Shown here piece by piece: positions 1 through 64,000 of a DNA stretch of 64,000 nucleotides. This DNA comes from Eledone cirrhosa. Its lineage: Eukaryota. The notes below the pieces were generated by a model. The model was not told the DNA's origin. It saw nothing but the letters and a program-made list of their open reading frames with translations, and did not search any database. Location: contig OZ024748.1 of NCBI GenBank assembly GCA_964016885.1, forward strand, positions 1,488,001 through 1,552,000, given 5' to 3'. Every line of letters begins with the position of its first letter. The first letter of the stretch is position 1. Position numbers and translations under genes: made by a program.

Positions 1-489
1 AGCACAAAAGGATGAAAGGCAAAGCTGATCTCTGTAGGATTTGAACTCAGAGTGTGGTGAGCCAGAATAGATACTGCAAAGAATTCTATCCCACATTCTC
101 ACAACTCCGGCAATTCCTTGTTACATTACTTTATTTTATTTGTCATCCTTTGCCCTTTATATATTTCTACCACATGAGCAAGGTACAGGGCGGCCAATCT
201 GTCCAGACTTGTCTCATAACGGGGACAACCCATCTAACCCATGCAAGCCTGGAAAATGGACGTTAAACAGTGATGATGATGTACCAGCTTTCTGAAACTT
301 AGTCATATCTGATCAGCTTCTTTTTAACATTATTTTAACTACTTTATTCACATTAATAATAGTTAATTATGGAAAATTGATAGTATCTTGTTTTCTGTCC
401 ACTAACACAGTAGAAAAAGTTGAAATCTAAGAAATGTTCCTATCTGTCAGGATGTTTGACATAAATCCACAAATCAGCAATGCTCGGAC

Positions 490-830
490 ACTAGATAAAT
501 GAATGCAGGATGGTTGTGTCACCCTGCACACATCTTGGACAGGACCAGTTGCCAGCACTTCCATGCTTGTAGAGTTTATTTCAAGCTGACAATGCTCTCC
601 AGTAGCATTGCCAGGCCAGAGATTTCTGGAAGTTATCCATGGACTTCAAGAAAAGCCTGGCTATTAGATTTTCTTTGACACCCAGAGTCTCCCCAAGAAT
701 GTCACCCCTTTTACCTGCCACTAACCCTCTATAGAACACCAAAGTAGAGTTCCGAACAATTGGCAGAGGGCCATGAGCGTTTCCACACACTCCCTCTCAG
801 TCTTTACTTGACCCAGAACTGCAGCTCTCT
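490..830 (-). mobile_element. Old L1/Tx1-like ORF2 C-terminal remnant
   Basis: LAWQCYWRAL then CPRCVQGDTTILH (CxxC...H zinc-knuckle-like), frameshifted. Confidence 0.5.
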
Positions 831-1514
831 CAAGGAAAGGTAGGGAAACATATCTAACAAATGGCGACCACAGGAAAAACTGGAGCTGATGTAGTCAATA
901 ATAATAATAGTTTGATTTAGGCACAAGGCCAAACATTTTGGAGGAGGGGAAAATTGATTAAATCGAGCCCCATGCATTACTGGTACTTTATTTTATGAAG
1001 GATGAACGGCAAAGCTAACTTCAGCAGGATTTGAACTCAGAATGTAAAGGGTTCTAACTATGCCAAAAAGCATGTTGTCCGACAATAATAATAATTGTTA
1101 TTGTTGCATTAGGGACTTAACAGAAAGATTCCTGAAAGACATAGGTAACAAATAACAACAAACGCTGACCCAAACACTGCTTTACTGGGTACAGTTAGAC
1201 TCCTCAGAGACATCCTTGAGCACTAAGGAAACTCATTGTGACCCAACCTTAAGGACAAAAAATTCCAATTTATTTGTGCAAAACATTCATAATAATAATG
1301 ACAGCAGTGCTATATTTAGTTATCGCTTGTGGTGAGTAGTTTTAATGAGAGAGAGGTTAAGGTGATTACCAGGTTAAATAGCAGTAACACACAGAATTGA
1401 TTGACACTGATAGAAAAGCCTTCATCCGAAAATACCTGATGTGTGTGTGTCTACTTGTGTCTGTGTGTGTGTACCTGTGTGATTGAGATATTTACCTTCA
1501 TTTGAAAATACCTG

Positions 1515-1525
1515 ATGTATGTGCG

Positions 1526-1570
<45 letters not shown>

Positions 1571-2780
1571 CTGTGAGTACCTGTGTGTGTACTTCTGTGA
1601 CTGTCTGCCTGCATGTGAGTGTGTGCATATGTACCACTGTGTGATCTGTGAATATGTACCACTGTGTGTGTGTGTGTACCTCAGTGTGTGTGTGTACCTC
1701 AGTGTGTCTCTCAGTGTGTCTGTGTGTGTGTACCTCAGTGTGTGTGTGTGTGTGTGTGTACCTCAGTGTGTGTGTGTGTGTATCTCAGTGTGTGTGTGTG
1801 TGTGTACCTCAGTGTGTCTGTGTGTGTGTGTGTACCTCAGTGTGTGTATGTGTGTGTGTGTGTACCTCTGTGTGGTCTGTGTGTGTGTACCTCTGTGTGG
1901 TCTGTGTGTGTGTGTACCTCTGTGTGATGTGTGTGTGTACCTCAGTGTGATCTGTGTGTGTGTGTACCTCAGTGTGATCTGTGTGTGTGTGTACCTCTGT
2001 GTGATCTGTGTGTGTATCTCAGTGTGATCTGTGTGTGTACCTCAGTGTGATCTGTGTGTGTACCTCTGTGTGATCTGTGTGTGTGTGTACCTCTGTGTGA
2101 TGTGTGTGTGTACCTCAGTGTGATCTGTGTGTGTGTGTACCTCAGTGTGATCTGTGTGTGTACCTCTGTGTGATCTGTGTGTGTATCTCAGTGTGATCTG
2201 TGTGTGTACCTCAGTGTGATCTGTGTGTGTACCTCTGTGTGATCTGTGTGTGTACCTCTGTGTGTGTACCTCAGTGTGTGTGTGTGTACCTCAGTGTGAT
2301 CTGTGTGTGTACCTCTGTGTGGTCTGTGTGTGTGTACCTCTGTGTGTGTGTGTGTGTACCTCTGTGTGGTCTGTGTGTGTGTACCTCAGTGTGATCTGTG
2401 TGTGTACCTCTGTGTGGTCTGTGTGTGTGTACCTCTGTGTGATCTGTGTGTGTACCTCTGTGTGTGTACCTCAGTGTGTGTGTGTGTACCTCAGTGTGAT
2501 CTGTGTGCGTGTACCTCAGTGTGATCTGTGTGTGTACCTCTGTGTGTGTACCTCAGTGTGTGTGTGTGTACCTCAGTGTGATCTGTGTGCGTGTACCTCA
2601 GTGTGATCTGTGTGTGTACCTCTGTGTGTGTACCTCAGTGTGTGTGTGTGTACCTCAGTGTGATCTGTGTGTGTACCTCTGTGTGGTCTGTGTGTGTGTA
2701 CCTCTGTGTGATCTGTGTGTGTACCTCTGTGTGTGTACCTCAGTGTGTGTGTGTGTACCTCAGTGTGATCTGAGTGTGTG
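1515..2780. repeat. Compound (GT)n / GTACCTC(A/T)GTGTG(A/G)TCT minisatellite
   Basis: About 1.25 kb of variable units of about 20-28 bp, flanked by duplicated GTGTGATTGAGATATTTACC (about 1477 and 2776). Confidence 0.95.
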
Positions 2781-3334
2781 ATTGAGATATTTACCAGGTG
2801 AGACTGATGCACTGTTAAACTACGTGGCTCATGACAAAAGAAAAAAAAACATTGATCAAATAATTCACTTTCCACATCAACAGATTTTACAACCCATTCT
2901 TATTGGACACACAAAAAAAATAAGAGAAAGCAGGTGGGTGAGCACCACAAGTGCCGTGCACCCTTTTGTTACCATATTTCAAATGTACTATACACTGCCT
3001 GTGTCAGAAAATCAACAGCCCCACCCCACGAGGTGGGGTGGCTGTTGCAGCAGGTATCGCTACCAGGGGTAGTTTAAATTTAAGTACATGGCCAGCAATT
3101 TTGAGTGAAGAGAAATTTAGTTATATCAATCTGCTAGTACTTTACTGGTACTATCCACTCTGGAGATGAAAGACAAAGCTGACCCAGGATCTCAACTCAG
3201 AATGCAAAGAGCCAGAACAAATTCCGCAAAGCATGGTGTCTGACACTCTACCGATACTGCCAATAATAATGATTCCTTTCTTTCCTTCTTTATTTTGTTA
3301 TTTGTTTATTATTTATGACCAGCAGCTGTTTATA

Positions 3335-3630
3335 GAGACACCTGGCCTAGTGGTAAGGGTGTTGGACTTATGATCATAATGTTGTGGGTTCAATACCTGA
3401 GCTAGGTTGTGTGTTGTGTTCTTGAGTAAAACACTTCATTTCATGTTACTCCAGTATACTCAGCTGAAAATGAGTACCAGCAATAGCTGGAGGTTGTAAG
3501 CCTGAGATGGACTGGCGTCCTGTCCATGGGAGAGGAGATTCTTCTACTCTCAGTCACTTCACGTCACGAAACCAGGATAAGCGCCGGCCTGACGAGCCTC
3601 ATTGGCTTGAGACAGACAGAGCTAATTTAC
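3335..3630 (+). mobile_element. tRNA-derived SINE with a V-domain-like core
   Basis: tRNA-like head (TGGCCTAGTGG...GGTTCAATACC) and GATGGACTGGCGTCCTGTCCA core. Second copy at 47527-47805. Confidence 0.7.
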
Positions 3631-4009
3631 TCCCATTTTTCCCTTCTGTCATAGACTGGACAAGACTTTTCAAGGCTGGATGCTTTTCCTGATGCCAACC
3701 TTCACTTTTTTTTATTAATAAGATACAGGCCGTTTCATTTTTTATACACATCACTTTTTTTATTATCATTTTTTAACTTTGCCTTTCATCCTTACGGGGT
3801 CGATAAAATAAAGTACCAGTAATGTACTGGATAATTTCTGGCCTTGTGCCAAAAGTAGAAACAATTTTTTTTTTTTTTTGTGTTCCAACTAAATCAGTTT
3901 CAGTAAAGCCTTCGTAAAAGTTTCAATTCCACTTTCCATCGCCATATTTGTTTATATAATAAATTTTCTTTATAAAACATGTTGCTCTATCTATCTATCT
4001 ATCCCTACT

Positions 4010-5027
4010 CTCGAGCCACTACTGCGGAAGTTGGAGCTACTGCAGGGCATCCCGTTGGAACCGGGACTGCGAAAAGTGGCATCGGCCTACGCCGCCGACG
4101 AGACAGTAATGGTGTTGAGCACCTCGTAAATCGGTGAGGTCAGCACCTTACTGGAGGAATACGAAAGGTTCACAGGAGCTAAGCTGAACCGGGACAAGTT
4201 CGTCGGTTTGCAACTCAGAACATGGAGAGACAAACCGATGCCTTCCGACGCCGTCGTCGGATGCTGGACAGAGGGACCGGTGAAGCTGCTCGGGGTCTGG
4301 TTCGGACCGGACCTCCAGGTGGAGAAAAACTGGAACGAGGTGATGGCCAAGGTGTTTGCGCTCGCCCAGAAATGGGCCGAGTGCAAACTATCCTTGAAAC
4401 GTTGAGCTGAGGTGGCGAACGCTTTCATAGCGTCTGTCATCTATTACCGCTTGACCGTCGTGGGACAAATCCGGTTGACCACCGAGTCCATTATTGCGAT
4501 GAAACCGCCACCTTCCTTCAAAAACGAAAGAGAGGCGGTTTTCCTCTGTGTAACAGCTATGGTGAAAGAGGTTATATGGTGAACGAGGCTGAAAGGACTG
4601 AGGTCAGACACCTTTCTCTCCGGCGAACAACTGGTTCGCTTCTTCAAATATCATTTTAGAAGAAGAATCAGAGTGGAGAGCGAGGTGCTGCACCCCAGCA
4701 AATTTTACGAAAGGTGGGTGAATGTGGCAAGGATGGCCCGAGTGGTTGGGCCTTCTCTCTATATAAACCTGTAGGTTGAGGAAAAAGAGAAAGAGAGGAA
4801 AGGAGCGCTCACTCTTCGTGCTCCTGGAGATGAGGGTTGTACATTTTTTCGGGGTGTGTATAACCCATGTGTAACGCCTCCCCTCTATTGGGGATTTCAA
4901 TTGTTAATTGTTATTTGTTATTTTTATTAATTCTATTTTCTTACACGCATGTATGTAAACTCCCCACTCTGTATTTGTCCCCATCTTTTTGTGCCCTTGT
5001 GGCAAATAAAGAAATATATCTATCTAT
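4010..5027 (+). mobile_element. 5'-truncated, degenerate L1/Tx1-clade LINE (RT C-terminal half plus 3' UTR)
   Basis: SAYAAD (YADD remnant), YERFTGAKLNRDK and VKLLGVWFG, with stops and deletions. AATAAA at about 5005; flanked by (TCTA)n. Confidence 0.85.
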
Positions 5028-6240
5028 GGCACTGGTTTGCTACTTTTACTTTTGACAGACAAAAGCAAACCAGTGCCCTATCTATCAACTGACGCTAATT
5101 AGCAGCAAGCATTTTGTAAACTAACTTATTTTATAGTCATGCTAACTATTTATAAACACTCCCTGGCTTCAGATTCGACTCTGAATGAATTTTTTAAAAT
5201 ATCACCACTAGGATCTGATGTCTATAACGTATAAATTGTCTATCTTTCACTCAAAATCTTATCTTCTTTCTACCAACAACACCACCGCTCCACTCTACCC
5301 TTTCCAAATAAACTAAAGAAAAAAAAAACACCTTCACTACTAAAAATAATAATAGTTTCTGATTTAGACACAAGGCCAACAATTTGGGGAGAGGGGAAAA
5401 TCGTTTTAATCAACCCAGTACGTTACTGGTACTTTATTTTATCGACCCCGTAAGGATGAAAGGCAAAGTTAACTTTGGCAGAATTTGAACTCAGAACATA
5501 AAGGACCGTAACTATGCCACGAAACATGGGTGTCCGGTGCTCTACCGAAACTGGCAATCCACCACCCTGTTTTTAAAATAATAATAAACGTGTGTTTAGC
5601 TATTATTTCTAGCAGGATGAGCGACCACATAGAAGTTAGCTCCTCTATTCAATGATTATTTTTGAATACTTCTAAATTAGATTAAATTTCATTAAAGAAC
5701 CATGCATTATATATGTAGAACCCCCCCCCCCCCTCTCTCTCTGCAGGACACTCCTCCTCCCTCAAAATTCTACCCCCTCTCCTTCATTTGATGTTTTCTC
5801 TCTACGTACCACCACCTCCACCACCACCTTATGGAATTAAAACACCTTTGTTTATTCACAGCTGTCTAAAGGTTACTGTACATATATTGTCACACAGAAA
5901 ATACACAACGTACCAAACACACAAACATGCACATTAAACACCCACACATACATACACCAAACACACAACACAAACTCACCCACTAAACACACATGCACCG
6001 CACGCATCAAACACGCACACACAAACACCACACATCAAACAAACACACACACACACACACACTAGTTGCTTTTGAAAACGTGCATAGAATGTAATTGTTT
6101 TTTAAAGAGTTTGGTGATCTGTTTCTCCTCTCCACATTATCATTAGTCCTGCTTATTATTAAAGATTTCAACCATCAAATCAACATACAAAGAACGTGGA
6201 TTAATCAGAAAAACAGTGGACCATTTGAAGAGGGAGTCCC

Positions 6241-6757
6241 ATGAGGTGGGGTGGTTGTTGCAGCGGGTGTCCCTGGCCATTCTGTGGAGGACTGGGCCCT
6301 GTGAGGTAGGGTGGTTGTTGCAGCGGTGTCCCTGGCCATTCTGTGGAGGACTGGGCCCTGTGAGGTAGGGTGGCTGTTGCAGCAGGTGTCCCTGGCCATT
6401 CTGTGGAGGACTGGGCCCTGTGAGGTAGGGTGGCTGTAGCAGCAGGTGTTCCTGACCATTCTGTGGAGGACTGGGCCCTGTGAGGTAGGGTGGCTGTTGC
6501 AGCAGGTGTTCCTGACCATTCTGTGGAGGACTGGGCCCTGTGAGGTAGGGTGGCTGTTGCAGCAGGTGTTCCTGACCATTCTGTGGAGGACTGGGCCCTG
6601 TGAGGTAGGGTGGCTGTTGCAGCAGGTGTTCCTGACCATTCTGTGGAGGACTGGGCCCTGTGAGGTAGGGTGGCTGTTGCAGCAGGTGTCCCTGGCCATT
6701 CTGTGGAGGACTGGGCCCTGTGGGTAGGGTGGCTGTTGCAGCAGGTGTTCCTGACCA
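6241..6757. repeat. 60-bp GC-rich minisatellite, about 8.5 copies
   Basis: Exact 60-nt periodicity: TGAGGTAGGGTGGCTGTTGCAGCAGGTGTTCCTGACCATTCTGTGGAGGACTGGGCCCTG. Confidence 0.97.
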
Positions 6758-6987
6758 CTCTCTGTAGTAATGCCTTTGTCATTATGTCTACGGTACAGCT
6801 CAGACTGGGATGTAGTGCTGTCTCTCATTGCTTGATTCTTATCTTGGTGTCACTGGACAATAAGCAATGGGTCTAATGATCGTTTCACATCACTGGACAA
6901 TGATCGTTTAACATCCATGTTCCATGCTTGCATGGGTTAGACGGGTTATCATATAATGAGACCAGTCAGGTGCGTAGACCGTGTCAT

Positions 6988-6996
6988 GAGAGAGAG

Positions 6997-7057
<61 letters not shown>

Positions 7058-7065
7058 GCGTGGGC

Positions 7066-7097
<32 letters not shown>

Positions 7098-7402
7098 TGT
7101 GTGTGGTGTGTGTGTGTGGTGTGTGGTGTGGTGTGGTGTGGGGTGTGTGGTGTGGTGTGGTGTGGTGTGGGGTGGGGTGGGGTGTGGGGTGTGGTGTGGT
7201 GTGGTGTGGTGTGGTGTGGTGTGGTGTGGTGTGGTGTGGTGTGGTGTGGTGTGGTGTGGTGTGGTGTGGTGTGGTGTGGTGTGGTGTGGTGTGGTGTGGT
7301 GTGGTGTGGTGTGGTGTGGTGTGGTGTGGTGTGGTGTGGTGTGGTGTGGTGTGGTGTGGTGTGGTGTAGTGTGGTGTGGTGTGGTGTGTGTGTGTGTGTG
7401 TG
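6988..7402. repeat. (GA)n-(GT)n-(GTGGT)n microsatellite
   Basis: Direct reading. Confidence 0.97.
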
Positions 7403-7551
7403 TAAAATTCATATGTAACGAATATCATTATAATGAATTTTTTAATCGCTGGCCACACGCTCGATGTTTTAGGACGATCTCGTTATAAAGAATTTTTCAT
7501 TACAACGAATTTTTTTTATACTCTGTGAATTTGGTTATAACAGAATTCTAC

Positions 7552-7588
<37 letters not shown>

Positions 7589-7797
7589 CACTATCTCTCC
7601 ACTTTCTGCTTCAAATGATAACAGAGAGGGGGAGGAAGTGGAGAGGACGGTGTTCACAATAGAAAGAAAATATTGTGGACATTTAGCCTCGATAGCGAGA
7701 GATAATTTATTGATAAAGAACAATGAAATTTAGGGGGGGGGGGGGGTGAATGTATATAAGCGAACATACACCAGCACACACACACACACACACACAC

Positions 7798-7988
7798 CAG
7801 ACCTGCCAGCCTCTAAAAACCCAAATGAGGAGTGCCATGAAAAAAAAAGTGCCCCAAAACGGGAGAGAAATGAGATTTTACATAATGGAAGCTATATCCC
7901 ACCCACATAATGGAAGACATCTCCCACCCACCCCGATGTGGGTGGGAGATCTCCCCGTCGGGTCGGATGGGGTGAGTTGACAGGTCTG
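7798..7988. mobile_element. hAT-like MITE
   Basis: Termini CAGACCTGCCAGC / GTTGACAGGTCTG; internal ATCTCCCACCCAC..GTGGGTGGGAGAT hairpin. Confidence 0.6.
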
Positions 7989-8336
7989 CATGCATGCATA
8001 CTTACGAACATGCATACAACACGACTAGTTAGGAAATTACAAGTACAATCCATTAATGGAACAGTAAAAATATGTAAAACTTCCCAAAATTCTGCATCTA
8101 ATAACTGCATATACACATGTACAGATACAAAGCATATACACATGCACACATACAACTCAAAACATCCACATCCACACATACAATAACATCCATATCTACA
8201 CATGCATGCAGACATACATATCTACCTAGTTGATGTTGTGTAAATTCCAATGAGAGAGTCTTGTGTCTATGTTAGAAACCGACTCTCTCTCTCTATTGGC
8301 AAACATTTGTGAAATTATAAAACCAGAAGAACATAC

Positions 8337-8439
<103 letters not shown>

Positions 8440-8959
8440 CATGACATTTAACCCCTTTGATACCAAATCACCCTCGATTCTATCTACAAACCTTCCATTG
8501 TAGTAATACACTGGGATAATTGCTGACCTTGTGCCAAAAGTAGAAACAATTATAATTATATGTAAAAAAAAAATCCCTTGATATTCTAAACACCAGCTTA
8601 CTTACCAATGAGGGATTTGATTATATAATTAAATACCTGGAAATGTGATGTATTTCGTTAGAAATATGGTAAGAGGTAAAATAGAATTTAGAATCTAAGC
8701 TAAATAAATAAATAAAATAAAATCTGTCTGCAATTTGGTTCGATACAGCAATCACAGACGGTTAGAATCCACCATCACTACTACTACTATTACTACTACT
8801 ACTACTACTACTACTAACACCACTATTATTACCACCACCATAACCACTTCCATTTGAAGTAATAAAATCAAGTGTTTTTTATAAAAAGAATATAGACATT
8901 TTTATACACGAGTTCATCATTAATTCCATGGTCACTGTAAATGAATGGAGTGGAATTGT

Positions 8960-9245
8960 GTCAATGACCAGGTCGCAAAGAGTTTGACGAAAATCTGAAC
9001 CGCGGCCCTGCAATGCTGGGGATAGAGAGACAAGCAAATACTGAGGGTTGTCTGGCAACTTCCTCTTTGCACCGGGGTCGCCATCAAGACCATAGGACAC
9101 CAGGCGTCCTCGGACCCCGTACAGCTGACCTCTTCTACAAAATCAAAATGACAGCAGCCCGTCCGAGGAAGAAGAGCCGCGAGATCGGGTGGCAGCAGAT
9201 GTAGCTGGCCATTGACCACAGTCGAAACACTGCTGTAACATAAGT
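8960..9245 (+). mobile_element. CRE-like non-LTR retrotransposon restriction-like endonuclease remnant
   Basis: Broken frames read ETSKY*GLSGNFLFAP / VAIKT / GVLGPRTADLF...REIGWQQM*LAI..RN. Confidence 0.55.
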
Positions 9246-9384
9246 GTAGAATTTGTTACCCTCTGCCCTTCTTCTTTTGTTGCCTAATGCTCTTTCCCTC
9301 TCATTTATAGTATTTATAGTCTTTTCTAATACTACTTTATTTTTTTTTTTGTTGTGACTGAATATCAAATTCTTTTTTTTTATA

Positions 9385-9572
9385 CAGGTAAAATTCCCTT
9401 ATAACGAATACCATTATAACGAATTTTCCAGTATAACAAAATATTTTTCAATCCCCGGCCACAAGTTCGATGTGTTAGGTCTATCTCGACCTAACACATC
9501 GTAAAACAATTTTTCGTTACAACGAAATTTTTCTATATGTCCCGTGAATTTCGTTATAACGGAATTTCACTG
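9385..9572. mobile_element. pogo/Tigger-like MITE
   Basis: TA TSD; TIR approximately CAGTGAAATTCCGTTATAACGAA. Copies at about 7400-7553 and 13231-13385. Confidence 0.78.
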
Positions 9573-10153
9573 TATATATATGTTTATGTAATTTTATCTA
9601 GGAATATATTTAAAAATAAAATATAAAGTCAATTCAAGTTTTTGTGTTGTATTTTTTATATTGTTTCAATGTCTAAATGTTTTCTTTTACAATAAAATCG
9701 ATATATCACTATACAATGGTACTTGACGGCTGACAGCACATTCTACAGAAAATAATGGCAATCCTAAACAATGATGGATGTGTGGTATATATAGAGGCCT
9801 CGTTTGCCGCCTTTAAAATGTGAGGGGGACAAAGCAACATTTGTTGGTCCTTAAAGGAGCATGTTAGTATTGCTTATGGAGCCTTTCCCGGACCCTATCA
9901 CATAAGTAAAATTTTACGCTAATTAGATTTTATATATTCAAATGAAGTTCAGATAAAAAAAAATAAGCTTAAAAAGAATTTATTATATCAAATAAACAAA
10001 AAGCAAAAGATGGTTTGTCCCTGTTCTTGAAAAAGTGGGTGGGGGGACTGGTCCCCGGGTACCCCCTGAAACAAGGCCCTTGGAACTGTATATATATATA
10101 TATATGTTATGGAATACTGTTAGCTTATCGCTAAAACAATTTCTATACCTTTC

Positions 10154-10221
<68 letters not shown>

Positions 10222-10223
<2 letters not shown>

Positions 10224-10409
10224 CGAAGTAAATGTGGTAAGGAACCAGGTGGACCATAACGCACCAAAGTACTCAATACTTAGGGTAGTAGAGTGGGTAA
10301 TAGGAACAAGTAAGACCCCGACGGCTGAGCTCAAGCCGTTTCGACGGCTAATTCTGACAGAATTAGCCGTCGAAACGGCTTGAGCTCAGCCATCGGGGTC
10401 TTACTTGTT

Positions 10410-10413
<4 letters not shown>
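10222..10413 (-). mobile_element. Penelope-like terminal-repeat fragment with a 56-bp fold-back, inserted in (TA)n
   Basis: Contains the hammerhead 3' half GAAA-CGGCT(tgagctc)AGCCG-TC. Palindrome spans 10301-10413. A near-identical copy lies at 11398-11588. Confidence 0.65.
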
Positions 10414-10454
<41 letters not shown>

Positions 10455-10456
<2 letters not shown>

Positions 10457-10726
10457 AGCAGATATTGCAATAGCCTGGGGTTCAAAGGCCCTCAACTCTT
10501 CAACAAGTTGCCAAGAAATTTGAGACATCTGCATGGTGTGGACGTGGATGTTTTCAAGAAACATCTCGACACCCTGCTATCCAGGATAACGGATGAGCCC
10601 ACAGCACGGTACGAAGGTAACCTAAGGGCAACGAACTCCCTCTTAGACCCATGGCCAGCCAACACAGGCTGGAGATAGAATGTGTAGTAACAAGGGCGGT
10701 GCCCCAGCCGGATTGCTGGTACAGGT

Positions 10727-10732
<6 letters not shown>
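10455..10732 (+). mobile_element. CR1-group LINE 3' end
   Basis: NSLGFKGPQLFNKLPRNLRHLHGVDVDVFKKHLDTLLSRITDEP is a typical CR1-group ORF2 tail. Confidence 0.75.
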
Positions 10733-10772
<40 letters not shown>

Positions 10773-11152
10773 AAGGTATGTGTACAAACCAATCAAGGAG
10801 AGACAAGAAAATATATTTATTCAAGAATTTGGTTCTGTATTCTCTAACAATAGTTTTATACATACATATATATATACATATATATATATGTTTTTTTCTC
10901 CATTGTATTTGTCCTGTGCGGAGAGAGAGAGAGAGAGAGAACCTCTGCATTGGTTATGGGTGTCCATGGGCTCTCGTGTTGACATCATTGTTGCCAACAT
11001 CTCCGTCTACAATCGATATATTTGCCCGCGGTACTCAAAATGGATAAAACATTCTAACTCAATCCCTATTCTACAGATCTGATACTCTGTTGGGTAGAAT
11101 GGCATTATGTAGACTTGCTACGAACATATTCACACATATACCAACAATACAT

Positions 11153-11183
<31 letters not shown>

Positions 11184-11397
11184 CATACATTCATACATAT
11201 ATACATACATTCATACATACATATACATACATGCACACACACACACACACACACATTCACACATATACATACATACACACATATACATACATTCACACAC
11301 ATACATACACACATATATAGCAACTATACATACATGCATGTGTATCTAGCTGTATATATATGTATATGTGTGTGAATGCATGTATATATATATATAT

Positions 11398-11588
11398 AAC
11401 GAAGGAAATGTGGTAAGGAACCAGGTGGACCATAACGCACCAAAGTACTCAATACTTAAGGTAGTAGAGTGGGTAATAGGAACGAGTAGGACCCCGACGG
11501 CTGAGCTCAAGCCGTTTCGACGGCTAATTCTGGACTAAAAAAAAAAATATCGGCTTGAGCTCAGCCGTCGGGGTCCTACTCGTTCCTA
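11398..11588 (-). mobile_element. Second copy of the same Penelope-like fragment, with its own fold-back
   Basis: High identity to 10222-10413; inverted arms at 11477-11514 and 11551-11588. Diverged relatives at about 15910-16030, 26240-26303 and 36870-36920. Confidence 0.62.
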
Positions 11589-11589
11589 C

Positions 11590-11661
11590 ATATATATATA
11601 TATATATATATATTTGTGTGTGAATGTATGTATATATATATATATATATATTTGAGTGTGA

Positions 11662-11696
<35 letters not shown>

Positions 11697-11703
11697 AGTG
11701 TGA

Positions 11704-11739
<36 letters not shown>

Positions 11740-12015
11740 GTGTGAATGTATGTATATATATATATATATATTTGAGTGTGAATGTATATATATATATATA
11801 TATATTTGTGTGTGAATGTATGTATATATATATATATTTGAGTGTGAATGTATATATATATATATATATATATATTTGAGTGTGTGAATGTATGTTTCAC
11901 AGTGATACAAAGAGTAAATTAAATAAATGGTTTCACACGTGTATATGTATATATGTGTGTGTATATATATGTATGTGTGTGTGTATATATATATATGTGT
12001 GTATATATATATATA

Positions 12016-12069
<54 letters not shown>

Positions 12070-12191
12070 TGTGTATATACATATCTATCTATCTATCTAT
12101 CTATATATATATATATATGTGTGTATATACATATCTATCTATCTATCTATATATATATATATATATGTGTGTATATACATATCTATCTATC

Positions 12192-12224
<33 letters not shown>

Positions 12225-12317
12225 ATATACATATCTATCTATCTATATATATATATATATATGTGTGTGTATATACATATCTATCTATCTATATATATGT
12301 GTGTATATACATATCTA

Positions 12318-12366
<49 letters not shown>

Positions 12367-12379
12367 ATATACATATCTA

Positions 12380-12418
<39 letters not shown>

Positions 12419-12431
12419 ATATACATATCTA

Positions 12432-12468
<37 letters not shown>

Positions 12469-12527
12469 ATATACATATCTATCTATCTATATATATATAT
12501 ATATATATGTGTGTATATACATATCTA

Positions 12528-12568
<41 letters not shown>

Positions 12569-12581
12569 ATATACATATCTA

Positions 12582-12616
<35 letters not shown>

Positions 12617-12639
12617 ATATCTATATATATCTATATATA

Positions 12640-12684
<45 letters not shown>

Positions 12685-12810
12685 ATATACATATCTATCT
12701 ATATATATATATATGTGTGTGTGTATATACATATCTCTATATACATATGTGTATATATGTATGTGTATATGTATGTATGTGTATATATGTGTGTATATAT
12801 GTATATATAA
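11590..12810. repeat. AT-rich compound microsatellite arrays
   Basis: (TA)n interrupted by TTTGAGTGTGAATG, then by GTGTGTATATACATATCTATC units. Confidence 0.95.
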
Positions 12811-13195
12811 ACTGCTGTATGCATATTCTGCTTTTTCCTTCCGTTGTCACACCTAAAACAGCCTCCCCTAATTATGGATGGATACCCCCATGGGTATTAG
12901 GTGACCACAGTTAAAAATGGTACTCAATACGTTTAGTAGAGTATAGGCATCTTTATTTTGTGTGTGTATATATACGGACATCATATGAAATATATATATA
13001 TATACGGACATCATATGAAATATATATATATAGGGACATCATATGAAAACTCACACTGGCAATATTACACACTTGTGTAGAATCATAACTACTTATAATA
13101 TCACATCCGACAGATAGAACTACTAATTCTACAAAACAGGTTGTGAGTGTATACATACACTATATATATATATATATATATATAGTGTATACATA

Positions 13196-13236
<41 letters not shown>

Positions 13237-14022
13237 AATTCCGTTATAACGAAATTCACGGGATATAAAAAAAATTGGTTGTAACGAAAACATTTTTATA
13301 ACGAGAACAACCTGACACATTAAGCGCGTGGCCCTGGATTGAAAAAAATTCGTTATAATGATATTCGTTATAACGGAATTTTTTATTTAGAATGCTGTGT
13401 ATACATTTTTTGGGACACCCTGTTTATATGTGTGTGTGTAGAGAGAGAGAGAGAGGGAGATTAATTTATCAAATGAATGACTCTTACAAGATTAGCTCTG
13501 TCTTCTACTCTCAGAAATCATCTGAGAGGAAACAGAACACGTCGTTCTAAGAGCTATTTGTTGATCTAATAACAAAGGAAAAATATATCCACTCTACATG
13601 TATTGAGTACTTTGGCTAATATTGTGGTTCTCTCCGCTTTAAACATACAGTCAAATGACTGAAACCTGTAAAAGCAAATACATACATATATGCACAGACA
13701 CACATATGCACACACAAACATATATATACACACACACAAAAAAACATATATACACACACACAAAAATCATATATACACACAAACTTCGTCACATACACAC
13801 AGAGACATATATGCACACAAACATTATATATATACACACACAAACATACACAAACATAGACACATATACAGACATATGTACACACATGCATACACAAACA
13901 TATGCACACATATATGCACACACATACATACATGCACACACAAACATACATGCACACACACAAACATACATACACACACACAAACATACATGCACACATA
14001 CAGATATGCACACACATATACA

Positions 14023-14097
14023 CAGGGTGTCCCAAAAAAACGTATACACACTCCAACAGCATTCTAATAAATGTGTATATATTTTTGGAGGGACACC

Positions 14098-14100
<3 letters not shown>
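14023..14100. mobile_element. 78-bp Tc1/mariner-type mini-MITE
   Basis: TIR CAGGGTGTCCC / GGGACACCCTG. Relatives at about 13385-13422 and 56602-56680. Confidence 0.75.
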
Positions 14101-14136
<36 letters not shown>

Positions 14137-15179
14137 AAGAACAAATCACTCGAAATTCTGTACGGCAACATTTTACCAAATTATCAACATTTTCCTCCCC
14201 ACAAGCGCTGTCTTTCTTGAATTCTATTGATAACATGTATGGCGATTTCATCAATACTGCTTATCTCAAAGAAGAAGGAGATAGCAGACACACTGATCAT
14301 TTTACATGGTAAATAGCAAGATTGTTTATTTTTTCAAAAGAAAGATGTATTCCTTCTTAAAATAAAATAAAATAAATAAAATCATTGCCAAGAACATAAA
14401 AATAAATATATTGATTTGTTTTCCCCCCTTTGTTTTCATTCGATCTTCTTCCCTATAAAGTTGCCAGCTACAAATATTGAATCGAAGAACAAATACGATT
14501 ATTATTTTATTTTATTTTTGGGGTTTGTTTTTTAAAAGCATGGTTAACCGTTTCAATTCTAACACACCAGAGATTCTATATTTTCCCCCTCATTTTAAAT
14601 TGTCGATATTTAAATTTTAAAAAAAAAAACTTCCTTCATAATTTTATGTAAAAAATCTTTGATAAACTTCCAAACACTAGTTTAATAATTGTTTCTGATT
14701 TAGGCACAAGGCCAACAATTTTGAGGGAAGGGAAAGTCGATTAAATCGACCCAGTGCGTGACTGGTACTTTATTTTATCGACCCCGTAAGGATAAAAGCC
14801 AAAGCTAACTTTGGCAGGATTTGAACTCAGACCATAACTCTATTCTGCAGAGCGTGCTCTCTGATGCTCTTCCGATTCTGTCAATCCGGTCTTCAGAACC
14901 TTCTAGGTGGGCACTATTTGATAGTAGTAACTCCAAGGTGGGGCTTCGGAATAAGCATAATATTATAATTCTTTCTAAATATGAAGGTGCACCATTGAAA
15001 AGTAGTTGGGTGGGGAGGAGACATTACCATGTTCCCCGGCAGTGGACCCCAATTCATGCTTAAGTTTGCAAAATATTGCCCTTGGCTGTTAAAAAAACTG
15101 GGGTAACTTGGCAGAGTACGCTTTTCCTCGTCCTCAATATAACAGACATTGCTTTTGTTGTCCAGTCTTTTGACCAAAA

Positions 15180-15345
15180 TCACAATCTCTCCTAAGTAGA
15201 AAACTATTTGCCATTCGAGATGTTTGGAGGCACTGGATCACTGACAACAAAGTTCTGATCCTCTGCGGCTCACCTTGCAGAGGAATCCAGTGATGCCCAT
15301 GAGAGTCCTTGGTTGTTCCAGCGCCTTAGCCATGCTATCACCTGT
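15180..15345 (+). mobile_element. Second CRE-like endonuclease remnant
   Basis: FEMFGGTGSLTTKF...HESPWLFQRLSHAI matches the WLxQRLSxA C-terminal motif. Confidence 0.5.
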
Positions 15346-15830
15346 TTACTACTGCCAGTATGTTAGCTTGCCTCAAAAGGTATTTGAGAAAGGCTGCCAA
15401 ATCAACTTACATTAGTATTTATTCTTTTATAATATCAACTTAAGGTATCTCGCTGCTATTTCTAGCAATTTGAGGTGACAGAACAGAAACAAAAGATAGA
15501 TTAAGTAAATTAATATACCGATATAGACCATATGTTGGTTCCAATAAAGACACAAATCAATAGTAGACATTAAACTCTTAACACCAAAGCTAAATCAAGT
15601 GCAGTGAGCTAATTAGCAAACTACAGTTTAACAGTTATTGTCTATGTGTATCAATTAATTTTGAAAATTTGAAGAATTTAATGAAATAACTTTTCCATTT
15701 AGTAAGCTGGCATTATTTAACAAAAATTTCTTAATTAAAATTACAGAAGGTTTTAACATAAATATGAACATTTTCAAATGGGCCATAACATCAGGGTGGT
15801 TTCAGGCAGGTTAATATCAAAAGGGTTAAG

Positions 15831-15909
<79 letters not shown>

Positions 15910-17739
15910 AGTCAGGACCCCAATGGCTGAGCTCTTGCTGTTTGAACAGCTAGTTCCAATCTATAAACATACTCTACTACCCCAAGTATTGAGTACTCTG
16001 GTGAGTAATGGTCTAACCAGTTTCTAACTGAATCCATTCTGAGATAGAGAGAGAGATAGGATTATACCAGTTTATAACTAGTAATACCGTTACTTAACAA
16101 GAGCTCCCTTCCGTATACTGTATCGATTGTGTTGTTATTTTTGTTTACTTTTTACATACATATATATGTATGTATATCATCATCATCATCATCGTTTAAC
16201 GTCTATCTTCCACGCCAGCATGGGTTTAGACGGGAATTGTCCTACTTGAGGCAAGATTGGTCGGGTGACCATGTCTCGCTCGTATAGGACTGTCTGGCAG
16301 GTTTTCTACGGCTGGATGCCCTTCCTAACACCAACCACGTTTACAGTGTGGACTGTGTTATATATATATATATATACACGAGAGAAATTTCTATCAATTA
16401 CATTGATAAATAATGACTTCTGAGCTAAGCCCAAGGCCAGAAATATTGGAGGACGATCATAATAGATTATTGACCTTAGTATTTGACTGATGTCCATTTT
16501 ACAACCTACAAAATGATGAAAGGTAAAGTGGCCACTCCTGTGGAATTTGAACTCAGAACAACTACCGCTCTACTGATCTGCCAACTAGCTACCCAATAAT
16601 AATGGTTTCTAATTTTGGCACAAAACTAACAATTACCCCAGTACATTACTGGTACTTTATTTTATCGACCCTGTAAGGATGAAAGGCAAAGTTAACCTCG
16701 GTGTGATTTGAACTAATGAAACTTTATGAGAAAAGAACAATATCGGAAATACCGTAGTATATTACTGGTATTATTTTATCTACCCCAGAAGGGTGAACAA
16801 CAGAAATTAATCTTGGCAAAACTTGAATTTAATTTGTAATGGATTCATGCCAACAAATCAGAGTGGTATTGATGGTCTAAGTCAATATGACCCAGGTGCT
16901 TGACTGATACTTTATTTTAATAAATGTATGATGATGATGGTGGTGGTGATGATAAAGATAATCCTTAATCTTGGCAAAAGAGCCACAACTATGCAGGGTG
17001 AAGGGCATAATTGATCTAGTCAGTTACAGCACTTGACTGATATTAATTTTATTGATTCTGCATGGGTTAAAAAAAATCAATGGCTATCTTAAGGTCCCAT
17101 AGATTTCAGCTATCACTGAAATAGACAGATATATACACCATGTCTTCACAATATCTTTGTGAACTTGGGATTTTATTAACAACTTGGTACTCTCTTTAGC
17201 TGTCCAAAGAGATATTGCTTTAATCCTTTAGTATTTACATGTAAATGTGGTTGGTGTTAGGAAGGGCATCCAGCCGTAGAAAACCTGCCAGATAGTCCTA
17301 TATGAGCGAGATACGGTCACCTGACCAATCTTGACTCTAGTGGAACAATTCCCGTCTAACCCATGCTGACGATGATGACGATACTATTGTATTTTCATGG
17401 TAAAGGCTTTATCTCACATAACATCGAATCTATGAGATTTTGATATTATTTATTTTGAGAACAATACCTTAACATCAGTACGAGTGGCCAGTTACAGCCA
17501 GTTTGATCAGAAAGAGGGGAGAGAATTCTGGCTGGATACGGCCGGTGTAAATGCTAAAGGGTTAAACCCATTATTATAAAGTAAAGCAGATAGAACAATT
17601 AGTGTGTGTGTGTGTGTGTATAACACCTACTTAGCAATTTGTTTGAGTAATTAATTATTGGTGTATTAACAGTGCTTTGTCTCAATGCTATACTGTACTA
17701 CAGAATATATCAATAGATTTTAGACAATATGTAAAGACA

Positions 17740-18200
17740 AATATAGAAACCTTGTCTGTATATACAATAGTAAGTTTATAAGCAATGCCTCTGGATAGTT
17801 AAAGAGGGTACACAGTGTCTGGTGACATCCCAACACAGGATTGAAACTAGTCTAGCTGATTCCTCATTTTCTCTTCATAATTTGTCTGTATATACAATAG
17901 TAAGTTTATAAAGTTTTCTCTGTGGATAGTTAAAGAGGAGACAAGTGGTGTATGGTGTTTGTCAGCTGATTGTTTGACTGATCACAAGTGAACTGGGCAA
18001 GAACCACAACAGTGTTTGGAAGATCATCACCGGAAAATTTGGGTATGAAGAAGATCTGCATGAAGATGGTACCAAAGCTGCAGAACGATGACCAGAAGGA
18101 GTGGTGCATACAGGTGTATCAGGACATTCTTGAGTGTCTTGAAACCAAATCAGACTTGTTGGGGGAGTCATCACATATGAACAAACTGGGAAGTTTGCTT
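17740..18200 (+). mobile_element. Degenerate mariner transposase fragment
   Basis: ENLGMKKICMKMVPKLQNDDQKEWCIQVYQDILECLETKSDLL resembles the mariner WVPxxL linker region; frameshifted. Confidence 0.75.
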
Positions 18201-18309
18201 TTTGATAAAGTAAGGGTTTGCATAAGAAAAACCCTAGTTTATGTTGATTACTAACATGTGGAAGTGATTAAAGATAAGAACATTTTAATAATTTGTTTCT
18301 AGGATATAA

Positions 18310-18645
18310 TTACATAAATGTTCAGCATGCATGTAGTAACTTTGGAGAAAAAAATAACTATTTACAGGGACAAATAAAGGGTTAGAACTAAGGTCCTTGT
18401 GACTGGAAAGCAAACCTATCACAGCAATATGACTGAGATAGGTAACATATTGTATGTGCATGTAATTGTATGTTTGAAAGTGTGAATTGAAGAAATAACT
18501 ATTTACAGGGACAAATACTGGGTTAGAACCAAGGTCCTTGTGATTGGAAGGTGAACTTATTGTAGCAATATGGCTGAGATAGGAACTGCATTGTGTATGT
18601 GAATTGGAGAAATAGATATTTACAAGGATAAATGTAGGGTTAAAA
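18310..18645. repeat. Diverged tandem repeat of about 145 bp
   Basis: ATTTACAGGGACAAATA..GGGTTAGAAC recurs at about 18360, 18501 and 18617. Confidence 0.8.
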
Positions 18646-18994
18646 CCTATATATATATCATCATCATTGTTTAACATTCATTTTCCACACTAGCATGGGT
18701 AGGATGGGCTGTCCCTTTGTGAGAGTTTAGGTCAGAGGACCATGTTTCACTCATACACAACTGATTCTGGCTTGGTTTCTGTGGCTGGATGCCCTTCCTA
18801 ACACCAACCACATTTACAGTGAGTGTTGGTTGTTTTTTGTCATGACACCTACACAACCACTTTACATATATATGTATTATTATGATTGATACCCAGAAAA
18901 GCACTGCAGAGTCAGTTGAGTGTTAGTTAAAATACTAAAATACTTCACAGTATTTAGTTACACATTCCGAAATCATATCCTGTTGAAATCATTA

Positions 18995-19272
18995 CAGATG
19001 GATACTGAGGAGACTGAGGTGGTATGGACATGTGATGCGCATGGAGGATGACCGATGGGTGAAGAAGTGCCAGGAAATGCCAGTTGAAGGAAGACGTGGT
19101 AGAGGTAGACCACGAAAAACATGGGCGAAGGTGGTGAGAACAGACCTCAGATCACTGAAGCTCACGGTGGAGATGACGAAGGACCGTGACAAGTGGAGAG
19201 ATGCTGTGCTGAATAAGACCCGTCCCACCCTTGCAAGCAGGGAAAAGCGGACGTATGATGATGATGATGATG
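18995..19272 (+). mobile_element. RTE-clade LINE 3' end
   Basis: LRWYGHVMRMEDDRWVKKC...GRGRPRKTW...DRDKWR followed by a (GAT)n tail. Confidence 0.88.
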
Positions 19273-19851
19273 ATATATACACACACAAACACACAGCCTT
19301 TTATTATAATTGATGCAATAGAACATTGAAACAAAATACTTTATTTTTAAAAGATTGACAAGATATTAGACCTCATTCATTTATCAAGTGAGGTACAACT
19401 TGGTAGATTGGACCAAGGAAACAATGTTCCCATGGTCACAACTCCTGGCAAAATGAACATGAAATAAAGTGTCTTGCTCAAGGACATAACATCGCCCAGT
19501 CTGGGAATCAAACTCACAACTTCATATATTACTGTTGCATTGTGGCCTAGTTGTTAGAAAGTTGAATTCACAATCGTGAAGTTGTGAGTTCAATTCCCAG
19601 ACTGGGCCAACACTGTTTCCTCTCCTGCACTCTACTTCTGATTCCTTAACACACAGACACATATTTATATATACACACATATATCTATATGTGTCATATT
19701 GAAAACGTGACTGATCATTTTTATTAAAGATTTTTCTTATTTCCTTATTGTTTTTTTTTTATGATCAGATTAGTTCTAATAATCAAACTGGAGCACAGTC
19801 ATGTTTTCAATATCACATGTTTGAAAGAAAAACCTTTCTTTACTTATACAA

Positions 19852-19882
<31 letters not shown>

Positions 19883-20519
19883 AATATATACATACACATA
19901 AGTGTGTGTGTGTATACATATATATATATATATATCTATATATATATATCTATATATATATATATAGTACAATCAAAATAATAGTGAAAACTACACATCT
20001 AGCATTGTACCAATCTAAATTCATATATATGTGTGTATGTATATACATATATATATGTATGTATCTACATATATATATGTATGTATCTACATATATATAT
20101 ATGTATGTATCTACATATGTATGTGTGTGGGTGTATATATATATACATTCAGCTTTGGTTCATATTATCATGTCTTTCAGCAAATGCAGGCCCTTCCCAG
20201 CTGTTGCCATATGCTCTAGTTTTGTGCTTCTATCTACCATCTTGGTCTAAATTTATCAAGACCTACTTGCCATTGGGTCCTTGAAAGTTTAGTTTCTTAA
20301 GGTCCAGTAAGTTACCTGCCGTTCTCATGTCCTGCCCAATTCCACTTAACCTTTTTGATACCAACCCATCCGAGTCCATCCATGGTTTTATGATACAAGG
20401 ACTCTGTTTTAGCATTCATATTGAAATGAAAACATTCCAACATATTTGGGAGTTGTACTTGTCTGGTCGAAATGGTTGTTTTTCCAAAAGGTCTTTGGAG
20501 TAACATTACTCAATAGAGT

Positions 20520-20790
20520 ATGTATTTCAGAGATCAGAGAATCGCTTCAGGTAGAGCTGCTACTTCTCCCAATTGAGAGATCACAGCTCTGATATTACAG
20601 GCATGTGGAAAGAATCACAGGGCAGATTTTACAGACACAACCAACCAGCTGGAGACCCAGGGGTAGACCCCAAACATGATGGTTAGATAACATCCATGAG
20701 CTCAGCTAGTCTCGCTTCAAGTTGCTTCTGACAGGACCTGTTGGAAGGTGTGTTTGAGGACTTTGCCTCCAAGACCCTCTCAGTCAAGGA
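20520..20790 (+). mobile_element. Old RTE LINE 3' remnant (related copy at about 58700-58900)
   Basis: IRESLQVELLLLPIERSQL*YYRHVERI...RPRGRP..WLDNI. Confidence 0.6.
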
Positions 20791-21338
20791 ACCATTAAAT
20801 TGTTCCTCTCCATGGAAATCTTCAGTAAGAGGCAAAAGATTTATCTGCTCAGGGTGATGAGAAACCAGAGTTGTTACAACTCACACCTATACAGCTTCTG
20901 CTGGCCTCAAATAAGGCTGAATCTCATAGTAGGTTTCTTGGGTACTTTAAGTTGGTACTACTCACACCTATACAGCTTCTGCTGGCCTCATATGAGGTTG
21001 GATCCCATAGAAGGGTTCTTGTGTGCTTTAATAACAAGGACCCCAAATTCTATCATTCTTGCCATTCTTTACTCAACCAAGATTATAATAGATATACAGG
21101 GTGTCCCAAAAGTATGGTTCTACAGGAAATGTATTAAACATTATAATTTCCATTTAAAATTTATATAAAACCTGTCCCCATTGGAAATATATTTTAGAGT
21201 ATAAATTCCATTTAAAATTTCTTAATTAGTTTGAATCTAGTAAATTGGAAACAAAAATTATAGTCTGAAATGTGTGAGTCCCAACACAAATGACCATACT
21301 AGTAGTTGACATTATAATAGTTGAGAAAATCAGATAAA

Positions 21339-21530
21339 TACCAGCACTACCACCTTACAGGGTGGGCTGATTGCTTTTTTTTGTTGTTGTTGTGGTACCA
21401 GTATTACCACCTTACAGGGTGGGCTGAGTTCTTTTTGTTGTGGCACCAGTATTACCACCTTACAGGGTGGGCAGAGTGGTTTTTTTTTTTTGTTGTTGTG
21501 GCACCAGCACTACCAATGAACAGGGTGGAT
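21339..21530. repeat. Tandem repeat of about 50-60 bp, 4 copies
   Basis: ACCAGTATTACCACCTTACAGGGTGGGCTGA separated by slipping T-rich linkers. Confidence 0.85.
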
Positions 21531-21962
21531 ATTCTGCATATTAAATACACATAAGTGTGTCAGTGTGTGTGTGTATGTCATCTGCGTGTATGTATGTGAG
21601 TGTGTGTCATCAGTGTGTGTGTGTGTGTGGTGTCTGTGTCAATGCGTGTACGTCAGTGTGTATATGTGTGTTCTTGAGTGAATACAACAGAAGTAGCAGA
21701 CAGCTAAATTATGTCCACAGAAGGTGCTGAGGAACTGATTTAGTAAAAATGTCAACTAGAACCAGATTTTACCATGTCAACAAGAAACGGATGATCTTTT
21801 GTAATGAGAGAGAGTAACAGGGTCAGAGAAAGAGAGAGAGAGAGTTACAGAGGGAGATAGATAGAGAGATCGAGAGAGAGAGACAGGGTCAGAGACAGAG
21901 AGATATTATATAAAGAGAGAGATATAGAAACGAAAATAAGAATAGACAGAGAGAGAGGGGGC

Positions 21963-21996
<34 letters not shown>

Positions 21997-22365
21997 TACT
22001 GAGAGAAAGAGATAATGTGCAACAAGTGTTATGGTGGGGAGTGTGGTCAGTTCAAAGAATATCAAGGTACCTAACACCCAAACAAGAACGTTTGCATAAA
22101 ATATTTAGATTCAACATTAAATATTGCTTTCGAAATGATAATCTTCCTCGTATAACGAATACAAATATTCATTTAAACAAATATTCTACGTTATATTATA
22201 TGTCATGGTTATAAATTTATTTTATCGTTAATAAAATGTCTTCGTTATTTGCTGTAGATATTCTACAAATATATATCTTTTCATACTAATTTCAATCACT
22301 AGATTGTGGCCATGCTAAGGCACCACCGTATTATAAATTTTCTCGGTTATATATATATATATAAT

Positions 22366-22497
22366 CTTATGATTTCTTTTGAATGAAACAGTTCTAGTCC
22401 TATAAAAGCCATTTCTATATTAAACATGATGTTTACAGCCTACTAATGTATTGAGTACCTCACTAACTGTGGTTACCCCCGATTGAACCCGGGACTC
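22366..22497 (+). mobile_element. Second Penelope-like family fragment with a degenerate hammerhead motif
   Basis: CTtATGA-tTTC(tttt)GAAt-GAAAC-agttcta-GTC. Related copies at 25241-25385, 26035-26165 (-) and 29095-29195 (-). Confidence 0.5.
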
Positions 22498-22801
22498 ACA
22501 CACACATACAAATGTGAGATAATTTTTTCAATATTATAAGTTAACCTGGAAAGGATTAGCACCAACCCTGACCTTTACAGATCATACTACCAGGTGCTGG
22601 TGACATTAATGAGGCCAGCGCTCAACCCAAACATCTGTAGGAGGTCTAGGTCAGCAGTGGGGGGGAAACGGGGGCGTGTCTGGTCCGATTGTTTGCAAAT
22701 GGATGAAGATCCTTGGGATTTAAAATGGTGGGTAGCTGAGGCTGTAATAGTGTTCAACAGGGCGATATATTAGGCCTCAGTTTGTAGTCTTTAATATAAT
22801 T

Positions 22802-22922
22802 GTTTCTACTTTAGGCACAAGGCCAGCAATTACCCAGTGCGTTACTGGTACTTTATTTTATCGACCCCGTAAGGATGAAAGGCAAAGTCAACCTCGGCGG
22901 GATTTGAACTCAGATCCCACCG
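22802..22922 (-). mobile_element. 5'-truncated SINE with short 5' inversion and 16-bp TSD
   Basis: AGTCTTTAATATAATT at 22786-22801 and 22923-22938. Confidence 0.8.
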
Positions 22923-22994
22923 AGTCTTTAATATAATTAAGGTCATTTGACTAAAATCACTCAGTCCCTCAAGTATATACTACTGCTAATAATT

Positions 22995-23391
22995 ATAGAC
23001 CTGGTCAGAAGAACTTCTCCGAGGTCAGTGACCAGGATCACCAAATTCTCAGGGTGTACTACTACTAACAGCTATAGACCTGGTCAGAATTTCTCTGGGG
23101 TCAGTGGCCAGGATCGCCAAATGCTCGGTGTGTGCTACTACCAACAGCTAATAGACCTGGTCAGAATTTCTCTGGGGTCAGTGGCCAGGATCGCCAAATA
23201 CTCGGTGTGTGCTACTACCAACAGCTAATAGACCTGGTCAGAACTTCTCTGGGGTCAGTGGCCAGGACTACCAAATTCTCGGTGTGCTACTACCAACAGC
23301 TATAGACCTGGTCAGAACTTCTCGTCTGAGGTCAGTGGCCAGGATCGCCAAATTTTCGGTGTGTGCTACTACTAACAGTTATAGACCTGGT
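22995..23391. repeat. Minisatellite of about 77 bp, about 5 copies
   Basis: TAGACCTGGTCAGAA..GGTCAGTGGCCAGGATCGCCAAA..GCTACTACCAACAGC. Confidence 0.92.
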
Positions 23392-25047
23392 TACCATAGA
23401 TATCACTAAGCTGTCGAAAGATTTGAAATGGCTCAAATCCAAGCAAGTTTGACCAGATGATGAATAAGGTAAATGGCGAAGATCTGAAGAAACTAAGTGA
23501 TGATATGTGTAACCAATTAAGTGAGCATAGACATTTGAAACGTGGAATAAATTCTGTTAGCCGTGAGAAAGAGGACATTTTTTTCCTTTTATGTTGTCTT
23601 CATTAATTAAATTGTTTTCTATAATTTCAAAAGCAGTACCTGACGTCAACTAAAAGAGCACGGTTATCTAGCAATGAATGACAAACAGGCGAAAAATTTA
23701 ATAACTAACCATTGTATTATCATATTTCTAATGAAAGACACTAGCTATGATTTGTAAATCATTTTGAGAAATAACAAGAATTTGGAAATATTTAGCAATT
23801 CAACTAACTTCTCCATTGTTAAGCTGGTCTCAGGAACATAACTTAACGATTCTGACATAAAAATATAAACAAACAATTTGGCATCATAGAACCAGGGTCG
23901 ATATGGTATTAAAAAGAAATAAGAATCTGGAGGGATATATAACGAACTTTCCCATTATTAAACTGGTTTCAGAGTCAAAGATTCTTACATAAAAATTAAA
24001 AATATACATGTTTGTATCAGAACCAGGAGTTTGGTATCAAGTGGGTTAAAGGATTTAATGTAACAGAGAAAATAAACGTAAATAGCTAGCCAGCCTTATG
24101 GAATGATATTCGGAGGAAGGCAAAAGATAGGCACCATCACACAACCATATATAATTTACACAGAACAGACAACTTAAAATTCATAGAAGATTCTAGCCAA
24201 ATCCATTGATAGCCCTTCCAACTGGCATAACAACAATTTGGTAAAATTTATGTCCACAATGTCGCCCAGTAGTAGCAGGTTGTGTTGTCCTTAATAGCAG
24301 GTGAAATAAATACATAACATATTCAATATACACCAGGTCAAGTAATGTTTAGTGACCCTTGCTCCTGAGTGTCGTAAGCATAAGCTTCATTAAATACCTC
24401 TCTTAAACATTTCACCCAATTATCCATATATATATATATATATATACTTACATACATACACATACATATATATATATGTATACATACATCGATATACACA
24501 TATATATGCATACACATATATATAGATATACACATATATAAATAGATACACATATATATACATAGATACACATATATATACATAGATATACATGTACATT
24601 TATATATAGATATACATGTACATTTATATATAGATATACATGTAGATTTATATATAGATATACATCATGTACATATATATATAAACACACACACATTCAT
24701 ATATACATACAAACACATATATATATATATATATACACATTTCTAAACATATACAAATACACATACGCACACATATATATATATAGATATATAGATATAT
24801 ATATAGACACAGATATACATACACACGCATATATATACATATACTCAAATATATACATATACACACATCTATACATAGAGATACATAAACATACATGTAT
24901 ATATATATTTATATATGTGTATGAAGAGGTTAGCCGTGTTTATGTCTATGACACTACAGATCATGCAGAAGTCAAACTGATAATACAAATATTTTCAATT
25001 TCCATATCTGTTGATCGGTCTTTACATTAGTTGTACCCACACCTGTG

Positions 25048-25090
<43 letters not shown>

Positions 25091-25180
25091 CTATCTCTAT
25101 ATCTACTCTGCATTTCCCCGTGCATTGAGTACTCCCATGATTAGTCGTCTCCTCGGTCTCAGTACCACAGACATATATAA

Positions 25181-25226
<46 letters not shown>

Positions 25227-26299
25227 TATTTTATATAGATATGATTTCTACGGGACTAGAACCGTTTCATTGCGAATGAAACAGTTCTAGTCCTGCAGAA
25301 GTCATTTCTATATAAAATAATATAAAAATGTATTGAGTACCTTTTTTAACCTGTAGTTACCCCTCGACACAACTCGGGAATCTACACACCCACTTATATA
25401 TATATTAACAGAGAGAGGGGGAAAGAGAGAGAGTGGTGTCCAGTTTTTATACATACATGTCAAATATATATAAGTCCTTTGAACAGACATATATTTTGAC
25501 TCGACATGGATGGCTGTGTGAAGGTTCTTTATCTTCGTATAGTATCACTATAACTATAGTATAGAGACAAAAACATTTATGTTTGTCGGAATTCCAACAA
25601 TTAAATACAACTTATATATGTATATATATATATATATATAAATAAAAGATCAAACCACATCTATTTATAATTTTTCATGACAAACATTACGGAATCTAAT
25701 TTATCTCGGAGAATAATCTAAAACTATATTTAAATTCTGTATTATTTGTTTACTAAATTGGGTTTCTATCCGATTGGGGCCAGGAACCCTTTAAAAATAA
25801 ACACACCTTCATATGTAAATATATATATACACATATAATTGTTTCTACTTTTGATTATTCCAGTACATTACTGGTACTTTATTTTATCGACCCCGTAAGG
25901 ATGAAAGGTAAAGTTAACCTCGGCACATACACATATGTGTATAAACACACGCTTGTTTCTGTATTTAAGAGTGTATTCAATACACACTAGGCATGTGTAT
26001 ATATTGATATATACAAGCCTAGTGTCTATATATATGAGTCCCGGGTTCAACCGGGGGTAAAACCACAGTAAGTAAGGTATTCAATACGTTACAACAAAAG
26101 TTAAGATGGAAATGGCTTCTACAGGACTAGGACTGTTTCATTCGAAGGAAATCATCATCATCTCAATATATATAGACACACATAAAGGTGTACAGGAAAA
26201 ATATGCATCCAAAATAAACAACCAGGATATATATATATATCCTAAGTATTGAGTACTCTTGTGCGTTATGGTCCATCTGGTTCCTTACCACAATTCCTT

Positions 26300-26369
<70 letters not shown>

Positions 26370-26520
26370 AGAAGAGATATTTAATTTGTTGGAAATCCAG
26401 CAAATATAGATGTTTACAACTGATTCAGAACACTCGACAACTTTCTGGAGTAAGTATTCAATGATATTAAATAGAATAAATATGGTTTTATAAATATAAT
26501 TTCCATTTATTTAATATCTT

Positions 26521-26569
<49 letters not shown>

Positions 26570-26781
26570 CATACTCGCTTCGAAAACCAAAATAAGAACA
26601 TTCCATAGACACACATAATCACAAAAGTTAGAAGATATATATATTTTTCTATATATTTTTTTGTTAATAAATAATAACAAATGTAATATTACTAATTACA
26701 AAATATCAAAATATAACAGACAATAGTTATAATGATAATAAATAATGAATTATTAAATTTATTATTATATAGTTTTCTTAC

Positions 26782-26818
26782 CAAGAGCTTTATCATATTG
26801 GGAGTTCCGGCCGAACAT
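26782..26818 (-). CDS. HGS: Putative first coding exon of HGS/Hrs (ESCRT-0, start of VHS domain)
   Basis: AAT-ATG TTC GGC CGG AAC TCC CAA TAT GAT AAA GCT CTT G|GTAAG = MFGRNSQYDKAL + 1 nt. Resembles recalled Hrs N-termini (fly MFRSSFDKNLE, human MGRGSGTFERLLD) and is divergent from ARL16 as in human. Downstream exons not found in the window. Confidence 0.55.
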
Positions 26819-27163
26819 ATTGTCAGCTTTAATTATTGTTTAAAATCCAAAGAGAAACGAGCTTTGCCCTGATCTGTTGTTTGTGTTGAGTTATAAATAA
26901 TTGTTCGGCCTCTTATTTCAGGTTTTTAGGTTTGGGGGTTTTAGTTTAGCAGTTGTTTGGGTTTTTTTTAGTTTGTTAGTTTGTTTTGTTACCCCCTTTT
27001 TTTTTTTTTTTTTTAGAAAAACAGGGGACAATAATGATAATAGAGAGAAAAAAAACCCAGTGAGTAGTGCGTGTCGTGTCACGTTAGGAAGAAAAGGAGA
27101 AAGATGACTAAGTGGAGTTCATCTGCTAAAAATGTTGGGATTCAACACTTTTACTACTGAGTC

Positions 27164-27186
27164 AAGATGGCGTGTTTCTTACGTCA
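27164..27186. promoter_or_regulatory. YY1-like (AAGATGGCG) and CRE/ATF-like (TTACGTCA) motifs in the divergent intergenic region
   Basis: Two adjacent housekeeping-promoter motifs in a locally CpG-containing patch between the two start codons. A GGGCGG box also lies at about 28088. Confidence 0.4.
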
Positions 27187-27194
27187 TTAGAAAA

Positions 27195-27198
27195 TAGC

Positions 27199-27232
<34 letters not shown>

Positions 27233-27543
27233 ATAGTGGTGGTGGTGCTGGTAGTACTAGTAGTAGTGGTGGTACTAGTTGTAATAGTAGTAGTGGTGGT
27301 GGTGGTAATAGTAGTAGTAGTGATGGTAGTGGTGGTTGTAGTAGTAGTAGTAGTGGTGGTAATGGTAGTAGTATAGTAATAATAACAGCAGTAGTGGTGG
27401 TGGTGATGATAGTAGTAGTAGTAGTAGTATATAGTAATAATTATAGTAGTAGTGGTAGTATTAGTAGTAGTATAGTAATAATTATAGTAGTATTAGTAGT
27501 AGTAGTAGTAGTGGTGGTGGTGGTGGTGGTAGTAGTAGTAGCG
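27195..27543. repeat. (AGT/GGT)n trinucleotide low-complexity tract
   Basis: Direct reading; lies between the two divergent start codons. Confidence 0.95.
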
Positions 27544-27675
27544 TGATTAGAGATAGGGAAGAGAGAAACAAATGAATTAATATATAAATGAAGCACTGTT
27601 GAAATTATTACAGATAATTAGTAAGAACATATATATATTTTAAATAAAATTCTTGATAAATATGTCCATATATTA

Positions 27676-27737
<62 letters not shown>

Positions 27738-27898
27738 AAGTGAATATCTGTGTGTGTGTATTTCAGATACGTTGTAAGAGTTTTATGTATTTTGTGTGGT
27801 TTTTGGTGCTTTCTTTAGCTATGTTTTTAATTTTTTAACATACCGTAAGCGGCATCGATATATTTATGTATATATATATATAACAACAGAAGGCCGTA

Positions 27899-27942
<44 letters not shown>

Positions 27943-28313
27943 TGTGTGTGTGTAAATATATATATGGGTTTGTGTGTGTATGTATATAGGACGTGATTGA
28001 GAGGTAGGGAGAGGAATAGATATTGACAAAGTGGGAGGGATTAGGTTGTTGCTATTGCTGCTGTTGTTGTTGTTGTTTCAAGAAAGAGGGCGGTGAGGTA
28101 ATTGATGTTGTTGCTGGTGGTGTGTCGTGTTGTCATCGCTGCTGCCGTCCTCAAAGCATGCTAAAATAAAAGCGGTCTGCTGTTCGGTGAGAGAACGAAA
28201 GAGAGAGAAAGAATAGACAGACATCAAAATATACAAAGAAGCGATCAAATATCTCTCCATGAATCCATTCCATTCCATTTATTTATGCTGTTGCCAGATT
28301 AACGTTGATCAAC

Positions 28314-28374
28314 ATGTGTTTGCTAATTGGACCACCCGGAGTTGGTAAAACTTTACTCATGAAGAGGATGCAAA
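28314..28374 (+). CDS. ARL16: ARL16 (ADP-ribosylation factor-like 16) coding exon 1
   Basis: AAC-ATG start; MCLLIGPPGVGKTLLMKRMQ contains the P-loop GxxGVGKT and matches the recalled ARL16 N-terminus (MCLLLGATGVGKTLLVKRLQ). Ends phase 1 at a U12-type donor GTATCCTTT. Confidence 0.93.
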
Positions 28375-30073
28375 GTATCCTTTGCTTTTCAGAGACTGTT
28401 TTGTTAGGATATAACTGTGTAGATATATTTCTGTTTGTTTGTGTGTTTGTCTATGTGTGTGTTTTGGTAACTGTACGTGTATATTAATCTCTGTGTGTGT
28501 GTGTGCATGTGTTTTCAAAACTACATGTATGTTAATCTGTGTGTGTGTGTCTTTCGATAACTGTACGTGTATGTTAATCTGTGCGTGTGTTGATAACTCT
28601 GTGTGTGTCTCTATTGTGATAATTATGTGTAGGTGGGTGTGCAGATAAATGTTTGTGTGTATATATGTAGATAACTTAACTGTTTTAATCTATCTTTTTA
28701 TGTGTGTGTGCATGACTATGGCTTGTTAACTACGTGTGTTTGTATATATATATATATAAATATACATATATGTGTGTGTATGTAACTTAACTGTTTTAAT
28801 CTATCTCTTTATGTGTGTGTGCAAGGCTATGAGTTGTTAACTACGTGTGTTTGTATGTATGGGGGTGATAATTACGTATGTATGTTAGTATGCGGATGAT
28901 TGTGTATGTGACAAACCGAGTCACAGAAACTGCATGTGTGTGAGGAGAGAGGGGACTTCTGGTGATCTTCCTTTTACAAGTTTATTTGTTTTGATCCAAG
29001 TGTCCATTCCATTACTGATTTTGCTTACTATAACCCGCTCAGCCCACAATATCAAGAATCACATAAACACCATTGTGTGTGTGTGCGTGTGCAGATCCCG
29101 AGTAATATAGGAGGGTAACCACAGTTAGTAGAGTCTAAGCATCATTATTTCATATAGAAATGACTTATAAAGGACTAGAACTGTTTCATTTGTATGAAAA
29201 TGTATGTGTTTCAGTGTCTGTTTATATACATGCATATATATGTGTGTGTGTGTTTATTGCACCAACACCACCACCCGGAGGAGAGAAGTCTCTGTTTCAA
29301 CAAATATTTCTTCTAAAATAGATGCATTGTCGTTGATCAATCTCTTACGAATTTCCATTCAAAGCGATCGCATTAGAAGTTGCTTGTGTGGTTATTGTGT
29401 GCCTACTTTTGTCTCCAGACAGTTATTTGTTGGTGTTGTTTAACCCCAGATATCAGCGCTGATCGAGTAAACCTACCTCCACCCCATATATATATATATA
29501 TATATATATATGTAACAGTATATAGAGAGAAAGAGCCCGGATTTTTATCCCAACGGACAGCATGAGGCGAGGAATTCCATTGGGATTACACCGTATATCT
29601 ATAAATCTATCTATAATCATTCATCTATCGACACACTCTCTCTCTACATACATACATACATACATACATACATACATACATACATACATACATACATACA
29701 TACAATATATTAACAAATGGAAACTATATTTATAAAACCATATTTATTTCATTATACATATTTCAAGGACACCAAAGCAAATTATGGTGCGCTTTCATCA
29801 GATAAAATATAATATAGATCAGTTTTATAAACAAATATTGACATACCCTTAAAGAATGCGACCATGTCGGTTGGAAGCTCCTGGATAGTGGGGTTACTAA
29901 TTTTAATATTGGTCTATTATGTAAATTAGTATCGGAAAGGTTTAAATCCCGTACATTTAAATTAAGCCGTTGGAATAGGGAAGGAAGAGCAAACCCAAAA
30001 TTTGTTGAGTACTTTATATCAGTTATAAAAATATTTGCTTCTTGTATCCCAACAAATTAAATATAACTTCTAC

Positions 30074-30105
<32 letters not shown>

Positions 30106-31486
30106 TCGAATGCATCTTTTTTCTTGGAGAGATTTGGAGATGGAAGGATGCAGCTTTGTTGAGGTTTGGCTGCTATTTCGGGCAGATCGGAGCATCGCGT
30201 AATGATTAAATACATTCACGAGAATTTTCGATGACTAATGGTCGTGATCGTTAAATAACGTTATTGTTATTGTTGCTTTTGTTTTTTTTATGCAGTTATG
30301 ACCATTCTATAAAAAAAACTTACTGCTTCTCTCTCCACTTACCCCATTACTAAATAATAAAGCGAACTAACGGAGGTGCGAGCTTCTAGTATGCGGTCGC
30401 TAGATGGATTGCTCGACCTACCTAGAAATAGCAACCAAATTTACCTCTCAAATCAAACCCGTCTATCTTTAAATAAATAAATAAGACACGAGACAACTAT
30501 GGAAGCCGCTATGTGGTCATTCGACTTGCTAGAAATATCAGTCAAATCTCTAAAAACTGTACCCGGCTATCTTTAAAAAAAAAAAGAAAGATTGGATAAG
30601 GGAGTTTAATAAAATTCACACACCCACACGCATATATATATATCATTTATATATATCATGTGGTCCAACCTGTAATTGAATGGGCTCTGCTAGATTTCGA
30701 TGGCCAAGACATGCTGTATGTCACTGTGGCAGCTCTACAACCCCATCAGATTTTGAGAGCTCAGTCAGGGTAGAGCCAAGCCAATAATAGTGGTATCACC
30801 AGGTCCCACTTAGGTATGGGACTTGGTATGACAATCAAAATGAGATGATTGGTTATGTGGTGAAATACCCAGGGATGCTTGCTGTATGAAAAACAAACAG
30901 AAAAGTGAGTGTTGACGTACTTGATGCAAAAAGACGAGAAATTTTAAAGAATTAAAATCACCCCTGTACTGATGAGAAAATAATTGTTTCTACTTTGGGC
31001 ACAAGGCCAGCAATTACTCAGTGCATTACTGGTACTTTTTCATCGACCCCGTAAGGATGAAAGGCAAAGTTAACCTCGTCGGGATTTGAACTGATGAGAA
31101 AATAATTGTTTCTACGTTAGGCACAAGGCCAGCAATTACCCAGTGTATTACTGGTACTTTATTTTATCGACCCCGTAAGGACGAAAGGCAAAGTTAACCT
31201 CGGCGGGATTTGAACTCAGAATGACAAGGGCCGTAACTCTATGCGTGAACTGATGAGAAAATAATGTTTGTCGTAATTATGAAATATGGGTAAGGGCAAA
31301 GGGAGATAACCCTTAAATTTTAATTAAGAATCAAATGTATTCTTATTTTATTGTTTTCACATGAGGCCCCTATATATATATATTTGTATGTGTGTGTGTG
31401 TATATATATAATTTTTTTGTTTTGCTTTTCTTCATGATTTAATTTTGGGTCACAAATATATGTTTATTAAATCCTTAACAAATTTG
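28375..31486 (+). other. ARL16: U12-type (minor spliceosome) intron 1 of ARL16
   Basis: 5' site GTATCCTTT matches the U12 consensus RTATCCTTT. Branch site TCCTTAAC at 31472-31479. No polypyrimidine tract before exon 2. Exact 3' end uncertain. Confidence 0.88.
30968..31265 (-). mobile_element. Two SINEs stacked at one target site in ARL16 intron 1
   Basis: ACTGATGAGAAAATAAT occurs three times (about 30968, 31090, 31248), bracketing two SINE copies. Confidence 0.8.
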
Positions 31487-31545
31487 ATTGCACAAGTAAA
31501 GGTACCTTTGAAAACCTCCATGAAATTCCAGCAACGATCCCAACA
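31487..31545 (+). CDS. ARL16: ARL16 exon 2 (5' boundary 31487 with a TG acceptor, or 31502 with the in-frame AG)
   Basis: (N)CTSKGTFENLHEIPATIPT carries the switch-I TxPT motif. Preceded by U12 branch site TCCTTAAC (31472-31479) and followed by a GTAAG donor at 31546. Confidence 0.82.
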
Positions 31546-32196
31546 GTAAGAAAATCATTTATTTGTTTTTTTCATTAAAATATTTCTTGTTATTAAATGT
31601 ACTTTGTATAAGTAACAGTAATGCACTGGGGTTGATTTAATCGATTTTCCCTGCCCCCAGAATTGTTAGCCTTATGCTTAAATCAAGAATCATTATACAG
31701 GGCTGTGGATTGGCAGTATCAGTAGAGCGTCAGACAACATGCTTTGCGGCATATAGTTACAGCCCTTTACATTCTGTCTTCCAATCCCGCCATGGTTAGC
31801 TTTGCCTTTCATCCTTTAGGTGTTGATAAAATAAAGTACCAGTGATGCATATATATATATATCATCATCATCATCATCGTTTAACGTCCATCTTCCACGC
31901 TAGCATGGGTTAGACGGTTTTGTTCCATGTGATGCAGGAGTAGTCGGGAGACTGTGTCTCGCTTGTACAGAAGTGTCTCTGGCAGGTTTTTTACAGCTGG
32001 ATACCCTTCCTAACACCAACCATATTTACAGGGTATTTTCTGAGGGTTAGTAGACTTATTGGAGCAATATTATGAATATAATAATGAAATAATAATTTTT
32101 CAACAACTCTTGCAACTTTTGGCCCACTCTGTATATAATGCACATATTCCATTTTGTTGAAAATAAAACTAATTATCATATATTTTATTCTTCCAG

Positions 32197-32316
32197 GTCG
32201 GGACAAATATGGTTAGTGTGTTACTAAGTAAGAAAATAGACATTGTTATACGAGAACTTGGAGGTTGCATGGGACCAATTTGGCACAGTTATTTCAGAGA
32301 TACAGAATATCTTATG
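32197..32316 (+). CDS. ARL16: ARL16 exon 3
   Basis: ttccAG acceptor, GTATGT donor, 120 nt. VGTNMVSVLLSKKIDIVIRELGGCMGPIWHSYFRDTEYLM contains the ARL16-characteristic RELGGCMGPIW motif. Confidence 0.95.
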
Positions 32317-33263
32317 GTATGTAAATTAATTTTTTGTGAGCTTTTGTGTAGTTTGGCCCTCAGAGGTCACCCCCACCTCATCCTTATTGGGGAATCTGTT
32401 TTTATTTGTTTGATTTTTTAAAAAATGATATTTTTAGTTTTTGTTATAACCTTTTTTATACTCAAAAACCCACAAAGCATCATTCTGTGCTGTCTAATGT
32501 TTTCTTAATGTGAACCCTGTGTGGCTAATAAAGAAATCATTATTATTATTATAAGGGCAGTGGATTGGCAGAGTCAGTGGAACGTCGGACAATAAGCTTT
32601 GTGGCATGGAGTTACGACCCTTTATGTTCTGAGTTTAAATCCCGCCAAAGTTAGCTTTGCCTTTCATCCTTACAAGGTCAAATAAATAAAGTACCAGTAA
32701 TGCACTGGTGTCAATTTAATCAACTTTCCCTCCCCTTCAAATTGCTGGCCTTGTGCCTATACTAGAAACAATTATTATTCGATATAAAACTCACAAATGC
32801 ATAACTATTATTCATAGTGGTCAGCTGAATTTCCCCTCCCCACCGAATCAGAACAATTATTGCTGTAGGATAATAAAAGGGTTAAACACTTAAAAATAAA
32901 CAGTTTTGTGTTATGGAACCAAAGAGTTCATTTTCTGGCAGTTTGGTATCAAAATGGTTCATCAATCCTGCAACTCTTATCAGTGGCTCTACTCTCTATT
33001 CTGAGAATGTGTCCAAAGAATTACCAGTTAGCATTTAAACTGGTCATATCCAGCCAGAATTTTCTCGCCTGTTTCTGTTCAAACTGGCTGTAACTAACCG
33101 CTCATACTGATGTTAAGGTGTTGTTCTCAAAACAAATAATATCAAAATCTCATAAATTCAATAATATGTGAGGTAAAGCCTTTACTGTGAAAATACAATA
33201 GTATATATAGAGTAATATAAATGGTAAAGGGTTAACACTCATGTTATTTTCTTTGTGTTCCAG

Positions 33264-33379
33264 TATATGATTGATTTAAACAACAGACAGCAAATCTCAG
33301 CAGCGTGTATACAACTGTTGACCATTTTACAAGACAAACAACTCACCAATACACCTGTCCTTCTTCTTCTTAACAAAAT
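33264..33379 (+). CDS. ARL16: ARL16 exon 4
   Basis: ttccAG acceptor, GTAAGT donor. YMIDLNNRQQISAACIQLLTILQDKQLTNTPVLLLLNK; the G4 motif NKID is completed across the next junction. Not in the ORF track. Confidence 0.93.
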
Positions 33380-33456
33380 GTAAGTTAGTTTTTAGGGTTT
33401 AAACCTTATTTTTTTAAATATCTGTCTTTGTGTTTTTACTTTCTCCAAATATTTCT

Positions 33457-33491
<35 letters not shown>

Positions 33492-33886
33492 ATATATATA
33501 TGTATGTATGCAATATATATATGTGTGTATGCAATATATATATGTGTGTATGCAATATTTATATATGCATGTATACAATGTATATATGTATGTATGCAAT
33601 ATATATATTGGTGTATATGCAATATATATATATATGCATGTATACAATGTATATATGTATGTATGCAATATATATATGTGTATATGCAATATATATATAT
33701 ATGCATGTATACAATGTATATATGTATGTATGCAATGTTCATATGTATGCATTGTATAATTGCATATATGTTCATATATATATATATGTAAGAGTGAGAG
33801 AGTCTGCAGTGCTGAGACTGAGGAGACCACTAATCATGATCCTGTTCGCAGCACCAAACGGTTTCAGCTTGTGTGTTCAGCAATAT

Positions 33887-33919
<33 letters not shown>

Positions 33920-34662
33920 GTTAAGGTGCTTGGCCTTGGCCTAGTGGTTAGGGTGTTACATAGAAATTAGTTTTTAATACATATATACATACATATGAAA
34001 ATGTGAGACTCCCAAAATTAGAAATTGACTGTAATAACAGTCAATCACTATAGATAATAGTTGAGAAAATAGGGCAAAATACCCTTAGAAATGAAAAAAG
34101 TGGACAATAGGCACCTCTGTCTATTTTTTCCCATTTTGAGAATAATTAACTATTTGTAAGCAAACAGCCTCTCTCTGTCACTGCTAGAACAAATGGATGG
34201 TAATGGTAATGGTAAACATAGTTTAATGAGGCTGTTTGCTTGCAAACGAATCAAATATTATTATTATTCAATATAAAAGGACCGTGGATTGGCAGTATCG
34301 GTAGAGAGTCAGACACCATGTTTTGCAGCATAGAGTTACGGTCCTTTACAGCCTGAGTTCAAATCCCACTGAGGTTAACTTTTCCTTTCATCCTTACGGG
34401 GTCGATAAAATAAAGTACCAGTAATGTACTGGGGTCGATTTACTCGACTTTCACCTCTCCTTCAAATTACTGGCCTTGTGCCTATACGAGAAATCATTAT
34501 TATTCAATATAAAACTAACAAAAACATAACTTATTTATAGAGGCCAACTGTTATTACAGTTATTTTTCTGTATTGGGAATCTCACATTTTCAAATTTCAA
34601 ACACTGCCAGTGTATTAATGATTCTTAAAGTTTATGTACATATTTATAATTTTTATATATAG

Positions 34663-34831
34663 AGACATGGCTACCATAATGTCGAGACCTGAATTTGAAA
34701 ATTACCTTCGCTTAGAAGAAATTCTTGAGCATTCCACTCAAAATATCACAGTCCACGAAATAAGTGCCTGGAATGGTAAAGGATTGGAAGAAATTCTACG
34801 TTGGCTTCAGGCTAATCACAAACCCAGATGA
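34663..34831 (+). CDS. ARL16: ARL16 exon 5 (terminal)
   Basis: tAG acceptor in the required phase (AT+A = Ile). DMATIMSRPEFENYLRLEEILEHSTQNITVHEISAWNGKGLEEILRWLQANHKPR* with the G5 EISA motif; TGA ends at 34831. Confidence 0.94.
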
Positions 34832-35060
34832 AACTAGGCCTTTCTTTATTGCATGTTCTTCATTCTTCTTGTCCAAGATTTCAGCTCTTGTAATAATATC
34901 TATTTGTTCATATGAGTTCATTATTGTTGCATTTGCCCCTGACCCAGGGACCTCTAAATAACCCACACAAATTTTTATTTATTTTTATTTCCCTTTGTGT
35001 AAGAAAAAGGTGTAAGGGGCTGCCTTATATTCTGGCAGATGCTCACCTGAAGCCACAGGC

Positions 35061-35237
35061 TTCCAGCTGGGCTACTTACAAGGATCAAGAGGTATGGTTA
35101 GTAAACTGGGATGGGGCTCCATGAGTCATGGTTTATTTCTCCCATATTCCTCCAACTGGGTTACTTACAAGGATCAAAAGGTTTGGTTAATAAGCTGGGA
35201 TGAAGCTCTCATGAATCATGATTTATTTCTCCCGTAT
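35061..35237. repeat. Tandem duplication of about 89 bp in the probable ARL16 3' UTR
   Basis: CTGGG.TACTTACAAGGATCAA.AGGT.TGGTTA.TAA.CTGGGATG occurs twice. Confidence 0.85.
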
Positions 35238-36009
35238 GTCTTGAATGTCCTGCAAAGGTTCATGGGCGCTGACTTTCTTCTTTTGACTGAGCCATTTAAG
35301 AAAGAAAAAAATGTTCTAAAAAAGAAAAAAAGTTTTTTTAAAAAATATTTTTTGATATTTTGAATTTATAAAAGGTTATTCACTGAAAAAACAAAAATAT
35401 GTGCAAAGAATAATTTGTGAGAAAGCTTACTATTCCCATTTGTATATGTGATTCCTTTTGTAATGAATGTGAATGGTAATAAGCTTGGGTAGCAATCATG
35501 CGGCATGTGATTCAATTCCTTCTTATTGAGTATATTGGTATTTTTCTCTCAGATTGCTGTTTGCAAACTTTAACTGAAAGGTTCATAGGCTGACTATGAA
35601 GGAGTGATGCTAGAGCTGTGAAATCTTGCATTAATTTCAACTCTTCTTAGTAATAACTGCAATGTTTCTTTCCAGGGACTATGTTGAAAAATAAGTCTCA
35701 TTTGGTCATTCCATGAGAGTATCTTGGTCAGCCTATGAATTTTTCAGCTGACCCGTATAAACCATTTAAAATTGTATGCATTAAATACACACTTAGACAT
35801 TAATATATAATTTATTCAGATATATATATATATATGTGAGTGTGTGTGTGATTGTGTATACATATATGAATATATACATATATAAATATGATGTATATAC
35901 AAGTGTCTGTGTATGTACTTAATATATATAGTAAAGTTTATTCATATATATATGTGTGTGTGTGTTTGTATGCATTTGTATATCACTCTCTCTCTCTCTC
36001 TCTCTCTCT

Positions 36010-36060
<51 letters not shown>

Positions 36061-38687
36061 TTTATCTATCTATCTATATGTATATATATATAGGTTGCTG
36101 TGGAAAATAAAATCTCACCAATGCCCTTCTCACCTCTATTTATTTTATTAAAATAGCTGGGCAGCTAAAGCATCATCATCATCACATTACTAGCCTCTCG
36201 TGGATCAGAATTTCATATTGACATTAAACATGTGATTGTGTTCCTGGCCAATACATACACACCCAATGATTGACATACATTGTCTCAGTTGTACAACTTA
36301 GTTCTCAGGAATATATGCTAAGACAATCCGCATATAAAGACTGACATGTCTTTCTTTCCAGTCCACAATCAATACTGAATGTCTCATAATCTACAGTGGA
36401 AAACATTAAAACAAATACATTGTCCCCTATGCATCTTTCCCAGTCGTTTGTTATACACAGCTACTGACAGACTGGTTAATCTTTAACATGTTAGTAATTT
36501 TTATGAGTTCTTGCCCTTGACACTGTATTATCTATTAAGGGGACATTACTCTACAGTACCATATGTTGCCAACAGTGTATTAAAGGTTAAAATAGCGATA
36601 CAGCCCTTCCCTTACTGTGTGAAATCGCTGTGATCCACATCCAGAGGCAGGTGAGGAAGGAGTATTGATTCTTCAGCTTTCTTTTACTTCATACATTGTC
36701 CTCCGTGTATCTTTTTTTCCCTTTTCTTTTTCTTAACTCATGTTCCCTTGTATATGCAATTTTATTCTGTATGTATATATATGGAAGAACTTGTATCATA
36801 TGGTGTACACTCCAGAGTAACAGGCAATTAGATGGGCCTTAATAACCTATATATATATATATATATGTCTGGAATTTGGCGTTGAAACTGCAAGAGCTCA
36901 GCCATCAGGCCCTGACTCTCTACAATATATATGTGTCACTGTGTGTCAGCGCATGACATAGCCACGTCTTAAGCAGTTGGTGGTATTTGTTTATGTTTGA
37001 ACATAGATAGTATATCCTGCAGTTCAGTGGAACAAATACTTTACTTTAAAAAAATCAGATGTAAAAATGATGATGATGATAATGGGGTGGTGGTGATGAT
37101 GCCTCTATGCACCTCGCATTCAATGGTCTGTTGGTATATTTAACACACATATATTTTTGCTCATGAAACACACATGAAATATATTTAGAACAAGTGATCT
37201 CTGTGTTTGAAGCTTTTTTAAGTGAAACAAGGCCTTGCAAAGGACCATTCGCACTCTCTGAACAATTGTGACAGGTATCCAAAAAGAAAAACAGGTCAAT
37301 ATCATTGGTTGCTATCAAGTCACAGGTTTTACATCAGAGTTTTCCTTCTCCTACAATGATGTCCTAACAAACACCAGAGGTCTCTCATTCCTGGTGGGTT
37401 AACCACGTGCTCGCACCTCAAACCGAGTGTTTCTATGTTTCCGTGCAATATGCACAAACATACATGTATGCATATATATATATATACATACATGTATGCA
37501 TATATATATATATACATACATGTATGCATATATATATTATATATATATATATATACATGTATGTATATATACATACACATACAAACATGCATACATACAT
37601 AAATAGATGTCTTCTTCCATACATGTAGAAGTATAGCGAAAATGAAGTTGAAAATACACTTGAAATCCATTGCATTTATGGGACAATGTAAATAGATTAA
37701 AGGATTTCAAACACATTATCAATTTCATTATATATTACATCAGGGAAAAAAATGTACAGAGATAAACAGCTGCATCTCGAGGCCTCTTCAGCCACCTTTA
37801 AACATGCAATTTTGTACACACGCACACACATGCATATTCTGATGTATAAATAATTACATTCTTCATCTATATTGATGAGTTTGTGTCACTTTATGTAAGC
37901 TTGAGTATGTATGGGCTGTAATGGGGTAAGGCAGATGGTAAAGCTATAAAATTTGTTTATTTTTCCTTACTTTTTAAAATATTTTAATAATTTTTGTTGT
38001 TCTCTTTATTAAATAAGAGAAGAGACAAAATGTACAAGTGTCTTTTTTATTCCCCTCTCTTTCCCCCTTCTCTCCCTGTCTATTTATCTTGTCCCCATCA
38101 TATACATATATATGTGTATATATATACACACACATATGTATATATATATATATATACAAAAAGTTATGGAACGAAAGGAGCTGTGGTTACTAAAAACAAG
38201 GTTAGGACGGAACAGGAGGAGAAAGGAAGAAAGGAGTTTCCATCGTCAGCTGTAAATGTTTCCCGGACCAATGTGTTCGGCACTGAATTACAGGACATCG
38301 GTGTAGTTTGGGTGTGCCCGAGGCCTTTTATTAATCAAAAGACGGGGTGGAAAAGGAGAGAGAAAGAGAGGGAAAAAGGGGACACGCATATATATATATA
38401 TAATATATATTTTGTTTCTCCCAAAGCATAACAATATAATATATATATTATCCATCTATGTATCTCCCTCTTTTTCTTTCACATCTATCTATTTCATGCC
38501 CACCTCTCTCTCTCTCCTTCATACCCCCTCCCTCTCTCTCTATACAAAATGTGTATATGTATTTTATCAAAATCAATGGTGGTTTAAATATTTATAAATA
38601 CATCTTTTTTCCACCACAGTCAAACTAACATTCCTGTGTATTCAGTATTTGTTTAATAATATTGTGACTATTATTATTATTATCATT

Positions 38688-39122
38688 AGGGCGGTGGATT
38701 GGCAGTATCGGTAGAGGGTTGGACGCCATGCTTTGACGCATAGAGTTACGGCCCTTGCCATTCTGAGTTCAAATCCCGCCGAGATTAACTTTGCCTTTCA
38801 ACCTTATGGGGTCGATCAAATAAAGTACCAGTAATACACTGGGTTAATTGCTGGCCTTGTGCCAAAAGTAGAAACAATTATTATTATTATTAAAGGGCAG
38901 TAGATTAGCAGTGTTATTAGAACGTTGGACAACATGCTTTATGGCGTAGAGTTACGGCCCTTTGCGTTCTGAGTTCAAATCCTACCGAGGTTAGCTTTAC
39001 CTTTTATCCTTATGAAGTTGATAAAATAAAGTACCAGTAATGCACTGAGGTCAATTTAATCGACTTTTCCTTTCCCCAAAATTGCTGGCCTTGTGCCTAT
39101 AGTAGAAATCATTATTATTATT
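38688..39122 (+). mobile_element. Two tandem copies of the dominant tRNA-derived SINE
   Basis: A-box-like TGGCAGTATCGG, B-box GAGTTCAAATCC, conserved CTTTGCCTTTCATCCTTACGGGGTCGATAAAATAAAGTACCAG core and (ATT)n tail. More than 25 copies or fragments in the window, e.g. about 900-1090, 5345-5570, 14685-14890, 32545-32780, 34275-34505, 42710-43130, 44800-45270, 50460-50650, 61810-61992. Confidence 0.88.
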
Positions 39123-39705
39123 ATTTTTCAAAGATATGACAGCTAACTATTAAAACAAATAAAGAATATATGAAACCAAGCTGACAATAAAGAGAGACAT
39201 GTTATAGTTTATATCAATATTGGTGTGACGTTTTCTCTAGCTCTCCCTGTAGCTCTCACGCACACACACATGTACGTACACGCACACACATATATATGTT
39301 TATATATATATTTGTATATGTATATCATCATTTCATCATTTCATTTTAAGTCCACTTTTCCCTGCTTGCAAGGGTGGGACGGGAACTGATTCTGGCTCGA
39401 TTTCTACAGCTGGATACCCTTCCTAACACCAACCTCATTTACAGTGAGTGCTGGGTGCTTTTTTGCCGTGGCGCCTCCACGACCACTTTGCAGTGGTATG
39501 ATAGGGACCCCAGGCTCTATCATCTCATTTCTACAGCTGAGTAAACTGGAGCAATGTGAAATAAAGTGTCTTGCTCAAGGAAACAACACATCACACAGTC
39601 TGAGAATTGAACTCACAACCTTTCAATTGCAAGGCCAATGCTCTAACCACTAAGCCACGTGCCACCACATATATATATATTTGTGTATGTATATATATAT
39701 ATATA

Positions 39706-40379
39706 TCTAAGGAAAAAATTAGAAATAAGAGGGATCAGATGTTGTTTACTCGAGAGAAGGCTACGTTGGTATGGACACGTGATGCGCATGAAAGTCGATA
39801 GCTGTATAACAAAGTGCAGGGCAATAAAGATAGACGGTAGCCACGGAATAGGCAGACCTAGAAAAACCTGGGACGAGCTGATAAACTCCGACCTCACACA
39901 CTTACACCTCTCCAAGACAATGTCACTGGACCGAGACCTTTGGCGGTACTCAGTAACAGAGAAGACCCGCCTTACCTAAATACATAGTAAAACCTACTAC
40001 AGCCAGTAGGCATCTCTAACAAAATACCCCCCCGTCCCACCACCACCACCTCCACCCCATCCACACCACCCCGTTCTATGTAAAGTTGTGTTGGTGCCAC
40101 ACCATCCAGGCCGAAACAAATGAGATCGTGTAGGTGTCACGACAAAAAAACACACAGTCCACGCTGTAATGTGGCCGTGTAGGCAACACGGTAAAAACCT
40201 CCCAGACCCACACTGTAAATGTGGTTGATGTTAGGAAGGGCATCCAACTGTAGAAAACCTGCCAGACAGTCCTATGCGAGCAAGACAATCACTCTTGCCT
40301 CAATTGGGACTACCCCCGTCCAAACCCATGCAAGCGTGGAACACGGACGTTAAACGTTGATGATGATGATGATGATGAT
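39706..40379 (+). mobile_element. RTE LINE 3' fragment
   Basis: LRKKLEIRGIRCCLLERRLRWYGHVMRM...GRPRKTW, then 3' UTR and (GAT)n tail. Confidence 0.88.
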
Positions 40380-40395
40380 ATATATATATTTGTGT

Positions 40396-41870
40396 ATCAT
40401 CATCATCATCATCATCATCGTTTAACGTCCATCTTCCACGCTTGCATGGGTTTGGACAGGAGTTTTCCCACTTGAGGCAAGATTTGTTGTCCTGCTCGTA
40501 TAGGACTGTCTGGCGGGTTTTCTACGGCTGGATGCCCTTCCTAACACCAACTACGTTTACAGTGTGGACTGGGAGGTTTTTACCGTGTTACCTACACGGT
40601 CACATTACAGCGTGGACTGTGTGTTTTTTTTGTCGTGACACCTACACGACCTCATTTGTTTCGGACTGGATGTTGTGGTACCAACATAACTTCACATTTG
40701 GATGGGGTGGGGGTAGTGGGACGGGGGGGGGGGGGGGGTATTTTGGTTAAGAGGTGCCTACTGACTGTAGGTTTCGCTTTGTACTTAGGCAAGGCGGGTC
40801 TTCTGTATTACTGTGTAGCGCCAAAGATCTCGGTCCAGTGACATTGTCTTGGAGAGGTGTAAGTGTGTGAGGTCGGAATTTATCAAGTCGTCCCAGGTTT
40901 TTCTGGGTCTGCCTACTCCGTGGCTACCGTCTATTTTTATCGCCCTGCACTTTTTTATACAGCTGTCGTCTTTCATGCGCATCACGTGACCGTACCAACG
41001 TAGTCTTCTCTCGAGTAAACAACATCTGATCCCTCTTATTCCTAATTTCTCCCTTCCAGCGGAGCATGCAAGCTTCGTTTCTCTCCAGTCTGCGTATATC
41101 CTTTGCACACAATGCCCAAGTCTCACTGCCATGTAACATTGCTGTTCGTATGCAGGCATCATACAGCCTGCCTTTCATTTTTAGAGAGAACCCTTTAGCG
41201 GCCAATAGTGGTATAAGCTCTCTGAACTTTTTCCATCCCGTTCTGACTCTAGCTACTGTACTTTCAGAGCACCCTCGACCACTGCTGATTTTGTCACCCT
41301 GGTAACGGAAGGTGTCCACTATTTCTATAGTACCATCTGTGCAATGGAATGAGCTAGTATTCTGTGGGCACTTGCCGCTACTTATTGCACCAGAGCACCG
41401 GCCACATATAAAATCTATATTCTTAGTTAGCTTACCTGTGATCCCACTACATCTTTTATGCACCCATACTTTGCATTTGGGACATAAAATGGAGTTTCTG
41501 CCTACTCCTTTCCTACACACTGAGCATGGCCATATGCCAGATGGGACCAGTGCCCTATTTTCCTTCCTACAAACTAGCACGTTAAGAACGGAGCCCTGAT
41601 GAACACCAACTTTTACGGTAAACTCTTCACTATATTCGTTGTTAATTCTAACTTTGCTGACTGTTTCTTTATACATGGTTTGTATAGCTCTCACCAAGCC
41701 ATTCATCAACACCTAGTTTTCTAAGCGCCCACCAGATAATGGAGCGGGGGATTCTGTCAAAGGCTTTCTCGAAGTCAACAAAAGCTAAGTATAAGGGTTT
41801 ACTTTTAGCTAGGTACTTCTCTTGTAGTTGTCGTACAATGAAAAGAGCGTCTGTGGTACTTTTACCTGAC
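40396..41870 (-). mobile_element. Internally deleted RTE LINE with an embedded PHD finger
   Basis: RT motifs STTDALFIVRQLQEKY, AFVDFEKAFDRIP and GVHQGSVL; YADD block absent; C4HC3 finger; RTE C-terminus and (CAT)n tail. Confidence 0.9.
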
Positions 41871-41938
41871 ACAAAGTATGTATATATATATGTATATCTA
41901 TATGTGTATGTATATATATGTATGTATATTTGTCTATG

Positions 41939-41969
<31 letters not shown>

Positions 41970-41971
<2 letters not shown>

Positions 41972-42400
41972 GTTGGTACCACAACATCCAGTCCGAAACA
42001 AATGAGGTCATGTAGGTGTCACAACAAAAAAACACACAGTCCACGCTGTAATGTGGCCATGTAGGTAACACGGTAAAAACCTCCCAGTCCACACTGTAAA
42101 CGTGGTTGGTGTTGGGAAGGGCACCCAGCCATAGAAAACCCGCCAGACGTGTAGGTGTCACGACAAAAAAACACACAGTCCACGCTGTAATGTGGCTTGT
42201 AGGTAACACAGTAAAAACCTCCCAGTCCACACTGTAAATGTGGTTGGTGTTAGGAAGGGCATCCAGCCGTAGAAAACCCGCCAGACAGTCCTATACGAGC
42301 GAGACAACCAATCTTGCCTCAAGTGGGAAAACTCCCGTCCAAACCCATGCAAGTGTGGAAGATGGACGTTAAACGATGATGATGATGATGATGATGATGA
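41970..42400 (+). mobile_element. RTE 3'-UTR fragment with an internal tandem duplication of about 140 bp
   Basis: Same 3' UTR as the 39706 and 40396 copies. Further UTR-only copies at about 16180-16360, 17241-17383, 18660-18860, 31862-32030, 39325-39480, 57000-57385 and 57955-58200. Confidence 0.8.
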
Positions 42401-43839
42401 TACATATACACATATATATATATATACATATATATACATATATATATATATACATATATATATACATATATATAAATATATATATACATATATATATACA
42501 TTTATATATATATACATATATATATACATTTATATATATATATATACATTTATATATATAGAGAGAGAGAGAGGGAGAGAGAGATGAGTAGAAGAGAAGT
42601 AACAAATGTCACCAATCTATTCTCATGAGAGCTATGTTGACAACATGACATTTCTACAAGGGAGCTTTCAGGAATGTCGTCCCATGTCAATTGTTATTAG
42701 TTTTGTTCCGTCCAGCATAGAGTTACGTCCCTTTACGATCTGAGTTCAAATCCCGCCGAGGTTGACTTTGCCTTTCATCCTTACGGGGTCGATAAAATAA
42801 AAGTACCAGTAATGCACTGGGTAATTGCTGGCCTTGTGCCTAAAGTAGAAACAATTATTGTTATTATTATTTGACACCATCCTTACGGGGTCAACAAAAT
42901 AAAGTACCGGTCACGCACTGGGGTCGATCTAATCGACTTCCCCCCTCCCCCAAAAAATTGTTGGCCTTAAGAAACTATTATTATTGGAGTGGCAGTATCA
43001 GTAGAGTGCCAAACATCATGCTTTGCAGCACAGAGTTATGGCCCTTTCTCAGTTCAAATCCCGCTGAGGTTAACTTTGCCTTTCATCCTTCCAGGGTCGA
43101 TAAAGTAAAGTAGAAACAATTATTATTATTAGAAATGTCTAATTTTTCATGATTTGAGATCTTTACCTTGGAGGAGTTGTTATTGTTGGTGTTGTAACCC
43201 CAGTTTAGAATCCAAGAGACCCTCCTTACCAACAATGTAGCAATTGTGCACTTTCTGCCCTCCACCATCATCTCAGTTGATCACTCTATTGCTCTCGCAA
43301 TGGAGTACATTTTGAAATAGTTCTCCTCCTGATCATCATCATTGTTATCACCTCAATTCATCTAAGCTAGCATGGGTTGGTGGGACCCTTTGAAGCAATA
43401 TTTCACAGCCAGATTGCTTTTCTTGACCCCTTTTTAGTTGTTTCTTACAATATGCAGTGATATGGTGTATCTATTCTAAACCAGATATGTATTGAGTACT
43501 ACCTTCTTGGGCAAGACACTTTATTTCACATTTCTTCACAACTACTCAGCTTGGAAATATATGCTGCAAGAGCTCCCAGGAAGGACACTCCTCTCCTCTT
43601 TAAATCAACCAGCCTTCAAGTGCATGTTCAGAGCAGGCCCATTCTCACAACATTCACTTTTTTAGTAAATGTATTGTGGGGCAGTACTTCCCTCTCCTCC
43701 TTCACCTTCCTTTCCAAGTGAGTGATTGGTTAACACTTATCAGTTGGTACAGCCCCTTTTCATTTGCTGGCAGAAAATATAAATTCTGTATTTACCACCA
43801 TCCCACTATCTCCGACAGGACCTAGTTGCTATGAATTAA

Positions 43840-44047
43840 CCCTTTAGCATTTAAACCGGTTGTAACTGGCCAGAATTCTCTCACCTCTTTCTGTTCAAAC
43901 CGGTTGTAACCGGCCGCTCATACCAACATTAAGGTATTATTCTCAAAATAAATAACATCAAAATCTCATAGATTCGATATTATGTGAGATGAAGCCTTTA
44001 CTACAAAAATACAATAGTATATATAGAATAATGTAAATGGTAAAAGG
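43840..44047. mobile_element. piggyBac-type MITE (about 205 bp)
   Basis: TTAA TSD and CCCTTTAGCATTTA / TAAATGGTAAAAGG termini. Copies at about 17224-17560 (interrupted), 33022-33231, 51419-51626, 52014-52233, 56050-56257 and 62037-62237. Confidence 0.85.
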
Positions 44048-44384
44048 TTAAAGCCATTGGGAATGTCGGGGGAAAGAATTTGATGTACAATATTAAATGG
44101 GGTACACAGGTGAATTGAAATCCGAAGACAATCGTTGGGTACATGGCAGTAAAATTCAATAATAATAATAATAATGATGATGATAAAAATAATAATATAA
44201 TCTTGTTGAAATAATAATTACAAAAATAAAATTTTAAAATATTGGAAAACATTCAAAATATCGTAATTTGGGAGGGTTATTTTGTTAATTAAAATCTCAT
44301 TTAATTAGCAAATTGCCCCTGCTAAAATTACGATATTGGTTACAACTAGGGTTGCACTATTTAATCTGTAGATAATCAATATTG

Positions 44385-44710
44385 AGAAGGTGTGTGACTT
44401 TGTGGTTAGGGTATTCGGCTTACAATCATAAGGTTGTGAGTTTGATTCCCACTGGCACATTGAGTCCTTGAGCAAGACACCTTATTTTTCACGTTGCTCC
44501 AGTCAACTCAGCTGGCAAAAATGAGTTGTACCTGTAGTTCGAATGGCCAGCCTTATCACATTCTGTGTCATGTAGAACCTCTCTGATAACTATGTTAAGA
44601 GTACACATGTCTGTGGAATGCTCAGCCACTTGCACATTTATTTCATGAGCAGACTGTTCCGTTGATTGGATCAATTGGAACACTCATCGCCGTAACTGAC
44701 GGAGTGCCTC
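44385..44710 (+). mobile_element. tRNA-derived SINE, third family
   Basis: tRNA-like head, TCCTTGAGCAAGACAC segment shared with the V-like SINE, and a different 3' body. Confidence 0.7.
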
Positions 44711-47526
44711 CTAATCAATATTGGCCAATTAATTGGTATCGGTCCTTTTTTTGCCGATTAATCAGTTTTGATAATCAGCCATTATTGATTTGTATTATCC
44801 CGCCGAGGTTGACTTTGCCTTTCATCCTTACGGGGGTCGATAAAATAAAGTACCAGTAATGCACTGGGTAATTGCTGGCCTTGTGCCAAAAGTAGAAACA
44901 ATTATTATTGATAGGTATGTATTAAATAGACCTCAGTGTATTACTGGTGCTTTATTTCATTCTTACAAGGCCAATAAAATAAAGTACCAGTAATACACTG
45001 GGGCCAATAAAATAAAGTACCAGTAATACACTGGGGTTGATTTAATCCACCACCCTCCCTGACCTAGTGCCTAAATCAGAAACCATTATTATTGATAGGT
45101 GGATTGGCAGAATCAGTAGAGCATCGGATAACATAGTTGCATAGAGTTATGGTCCTTTACGGTCTGAGTTCAAATCCCACTGAGGTTAGCTTTGCCTTGC
45201 ATCCTTACGGGGTCGATTTAATTCTACTCCCCAAATTACCTTGTGTCTAAAGTAGAAACAATTATTATTGATAGGGGTCTGTGTGCTGGAGCAAGAAAAC
45301 TTGGGCAGGGGTGGAAAATTTCTCCTTATATTTAGTTAAAGTAATATACAGGTCTTGTTACCTTTTTCTTCTTCTTTGTTCTTGCTCGATGGGACTGGTG
45401 GGGAGGAGGGGGTGTCCTCCTGGGTCAGCGATCCCAGAGATGTCATCATGTGTAGAGCTGACCAGACCGACCATTGCCCTTCATCACTGGTGGTCCTATG
45501 CCAGCCTCTTTACTATGTTATCTCCTACAGTAAAAATCAGCCTAATTTTGTCATCATGTACTCTTAAATACTAGCTCCATAATTGAGATTAATTATAATA
45601 TATTACTTACAATTAATTATAATCAACATTGGTTAATTAATTGTTAATTAGTCGTATTTTTTCCAGTGCATCCCTAATTGCAACACAATGTTTCATATTA
45701 AAAAAAAAATCTTGCAAAACAAATACAAAAACATTCTAAATATTTCTTTAAAAACGTTTTTGAAAAAAACCCAATAATAAATATATAAATTTTATCCCAA
45801 AACGAGGTCCCTTTTTAAAATTTTATTTTAATATATTATATATATATATATATATATATAAGGAGGAGGGCACTGTGCCTGAGGAAGGAGGGTGAATGGC
45901 TGATGCAGTGGGTGTTGCTGGCTGTTTTCTGTTGTTTGCAGGGTACAGATGAAATATATGGTCCAGTCAAGGCTGTAATGCTTGCCCTCCTCCCTTTCCA
46001 ATTTTTTCTTTTATTATGATATTGTAAATAAAAATGTTCTGTCTTTGGATATATTATAAGGGTTTTGTTGTTGTCAGCTGTTATTTTTGATTTTAAAAAG
46101 AAAAAAAATCAACATTTTTGGTATTTTTGCATCAGTTTTTAAAATCTGATTTTTGGGGGTTTAAACAACAGCTAACTATTGCTATATTCAAGCCATTTTG
46201 TATCGTAGGTATTGTTGTTTTTCTTAAAGACCATGCTGTACATTATCTTTGAACTGTCCAAATTCTTTGTTTGTATTTTTTACTATTTAATTATTATCTC
46301 TCTTCTCAAAGAGTCACAATGGTCAAATACCAGGACTTTAAAAAAAAACTTCTTTGCCCACTTATTCTTGAGATAGTCATGGGGGTAGAGTCTTTAGACA
46401 TGCCCCCCGGAGGGTCCTTCAAATGACCTGGCTGGATCTCAAAATGAGCTTGAAAAATTTGAAAAAAAAAAAAATTGCAGACCAGACCAGAAGAAACCAA
46501 GTGTGTTTGGCATGAGATGGGTTTGTTTGTATTCATGTCTGGGGAAGAGAATGCTAAATATTTCATTGTGTGGATGGTTTGTGTACTGCTTGTGTATTCT
46601 TCTTCTTGCTCAACGAGGCCGGGGTCATCCTAAGCCAGCGATCCCAGAAGCATCGTTGTGCACAGAGCCAACCTGGTCTACCAGTGTCCTTTAATGTTGG
46701 CGGTTCCGTGCCAGCTCTTCTGCATCTTCCAAGATGGTGCCAAGAATCCAGAGATCTTGTAAGACCCACAATGGTGGATGAGTACTGCCCCTACTTCTGG
46801 GACAGTCTTGCTGTTGCTCATGTTGAGATTATAGACTGCATTGATAGAAAAGCCTCTTGATAAATTGGTATAAAGTCACCCCCAAGACAACCTCCAGTCT
46901 CTGGCCCACAGATACGTTGTCTCCTCTTCTATTAGTACTACTACAATAGTCTTTAAGGTGGCAAACTGGCAGTCATTAGGGCGTCGGATTAAAAATGCCT
47001 CAATATTTGTTCTAGCTCACAGTGATCTGAGTTCAAATCCTGCTGAGGTCAACTTTACCTTTCATCCTTTCAAGACCGTTAAATGACGTACCTGTCAAAT
47101 ACTGGGGTAGATTCCCTCTCTTTCTCTCAAAGAAACCAGGAGGGGATGGATTCCGTTAGGTTTAAAATGCCCATGACCCCCCATGTGTCAGGAGGTTGCC
47201 CCTGTAGCTCCACCAGGAGTTAAGGAGGAAGGACCTTTATCTTACCTTTACATATAAGGGTCTCTGCTCTTAAAAGCTTGCTAGTTTCATGCAAGTTCCA
47301 TTCAAGCACTCTCAACATGCTCATATCTCCTCCTCCCACCACTCTGGAATACTTACAGAAGGAGAGGGAGGAAGAAAGAAAAATTGCAATGGTTATGTTT
47401 TGTTGTGACAAGTGTCTGTGGATGTTGTGAGTGATTTATGCCAATCTCCTGAATGGTGGTGGGCTGGGGGAAGACACACATCCTAACTCAGCCCTTCGGA
47501 ATATACAGTGTGTATTGGGGATAAAT

Positions 47527-47805
47527 GGAAGCATGTGGCTTAATGGTAAGGGGGTTGGACTTATGACCATAATGCTGTGAGTTCGATTCCTGGGCTGGGT
47601 TGTGTGTTATGTTCTTGAGCAAAACACTTTATTTCATGTTGCTCCGGTATACTCAACTGAAAATGAGTACCAGCAATAGATGGGAGTTTAACCCTGTGAT
47701 GGACTGGTGTCCTGTCCAGGGGGGAATATTGTACTCTCAGTCACTTAATGCCAAGGAAGCTAAGATAAGCACCGGCTTGATGAGCCTCCGGGCTTCAGAC
47801 TATAG
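47527..47805 (+). mobile_element. tRNA-derived SINE with a V-domain-like core
   Basis: A/B boxes (TGGCTTAATGG, GAGTTCGATTCC) and CCTGTGATGGACTGGTGTCCTGTCCAGGG. Confidence 0.72.
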
Positions 47806-48118
47806 ATTGGGGGACAAAAATAAAAACAACATAAATCTACCAAAGTGATATGACAGTTCAAGTATTAACCCTTTCAGTCACATTATCAAACTTCTATAAT
47901 ATATAAAATGCACAAATTCCTTACACTAAGACCATTGTTGTTCTGCTGAGAAAATAAAAGATTGTCTCTTACTATTTATATATTGGTATTGATCTTAAAT
48001 GTTCCAATGTGATTCACTAAAATGATTTGCCAAATTTATGCCATTTTATTCTGAATATTTAAACAATATTGATATCAAAAACGAATAAAAATAATTTACA
48101 ACTGATTCATGTTGTATT

Positions 48119-49315
48119 TTGACTGGGATGGTGGGATATAGTCAGACATTGTTGAGGGTGGGATGGTGGGATGGTGGGATATAGTCAGACATTGTTGAGG
48201 GTGGGATGGTGGGATGTAGTCAGACATTGTTGAGGGTGGGATGGTGGGATATAGTCAGACATTGTTGAGGGTGGGATGGTGGGATATAGTCAGACATTGT
48301 TGAGACTGGGATGGTGGGATATAGTCAGACATTGTTGAGGGTGGGATGGTGGGATATAGTCAGACATTGTTGAGACTGGGATGGTGGGATATAGTCAGAC
48401 ATTGTTGAGACTGGGATGGTGGGATATAGTCAGACATTGTTGAGGGTGGGATGGTGGGATGTAGTCAGACATTGTTGAGGGTGGGATGGTGGGATATAGT
48501 CAGACATTGTTGAGGGTGGGATGGTGGGATATAGTCAGACATTGTTGAGGGTGGGATGGTGGGATATAGTCAGACATTGTTGAGACTGGGATGGTGGGAT
48601 ATAGTCAGACATTGTTGAGGGTGGGATGGTGGGATATAGTCAGACATTGTTGAGACTGGGATGGTGGGATATAGTCAGACATTGTTGAGACTGGGATGGT
48701 GGGATATAGTCAGACATTGTTGAGGGTGGGATGGTGGGATATAGTCAGACATTGTTGAGGGTGGGATGGTGGGATATAGTCAGACATTGTTGAGGGTGGG
48801 ATGGTGGGATATAGTCAGACATTGTTGAGGGTGGGATGGTGGGATATAGTCAGACATTGTTGAGGGTGGGATGGTGGGATATAGTCAGACATTGTTGAGG
48901 GTGGGATGGTGGGATGGTGGGATATAGTCAGACATTGTTGAGGGTGGGATGGTGGGATGGTGAGATATAGTCAGACATTGTTGAGGGTGGGATGGTGGGA
49001 TATAGTCAGACATTGTTGAGACTGGGATGGTGGGATATAGTCAGACATTGTTGAGACTGGGATGGTGGGATATAGTCAGACATTGTTGAGGGTGGGATGG
49101 TGGGATATAGTCAGACATTGTTGAGGGTGGGATGGTGGGATGGTGGGATATAGTCAGACATTGTTGAGGGTGGGATGGTGGGATATAGTCAGACATTGTT
49201 GAGACTGGGATGGTGGGATATAGTCAGACATTGTTGAGGGTGGGATGGTGGGATGGTGGGATATAGTCAGACATTGTTGAGACTGGGATGGTGGGATATA
49301 GTCAGACATTGTTGA
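48119..49315. repeat. 35-bp G-rich minisatellite, about 33 copies
   Basis: Unit (GGG/GAC)TGGGATGGTGGGATATAGTCAGACATTGTTGA. Confidence 0.97.
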
Positions 49316-50037
49316 TATTAAAATACAATGGGTCCAATGCATTAAGCTTCAATAAAATAAACATTACTGATAGTTCATGTTTTATTACCATTATAATTAT
49401 TAATAGTATCTTTAGTTCAAAACTATACATAATACTTACCGGTCACTCATAGGAGAGACATCACAGGATCAAGTCAACTGTTAACAGTTGAAAAAGGAAA
49501 GCTCACACCAACAGTGTTTCCAAGAAGAGATACTGACAGATCAAATCAACTGTTGATATGTTGAAAATACAGAGACCACACCAACATTCAAATCTCCTAG
49601 AAGGAACAAATACTGTTATGTAAACTTGTTCAAATTACACCGGTATGAAAAAAAAAAACTGATACTGATTTCTAACAGATGCAAGGCCACAAATTTCTTT
49701 CAGTGCGGTTCAGTACAGTCACTTAATTTGAACCCCAATATTTAATCCACCAACAGAAGAATGAAAGACAAAAATCAACCCCAGTGAGATCAGAATTCAG
49801 AATGTGAACAGACATAATTGTGTGATGAAAGACATTTTGTTCAGCTCTCTGCTATTTCTATTAAGTGACTGCCTTGATATTAAAACAGCGGTAAAAGGCC
49901 ACAAATCTGTGGAGGGAGAAGTTAATCAATTAAATCAGCTCTGGTACTTGACTTTACTTTATTGATTCACCAGAAAAATGGAAGACAAAATTGACCTCAA
50001 TGGAAGTTGAACCATACTTAAGCACCAAAAGAAATTT

Positions 50038-50155
50038 TCTCCAATCCACTACCAATTCTATCTAACTTACTACCAATTTTACCAATCCACTATCAATTCT
50101 ACCAATCAACTACCAATTCTATCCAACCCACTACCAATTTTGTCCAATTCTCTAC
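50038..50155. repeat. Degenerate repeat of about 11/22 bp (CCAATCCACTACCAATTCTA)
   Basis: Direct reading. Confidence 0.75.
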
Positions 50156-50754
50156 CCTGATATTAAAATAATCATGACTTAAACTATGTCAAAGACATGA
50201 CAACCTTCTAAGTGTTGATGCCACAATAAAATACATATAGTGCATTCTGTAGCATGCAGAAACATGTAAACAATGAGCTCACACCAACTCCTCACTGGAA
50301 CCCATCTGAAAGGTCAGTAGCTCCGATTAAATACTGAATTGGTCTGTGACAACATCTTAACCCTTGCTAGCAAAGAAAACAGATGTTAAATGATGATGAT
50401 GATGATGATGATGCATGATATAAGGAATGGTGGTGGTGGTGATGGTGGCTCTATAATAATAATAATTGTTTCTACTTTTGGCACAAGGCCAGCAATTATC
50501 TCAGTGCATTACTGGTACTTTATTTTATCGACCCCGTAAGGATGAAAGGCAAAGTTAACCTCATTTGAACTCAGACCGGAAAGGGCCGCAACTCTATGCT
50601 GCAAAGCATGGTGTCCGACTCTCTACCGATACTGCCAATCCATTACACCACTATAATAATAATAATAATAATAATAAGTATTTATTACAAATATCAGTCA
50701 CATGACCCTAGCCCAACCGATTAACTTTTATTTCTATCTTCTCCTCACCAATAT

Positions 50755-50973
50755 TCAATCATCTTCCCTGTTTGTCTTAACTGTGTCAAACTGGTATTTT
50801 CTAGTCTGGCAGCAGGAAATTTGATAGAAAGTTTTTTGGGACCATCCTTCTATTTGTTCAACAGACTCAGGTAAAGGTTTCAGGTGGGTTTCAGGTAACA
50901 GCAATATGAGAAAAGCACCAATTAAGTTTAATGTACCGAAGATGATTAATATCACAAAGGGGACGTTTTTTGC
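50755..50973 (-). CDS. SLC22 transporter exon 9 (terminal)
   Basis: AKNVPFVILIIFG...LLLPETHLKPLPES...REDD* carries the LPET..LP signature. The nine exons sum to 1869 nt = 622 aa + stop in one frame. Confidence 0.93.
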   Translation of the reverse strand, partial: AKNVPFVILIIFGTLNLIGAFLILLLPETHLKPLPESVEQIEGWSQKTFYQISCCQTRKYQFDTVKTNREDD

Positions 50974-52517
50974 CTGAAAGAGAAGCAAAGGTACTGTTAG
51001 CATTTGGAAAATATTGAAGCAGTAACATTTTTTTCTTCTAACCAATATTTCTACTAATAAAGGCGGTGGATTATCAGAGTTGTTACAGTGTCAGAATATT
51101 TTGCAGCATTTGTTCAGGCTGTCTGCATTCTGAGTTCAAATCCTGTCAAGAGCAACTTTGCCTTTCATCATTATGTGGAATAAAATACCAGTAACGTATT
51201 GGAGTTGATATAATTGACCTTCCGCTCCCCACAAATTGTTGACTTTGTGCCTAAATTAGAAATTTGGCAGTATTGGTAGAGCGTCAGACGCCATGCTTTT
51301 CAGCATGGAGTTACGTCTCTTTACGGTCTGAGTTCAAATCCCGCCGAGGTTAACTTTGCCTTTCATCCTTACGGGGTCGATAAAATAAAGTACCAGTCAT
51401 GCACCAGGGTCGATTTAACCCTTTAACATTTAAACCAGCTGTATCCAGTCAGAATTTTCTCACCTCTTTCTGTTCAAACCAGCTATAACTGACTGCTCAT
51501 ACTTATGTTAAGGTATTGTTCTCAAAATAAATAATATCAAAATCTCATAGATTCAATATTATGTGAGATAAAGTGTTTACTGTAAAAATACAATAGTAAA
51601 TATAGAGTAATGTAAATGCTACAGGATTAATCGACTTTCCCCTCCCCACAAATTGTTGGCCTTGTGCCTAAGTTAGAAATCATTATTTCCACTTACAACA
51701 GATTACGAAACATCCAAAACATATTTCAAATATTTCAATTATTTGATAATGTTCACAATCGCTTTCTATTTTTAAAGCCAATTACTTCCCATGAGAGGTC
51801 AACCTGCTGGGAAAATTGTGACCTTCCTGCTTTTTCAGTAATCATCATCATCATCACTGTTTAGTGTCTATGTTCCATGCTTGCATGGGTTAGACAGGTC
51901 GTCCATGTTGAGAGACAAGTCTGGCCAGAATAAGCCACAGGAGGGTAGAATTTCAATTCAGAATGCTGCGCAGACCCACAACAGATACCACAAAAGCATA
52001 TGTGACTCTTTAACCCTTTAGCATTCACATTATTTTATATATACTATTATATTTTCATGGTAAAGGCTTTACCACACATAAATATCTCACATAATATCAA
52101 ATCTATGAGATTTTGAAAGTATTTATTTTGAGAACAATACCTTAACATCAGTTTGAGTGACCAGTTTCAGCCAGTTTCAACAGAAAAAGGTAAAGAATTC
52201 TGGCCGATTTTGGCCGGTTTAAACACTAAAGGGTTAATGATTCTGTAAACCACTGTCCCTGGATGGATACTCTATCTATTGGCCCCGATTTGAACTCAGA
52301 GTTCTGAGATATAGAGGAAGAATCAACCCCAGTATTGGATAGATACTTTTTTTATCCACCTGGGAAGGATGAAAGTGAAAGTTGATGGTATTTAAACCGA
52401 GTGCAGAACTGGAACAAATACTGCAAAGCATTCTATCTGATGTTCTAACAACTCTACCATTCTATCTGATGTTCTAACAACTCTGCTAATTTACCACCTT
52501 CAGTTATTGTTACTTAC

Positions 52518-52590
52518 TGTTAAAAGTAGAATTGGTGCAAATATTCCACCAAGGTTTTCAAAAAACGACGCAAGACCCATTGCTTGATTT
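52518..52590 (-). CDS. SLC22 transporter exon 8
   Basis: NQAMGLASFFENLGGIFAPILLLT (TM11). cAG/GTAAGT boundaries, 73 nt. Confidence 0.92.
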
Positions 52591-52811
52591 CTGCAAGAAA
52601 AAATGTAAGATATTGGCTTTCATTTGTTGAAATATATAAACTTATTGTGGTTTATATATATATATATCACAAAATCGAATTTCATCTGAGGATACCATTC
52701 TCATAACAACAACAAATGCATGAACTACATTTTGATAGCATGGAAGAACCGTTGAAATAATTATAATGAATAAACGATTTATGTAATATCAGCATCTTCA
52801 TCAATGTTATT

Positions 52812-52889
<78 letters not shown>

Positions 52890-52946
52890 TGTGTGTGTGT
52901 GTGTGTGTGAGTGTGTTTAGTATTAAAAGCTATAAACATAATATAC

Positions 52947-53073
52947 CTGATAGCAGTAGGGAAAAGCTCTGTAAATAGAAGATATAATATGCTGTAAGAT
53001 CCACTCATTCCAAACCTTCCAACCATTGTACAGAGTATTGTGACAATATAAACCAGTTGTGTCTGGAAAGTAT
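52947..53073 (-). CDS. SLC22 transporter exon 7
   Basis: MVGRFGMSGSYSILYLLFTELFPTAIR carries the ELxPT..R signature. cAG/GTATAT boundaries. Confidence 0.93.
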
Positions 53074-53456
53074 CTGAAGAAAATTTAGAATTCTGTTATT
53101 TCACTTTCAACTTATTAACAACAGCAGCAATGAATATTTCTAATATTGATATTTATTGAAAATTAAACTAGAGTTAGAAGCTTCAATGCACATGTTTCTT
53201 TTTACTATGAAAATAGTCTAACAAATTGTATAAAAAAGTCAACTTTTACAAAGTGCTGAAGGGATAAAGTTAATATAAAAATGGTGTGCTTATGTGAGGA
53301 GATGCTACAAAATAGCTTAAAAAATAGAGTGAAGACCCTGAAAGACTGAAAAAGAAAAATTGCCATCAGCCATTCTTTTGTTAAGTTATGATACAAATAC
53401 TATCTGAATGAAATAATTGATTCCTGACATTTGCACATTATTCTATGTACTATACA

Positions 53457-53639
53457 GTGGATTGGCAGTATCAGTAGAGGGTCGGACGCCATGCTTTGAC
53501 GCATAGAGTTACAGCCCTTGCTATTCTGAGTTCAAATCCCGCCGAGATTAACTTTGCCTTTCATCCTTACAGGGTTGATAAAATAAAGTACCAGTAATGC
53601 ACTGGGTAATTGCTGGCCTTGTGACAAAAGTAGAAACAT
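53457..53639 (+). mobile_element. Young SINE with 19-bp target-site duplication inside a CR1 3' UTR
   Basis: TTATTCTATGTACTATACA flanks both sides. Confidence 0.85.
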
Positions 53640-53826
53640 TTATTCTATGTACTATACATGCACCTTTGATGAGTTGTAGTGCACCTGAGCACTGTACACA
53701 ATAATTTTCATTATTATTATTTTTATAAGTTTAGTAAATCACTCGAAATTCATCATTACTTATTTCAAATAAACTATATATGGCAAGAAAAGGATTAAAA
53801 TTTCAGTGGTTCAGATAGTTACTTAC

Positions 53827-53909
53827 AAAAAGTGATGAGTATGTATGCTATTAAGTTGGAAAAGCCAGCTATTAACATCATAACCGACATTGGACGACGG
53901 CAACCTAAT
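53827..53909 (-). CDS. SLC22 transporter exon 6
   Basis: LGCRRPMSVMMLIAGFSNLIAYILITF (GRR-like loop plus TM9). cAG/GTAAGT boundaries, 83 nt. Confidence 0.9.
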
Positions 53910-54328
53910 CTGTGGGAGAGAAGGGGAAAAAAAGAAAACAATAGGAGTCCTTAATACTGTTGTAAAGTTGTAAATGAAAGGTGAAAATGTTGACTACACA
54001 GAAATATATATAAGAACCTTCCAGTTATGTCAAAGACATGACAACCTCTCTAGTGCTGGTGCAAGCATGGAAACACATGTAAAAACGATGATATTCCCCC
54101 TCCACACACACGCACACATGTATATCATGACTGATACACTATTCACTTTCCTGACATTTGTACATTATTCTATGTATTATACATGCACCTGAGCACTGTA
54201 CACAATAATTTCATTATTATTATTATTATATTTTATGATGATGATGATGAAACCCATTTTTAGATATTTTCTGCTCAAACGTTACAGAGGGCTAAGAGTT
54301 AAGGGTGTTTTGACAGAGAATAACTTAC

Positions 54329-54463
54329 TTGTTTGATATTAACATTGTCACTATGTATGCAAATATTTCACAGATTGCTGTCCAGAAAAGATTCAGAGAG
54401 AGATTTCCTGGCAAACTTGGAGTACTGAGGATTATTCCAAAATAACTTAAACTATTCACAGTT
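54329..54463 (-). CDS. SLC22 transporter exon 5
   Basis: TVNSLSYFGIILSTPSLPGNLSLNLFWTAICEIFAY (YxG, GNxxxN and E motifs). cAG/GTAAGT boundaries. Confidence 0.93.
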
Positions 54464-54665
54464 CTGGAACAAACAAACATTAAAGAATTACATGTGTATA
54501 TATATACATACACATGTACACACATCCATATGTACATGTATGTATGTATATGTGTGTATATATGTGAGTGTACATGTGTATATATATGTATGTGTGTATT
54601 ATGTATGAGTGTATGTATGCATGTGCATGTGTGTGTGTGTAGAACATTTACGGTGTTGAACTTAC

Positions 54666-55178
54666 GATAGGTAAAACATTATAAGAGTATATCCCAGCAT
54701 TCTTGGAGAGGAAAACAATGACTTAATGCTGACTGCCATGTTGGAAACTTTGTCAAAATCCTGGGACGTCTGTTGAGTGTCTTTGTTTAAATCCGACTGA
54801 AGGGACAGTTTCGTATAATGCCACTCATCATTATTCATGCTATTGTTTCCGTTTACAGCTTTAGTGAAATGTTTTCCAGTAAAATCTTCCGATTGTTCTT
54901 CAGATTCTTCCACTAGATTCTTTTTTGTTCGAAAGCTTTCATCTTTGTGGCTATAGCTCGAGTCCTGGGGTTTATCCAATGTGTTATTTGATGATAAATC
55001 GTTTTGTTGTTTTATGAAGTTTAACTGTAAATCCTGGTTTTTGGAATGTGCCAATGTGTCTAAATTAATGTCACTCGGTAGATTAGTTTTGTCCCATTTG
55101 GCAGCATAGTTTAAAATTTCTAGGATTTTTTCAAATTTTTTATGGGTAAATAACCAGGATATTGATTCAGGGAGAAGC
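54666..55178 (-). CDS. SLC22 transporter exon 4 (expanded central cytoplasmic loop)
   Basis: LLPESISWL (PESPRWL-like), a long hydrophilic stretch, then SIKSLFSSPRMLGYTLIMFYL. tAG/GTAAG boundaries, 513 nt, phase-consistent. Confidence 0.9.
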
Positions 55179-55237
55179 CTAGAGAAAATAGGATTGGAAA
55201 GAGGATTAAAAACACAGAAATATTAATGTGGTCATTC

Positions 55238-55718
55238 AGTGTGGTACATTGGTCAAGGGTCTTCTACTACAGCCTCACATTGACCAGTGTGGTACATTGG
55301 TCAAGAGTCTTCTACTACAGCCTCACATTGACCACTGTGTGGTACATTGGTCAAGGGTCTTCTACTACAGCCTCACATTGACCAGTGTGGTACATTGGTC
55401 AAGAGTCTTCTACTACAGCCTCACATTGACCACTGTGTGGTACATTGGTCAAGTATCTTCTACTATAGCCTCACATTGACCACTGTGTGGTACATTGGTC
55501 AAGAGTCTTCTACTACAGCCTCACATTGACCACTGTGTGGTACATTGGTCAAGAGTCTTCTACTACAGCCTCACATTGACCAGTGTGTGGTACATTGGTC
55601 AAGTGTCTTCTACTATAGCCTCACATTGACCACTGTGTGGTACATTGGTCAAGAGTCTTCTACTATAGCCTCACATTGACCACTGTGGTACATTGGTCAA
55701 GTGTCTTCTACTATAGCC
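55238..55718. repeat. 48-50-bp minisatellite, about 9.5 copies, in SLC22 intron 3
   Basis: GTGGTACATTGGTCAAGAGTCTTCTACTACAGCCTCACATTGACCACTGT. Confidence 0.95.
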
Positions 55719-56361
55719 AAATATATGTAAGAGTGTGTATGTGTATATATGTGATAGTATGTGTGTGTATATATGTGATAGTATGTGTGTGTATATATAT
55801 ATGAGAGTATGTGTGTGTGTCTTGTGTATAAGTTTGTGTCTGTATTTATTTCAAATAACTTAGTGGTTCAACAAAAAGAGAATGATAAAATAAGTACTGA
55901 GGTCTATATGATCAACACAATCATGCTTTACTGAGTGCTCAGACGAGCCAGGGATCGACATCTTGCTTATATATATTCCTGTACTCTACCGAGTGTATTT
56001 GATGATGGTATCAGCACTAGATGCTTGTCATATCTTTGAAATAGTTCAACCTTTTACCATTTACATTACTCTATATTTACTATTATATTTTCATGGTAAA
56101 AGCTTTGCCTCACATAATACCAAATCTATGAGATTTTCATATTACTTATTTTAAGAACAATACCTTAACATCAGTATGAACGGTCAGTTACAGCCGGTTT
56201 GAACAGAAAGAGGTGAGAGGATTCTGGCCGGCTATGACCGGTTTAAATGCTAAAGGGTTAAAAGTCCTCCATGTGTGTGTGTGTGTGTATATGTTTTAGT
56301 TTCAACACAGTCCTAAATCAAGTCATTTGCCAAATAAGTAAAACATCAAAATTTAACATAC

Positions 56362-56558
56362 CACCACAAGAAGATGACAATGAGATTTGGTAGAGAAAGA
56401 ACAATCTGCAGGATTTTCCAGTTATGAATAAGAAAACCAGCAAGAGCCAGGAACATGATGCCAAGTGACCAGAAACTCGAAGCTCCAATTACACGCAATG
56501 TTCGATGAGTTGAAGGCAAGACCTCAGATAACATACAATATGCTAGCAAGGCTATCGC
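56362..56558 (-). CDS. SLC22 transporter exon 3
   Basis: AIALLAYCMLSEVLPSTHRT...NWKILQIVLSLP (ExxP..R and WRxLQ-like motifs). AG/GTATGT boundaries, 197 nt. Confidence 0.92.
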
Positions 56559-57594
56559 CTGGAAAAATGGAAAGGAATAAAATGAATGGAATGAAAATAT
56601 ATAGGAAGTCCCCAAGAAATGTATACACACTTCAATAGCATTCTAATAAATATGTGTATACATTTTGGAGGGACACTCTGTATGTAAGATGGAGTGTGTT
56701 ATGTAAGCATTGAGGATATATTTGGATACTGGCATTACATATATCTTATCAATAGAAATGGAACTAACCTTTTCATTACCATATTTATAATGAAATACTC
56801 TGTAGTTCAGTTAATGAAGAATTTGGAAGGATTTACTAAAATAATTATATCATTATTAAGATAGTATTTGTAATATATTTTAACAAAAGGTTTGTAGGTC
56901 AAATTATGTTGGAAGATTTTAATTTAAAGTGGGTTGTTTTGTTGCATAGAACTAGAGGTACTAAAAGATGAATTATAATACACACGCATATATATATAAT
57001 CATCAGCATCATCGTTTAACGTCCATCTTCCACGCTTGCATGGGTTTGGACGGGAGTTTTCCCATTTGAGGCAAGATTGGTTGTCTTGCTCGTATAGGAC
57101 TGTCTGGCGGGTTTTCTATGGCTGGATGCCCTTCCTAACACCAACCACGTTTACAGTGTGGACTGGGAGGTTTTTACCGTGTTACCTACACGGCCACATT
57201 ACAGCGTGGACTGTGTATTTTTTTTTTGACACCTACACGACCTCATTTATTTCGGATTGGATGTTGTGGTACCAACATAACTTTACATCGAAAGGGGTGG
57301 TGTGGATGGGGTAGGGGTGGTGGGACGGGGTGTATTTTTGTTAACGGTGCCTACTGACTGTAGGTTTCGCTTTGTACTTAGACAAGATATATATATATAT
57401 ATATATATAAGAGTATGTTGTAGTTTGCTTGAAGCATTGTGTAAAGTGTAGAAAATATGAAACTAGTTTCTTCTATTAATCCTTTGTTCCTTTATTCTTA
57501 CACCTATGATATGAGTAAATGAATGTATAACAGCAAGTAGTGTAACTATGATATGGTTGAATGGACATAGATTCAGAAATGAAATGACAGCAGG

Positions 57595-57905
57595 TAATAA
57601 TAATGATGATTGTGTACAGTGGTGCTCAGGTGCACTACAACTCATCAAAGGTGCATGTATAGTACATAGAATAATATACAAATGTCAGGAAAGTGAACAG
57701 TGTATGAGTTATGATATACAGATACATGCGTGTGTGTGTATGGAGGAGGATTATCAAGCTTAGTGTTGGCGAATTTCGAGAAGCATGGAAGTTTTGAAGG
57801 ATGCAGTGTCCCAACAGCTAACAACAGATGCAGGTAGTTTGTTCCATGCTGCAGCAATTCTGAGCATGAAAAAAAAAGAAGTGTACCTATGGTATGGTTG
57901 AATGG
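57595..57905 (-). mobile_element. CR1-type LINE 3' end with 3' UTR
   Basis: FFMLRIAAAWNKLPASVVSCWDTASFK. The same 3' UTR recurs at about 53420-53720 and 54145-54230 (+). Confidence 0.75.
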
Positions 57906-58318
57906 ATATAGCTTCATTAATTATATGACAGCAAATAGTATACATTTATAGACAGTATGCCACTGTAAAGTGGTCGTGTAAGTGTCACAACAAAAAAGCA
58001 CCCAGTCCACACTGTAAAGTGGTCGTGTAGGCACCACAGTAAAAAAGAACCCAGTACTCACTGTAAATGAGGTTGGTGTAAGCCAAAATCAGTTCTGTAT
58101 GAGCAAGACATGGTCACCTAACCTGGTATTGCCCACAACAGGACAACTCGTCTAACCCATGCTAGCGTGCAAGAATGGATGTAAAACGGTGATGATGATG
58201 ATATGGATGAATGGACGTATGAACTTCAGAAATTATATGGTAGTAAGTAGCAGTAGAAGTGAAAAATGTGGAAATGTTGCCAGACAAAAGATATAGAAAC
58301 AAATGAAATATTACTCAC

Positions 58319-58549
58319 AATATTAGAAGCAGCAATGAAAAATCGGAGAATTGTAAATACGATGATTGAGTTGTTTAAGACAAGGACCAAATTTAAAATC
58401 AGTTGAATGCTAAGAAGTAGATTTAGTATTAACTTTCGTCCAAACTTGTCAGCAAAAGGCATTAAAAATATGCATCCACAAAGATTCCCAAGCATATATA
58501 TGGCTGTTGAAATGTGAGTGATGTAGTCCTCATCACACACCAAGTCCCA
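58319..58549 (-). CDS. SLC22 transporter exon 2
   Basis: WDLVCD motif and MFS motif A (ADKFGRK). cAG acceptor, GTGAGT donor, 231 nt. Confidence 0.93.
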
Positions 58550-58979
58550 CTGTAGTAGAAAATATAAAGAAGTTACAATTTATATTAGAAATAACAAAAA
58601 ATAGACAAATTTAGAAAATTATTTAATTCATTTATTTTATTAATTTTTCCATGCTTATACATAGGGGTCTTTAGAGTAACATTAATGAATTGAATGCATA
58701 GCTCGGAGATCAGAGAGTCACTCCAGTTAGAGCCACTGTTACTCCGAATTTCCGAATTGACAGATTATGGTTAGAATGTCTCAGGGAAAGAATCACTAGA
58801 CAGATTTTATGAGCAAAACCAAGTAGCTAGAGACCCAGTGGTAGACTCCGAGCAAGATGGTTGGATAACATCCATGAGTTTGGTTGGTCTCGCTTGGGAA
58901 TCCAACCAAGGGTGAAGAAGAAAAAGAAGAAAACGTAAAAATGCTGATGATGATGGAAATACACATGAAAGACACCAAC

Positions 58980-59270
58980 CTGTGCTGTGATGGATTCTTT
59001 TGGAGATTTATCATGAGTCCATTGAGTACATTCATGTGAAATGTTATCAGATCCATTGTACACATATACATAACAGTCGGAGGCAACTACGGAGATGTTA
59101 GAAGAATTCCATTGGTCATACTTGCATGTGTGTATCGTCATCGGAGCGAGGTACATGATGGAAAACACAGAGAAAACTCCCCGTAAAATAACAAAACAGA
59201 GCAAGAAGTAGATAATTTTCGGGTATTTTCCATAGTTATTGAGGAGTTGTAGTACTTCATCAGCTTGCAT
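58980..59270 (-). CDS. SLC22 family organic cation/anion transporter (MFS), coding exon 1
   Basis: MQADEVLQLLNNYGKYPKIIYFLLC...ESITAQ is a typical SLC22 N-terminus/TM1. Acceptor 11 nt upstream of the ATG (exon starts 59281); GTTGGT donor; 291 nt. Confidence 0.9.
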
Positions 59271-59440
59271 TGTGAGTTGACCTGGAAAAACAAAAATAAA
59301 TTAAAAAGATGTAACGAAAAAACCCCCAAAAAGTTTAAAAGAATAAAAACCAAACTTTGGTAAATTTATAGACCCCCCCCCTCTTCAATTTCATTGAGAG
59401 AAAATTTCTCCTGTTTTTTTTTTTTTCGTATGCTATCACC

Positions 59441-59731
59441 TAATCTAACCTCCAAGATGCTTACAATTGAATCCCCACCCCACCCCCGGAAAACGTAGCG
59501 GGTGCTTCTCAGAGTTTTCTCTATGGTTTGGGGTTTTTTTTTTCGCTTATTATGAACGAATATGACCTCCAAACCAGTTAGAAATTACTAAATTTGTAGT
59601 AAAAGGAGGGTGAAAGAGGGTAGAAAAAAAGACTATCGGAGTTTCAAAGATCTACACATCTCACACACCCCATCTTCTCTATTTTCCAGGTGGAGGGGGA
59701 GTCTATAGCGAACATCTTGAAGGTTAGATTA
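59441..59731. mobile_element. Element bounded by imperfect inverted repeats of about 36 bp
   Basis: TAATCTAACCTCCAAGATG... versus ...CATCTTGAAGGTTAGATTA. Confidence 0.5.
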
Positions 59732-59879
59732 CCGTATTTCCAGGTGTCGAATACTTTTTTTCTTAAAATAAGTCTCAACAATCTACCATGCGTGTTCATA
59801 ATTTTTTTTCAAATTTTTGGTTGTTAAAATTAGGGTGCGTGTTCGAGGACGAAGCTTCTTTGGCGCCTGGGAAATACGG
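59732..59879. mobile_element. Tc2/pogo-like MITE
   Basis: TA-CCGTATTTCCAGG...CCTGGGAAATACGG-TA. Confidence 0.72.
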
Positions 59880-60045
59880 TAATTGATATTACACGACAAA
59901 AAAAACAAACCCACAAACACACACACAAAACAAAATTATACCTTGTCTTCCACAGACAGAGGGAGACGAAGGTAGTTAAAGAGATTTTTTAAATTATTAT
60001 TTCTACTTTTGGCACAAGACCAGCATTTACCCAGTGTATTACTGG

Positions 60046-60166
60046 TACTTTATTTTATCTACCCCGTAAGGATGAAAGGCAAAGTTAACCTCGGCGGGAT
60101 TTGAACTCAGAACCCCGCCGAGGTTAACTTTGCCTTTCATTCTTGCGGGGTAGATAAAATAAAGTA
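60046..60166. repeat. SINE fold-back palindrome (arms about 53 bp)
   Basis: TACTTTATTTTATCTACCCCG...CTCGGCGGG / CCCGCCGAG...CGGGGTAGATAAAATAAAGTA. Confidence 0.92.
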
Positions 60167-62036
60167 AAATAACACAGACACACAAAAACAAAAAAAGATA
60201 TGATGACAGACAATGAGAAAAACAAAGAGGTAGAAATACAAACCGTCTGGTCGGACAAAAGAGAATCGTTTGATTTAGCGAAGAGGAGGGGGAAGGTATA
60301 ATGAGTACGTGCAGGTAATTTGGTCAACAGGTTATTAGTCACTAAAATACTTCATATGATAGATTGGTATATCCGTAAAGGGAAATAAGAGGAAGTATAT
60401 TGGGGTATGGGAAACTTTCGAGTTCATAATATATATATTTTTTTCCTCCACGTCGGTCGCTGATAGCGAGGTTTTTGTCAGTACTGGCGGCTTGCTTTAC
60501 TGATTATTGGCTATTTTAGTATCCTAGCATCTCTATCACCCACGAAAACGTCATGAATATCTTGACTTACTCTCGAGTCACAAATAATAGGTGGGAGTGG
60601 AAATGTGGTAATTTTTCAAGCCTGTCTCCATTAATTTCTTTTTATAAACCAGGATTAATCGTTTAGTGTACACATTGAGACCCCCAACCCATCCTATTTA
60701 TTTCATAACGTATGGGATTTCCAGTAATGTATTTTCTTTCTCATGTATTATGTTTGTGTTTTTTTTTTTACTGTCCTCCTTTTCAATGGTGTACCCTCAG
60801 ATTCTGGAGACAGGTCTGCCAACATCCTTAGCTGCCCACACCGTGGTTAAGAGCCATCGAGGAAGTCACTATGCAATTATTAGAAATAGTAACCAAAAGG
60901 AAGGCTATACTTCGTAGACAGATTGTTTGAACAATTAAAATTAAAAGACGGAATGGTTACGGGTGGAACACCTTTGGTCATAGGTTTGACTGATATACCG
61001 ATGGCTAAACAACAACAATATGACTAAAGTCGCTGGTAAAAACTGAGTGATTTGAGCACTTTAAGAAGGAACAATCGTCAGATCGAACTAAGAAAACTTT
61101 CCATTAGGCGTTTCAATTGCTGATATTTTCTGCCGGTCGCAGCTCCTGATAGTAGGAACCAAAGACAAAATTAATAGGAACAATAGACCATTCAGCTATT
61201 GTTGTTTGTTATGTTTGAGAGAATAAATTTTATTAAGTTTTAAATATATACATAAATAACATTACAAATAGCTCGCATTTCATTTAGAATGGAAACATAA
61301 ACATATATATAAACACATAACAGATGCAATTAACTATTACTAGGAACCTCACAAATACAACGCACCAAAATATATGACCAGAGCGAGAGAAAGAAAAGAA
61401 AAGGAAACAAAAACGACCATCAATTCACCACCAAGTGCGACAATCGGCCGCACATCACAAGGGTTAACTAAACACTTTGAGGCAAGCCAAACACGCTGGC
61501 AACCTTACCAAGGGTGATGGCGAGACTAAGGTGCTGAAACAACCAGGACCCTCATCTGATGCCTCAGTAAGGCGAGCCACCATCGATGACAAGTTCTATG
61601 CTGTCAGCGGCCCAACTCTATAAAGCCTCTCGAACGCCACAGACTGGGAAAATAATTGTTAGACCACTGGAGTAAACTTCGTCAGTCATTCCTCCGGGAT
61701 AGATAAATACATAGAAGAGATATACCGAGTCGTAGATTCAGTTAACCTTATCTATGCCCTACACATTTGACCTTGTGTCAAATTTGAAATTAATATGGAT
61801 GAGTTACTAATAATTGTTTCTACTTTTGGCACAAGGCCAGCAATTACCCAGTGCATTACTCATACTTTATTTTATCGACCCCGTAAGGATGAAAGGCAAA
61901 GTTAACCTCGGCGAGATTTGAACTCAGATCATAAAGGGCCGTAACTCTATGCGTCAAAGCAAGGCGTCCGACCCTCTACCGATACTGCCAATGACCAGTG
62001 AGGAATAGTCTGCAAGTGCAACATAATTTTATTTAA

Positions 62037-62237
62037 CCCTTTACCATTTACATTACTTTATATTTACTATTGTATTTTCACAGTAAAGGTTTTATCTCAC
62101 ATAATATCAAAGCTACGATATTTTGATGATGATATTTATTTTGAGAACAATAACTTTAACAGCAGTACGAGCGACCAGTTGTACAAAAAGAGGTGAGAGA
62201 ATTCTGGTCTGATACGGCCGGTTTAAATGCTAAAGGG
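62037..62237. mobile_element. piggyBac-type MITE copy
   Basis: TTAA-CCCTTTACCATTTA...TAAATGCTAAAGGG-TTAA. Confidence 0.85.
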
Positions 62238-62816
62238 TTAATTACATATAAACACAATATATATTTTTAAAAAGACAATAAATCAAAAGAAATTAATCAG
62301 AGTGAAAATAGAAGACGTACACTCTCAACTACAAGGAATACTGGTGTTAACTTCTAATAGTTTTTGAGACTAAGATACTCACAGCATTACCGTGAGTGAT
62401 AGACAGCGTGTCTAAGGTGCTGGAATAGCCAAACACCCTTACGAGCATCACCAGATAATTCGATAAGGTGAGACACCAACAATGATAAGAACCTTTAGGA
62501 GTTTCAAAGAAAGATTCTTCAGAGCTTCCTAAAAAGTATTTGCGTTGAAGGTAAAATAGAATTCATTCCAATCAAGAAGCAAAACTGGATTTCTTCGTAT
62601 CTTTTACTCTATTATAGAAATGAGAACAAACCCACCTCATCCTTCTTTATACCCGATACCACCTGTGTTTATGTGAAATGCAAGATCTGAATTATTGACA
62701 AAAAGATTTAACATTGATCATTAGCAGCAACAAAATATTACATAAATGGTCACTAAGTACTTTTGAGTGGGATCTTTTCTGTTTTGTGTGTGTATATATA
62801 TATACACACACACATA

Positions 62817-62873
<57 letters not shown>

Positions 62874-63087
62874 GTATAAAATCATCGTCACTCTACACGT
62901 GTATCGAGTACCTTTTTTGCTATGGTTACGCCAGATCAACACATATATATATATAAATATATACAAATCATATCATAAAATTAAATCAAATTGTTTATAA
63001 CTATAAGTGAAGTCATTCGTTTCCTTTTTTTTAAAATATATATATAACTTTTTTACGCCTCCATTCTGATATATATATATATATATA

Positions 63088-63264
63088 TAGTTATGTAATA
63101 AACAACATAAGATAATTATTTCATTTACCAGTGGTTTCTTGAAGGCAGATGTTATGTCTGTCTTCAATCATCAGATTCTGACGACTGAAGACAGACATAA
63201 CATCTGCCTTCAAGAAACCACTAATAAATGAAATAATTATCTTATGTTGTTTATTACATAACTA
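63088..63264. repeat. 177-bp near-perfect palindrome (88-bp arms, 4 mismatches)
   Basis: The arms are direct reverse complements centred on 63176. Confidence 0.95.
63117..63176 (-). ncRNA. Type-I hammerhead ribozyme core (Penelope-like), with stem I disrupted by an inversion
   Basis: Minus strand reads CTGATGA-TTGAAGaCAGA(cataaca)TCTGcCTTCAA-GAAA-CC(act)GG-TA: complete core, 10-bp stem II, minimal stem III, GUA triplet. Confidence 0.6.
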
Positions 63265-64000
63265 ATAAGCTCTGTAGCCTACACAGAGCACTCTTTTTTC
63301 CCTGTACCTTTCCGACGGAAATACTTCATTCGCACACACACACATATATATACATACATATATATATTTATTTATTTTCATTCAATACAGAGAGCTTTTC
63401 TTTATATTGTGTGGGTGTGAGTAATAATGTTATTGCGTGTGAAATATTACAACAAACATTTTACACGTGTTTTTTCGCTTCTTTACGAATCTGTCGAAAT
63501 ATAAACACAATCACTCAAATAAATTTAACTTTAATACAAAATAAAGAATATCAGTAGATTTTCTAGGAACAATTTTATATCTTGCAACCGAAAAGAAAAC
63601 AATGCGTAGCCAAATTATCAGAATACATGCGAGAGAAATCAGAAAACAGCCGCATGTTGAACTTACCTTTCAATAAATACGCGAAGGTTATTTTGTGAGA
63701 CCTCTAACATCAGGCTGTTCCTTATTTATTACCTTTGAACAAGGTAACATTTTCTGGCCATGAAAAACTGGTGCTAGCTGAATTATTGATAAAAATCCAC
63801 TCCGCAATAATTATTTTCCGATGTTTAATAGATTAATTTCGAATACTCGTTGTAGCTGTCGCTAATAAACTTCATCAACACCACAGAGTTATGTCCCTTA
63901 TATTTCCACCTGGATTTTTTTCTCACTTTACTTTTATTTTCTCCTTAGTTATCTAATGACAAAATATACAGGTATGTGCTACGTTCAATGTACCCTGCAC

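Follow-up and report, generated by a model that had tools for sequence, protein, structure and literature searches.

GT-TG introns of the U12 type have already been catalogued, and intron 1 of the octopod ARL16 gene is a further case of this rare type. Table 2 of Sheth 2006 (PMC1557818) gives one GT-TG U12 intron in mouse, and Table S1 of Larue and Roy 2023 (PMC10639083) counts 29, which is 0.039% of the conserved animal minor introns. In the entries of De Wolf 2021 (PMC8280824) for human GOLGA7 and TEPSIN, the TG follows the branch motif at 10 and 9 nt, respectively, with an annotated AG at 15 nt. For U2 introns, the TG-AG tandems of Szafranski 2007 (PMC2374985; GNAS and ARS2) are described as never having TG as their sole acceptor. 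ARL16 is not named in the main text of Sheth 2006 or in the supplement of Larue and Roy, which holds counts only, and it is absent from the supplement of PMC11347168. No paper on ARL16 intron 1 was found in the literature searched, with intron databases and subscription papers lying outside that search. Two Octopus species already have RefSeq models with the TG junction, so this intron may sit unremarked among the 29.

ARL16 is a small GTPase of cilia. Its gene lies on the forward strand of the window (the whole stretch of DNA that was analysed, 64,000 nt of Eledone cirrhosa contig OZ024748.1). When the exons are joined across the window from 28314 to 34831 with the TG junction, the product is 174 aa long, 170 of which are identical (counted by eye) to RefSeq ARL16 of Octopus bimaculoides and O. 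sinensis. The N-terminus of proteins P0121 and P0002 is identical to the translation of exon 1. Introns 2, 3 and 4 have GT-AG ends. The exons, the signals of intron 1 and its candidate 3' ends are as follows.

28314..28374, forward strand: ARL16 exon 1, coding part; ATG at 28314; 61 nt, that is 20 codons plus 1 nt, ending in phase 1
28375..31486, forward strand: ARL16 intron 1, read as U12-type with GT-TG ends; 3112 nt
28375..28383, forward strand: U12 5' splice site GTATCCTTT; complementary to the 5' end of host U11 and to the U6atac box
31472..31479, forward strand: U12 branch motif TCCTTAAC; complementary to GUAAGGA of host U12 snRNA
31485..31486, forward strand: TG read as the acceptor in use, 7 nt after the motif; its G (31486) is the first one past the branch motif
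31489..31490, forward strand: second TG, 11 nt after the motif; out of frame, inside exon 2
31492..31493, forward strand: AC, 14 nt after the motif; out of frame, inside exon 2
31495..31496, forward strand: proximal AG, 17 nt after the motif; out of frame, inside exon 2
31500..31501, forward strand: distal AG, 22 nt after the motif; in frame, 169 aa product
31487..31545, forward strand: ARL16 exon 2, 59 nt
32197..32316, forward strand: ARL16 exon 3, 120 nt
33264..33379, forward strand: ARL16 exon 4, 116 nt
34663..34831, forward strand: ARL16 exon 5, coding part up to TGA

The introns of this gene also carry an interspersed high-copy repeat, probably SINE-like (30970-31260, 31600-31850, 32550-32780 and 34270-34500), and there is a very deep pile-up of contigs on the copy in intron 2.

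The donor and branch site that were first described as textbook U12 signals are both present at the ends of intron 1. GTATCCTTTG at 28375 matches the 5' site consensus RTATCCTTT, and TCCTTAAC matches the branch consensus TCCTTRAC 7 nt before the end of the intron, with 31477 or 31478 as the predicted branch A. Both strands of the window together hold two copies of the donor motif and four of the branch motif, so that finding one at each end of intron 1 is non-random (about 1.6e-5 and 1.3e-3). Elsewhere in the window, a further U12-like donor motif at 41096 and a branch-like motif at 19643 probably occur by chance, no partner or exon context having been established for either.

The host genome encodes the corresponding minor snRNAs. 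A search covering U11, U12 and U6atac found U12 (128 bits, one match), two copies of U11 (96 and 94 bits) and U6atac (best match 94 bits; 15 matches above the family cut-off). The 15 U6atac matches, compared with one for U12 and two for U11, may represent many U6atac copies or pseudogenes.

A TG acceptor with AGs 10 and 15 nt downstream is also what a tandem of the major spliceosome would look like, in which a downstream AG is recognised and ligation takes place at the TG. Both AGs fall within the 28-nt limit of U2 TG-AG tandems, which in the account of PMC2374985 are enriched in first introns. Nevertheless, this explanation is barely credible for ARL16. The donor is a perfect U12 site and a poor U2 site; donor, branch and tract together do not fit the U2 type; and the orthologous human intron is U12. 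The pyrimidine fraction before the acceptor also counts against it, if less clearly, being 0.55 for intron 1 and 0.75 for introns 2 and 3, although it is 0.60 for intron 4.

Five dinucleotides between 7 and 22 nt after the branch motif are listed above as candidate 3' ends of a U12-type intron. The second TG, the AC and the proximal AG share one frame, which is closed in exon 3 by a stop codon at 32225-27. The initial annotation had placed the AC and the first AG out of frame after the phase-1 exon 1, with a stop in exon 3 following the AG, and had charged the distal AG with the loss of five residues; on re-reading the sequence all of this holds, the proximal AG giving a product of 46 aa and the distal AG one of 169 instead of 174 aa. 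Its choice of in-frame ends was incomplete. TG 31485-86 and AG 31500-01 are both in frame as proposed, but five other in-frame dinucleotides (AT 31482-83, TT 31488-89, CA 31491-92, AA 31494-95 and TA 31497-98) were missed, as was the out-of-frame TG at 31489-90. The choice among the in-frame dinucleotides is beyond the reach of sequence alone.

Contigs from sequencing runs bear on this choice. Contigs of four of the 24 listed runs were placed on positions 31440-32330, a range that excludes exon 1; X12, X16 and X24 are RNA-like, a status that is guessed for X12 and X16 and assumed for the unlabelled X24, and X21 is DNA. Contig 1 of X12 (341 bases) aligns to 31487-31547 (record bases 155-215) and then to 32203-32316 (record bases 220-333), and these near-contiguous record coordinates across exon 2 and exon 3 indicate that the contig is spliced. 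Exon 2 starts at 31487 in all three RNA-like runs, as judged from the alignment for X12 and from bin-depth arithmetic for X12, X16 and X24. In this arithmetic the depth in bin 31470-31499 divided by the contig depth was 13.0 letters, the value expected if exon 2 begins at 31487; the other candidate ends would have given 16, 9, 6, 3 or 0. The contigs continue upstream of exon 2 for 154 (X12), 74 (X16) and 218 letters (X24), and exon 1 needs 61. X12 and X16 come from relatives (six differences in 114 bases). X24 shows no differences from exon 3 of the window and may share its source, so it may not be independent.

The depth over exon 2 corresponds to a single contig per run with no second start in X12, X16 and X24, and in the same runs no contig starts at 31497 or 31502, although contigs drop rare forms. 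The start at 31487 favours TG 31485-86 over every other in-frame dinucleotide. It thereby upholds, together with the Q-N-C peptides of homologues, the earlier proposal that the productive isoform uses this TG; a junction at 31502 only, named at that time as the outcome that would speak against it, is not what the three RNA-like runs contain. ARL16 intron 1 is very probably a GT-TG intron of U12 type, ends and type taken together, with further support from the minor snRNAs of the host genome and from the orthologous human U12 intron.

Proteins read from other octopod data contain the same junction. Q-N-C-T-S-K-G is read by RefSeq XP_014769920.1 and XP_029647029.1 (O. bimaculoides and O. sinensis) and by Logan proteins P0002 and P0004, and Q-N-C is present in P0002, P0004 and P0121, with P0002 resting on 43 contigs. 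The N codon needs the last A of exon 1 and the AT that starts at 31487, so the position of the cut is fixed. Sliding of the junction was ruled out in this way, as N = A + AT fixes the register. A micro-exon was ruled out, by reasoning, from the 174 aa length, and A-to-I editing, likewise by reasoning, because it cannot convert U to A. P0004 represents an ARL16 isoform of a relative in which exon 2 is joined to exon 4; exon 3 is skipped in frame and the protein is 134 aa long.

The 20-residue segment created by the TG junction presumably aligns without gaps to the human ARL16 segment. Among 120 listed homologue matches, mostly fish gene models, 112 were parsed (eight were unparsed); this segment is 19 to 20 residues long in 97 of the 112, and 15 residues or shorter in none. 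A search for shorter homologues returned three fragments, none of which extends across an octopod junction, and clusters of other molluscs and deuterostomes showed no intron ends. Where exons 1 and 2 meet, gastropod-type ARL16 proteins (P0013, P0014, P0015, P0016, P0019 and P0039) carry additional residues (T/A-G-N-Y), which suggests that the boundary region of intron 1 differs in gastropods.

Gene models do not all agree with these peptides. The O. bimaculoides model P0123 uses the distal AG and encodes a 169 aa protein with the five-residue deletion, and the Argonauta model P0001 reads through the donor (S-I-L) and then takes the distal AG. As this AG is canonical and in frame, it might be the true acceptor and the protein 169 aa long. 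This has very little probability: the three RNA-like runs start exon 2 at 31487, the distal AG lies 22 nt past the motif, and the 15-residue segment that it implies is not found in the 112 parsed homologues. The distal-AG reading is largely refuted, and the skip of P0123 and P0001 to this site is as expected of predictors that accept only AG when the true site offers no in-frame AG. The O. vulgaris model CAI9735382.1 (P0122) has no exon 1 and reads through the intron end as S-L-I-N-F-D-C. Altogether, three of the four octopod ARL16 models examined (P0001, P0122 and P0123) mishandle the intron 1 junction, and a TG end explains the wrong junction in these three.

The read-through in O. vulgaris is also informative about the T at 31485. 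If this T were an assembly error or a private allele, the intron would be a minor intron of the common GT-AG kind whose branch site lies close to its end. At 31485 the DNA run X21 is uninformative and lends the T no support. In addition, the O. vulgaris model implies one more T ahead of the G (eight bases from motif to intron end, compared with seven in the window), and a homopolymer error nearby is possible. However, F-D requires TTY-GAY, and AG would give L-D, so O. vulgaris has YG before exon 2 in an independent assembly. Two further octopod models avoid the site, and a genome search found the stretch at the intron end to be single-copy in the host genome. An error or private allele at 31485 is accordingly quite improbable, though less so than a U2 tandem or a distal-AG acceptor.

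Removal of the GT-TG intron is likely to be the work of the minor spliceosome. From complementarity, the donor would base-pair with U11 and U6atac, and TCCTTAAC with U12. Once the branch has formed, distance and the pairing of G(+1) with G(-1) may be the main determinants of the 3' end, and if the end is set in this way, U at -2 is tolerated. The first G past the branch site would then be likely to be taken as the final base of the intron. The AG 17 nt past the motif falls outside the usual range. Since no G stands between the branch and 31486, we infer a first-G choice from this one locus. The GT-TG assignment combined with the mechanism in this form (minor spliceosome, first-G end) is probable, marginally less so than the assignment of ends and type by itself.

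Structural data from yeast bear on the -2 position. In the P complex described in bioRxiv 10.1101/212811, the last G of the intron pairs with its first G, and the A at -2 pairs with the branch A; a figure legend of the same preprint states that U at -2 gives a stronger defect in step 2. A GT-TG intron retains the G(+1)-G(-1) pair and loses the pair between A(-2) and branch A. As U at -2 impairs step 2 in yeast, the TG site of ARL16 intron 1 should be weak.

Spacing is tight in ARL16. The review PMC3584512 puts the optimal distance between branch site and 3' end at 11 to 13 nt, and it describes U12 3' choice as error-prone. For human A-type introns, a count by eye of 23 A-type rows in one part (8 of 49) of a table gave gaps after the motif of 7 nt (one row), 8 (one), 9 (two), 10 (11), 11 (two), 12 (four), 14 (one) and 23 (one). 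The TG at 7 nt is at the short edge of this distribution, with one of the 23 rows. The second TG at 11 nt suits the spacing optimum better, yet it is out of frame. A survey of minor-intron spacing in the host genome (six family searches, 125 loci and a motif scan) yielded one credible minor intron. This intron belongs to a cullin gene and is of the AT-AC subtype. In-frame ACs lie 8 nt and 14 nt past its branch motif, which leaves two possible ends, and its loci are as follows.

L021, about base 1683, reverse strand: cullin AT-AC minor intron
L057, about 6875-6900, reverse strand: cullin AT-AC minor intron

Splicing to the TG, AC or AG within 31489-96 would cause a frameshift and a stop in exon 3, and the transcripts would probably be removed by NMD. 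Such loss of out-of-frame products would make the TG form seem more dominant than the spliceosome's own choice, and at this intron contigs cannot separate splice preference from filtering by NMD. In an NMD target the distance from the stop to the last junction downstream exceeds about 50 nt; it is 205 nt for the out-of-frame products, so that the precondition for a regulated switch is present. In such a switch, which the initial annotation had proposed, splicing would use both the TG and either the out-of-frame AG or the second TG, and their ratio would tune the level of ARL16 through NMD. The idea is compatible with a GT-TG intron and has precedents: the human GT-TG U12 introns of GOLGA7 and TEPSIN alternate with an AG 5 to 6 nt further on, human ARL16 splicing responds to loss of the minor spliceosome, and TSPYL2 is a precedent for GT-TG ends coupled to NMD. 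Against it, one contig per run covers exon 2 with no second start (rare forms being lost from contigs), and the proximal AG is part of a Ser codon, for which a regulatory explanation is unneeded. PMC3584512 also allows that alternative U12 3' sites may be errors. A regulated switch at ARL16 is on balance unlikely, if less so than an error at 31485.

The link between ARL16 and the minor spliceosome extends to human. ARL16 is listed in PMC13216214 among the ciliary minor-intron genes mis-spliced upon loss of ZCRB1, and a supplementary row of PMC8280824 places its minor intron at chr17:81683595-81683692 (AT-AC, 98 nt). The human and octopod introns share the gene, the phase-1 position after an R-L-Q / R-M-Q codon and the U12 type. 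They differ in their ends, length and spacing: the human intron is AT-AC, 98 nt long and ends 10 nt past the motif, and the one in the window is GT-TG, 3112 nt long and ends 7 nt past it. Given this orthology, the intron has changed its subtype without changing its place, and the two pairs of ends differ at three terminal bases. Eight fish ARL16 models read through as N-I-L, which suggests that fish ARL16 may have an AT donor.

ARL16 intron 1 reveals no new machinery. It is a natural test case for the choice of a 3' end by the minor spliceosome, since five candidate ends lie close together (TG 7 nt after the motif, TG at 11, AC at 14, AG at 17 and AG at 22), and the conserved protein is obtained from the nearest only. 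This layout separates a rule that takes the first G from one that takes the optimal distance or prefers AG, and it can show the extent to which NMD hides the losing sites. It is also one more example of a minor intron that has switched subtype, here with a three-base difference between the human AT-AC and the octopod GT-TG ends. A wider scenario is speculative and rather doubtful, though slightly less so than a regulated switch on its own: AT-AC would have changed to GT-TG in this ancient minor intron throughout octopods, the TG would have been kept with the first G beating a canonical AG 10 nt further on, and the downstream sites would act as an NMD-coupled sensor. If the sensor reading were true, the level of a ciliary GTPase would be tied to the fidelity of the minor spliceosome via the out-of-frame cluster of TG, AC and AG.

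Compared with the catalogued GT-TG subtype, ARL16 intron 1 has the same U12 donor, branch motif and GT-TG ends, and, like these introns often are, it is mis-annotated by AG-only predictors. With the TG-AG tandems of U2 introns it has in common a TG acceptor, an AG within 28 nt and its position as first intron; those tandems belong to the major spliceosome, whereas the signals in ARL16 are U12-type and TG is the sole site seen. The closest resemblance in layout is to GOLGA7 and TEPSIN, in which a proximal TG also follows the U12 branch motif with an AG a few bases on. In GOLGA7 and TEPSIN the AG form is annotated as well, whereas in ARL16 the TG lies at 7 nt and the first AG at 17 nt is out of frame. 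Unlike the TG of GOLGA7 and TEPSIN, that of ARL16 yields the conserved full-length protein.
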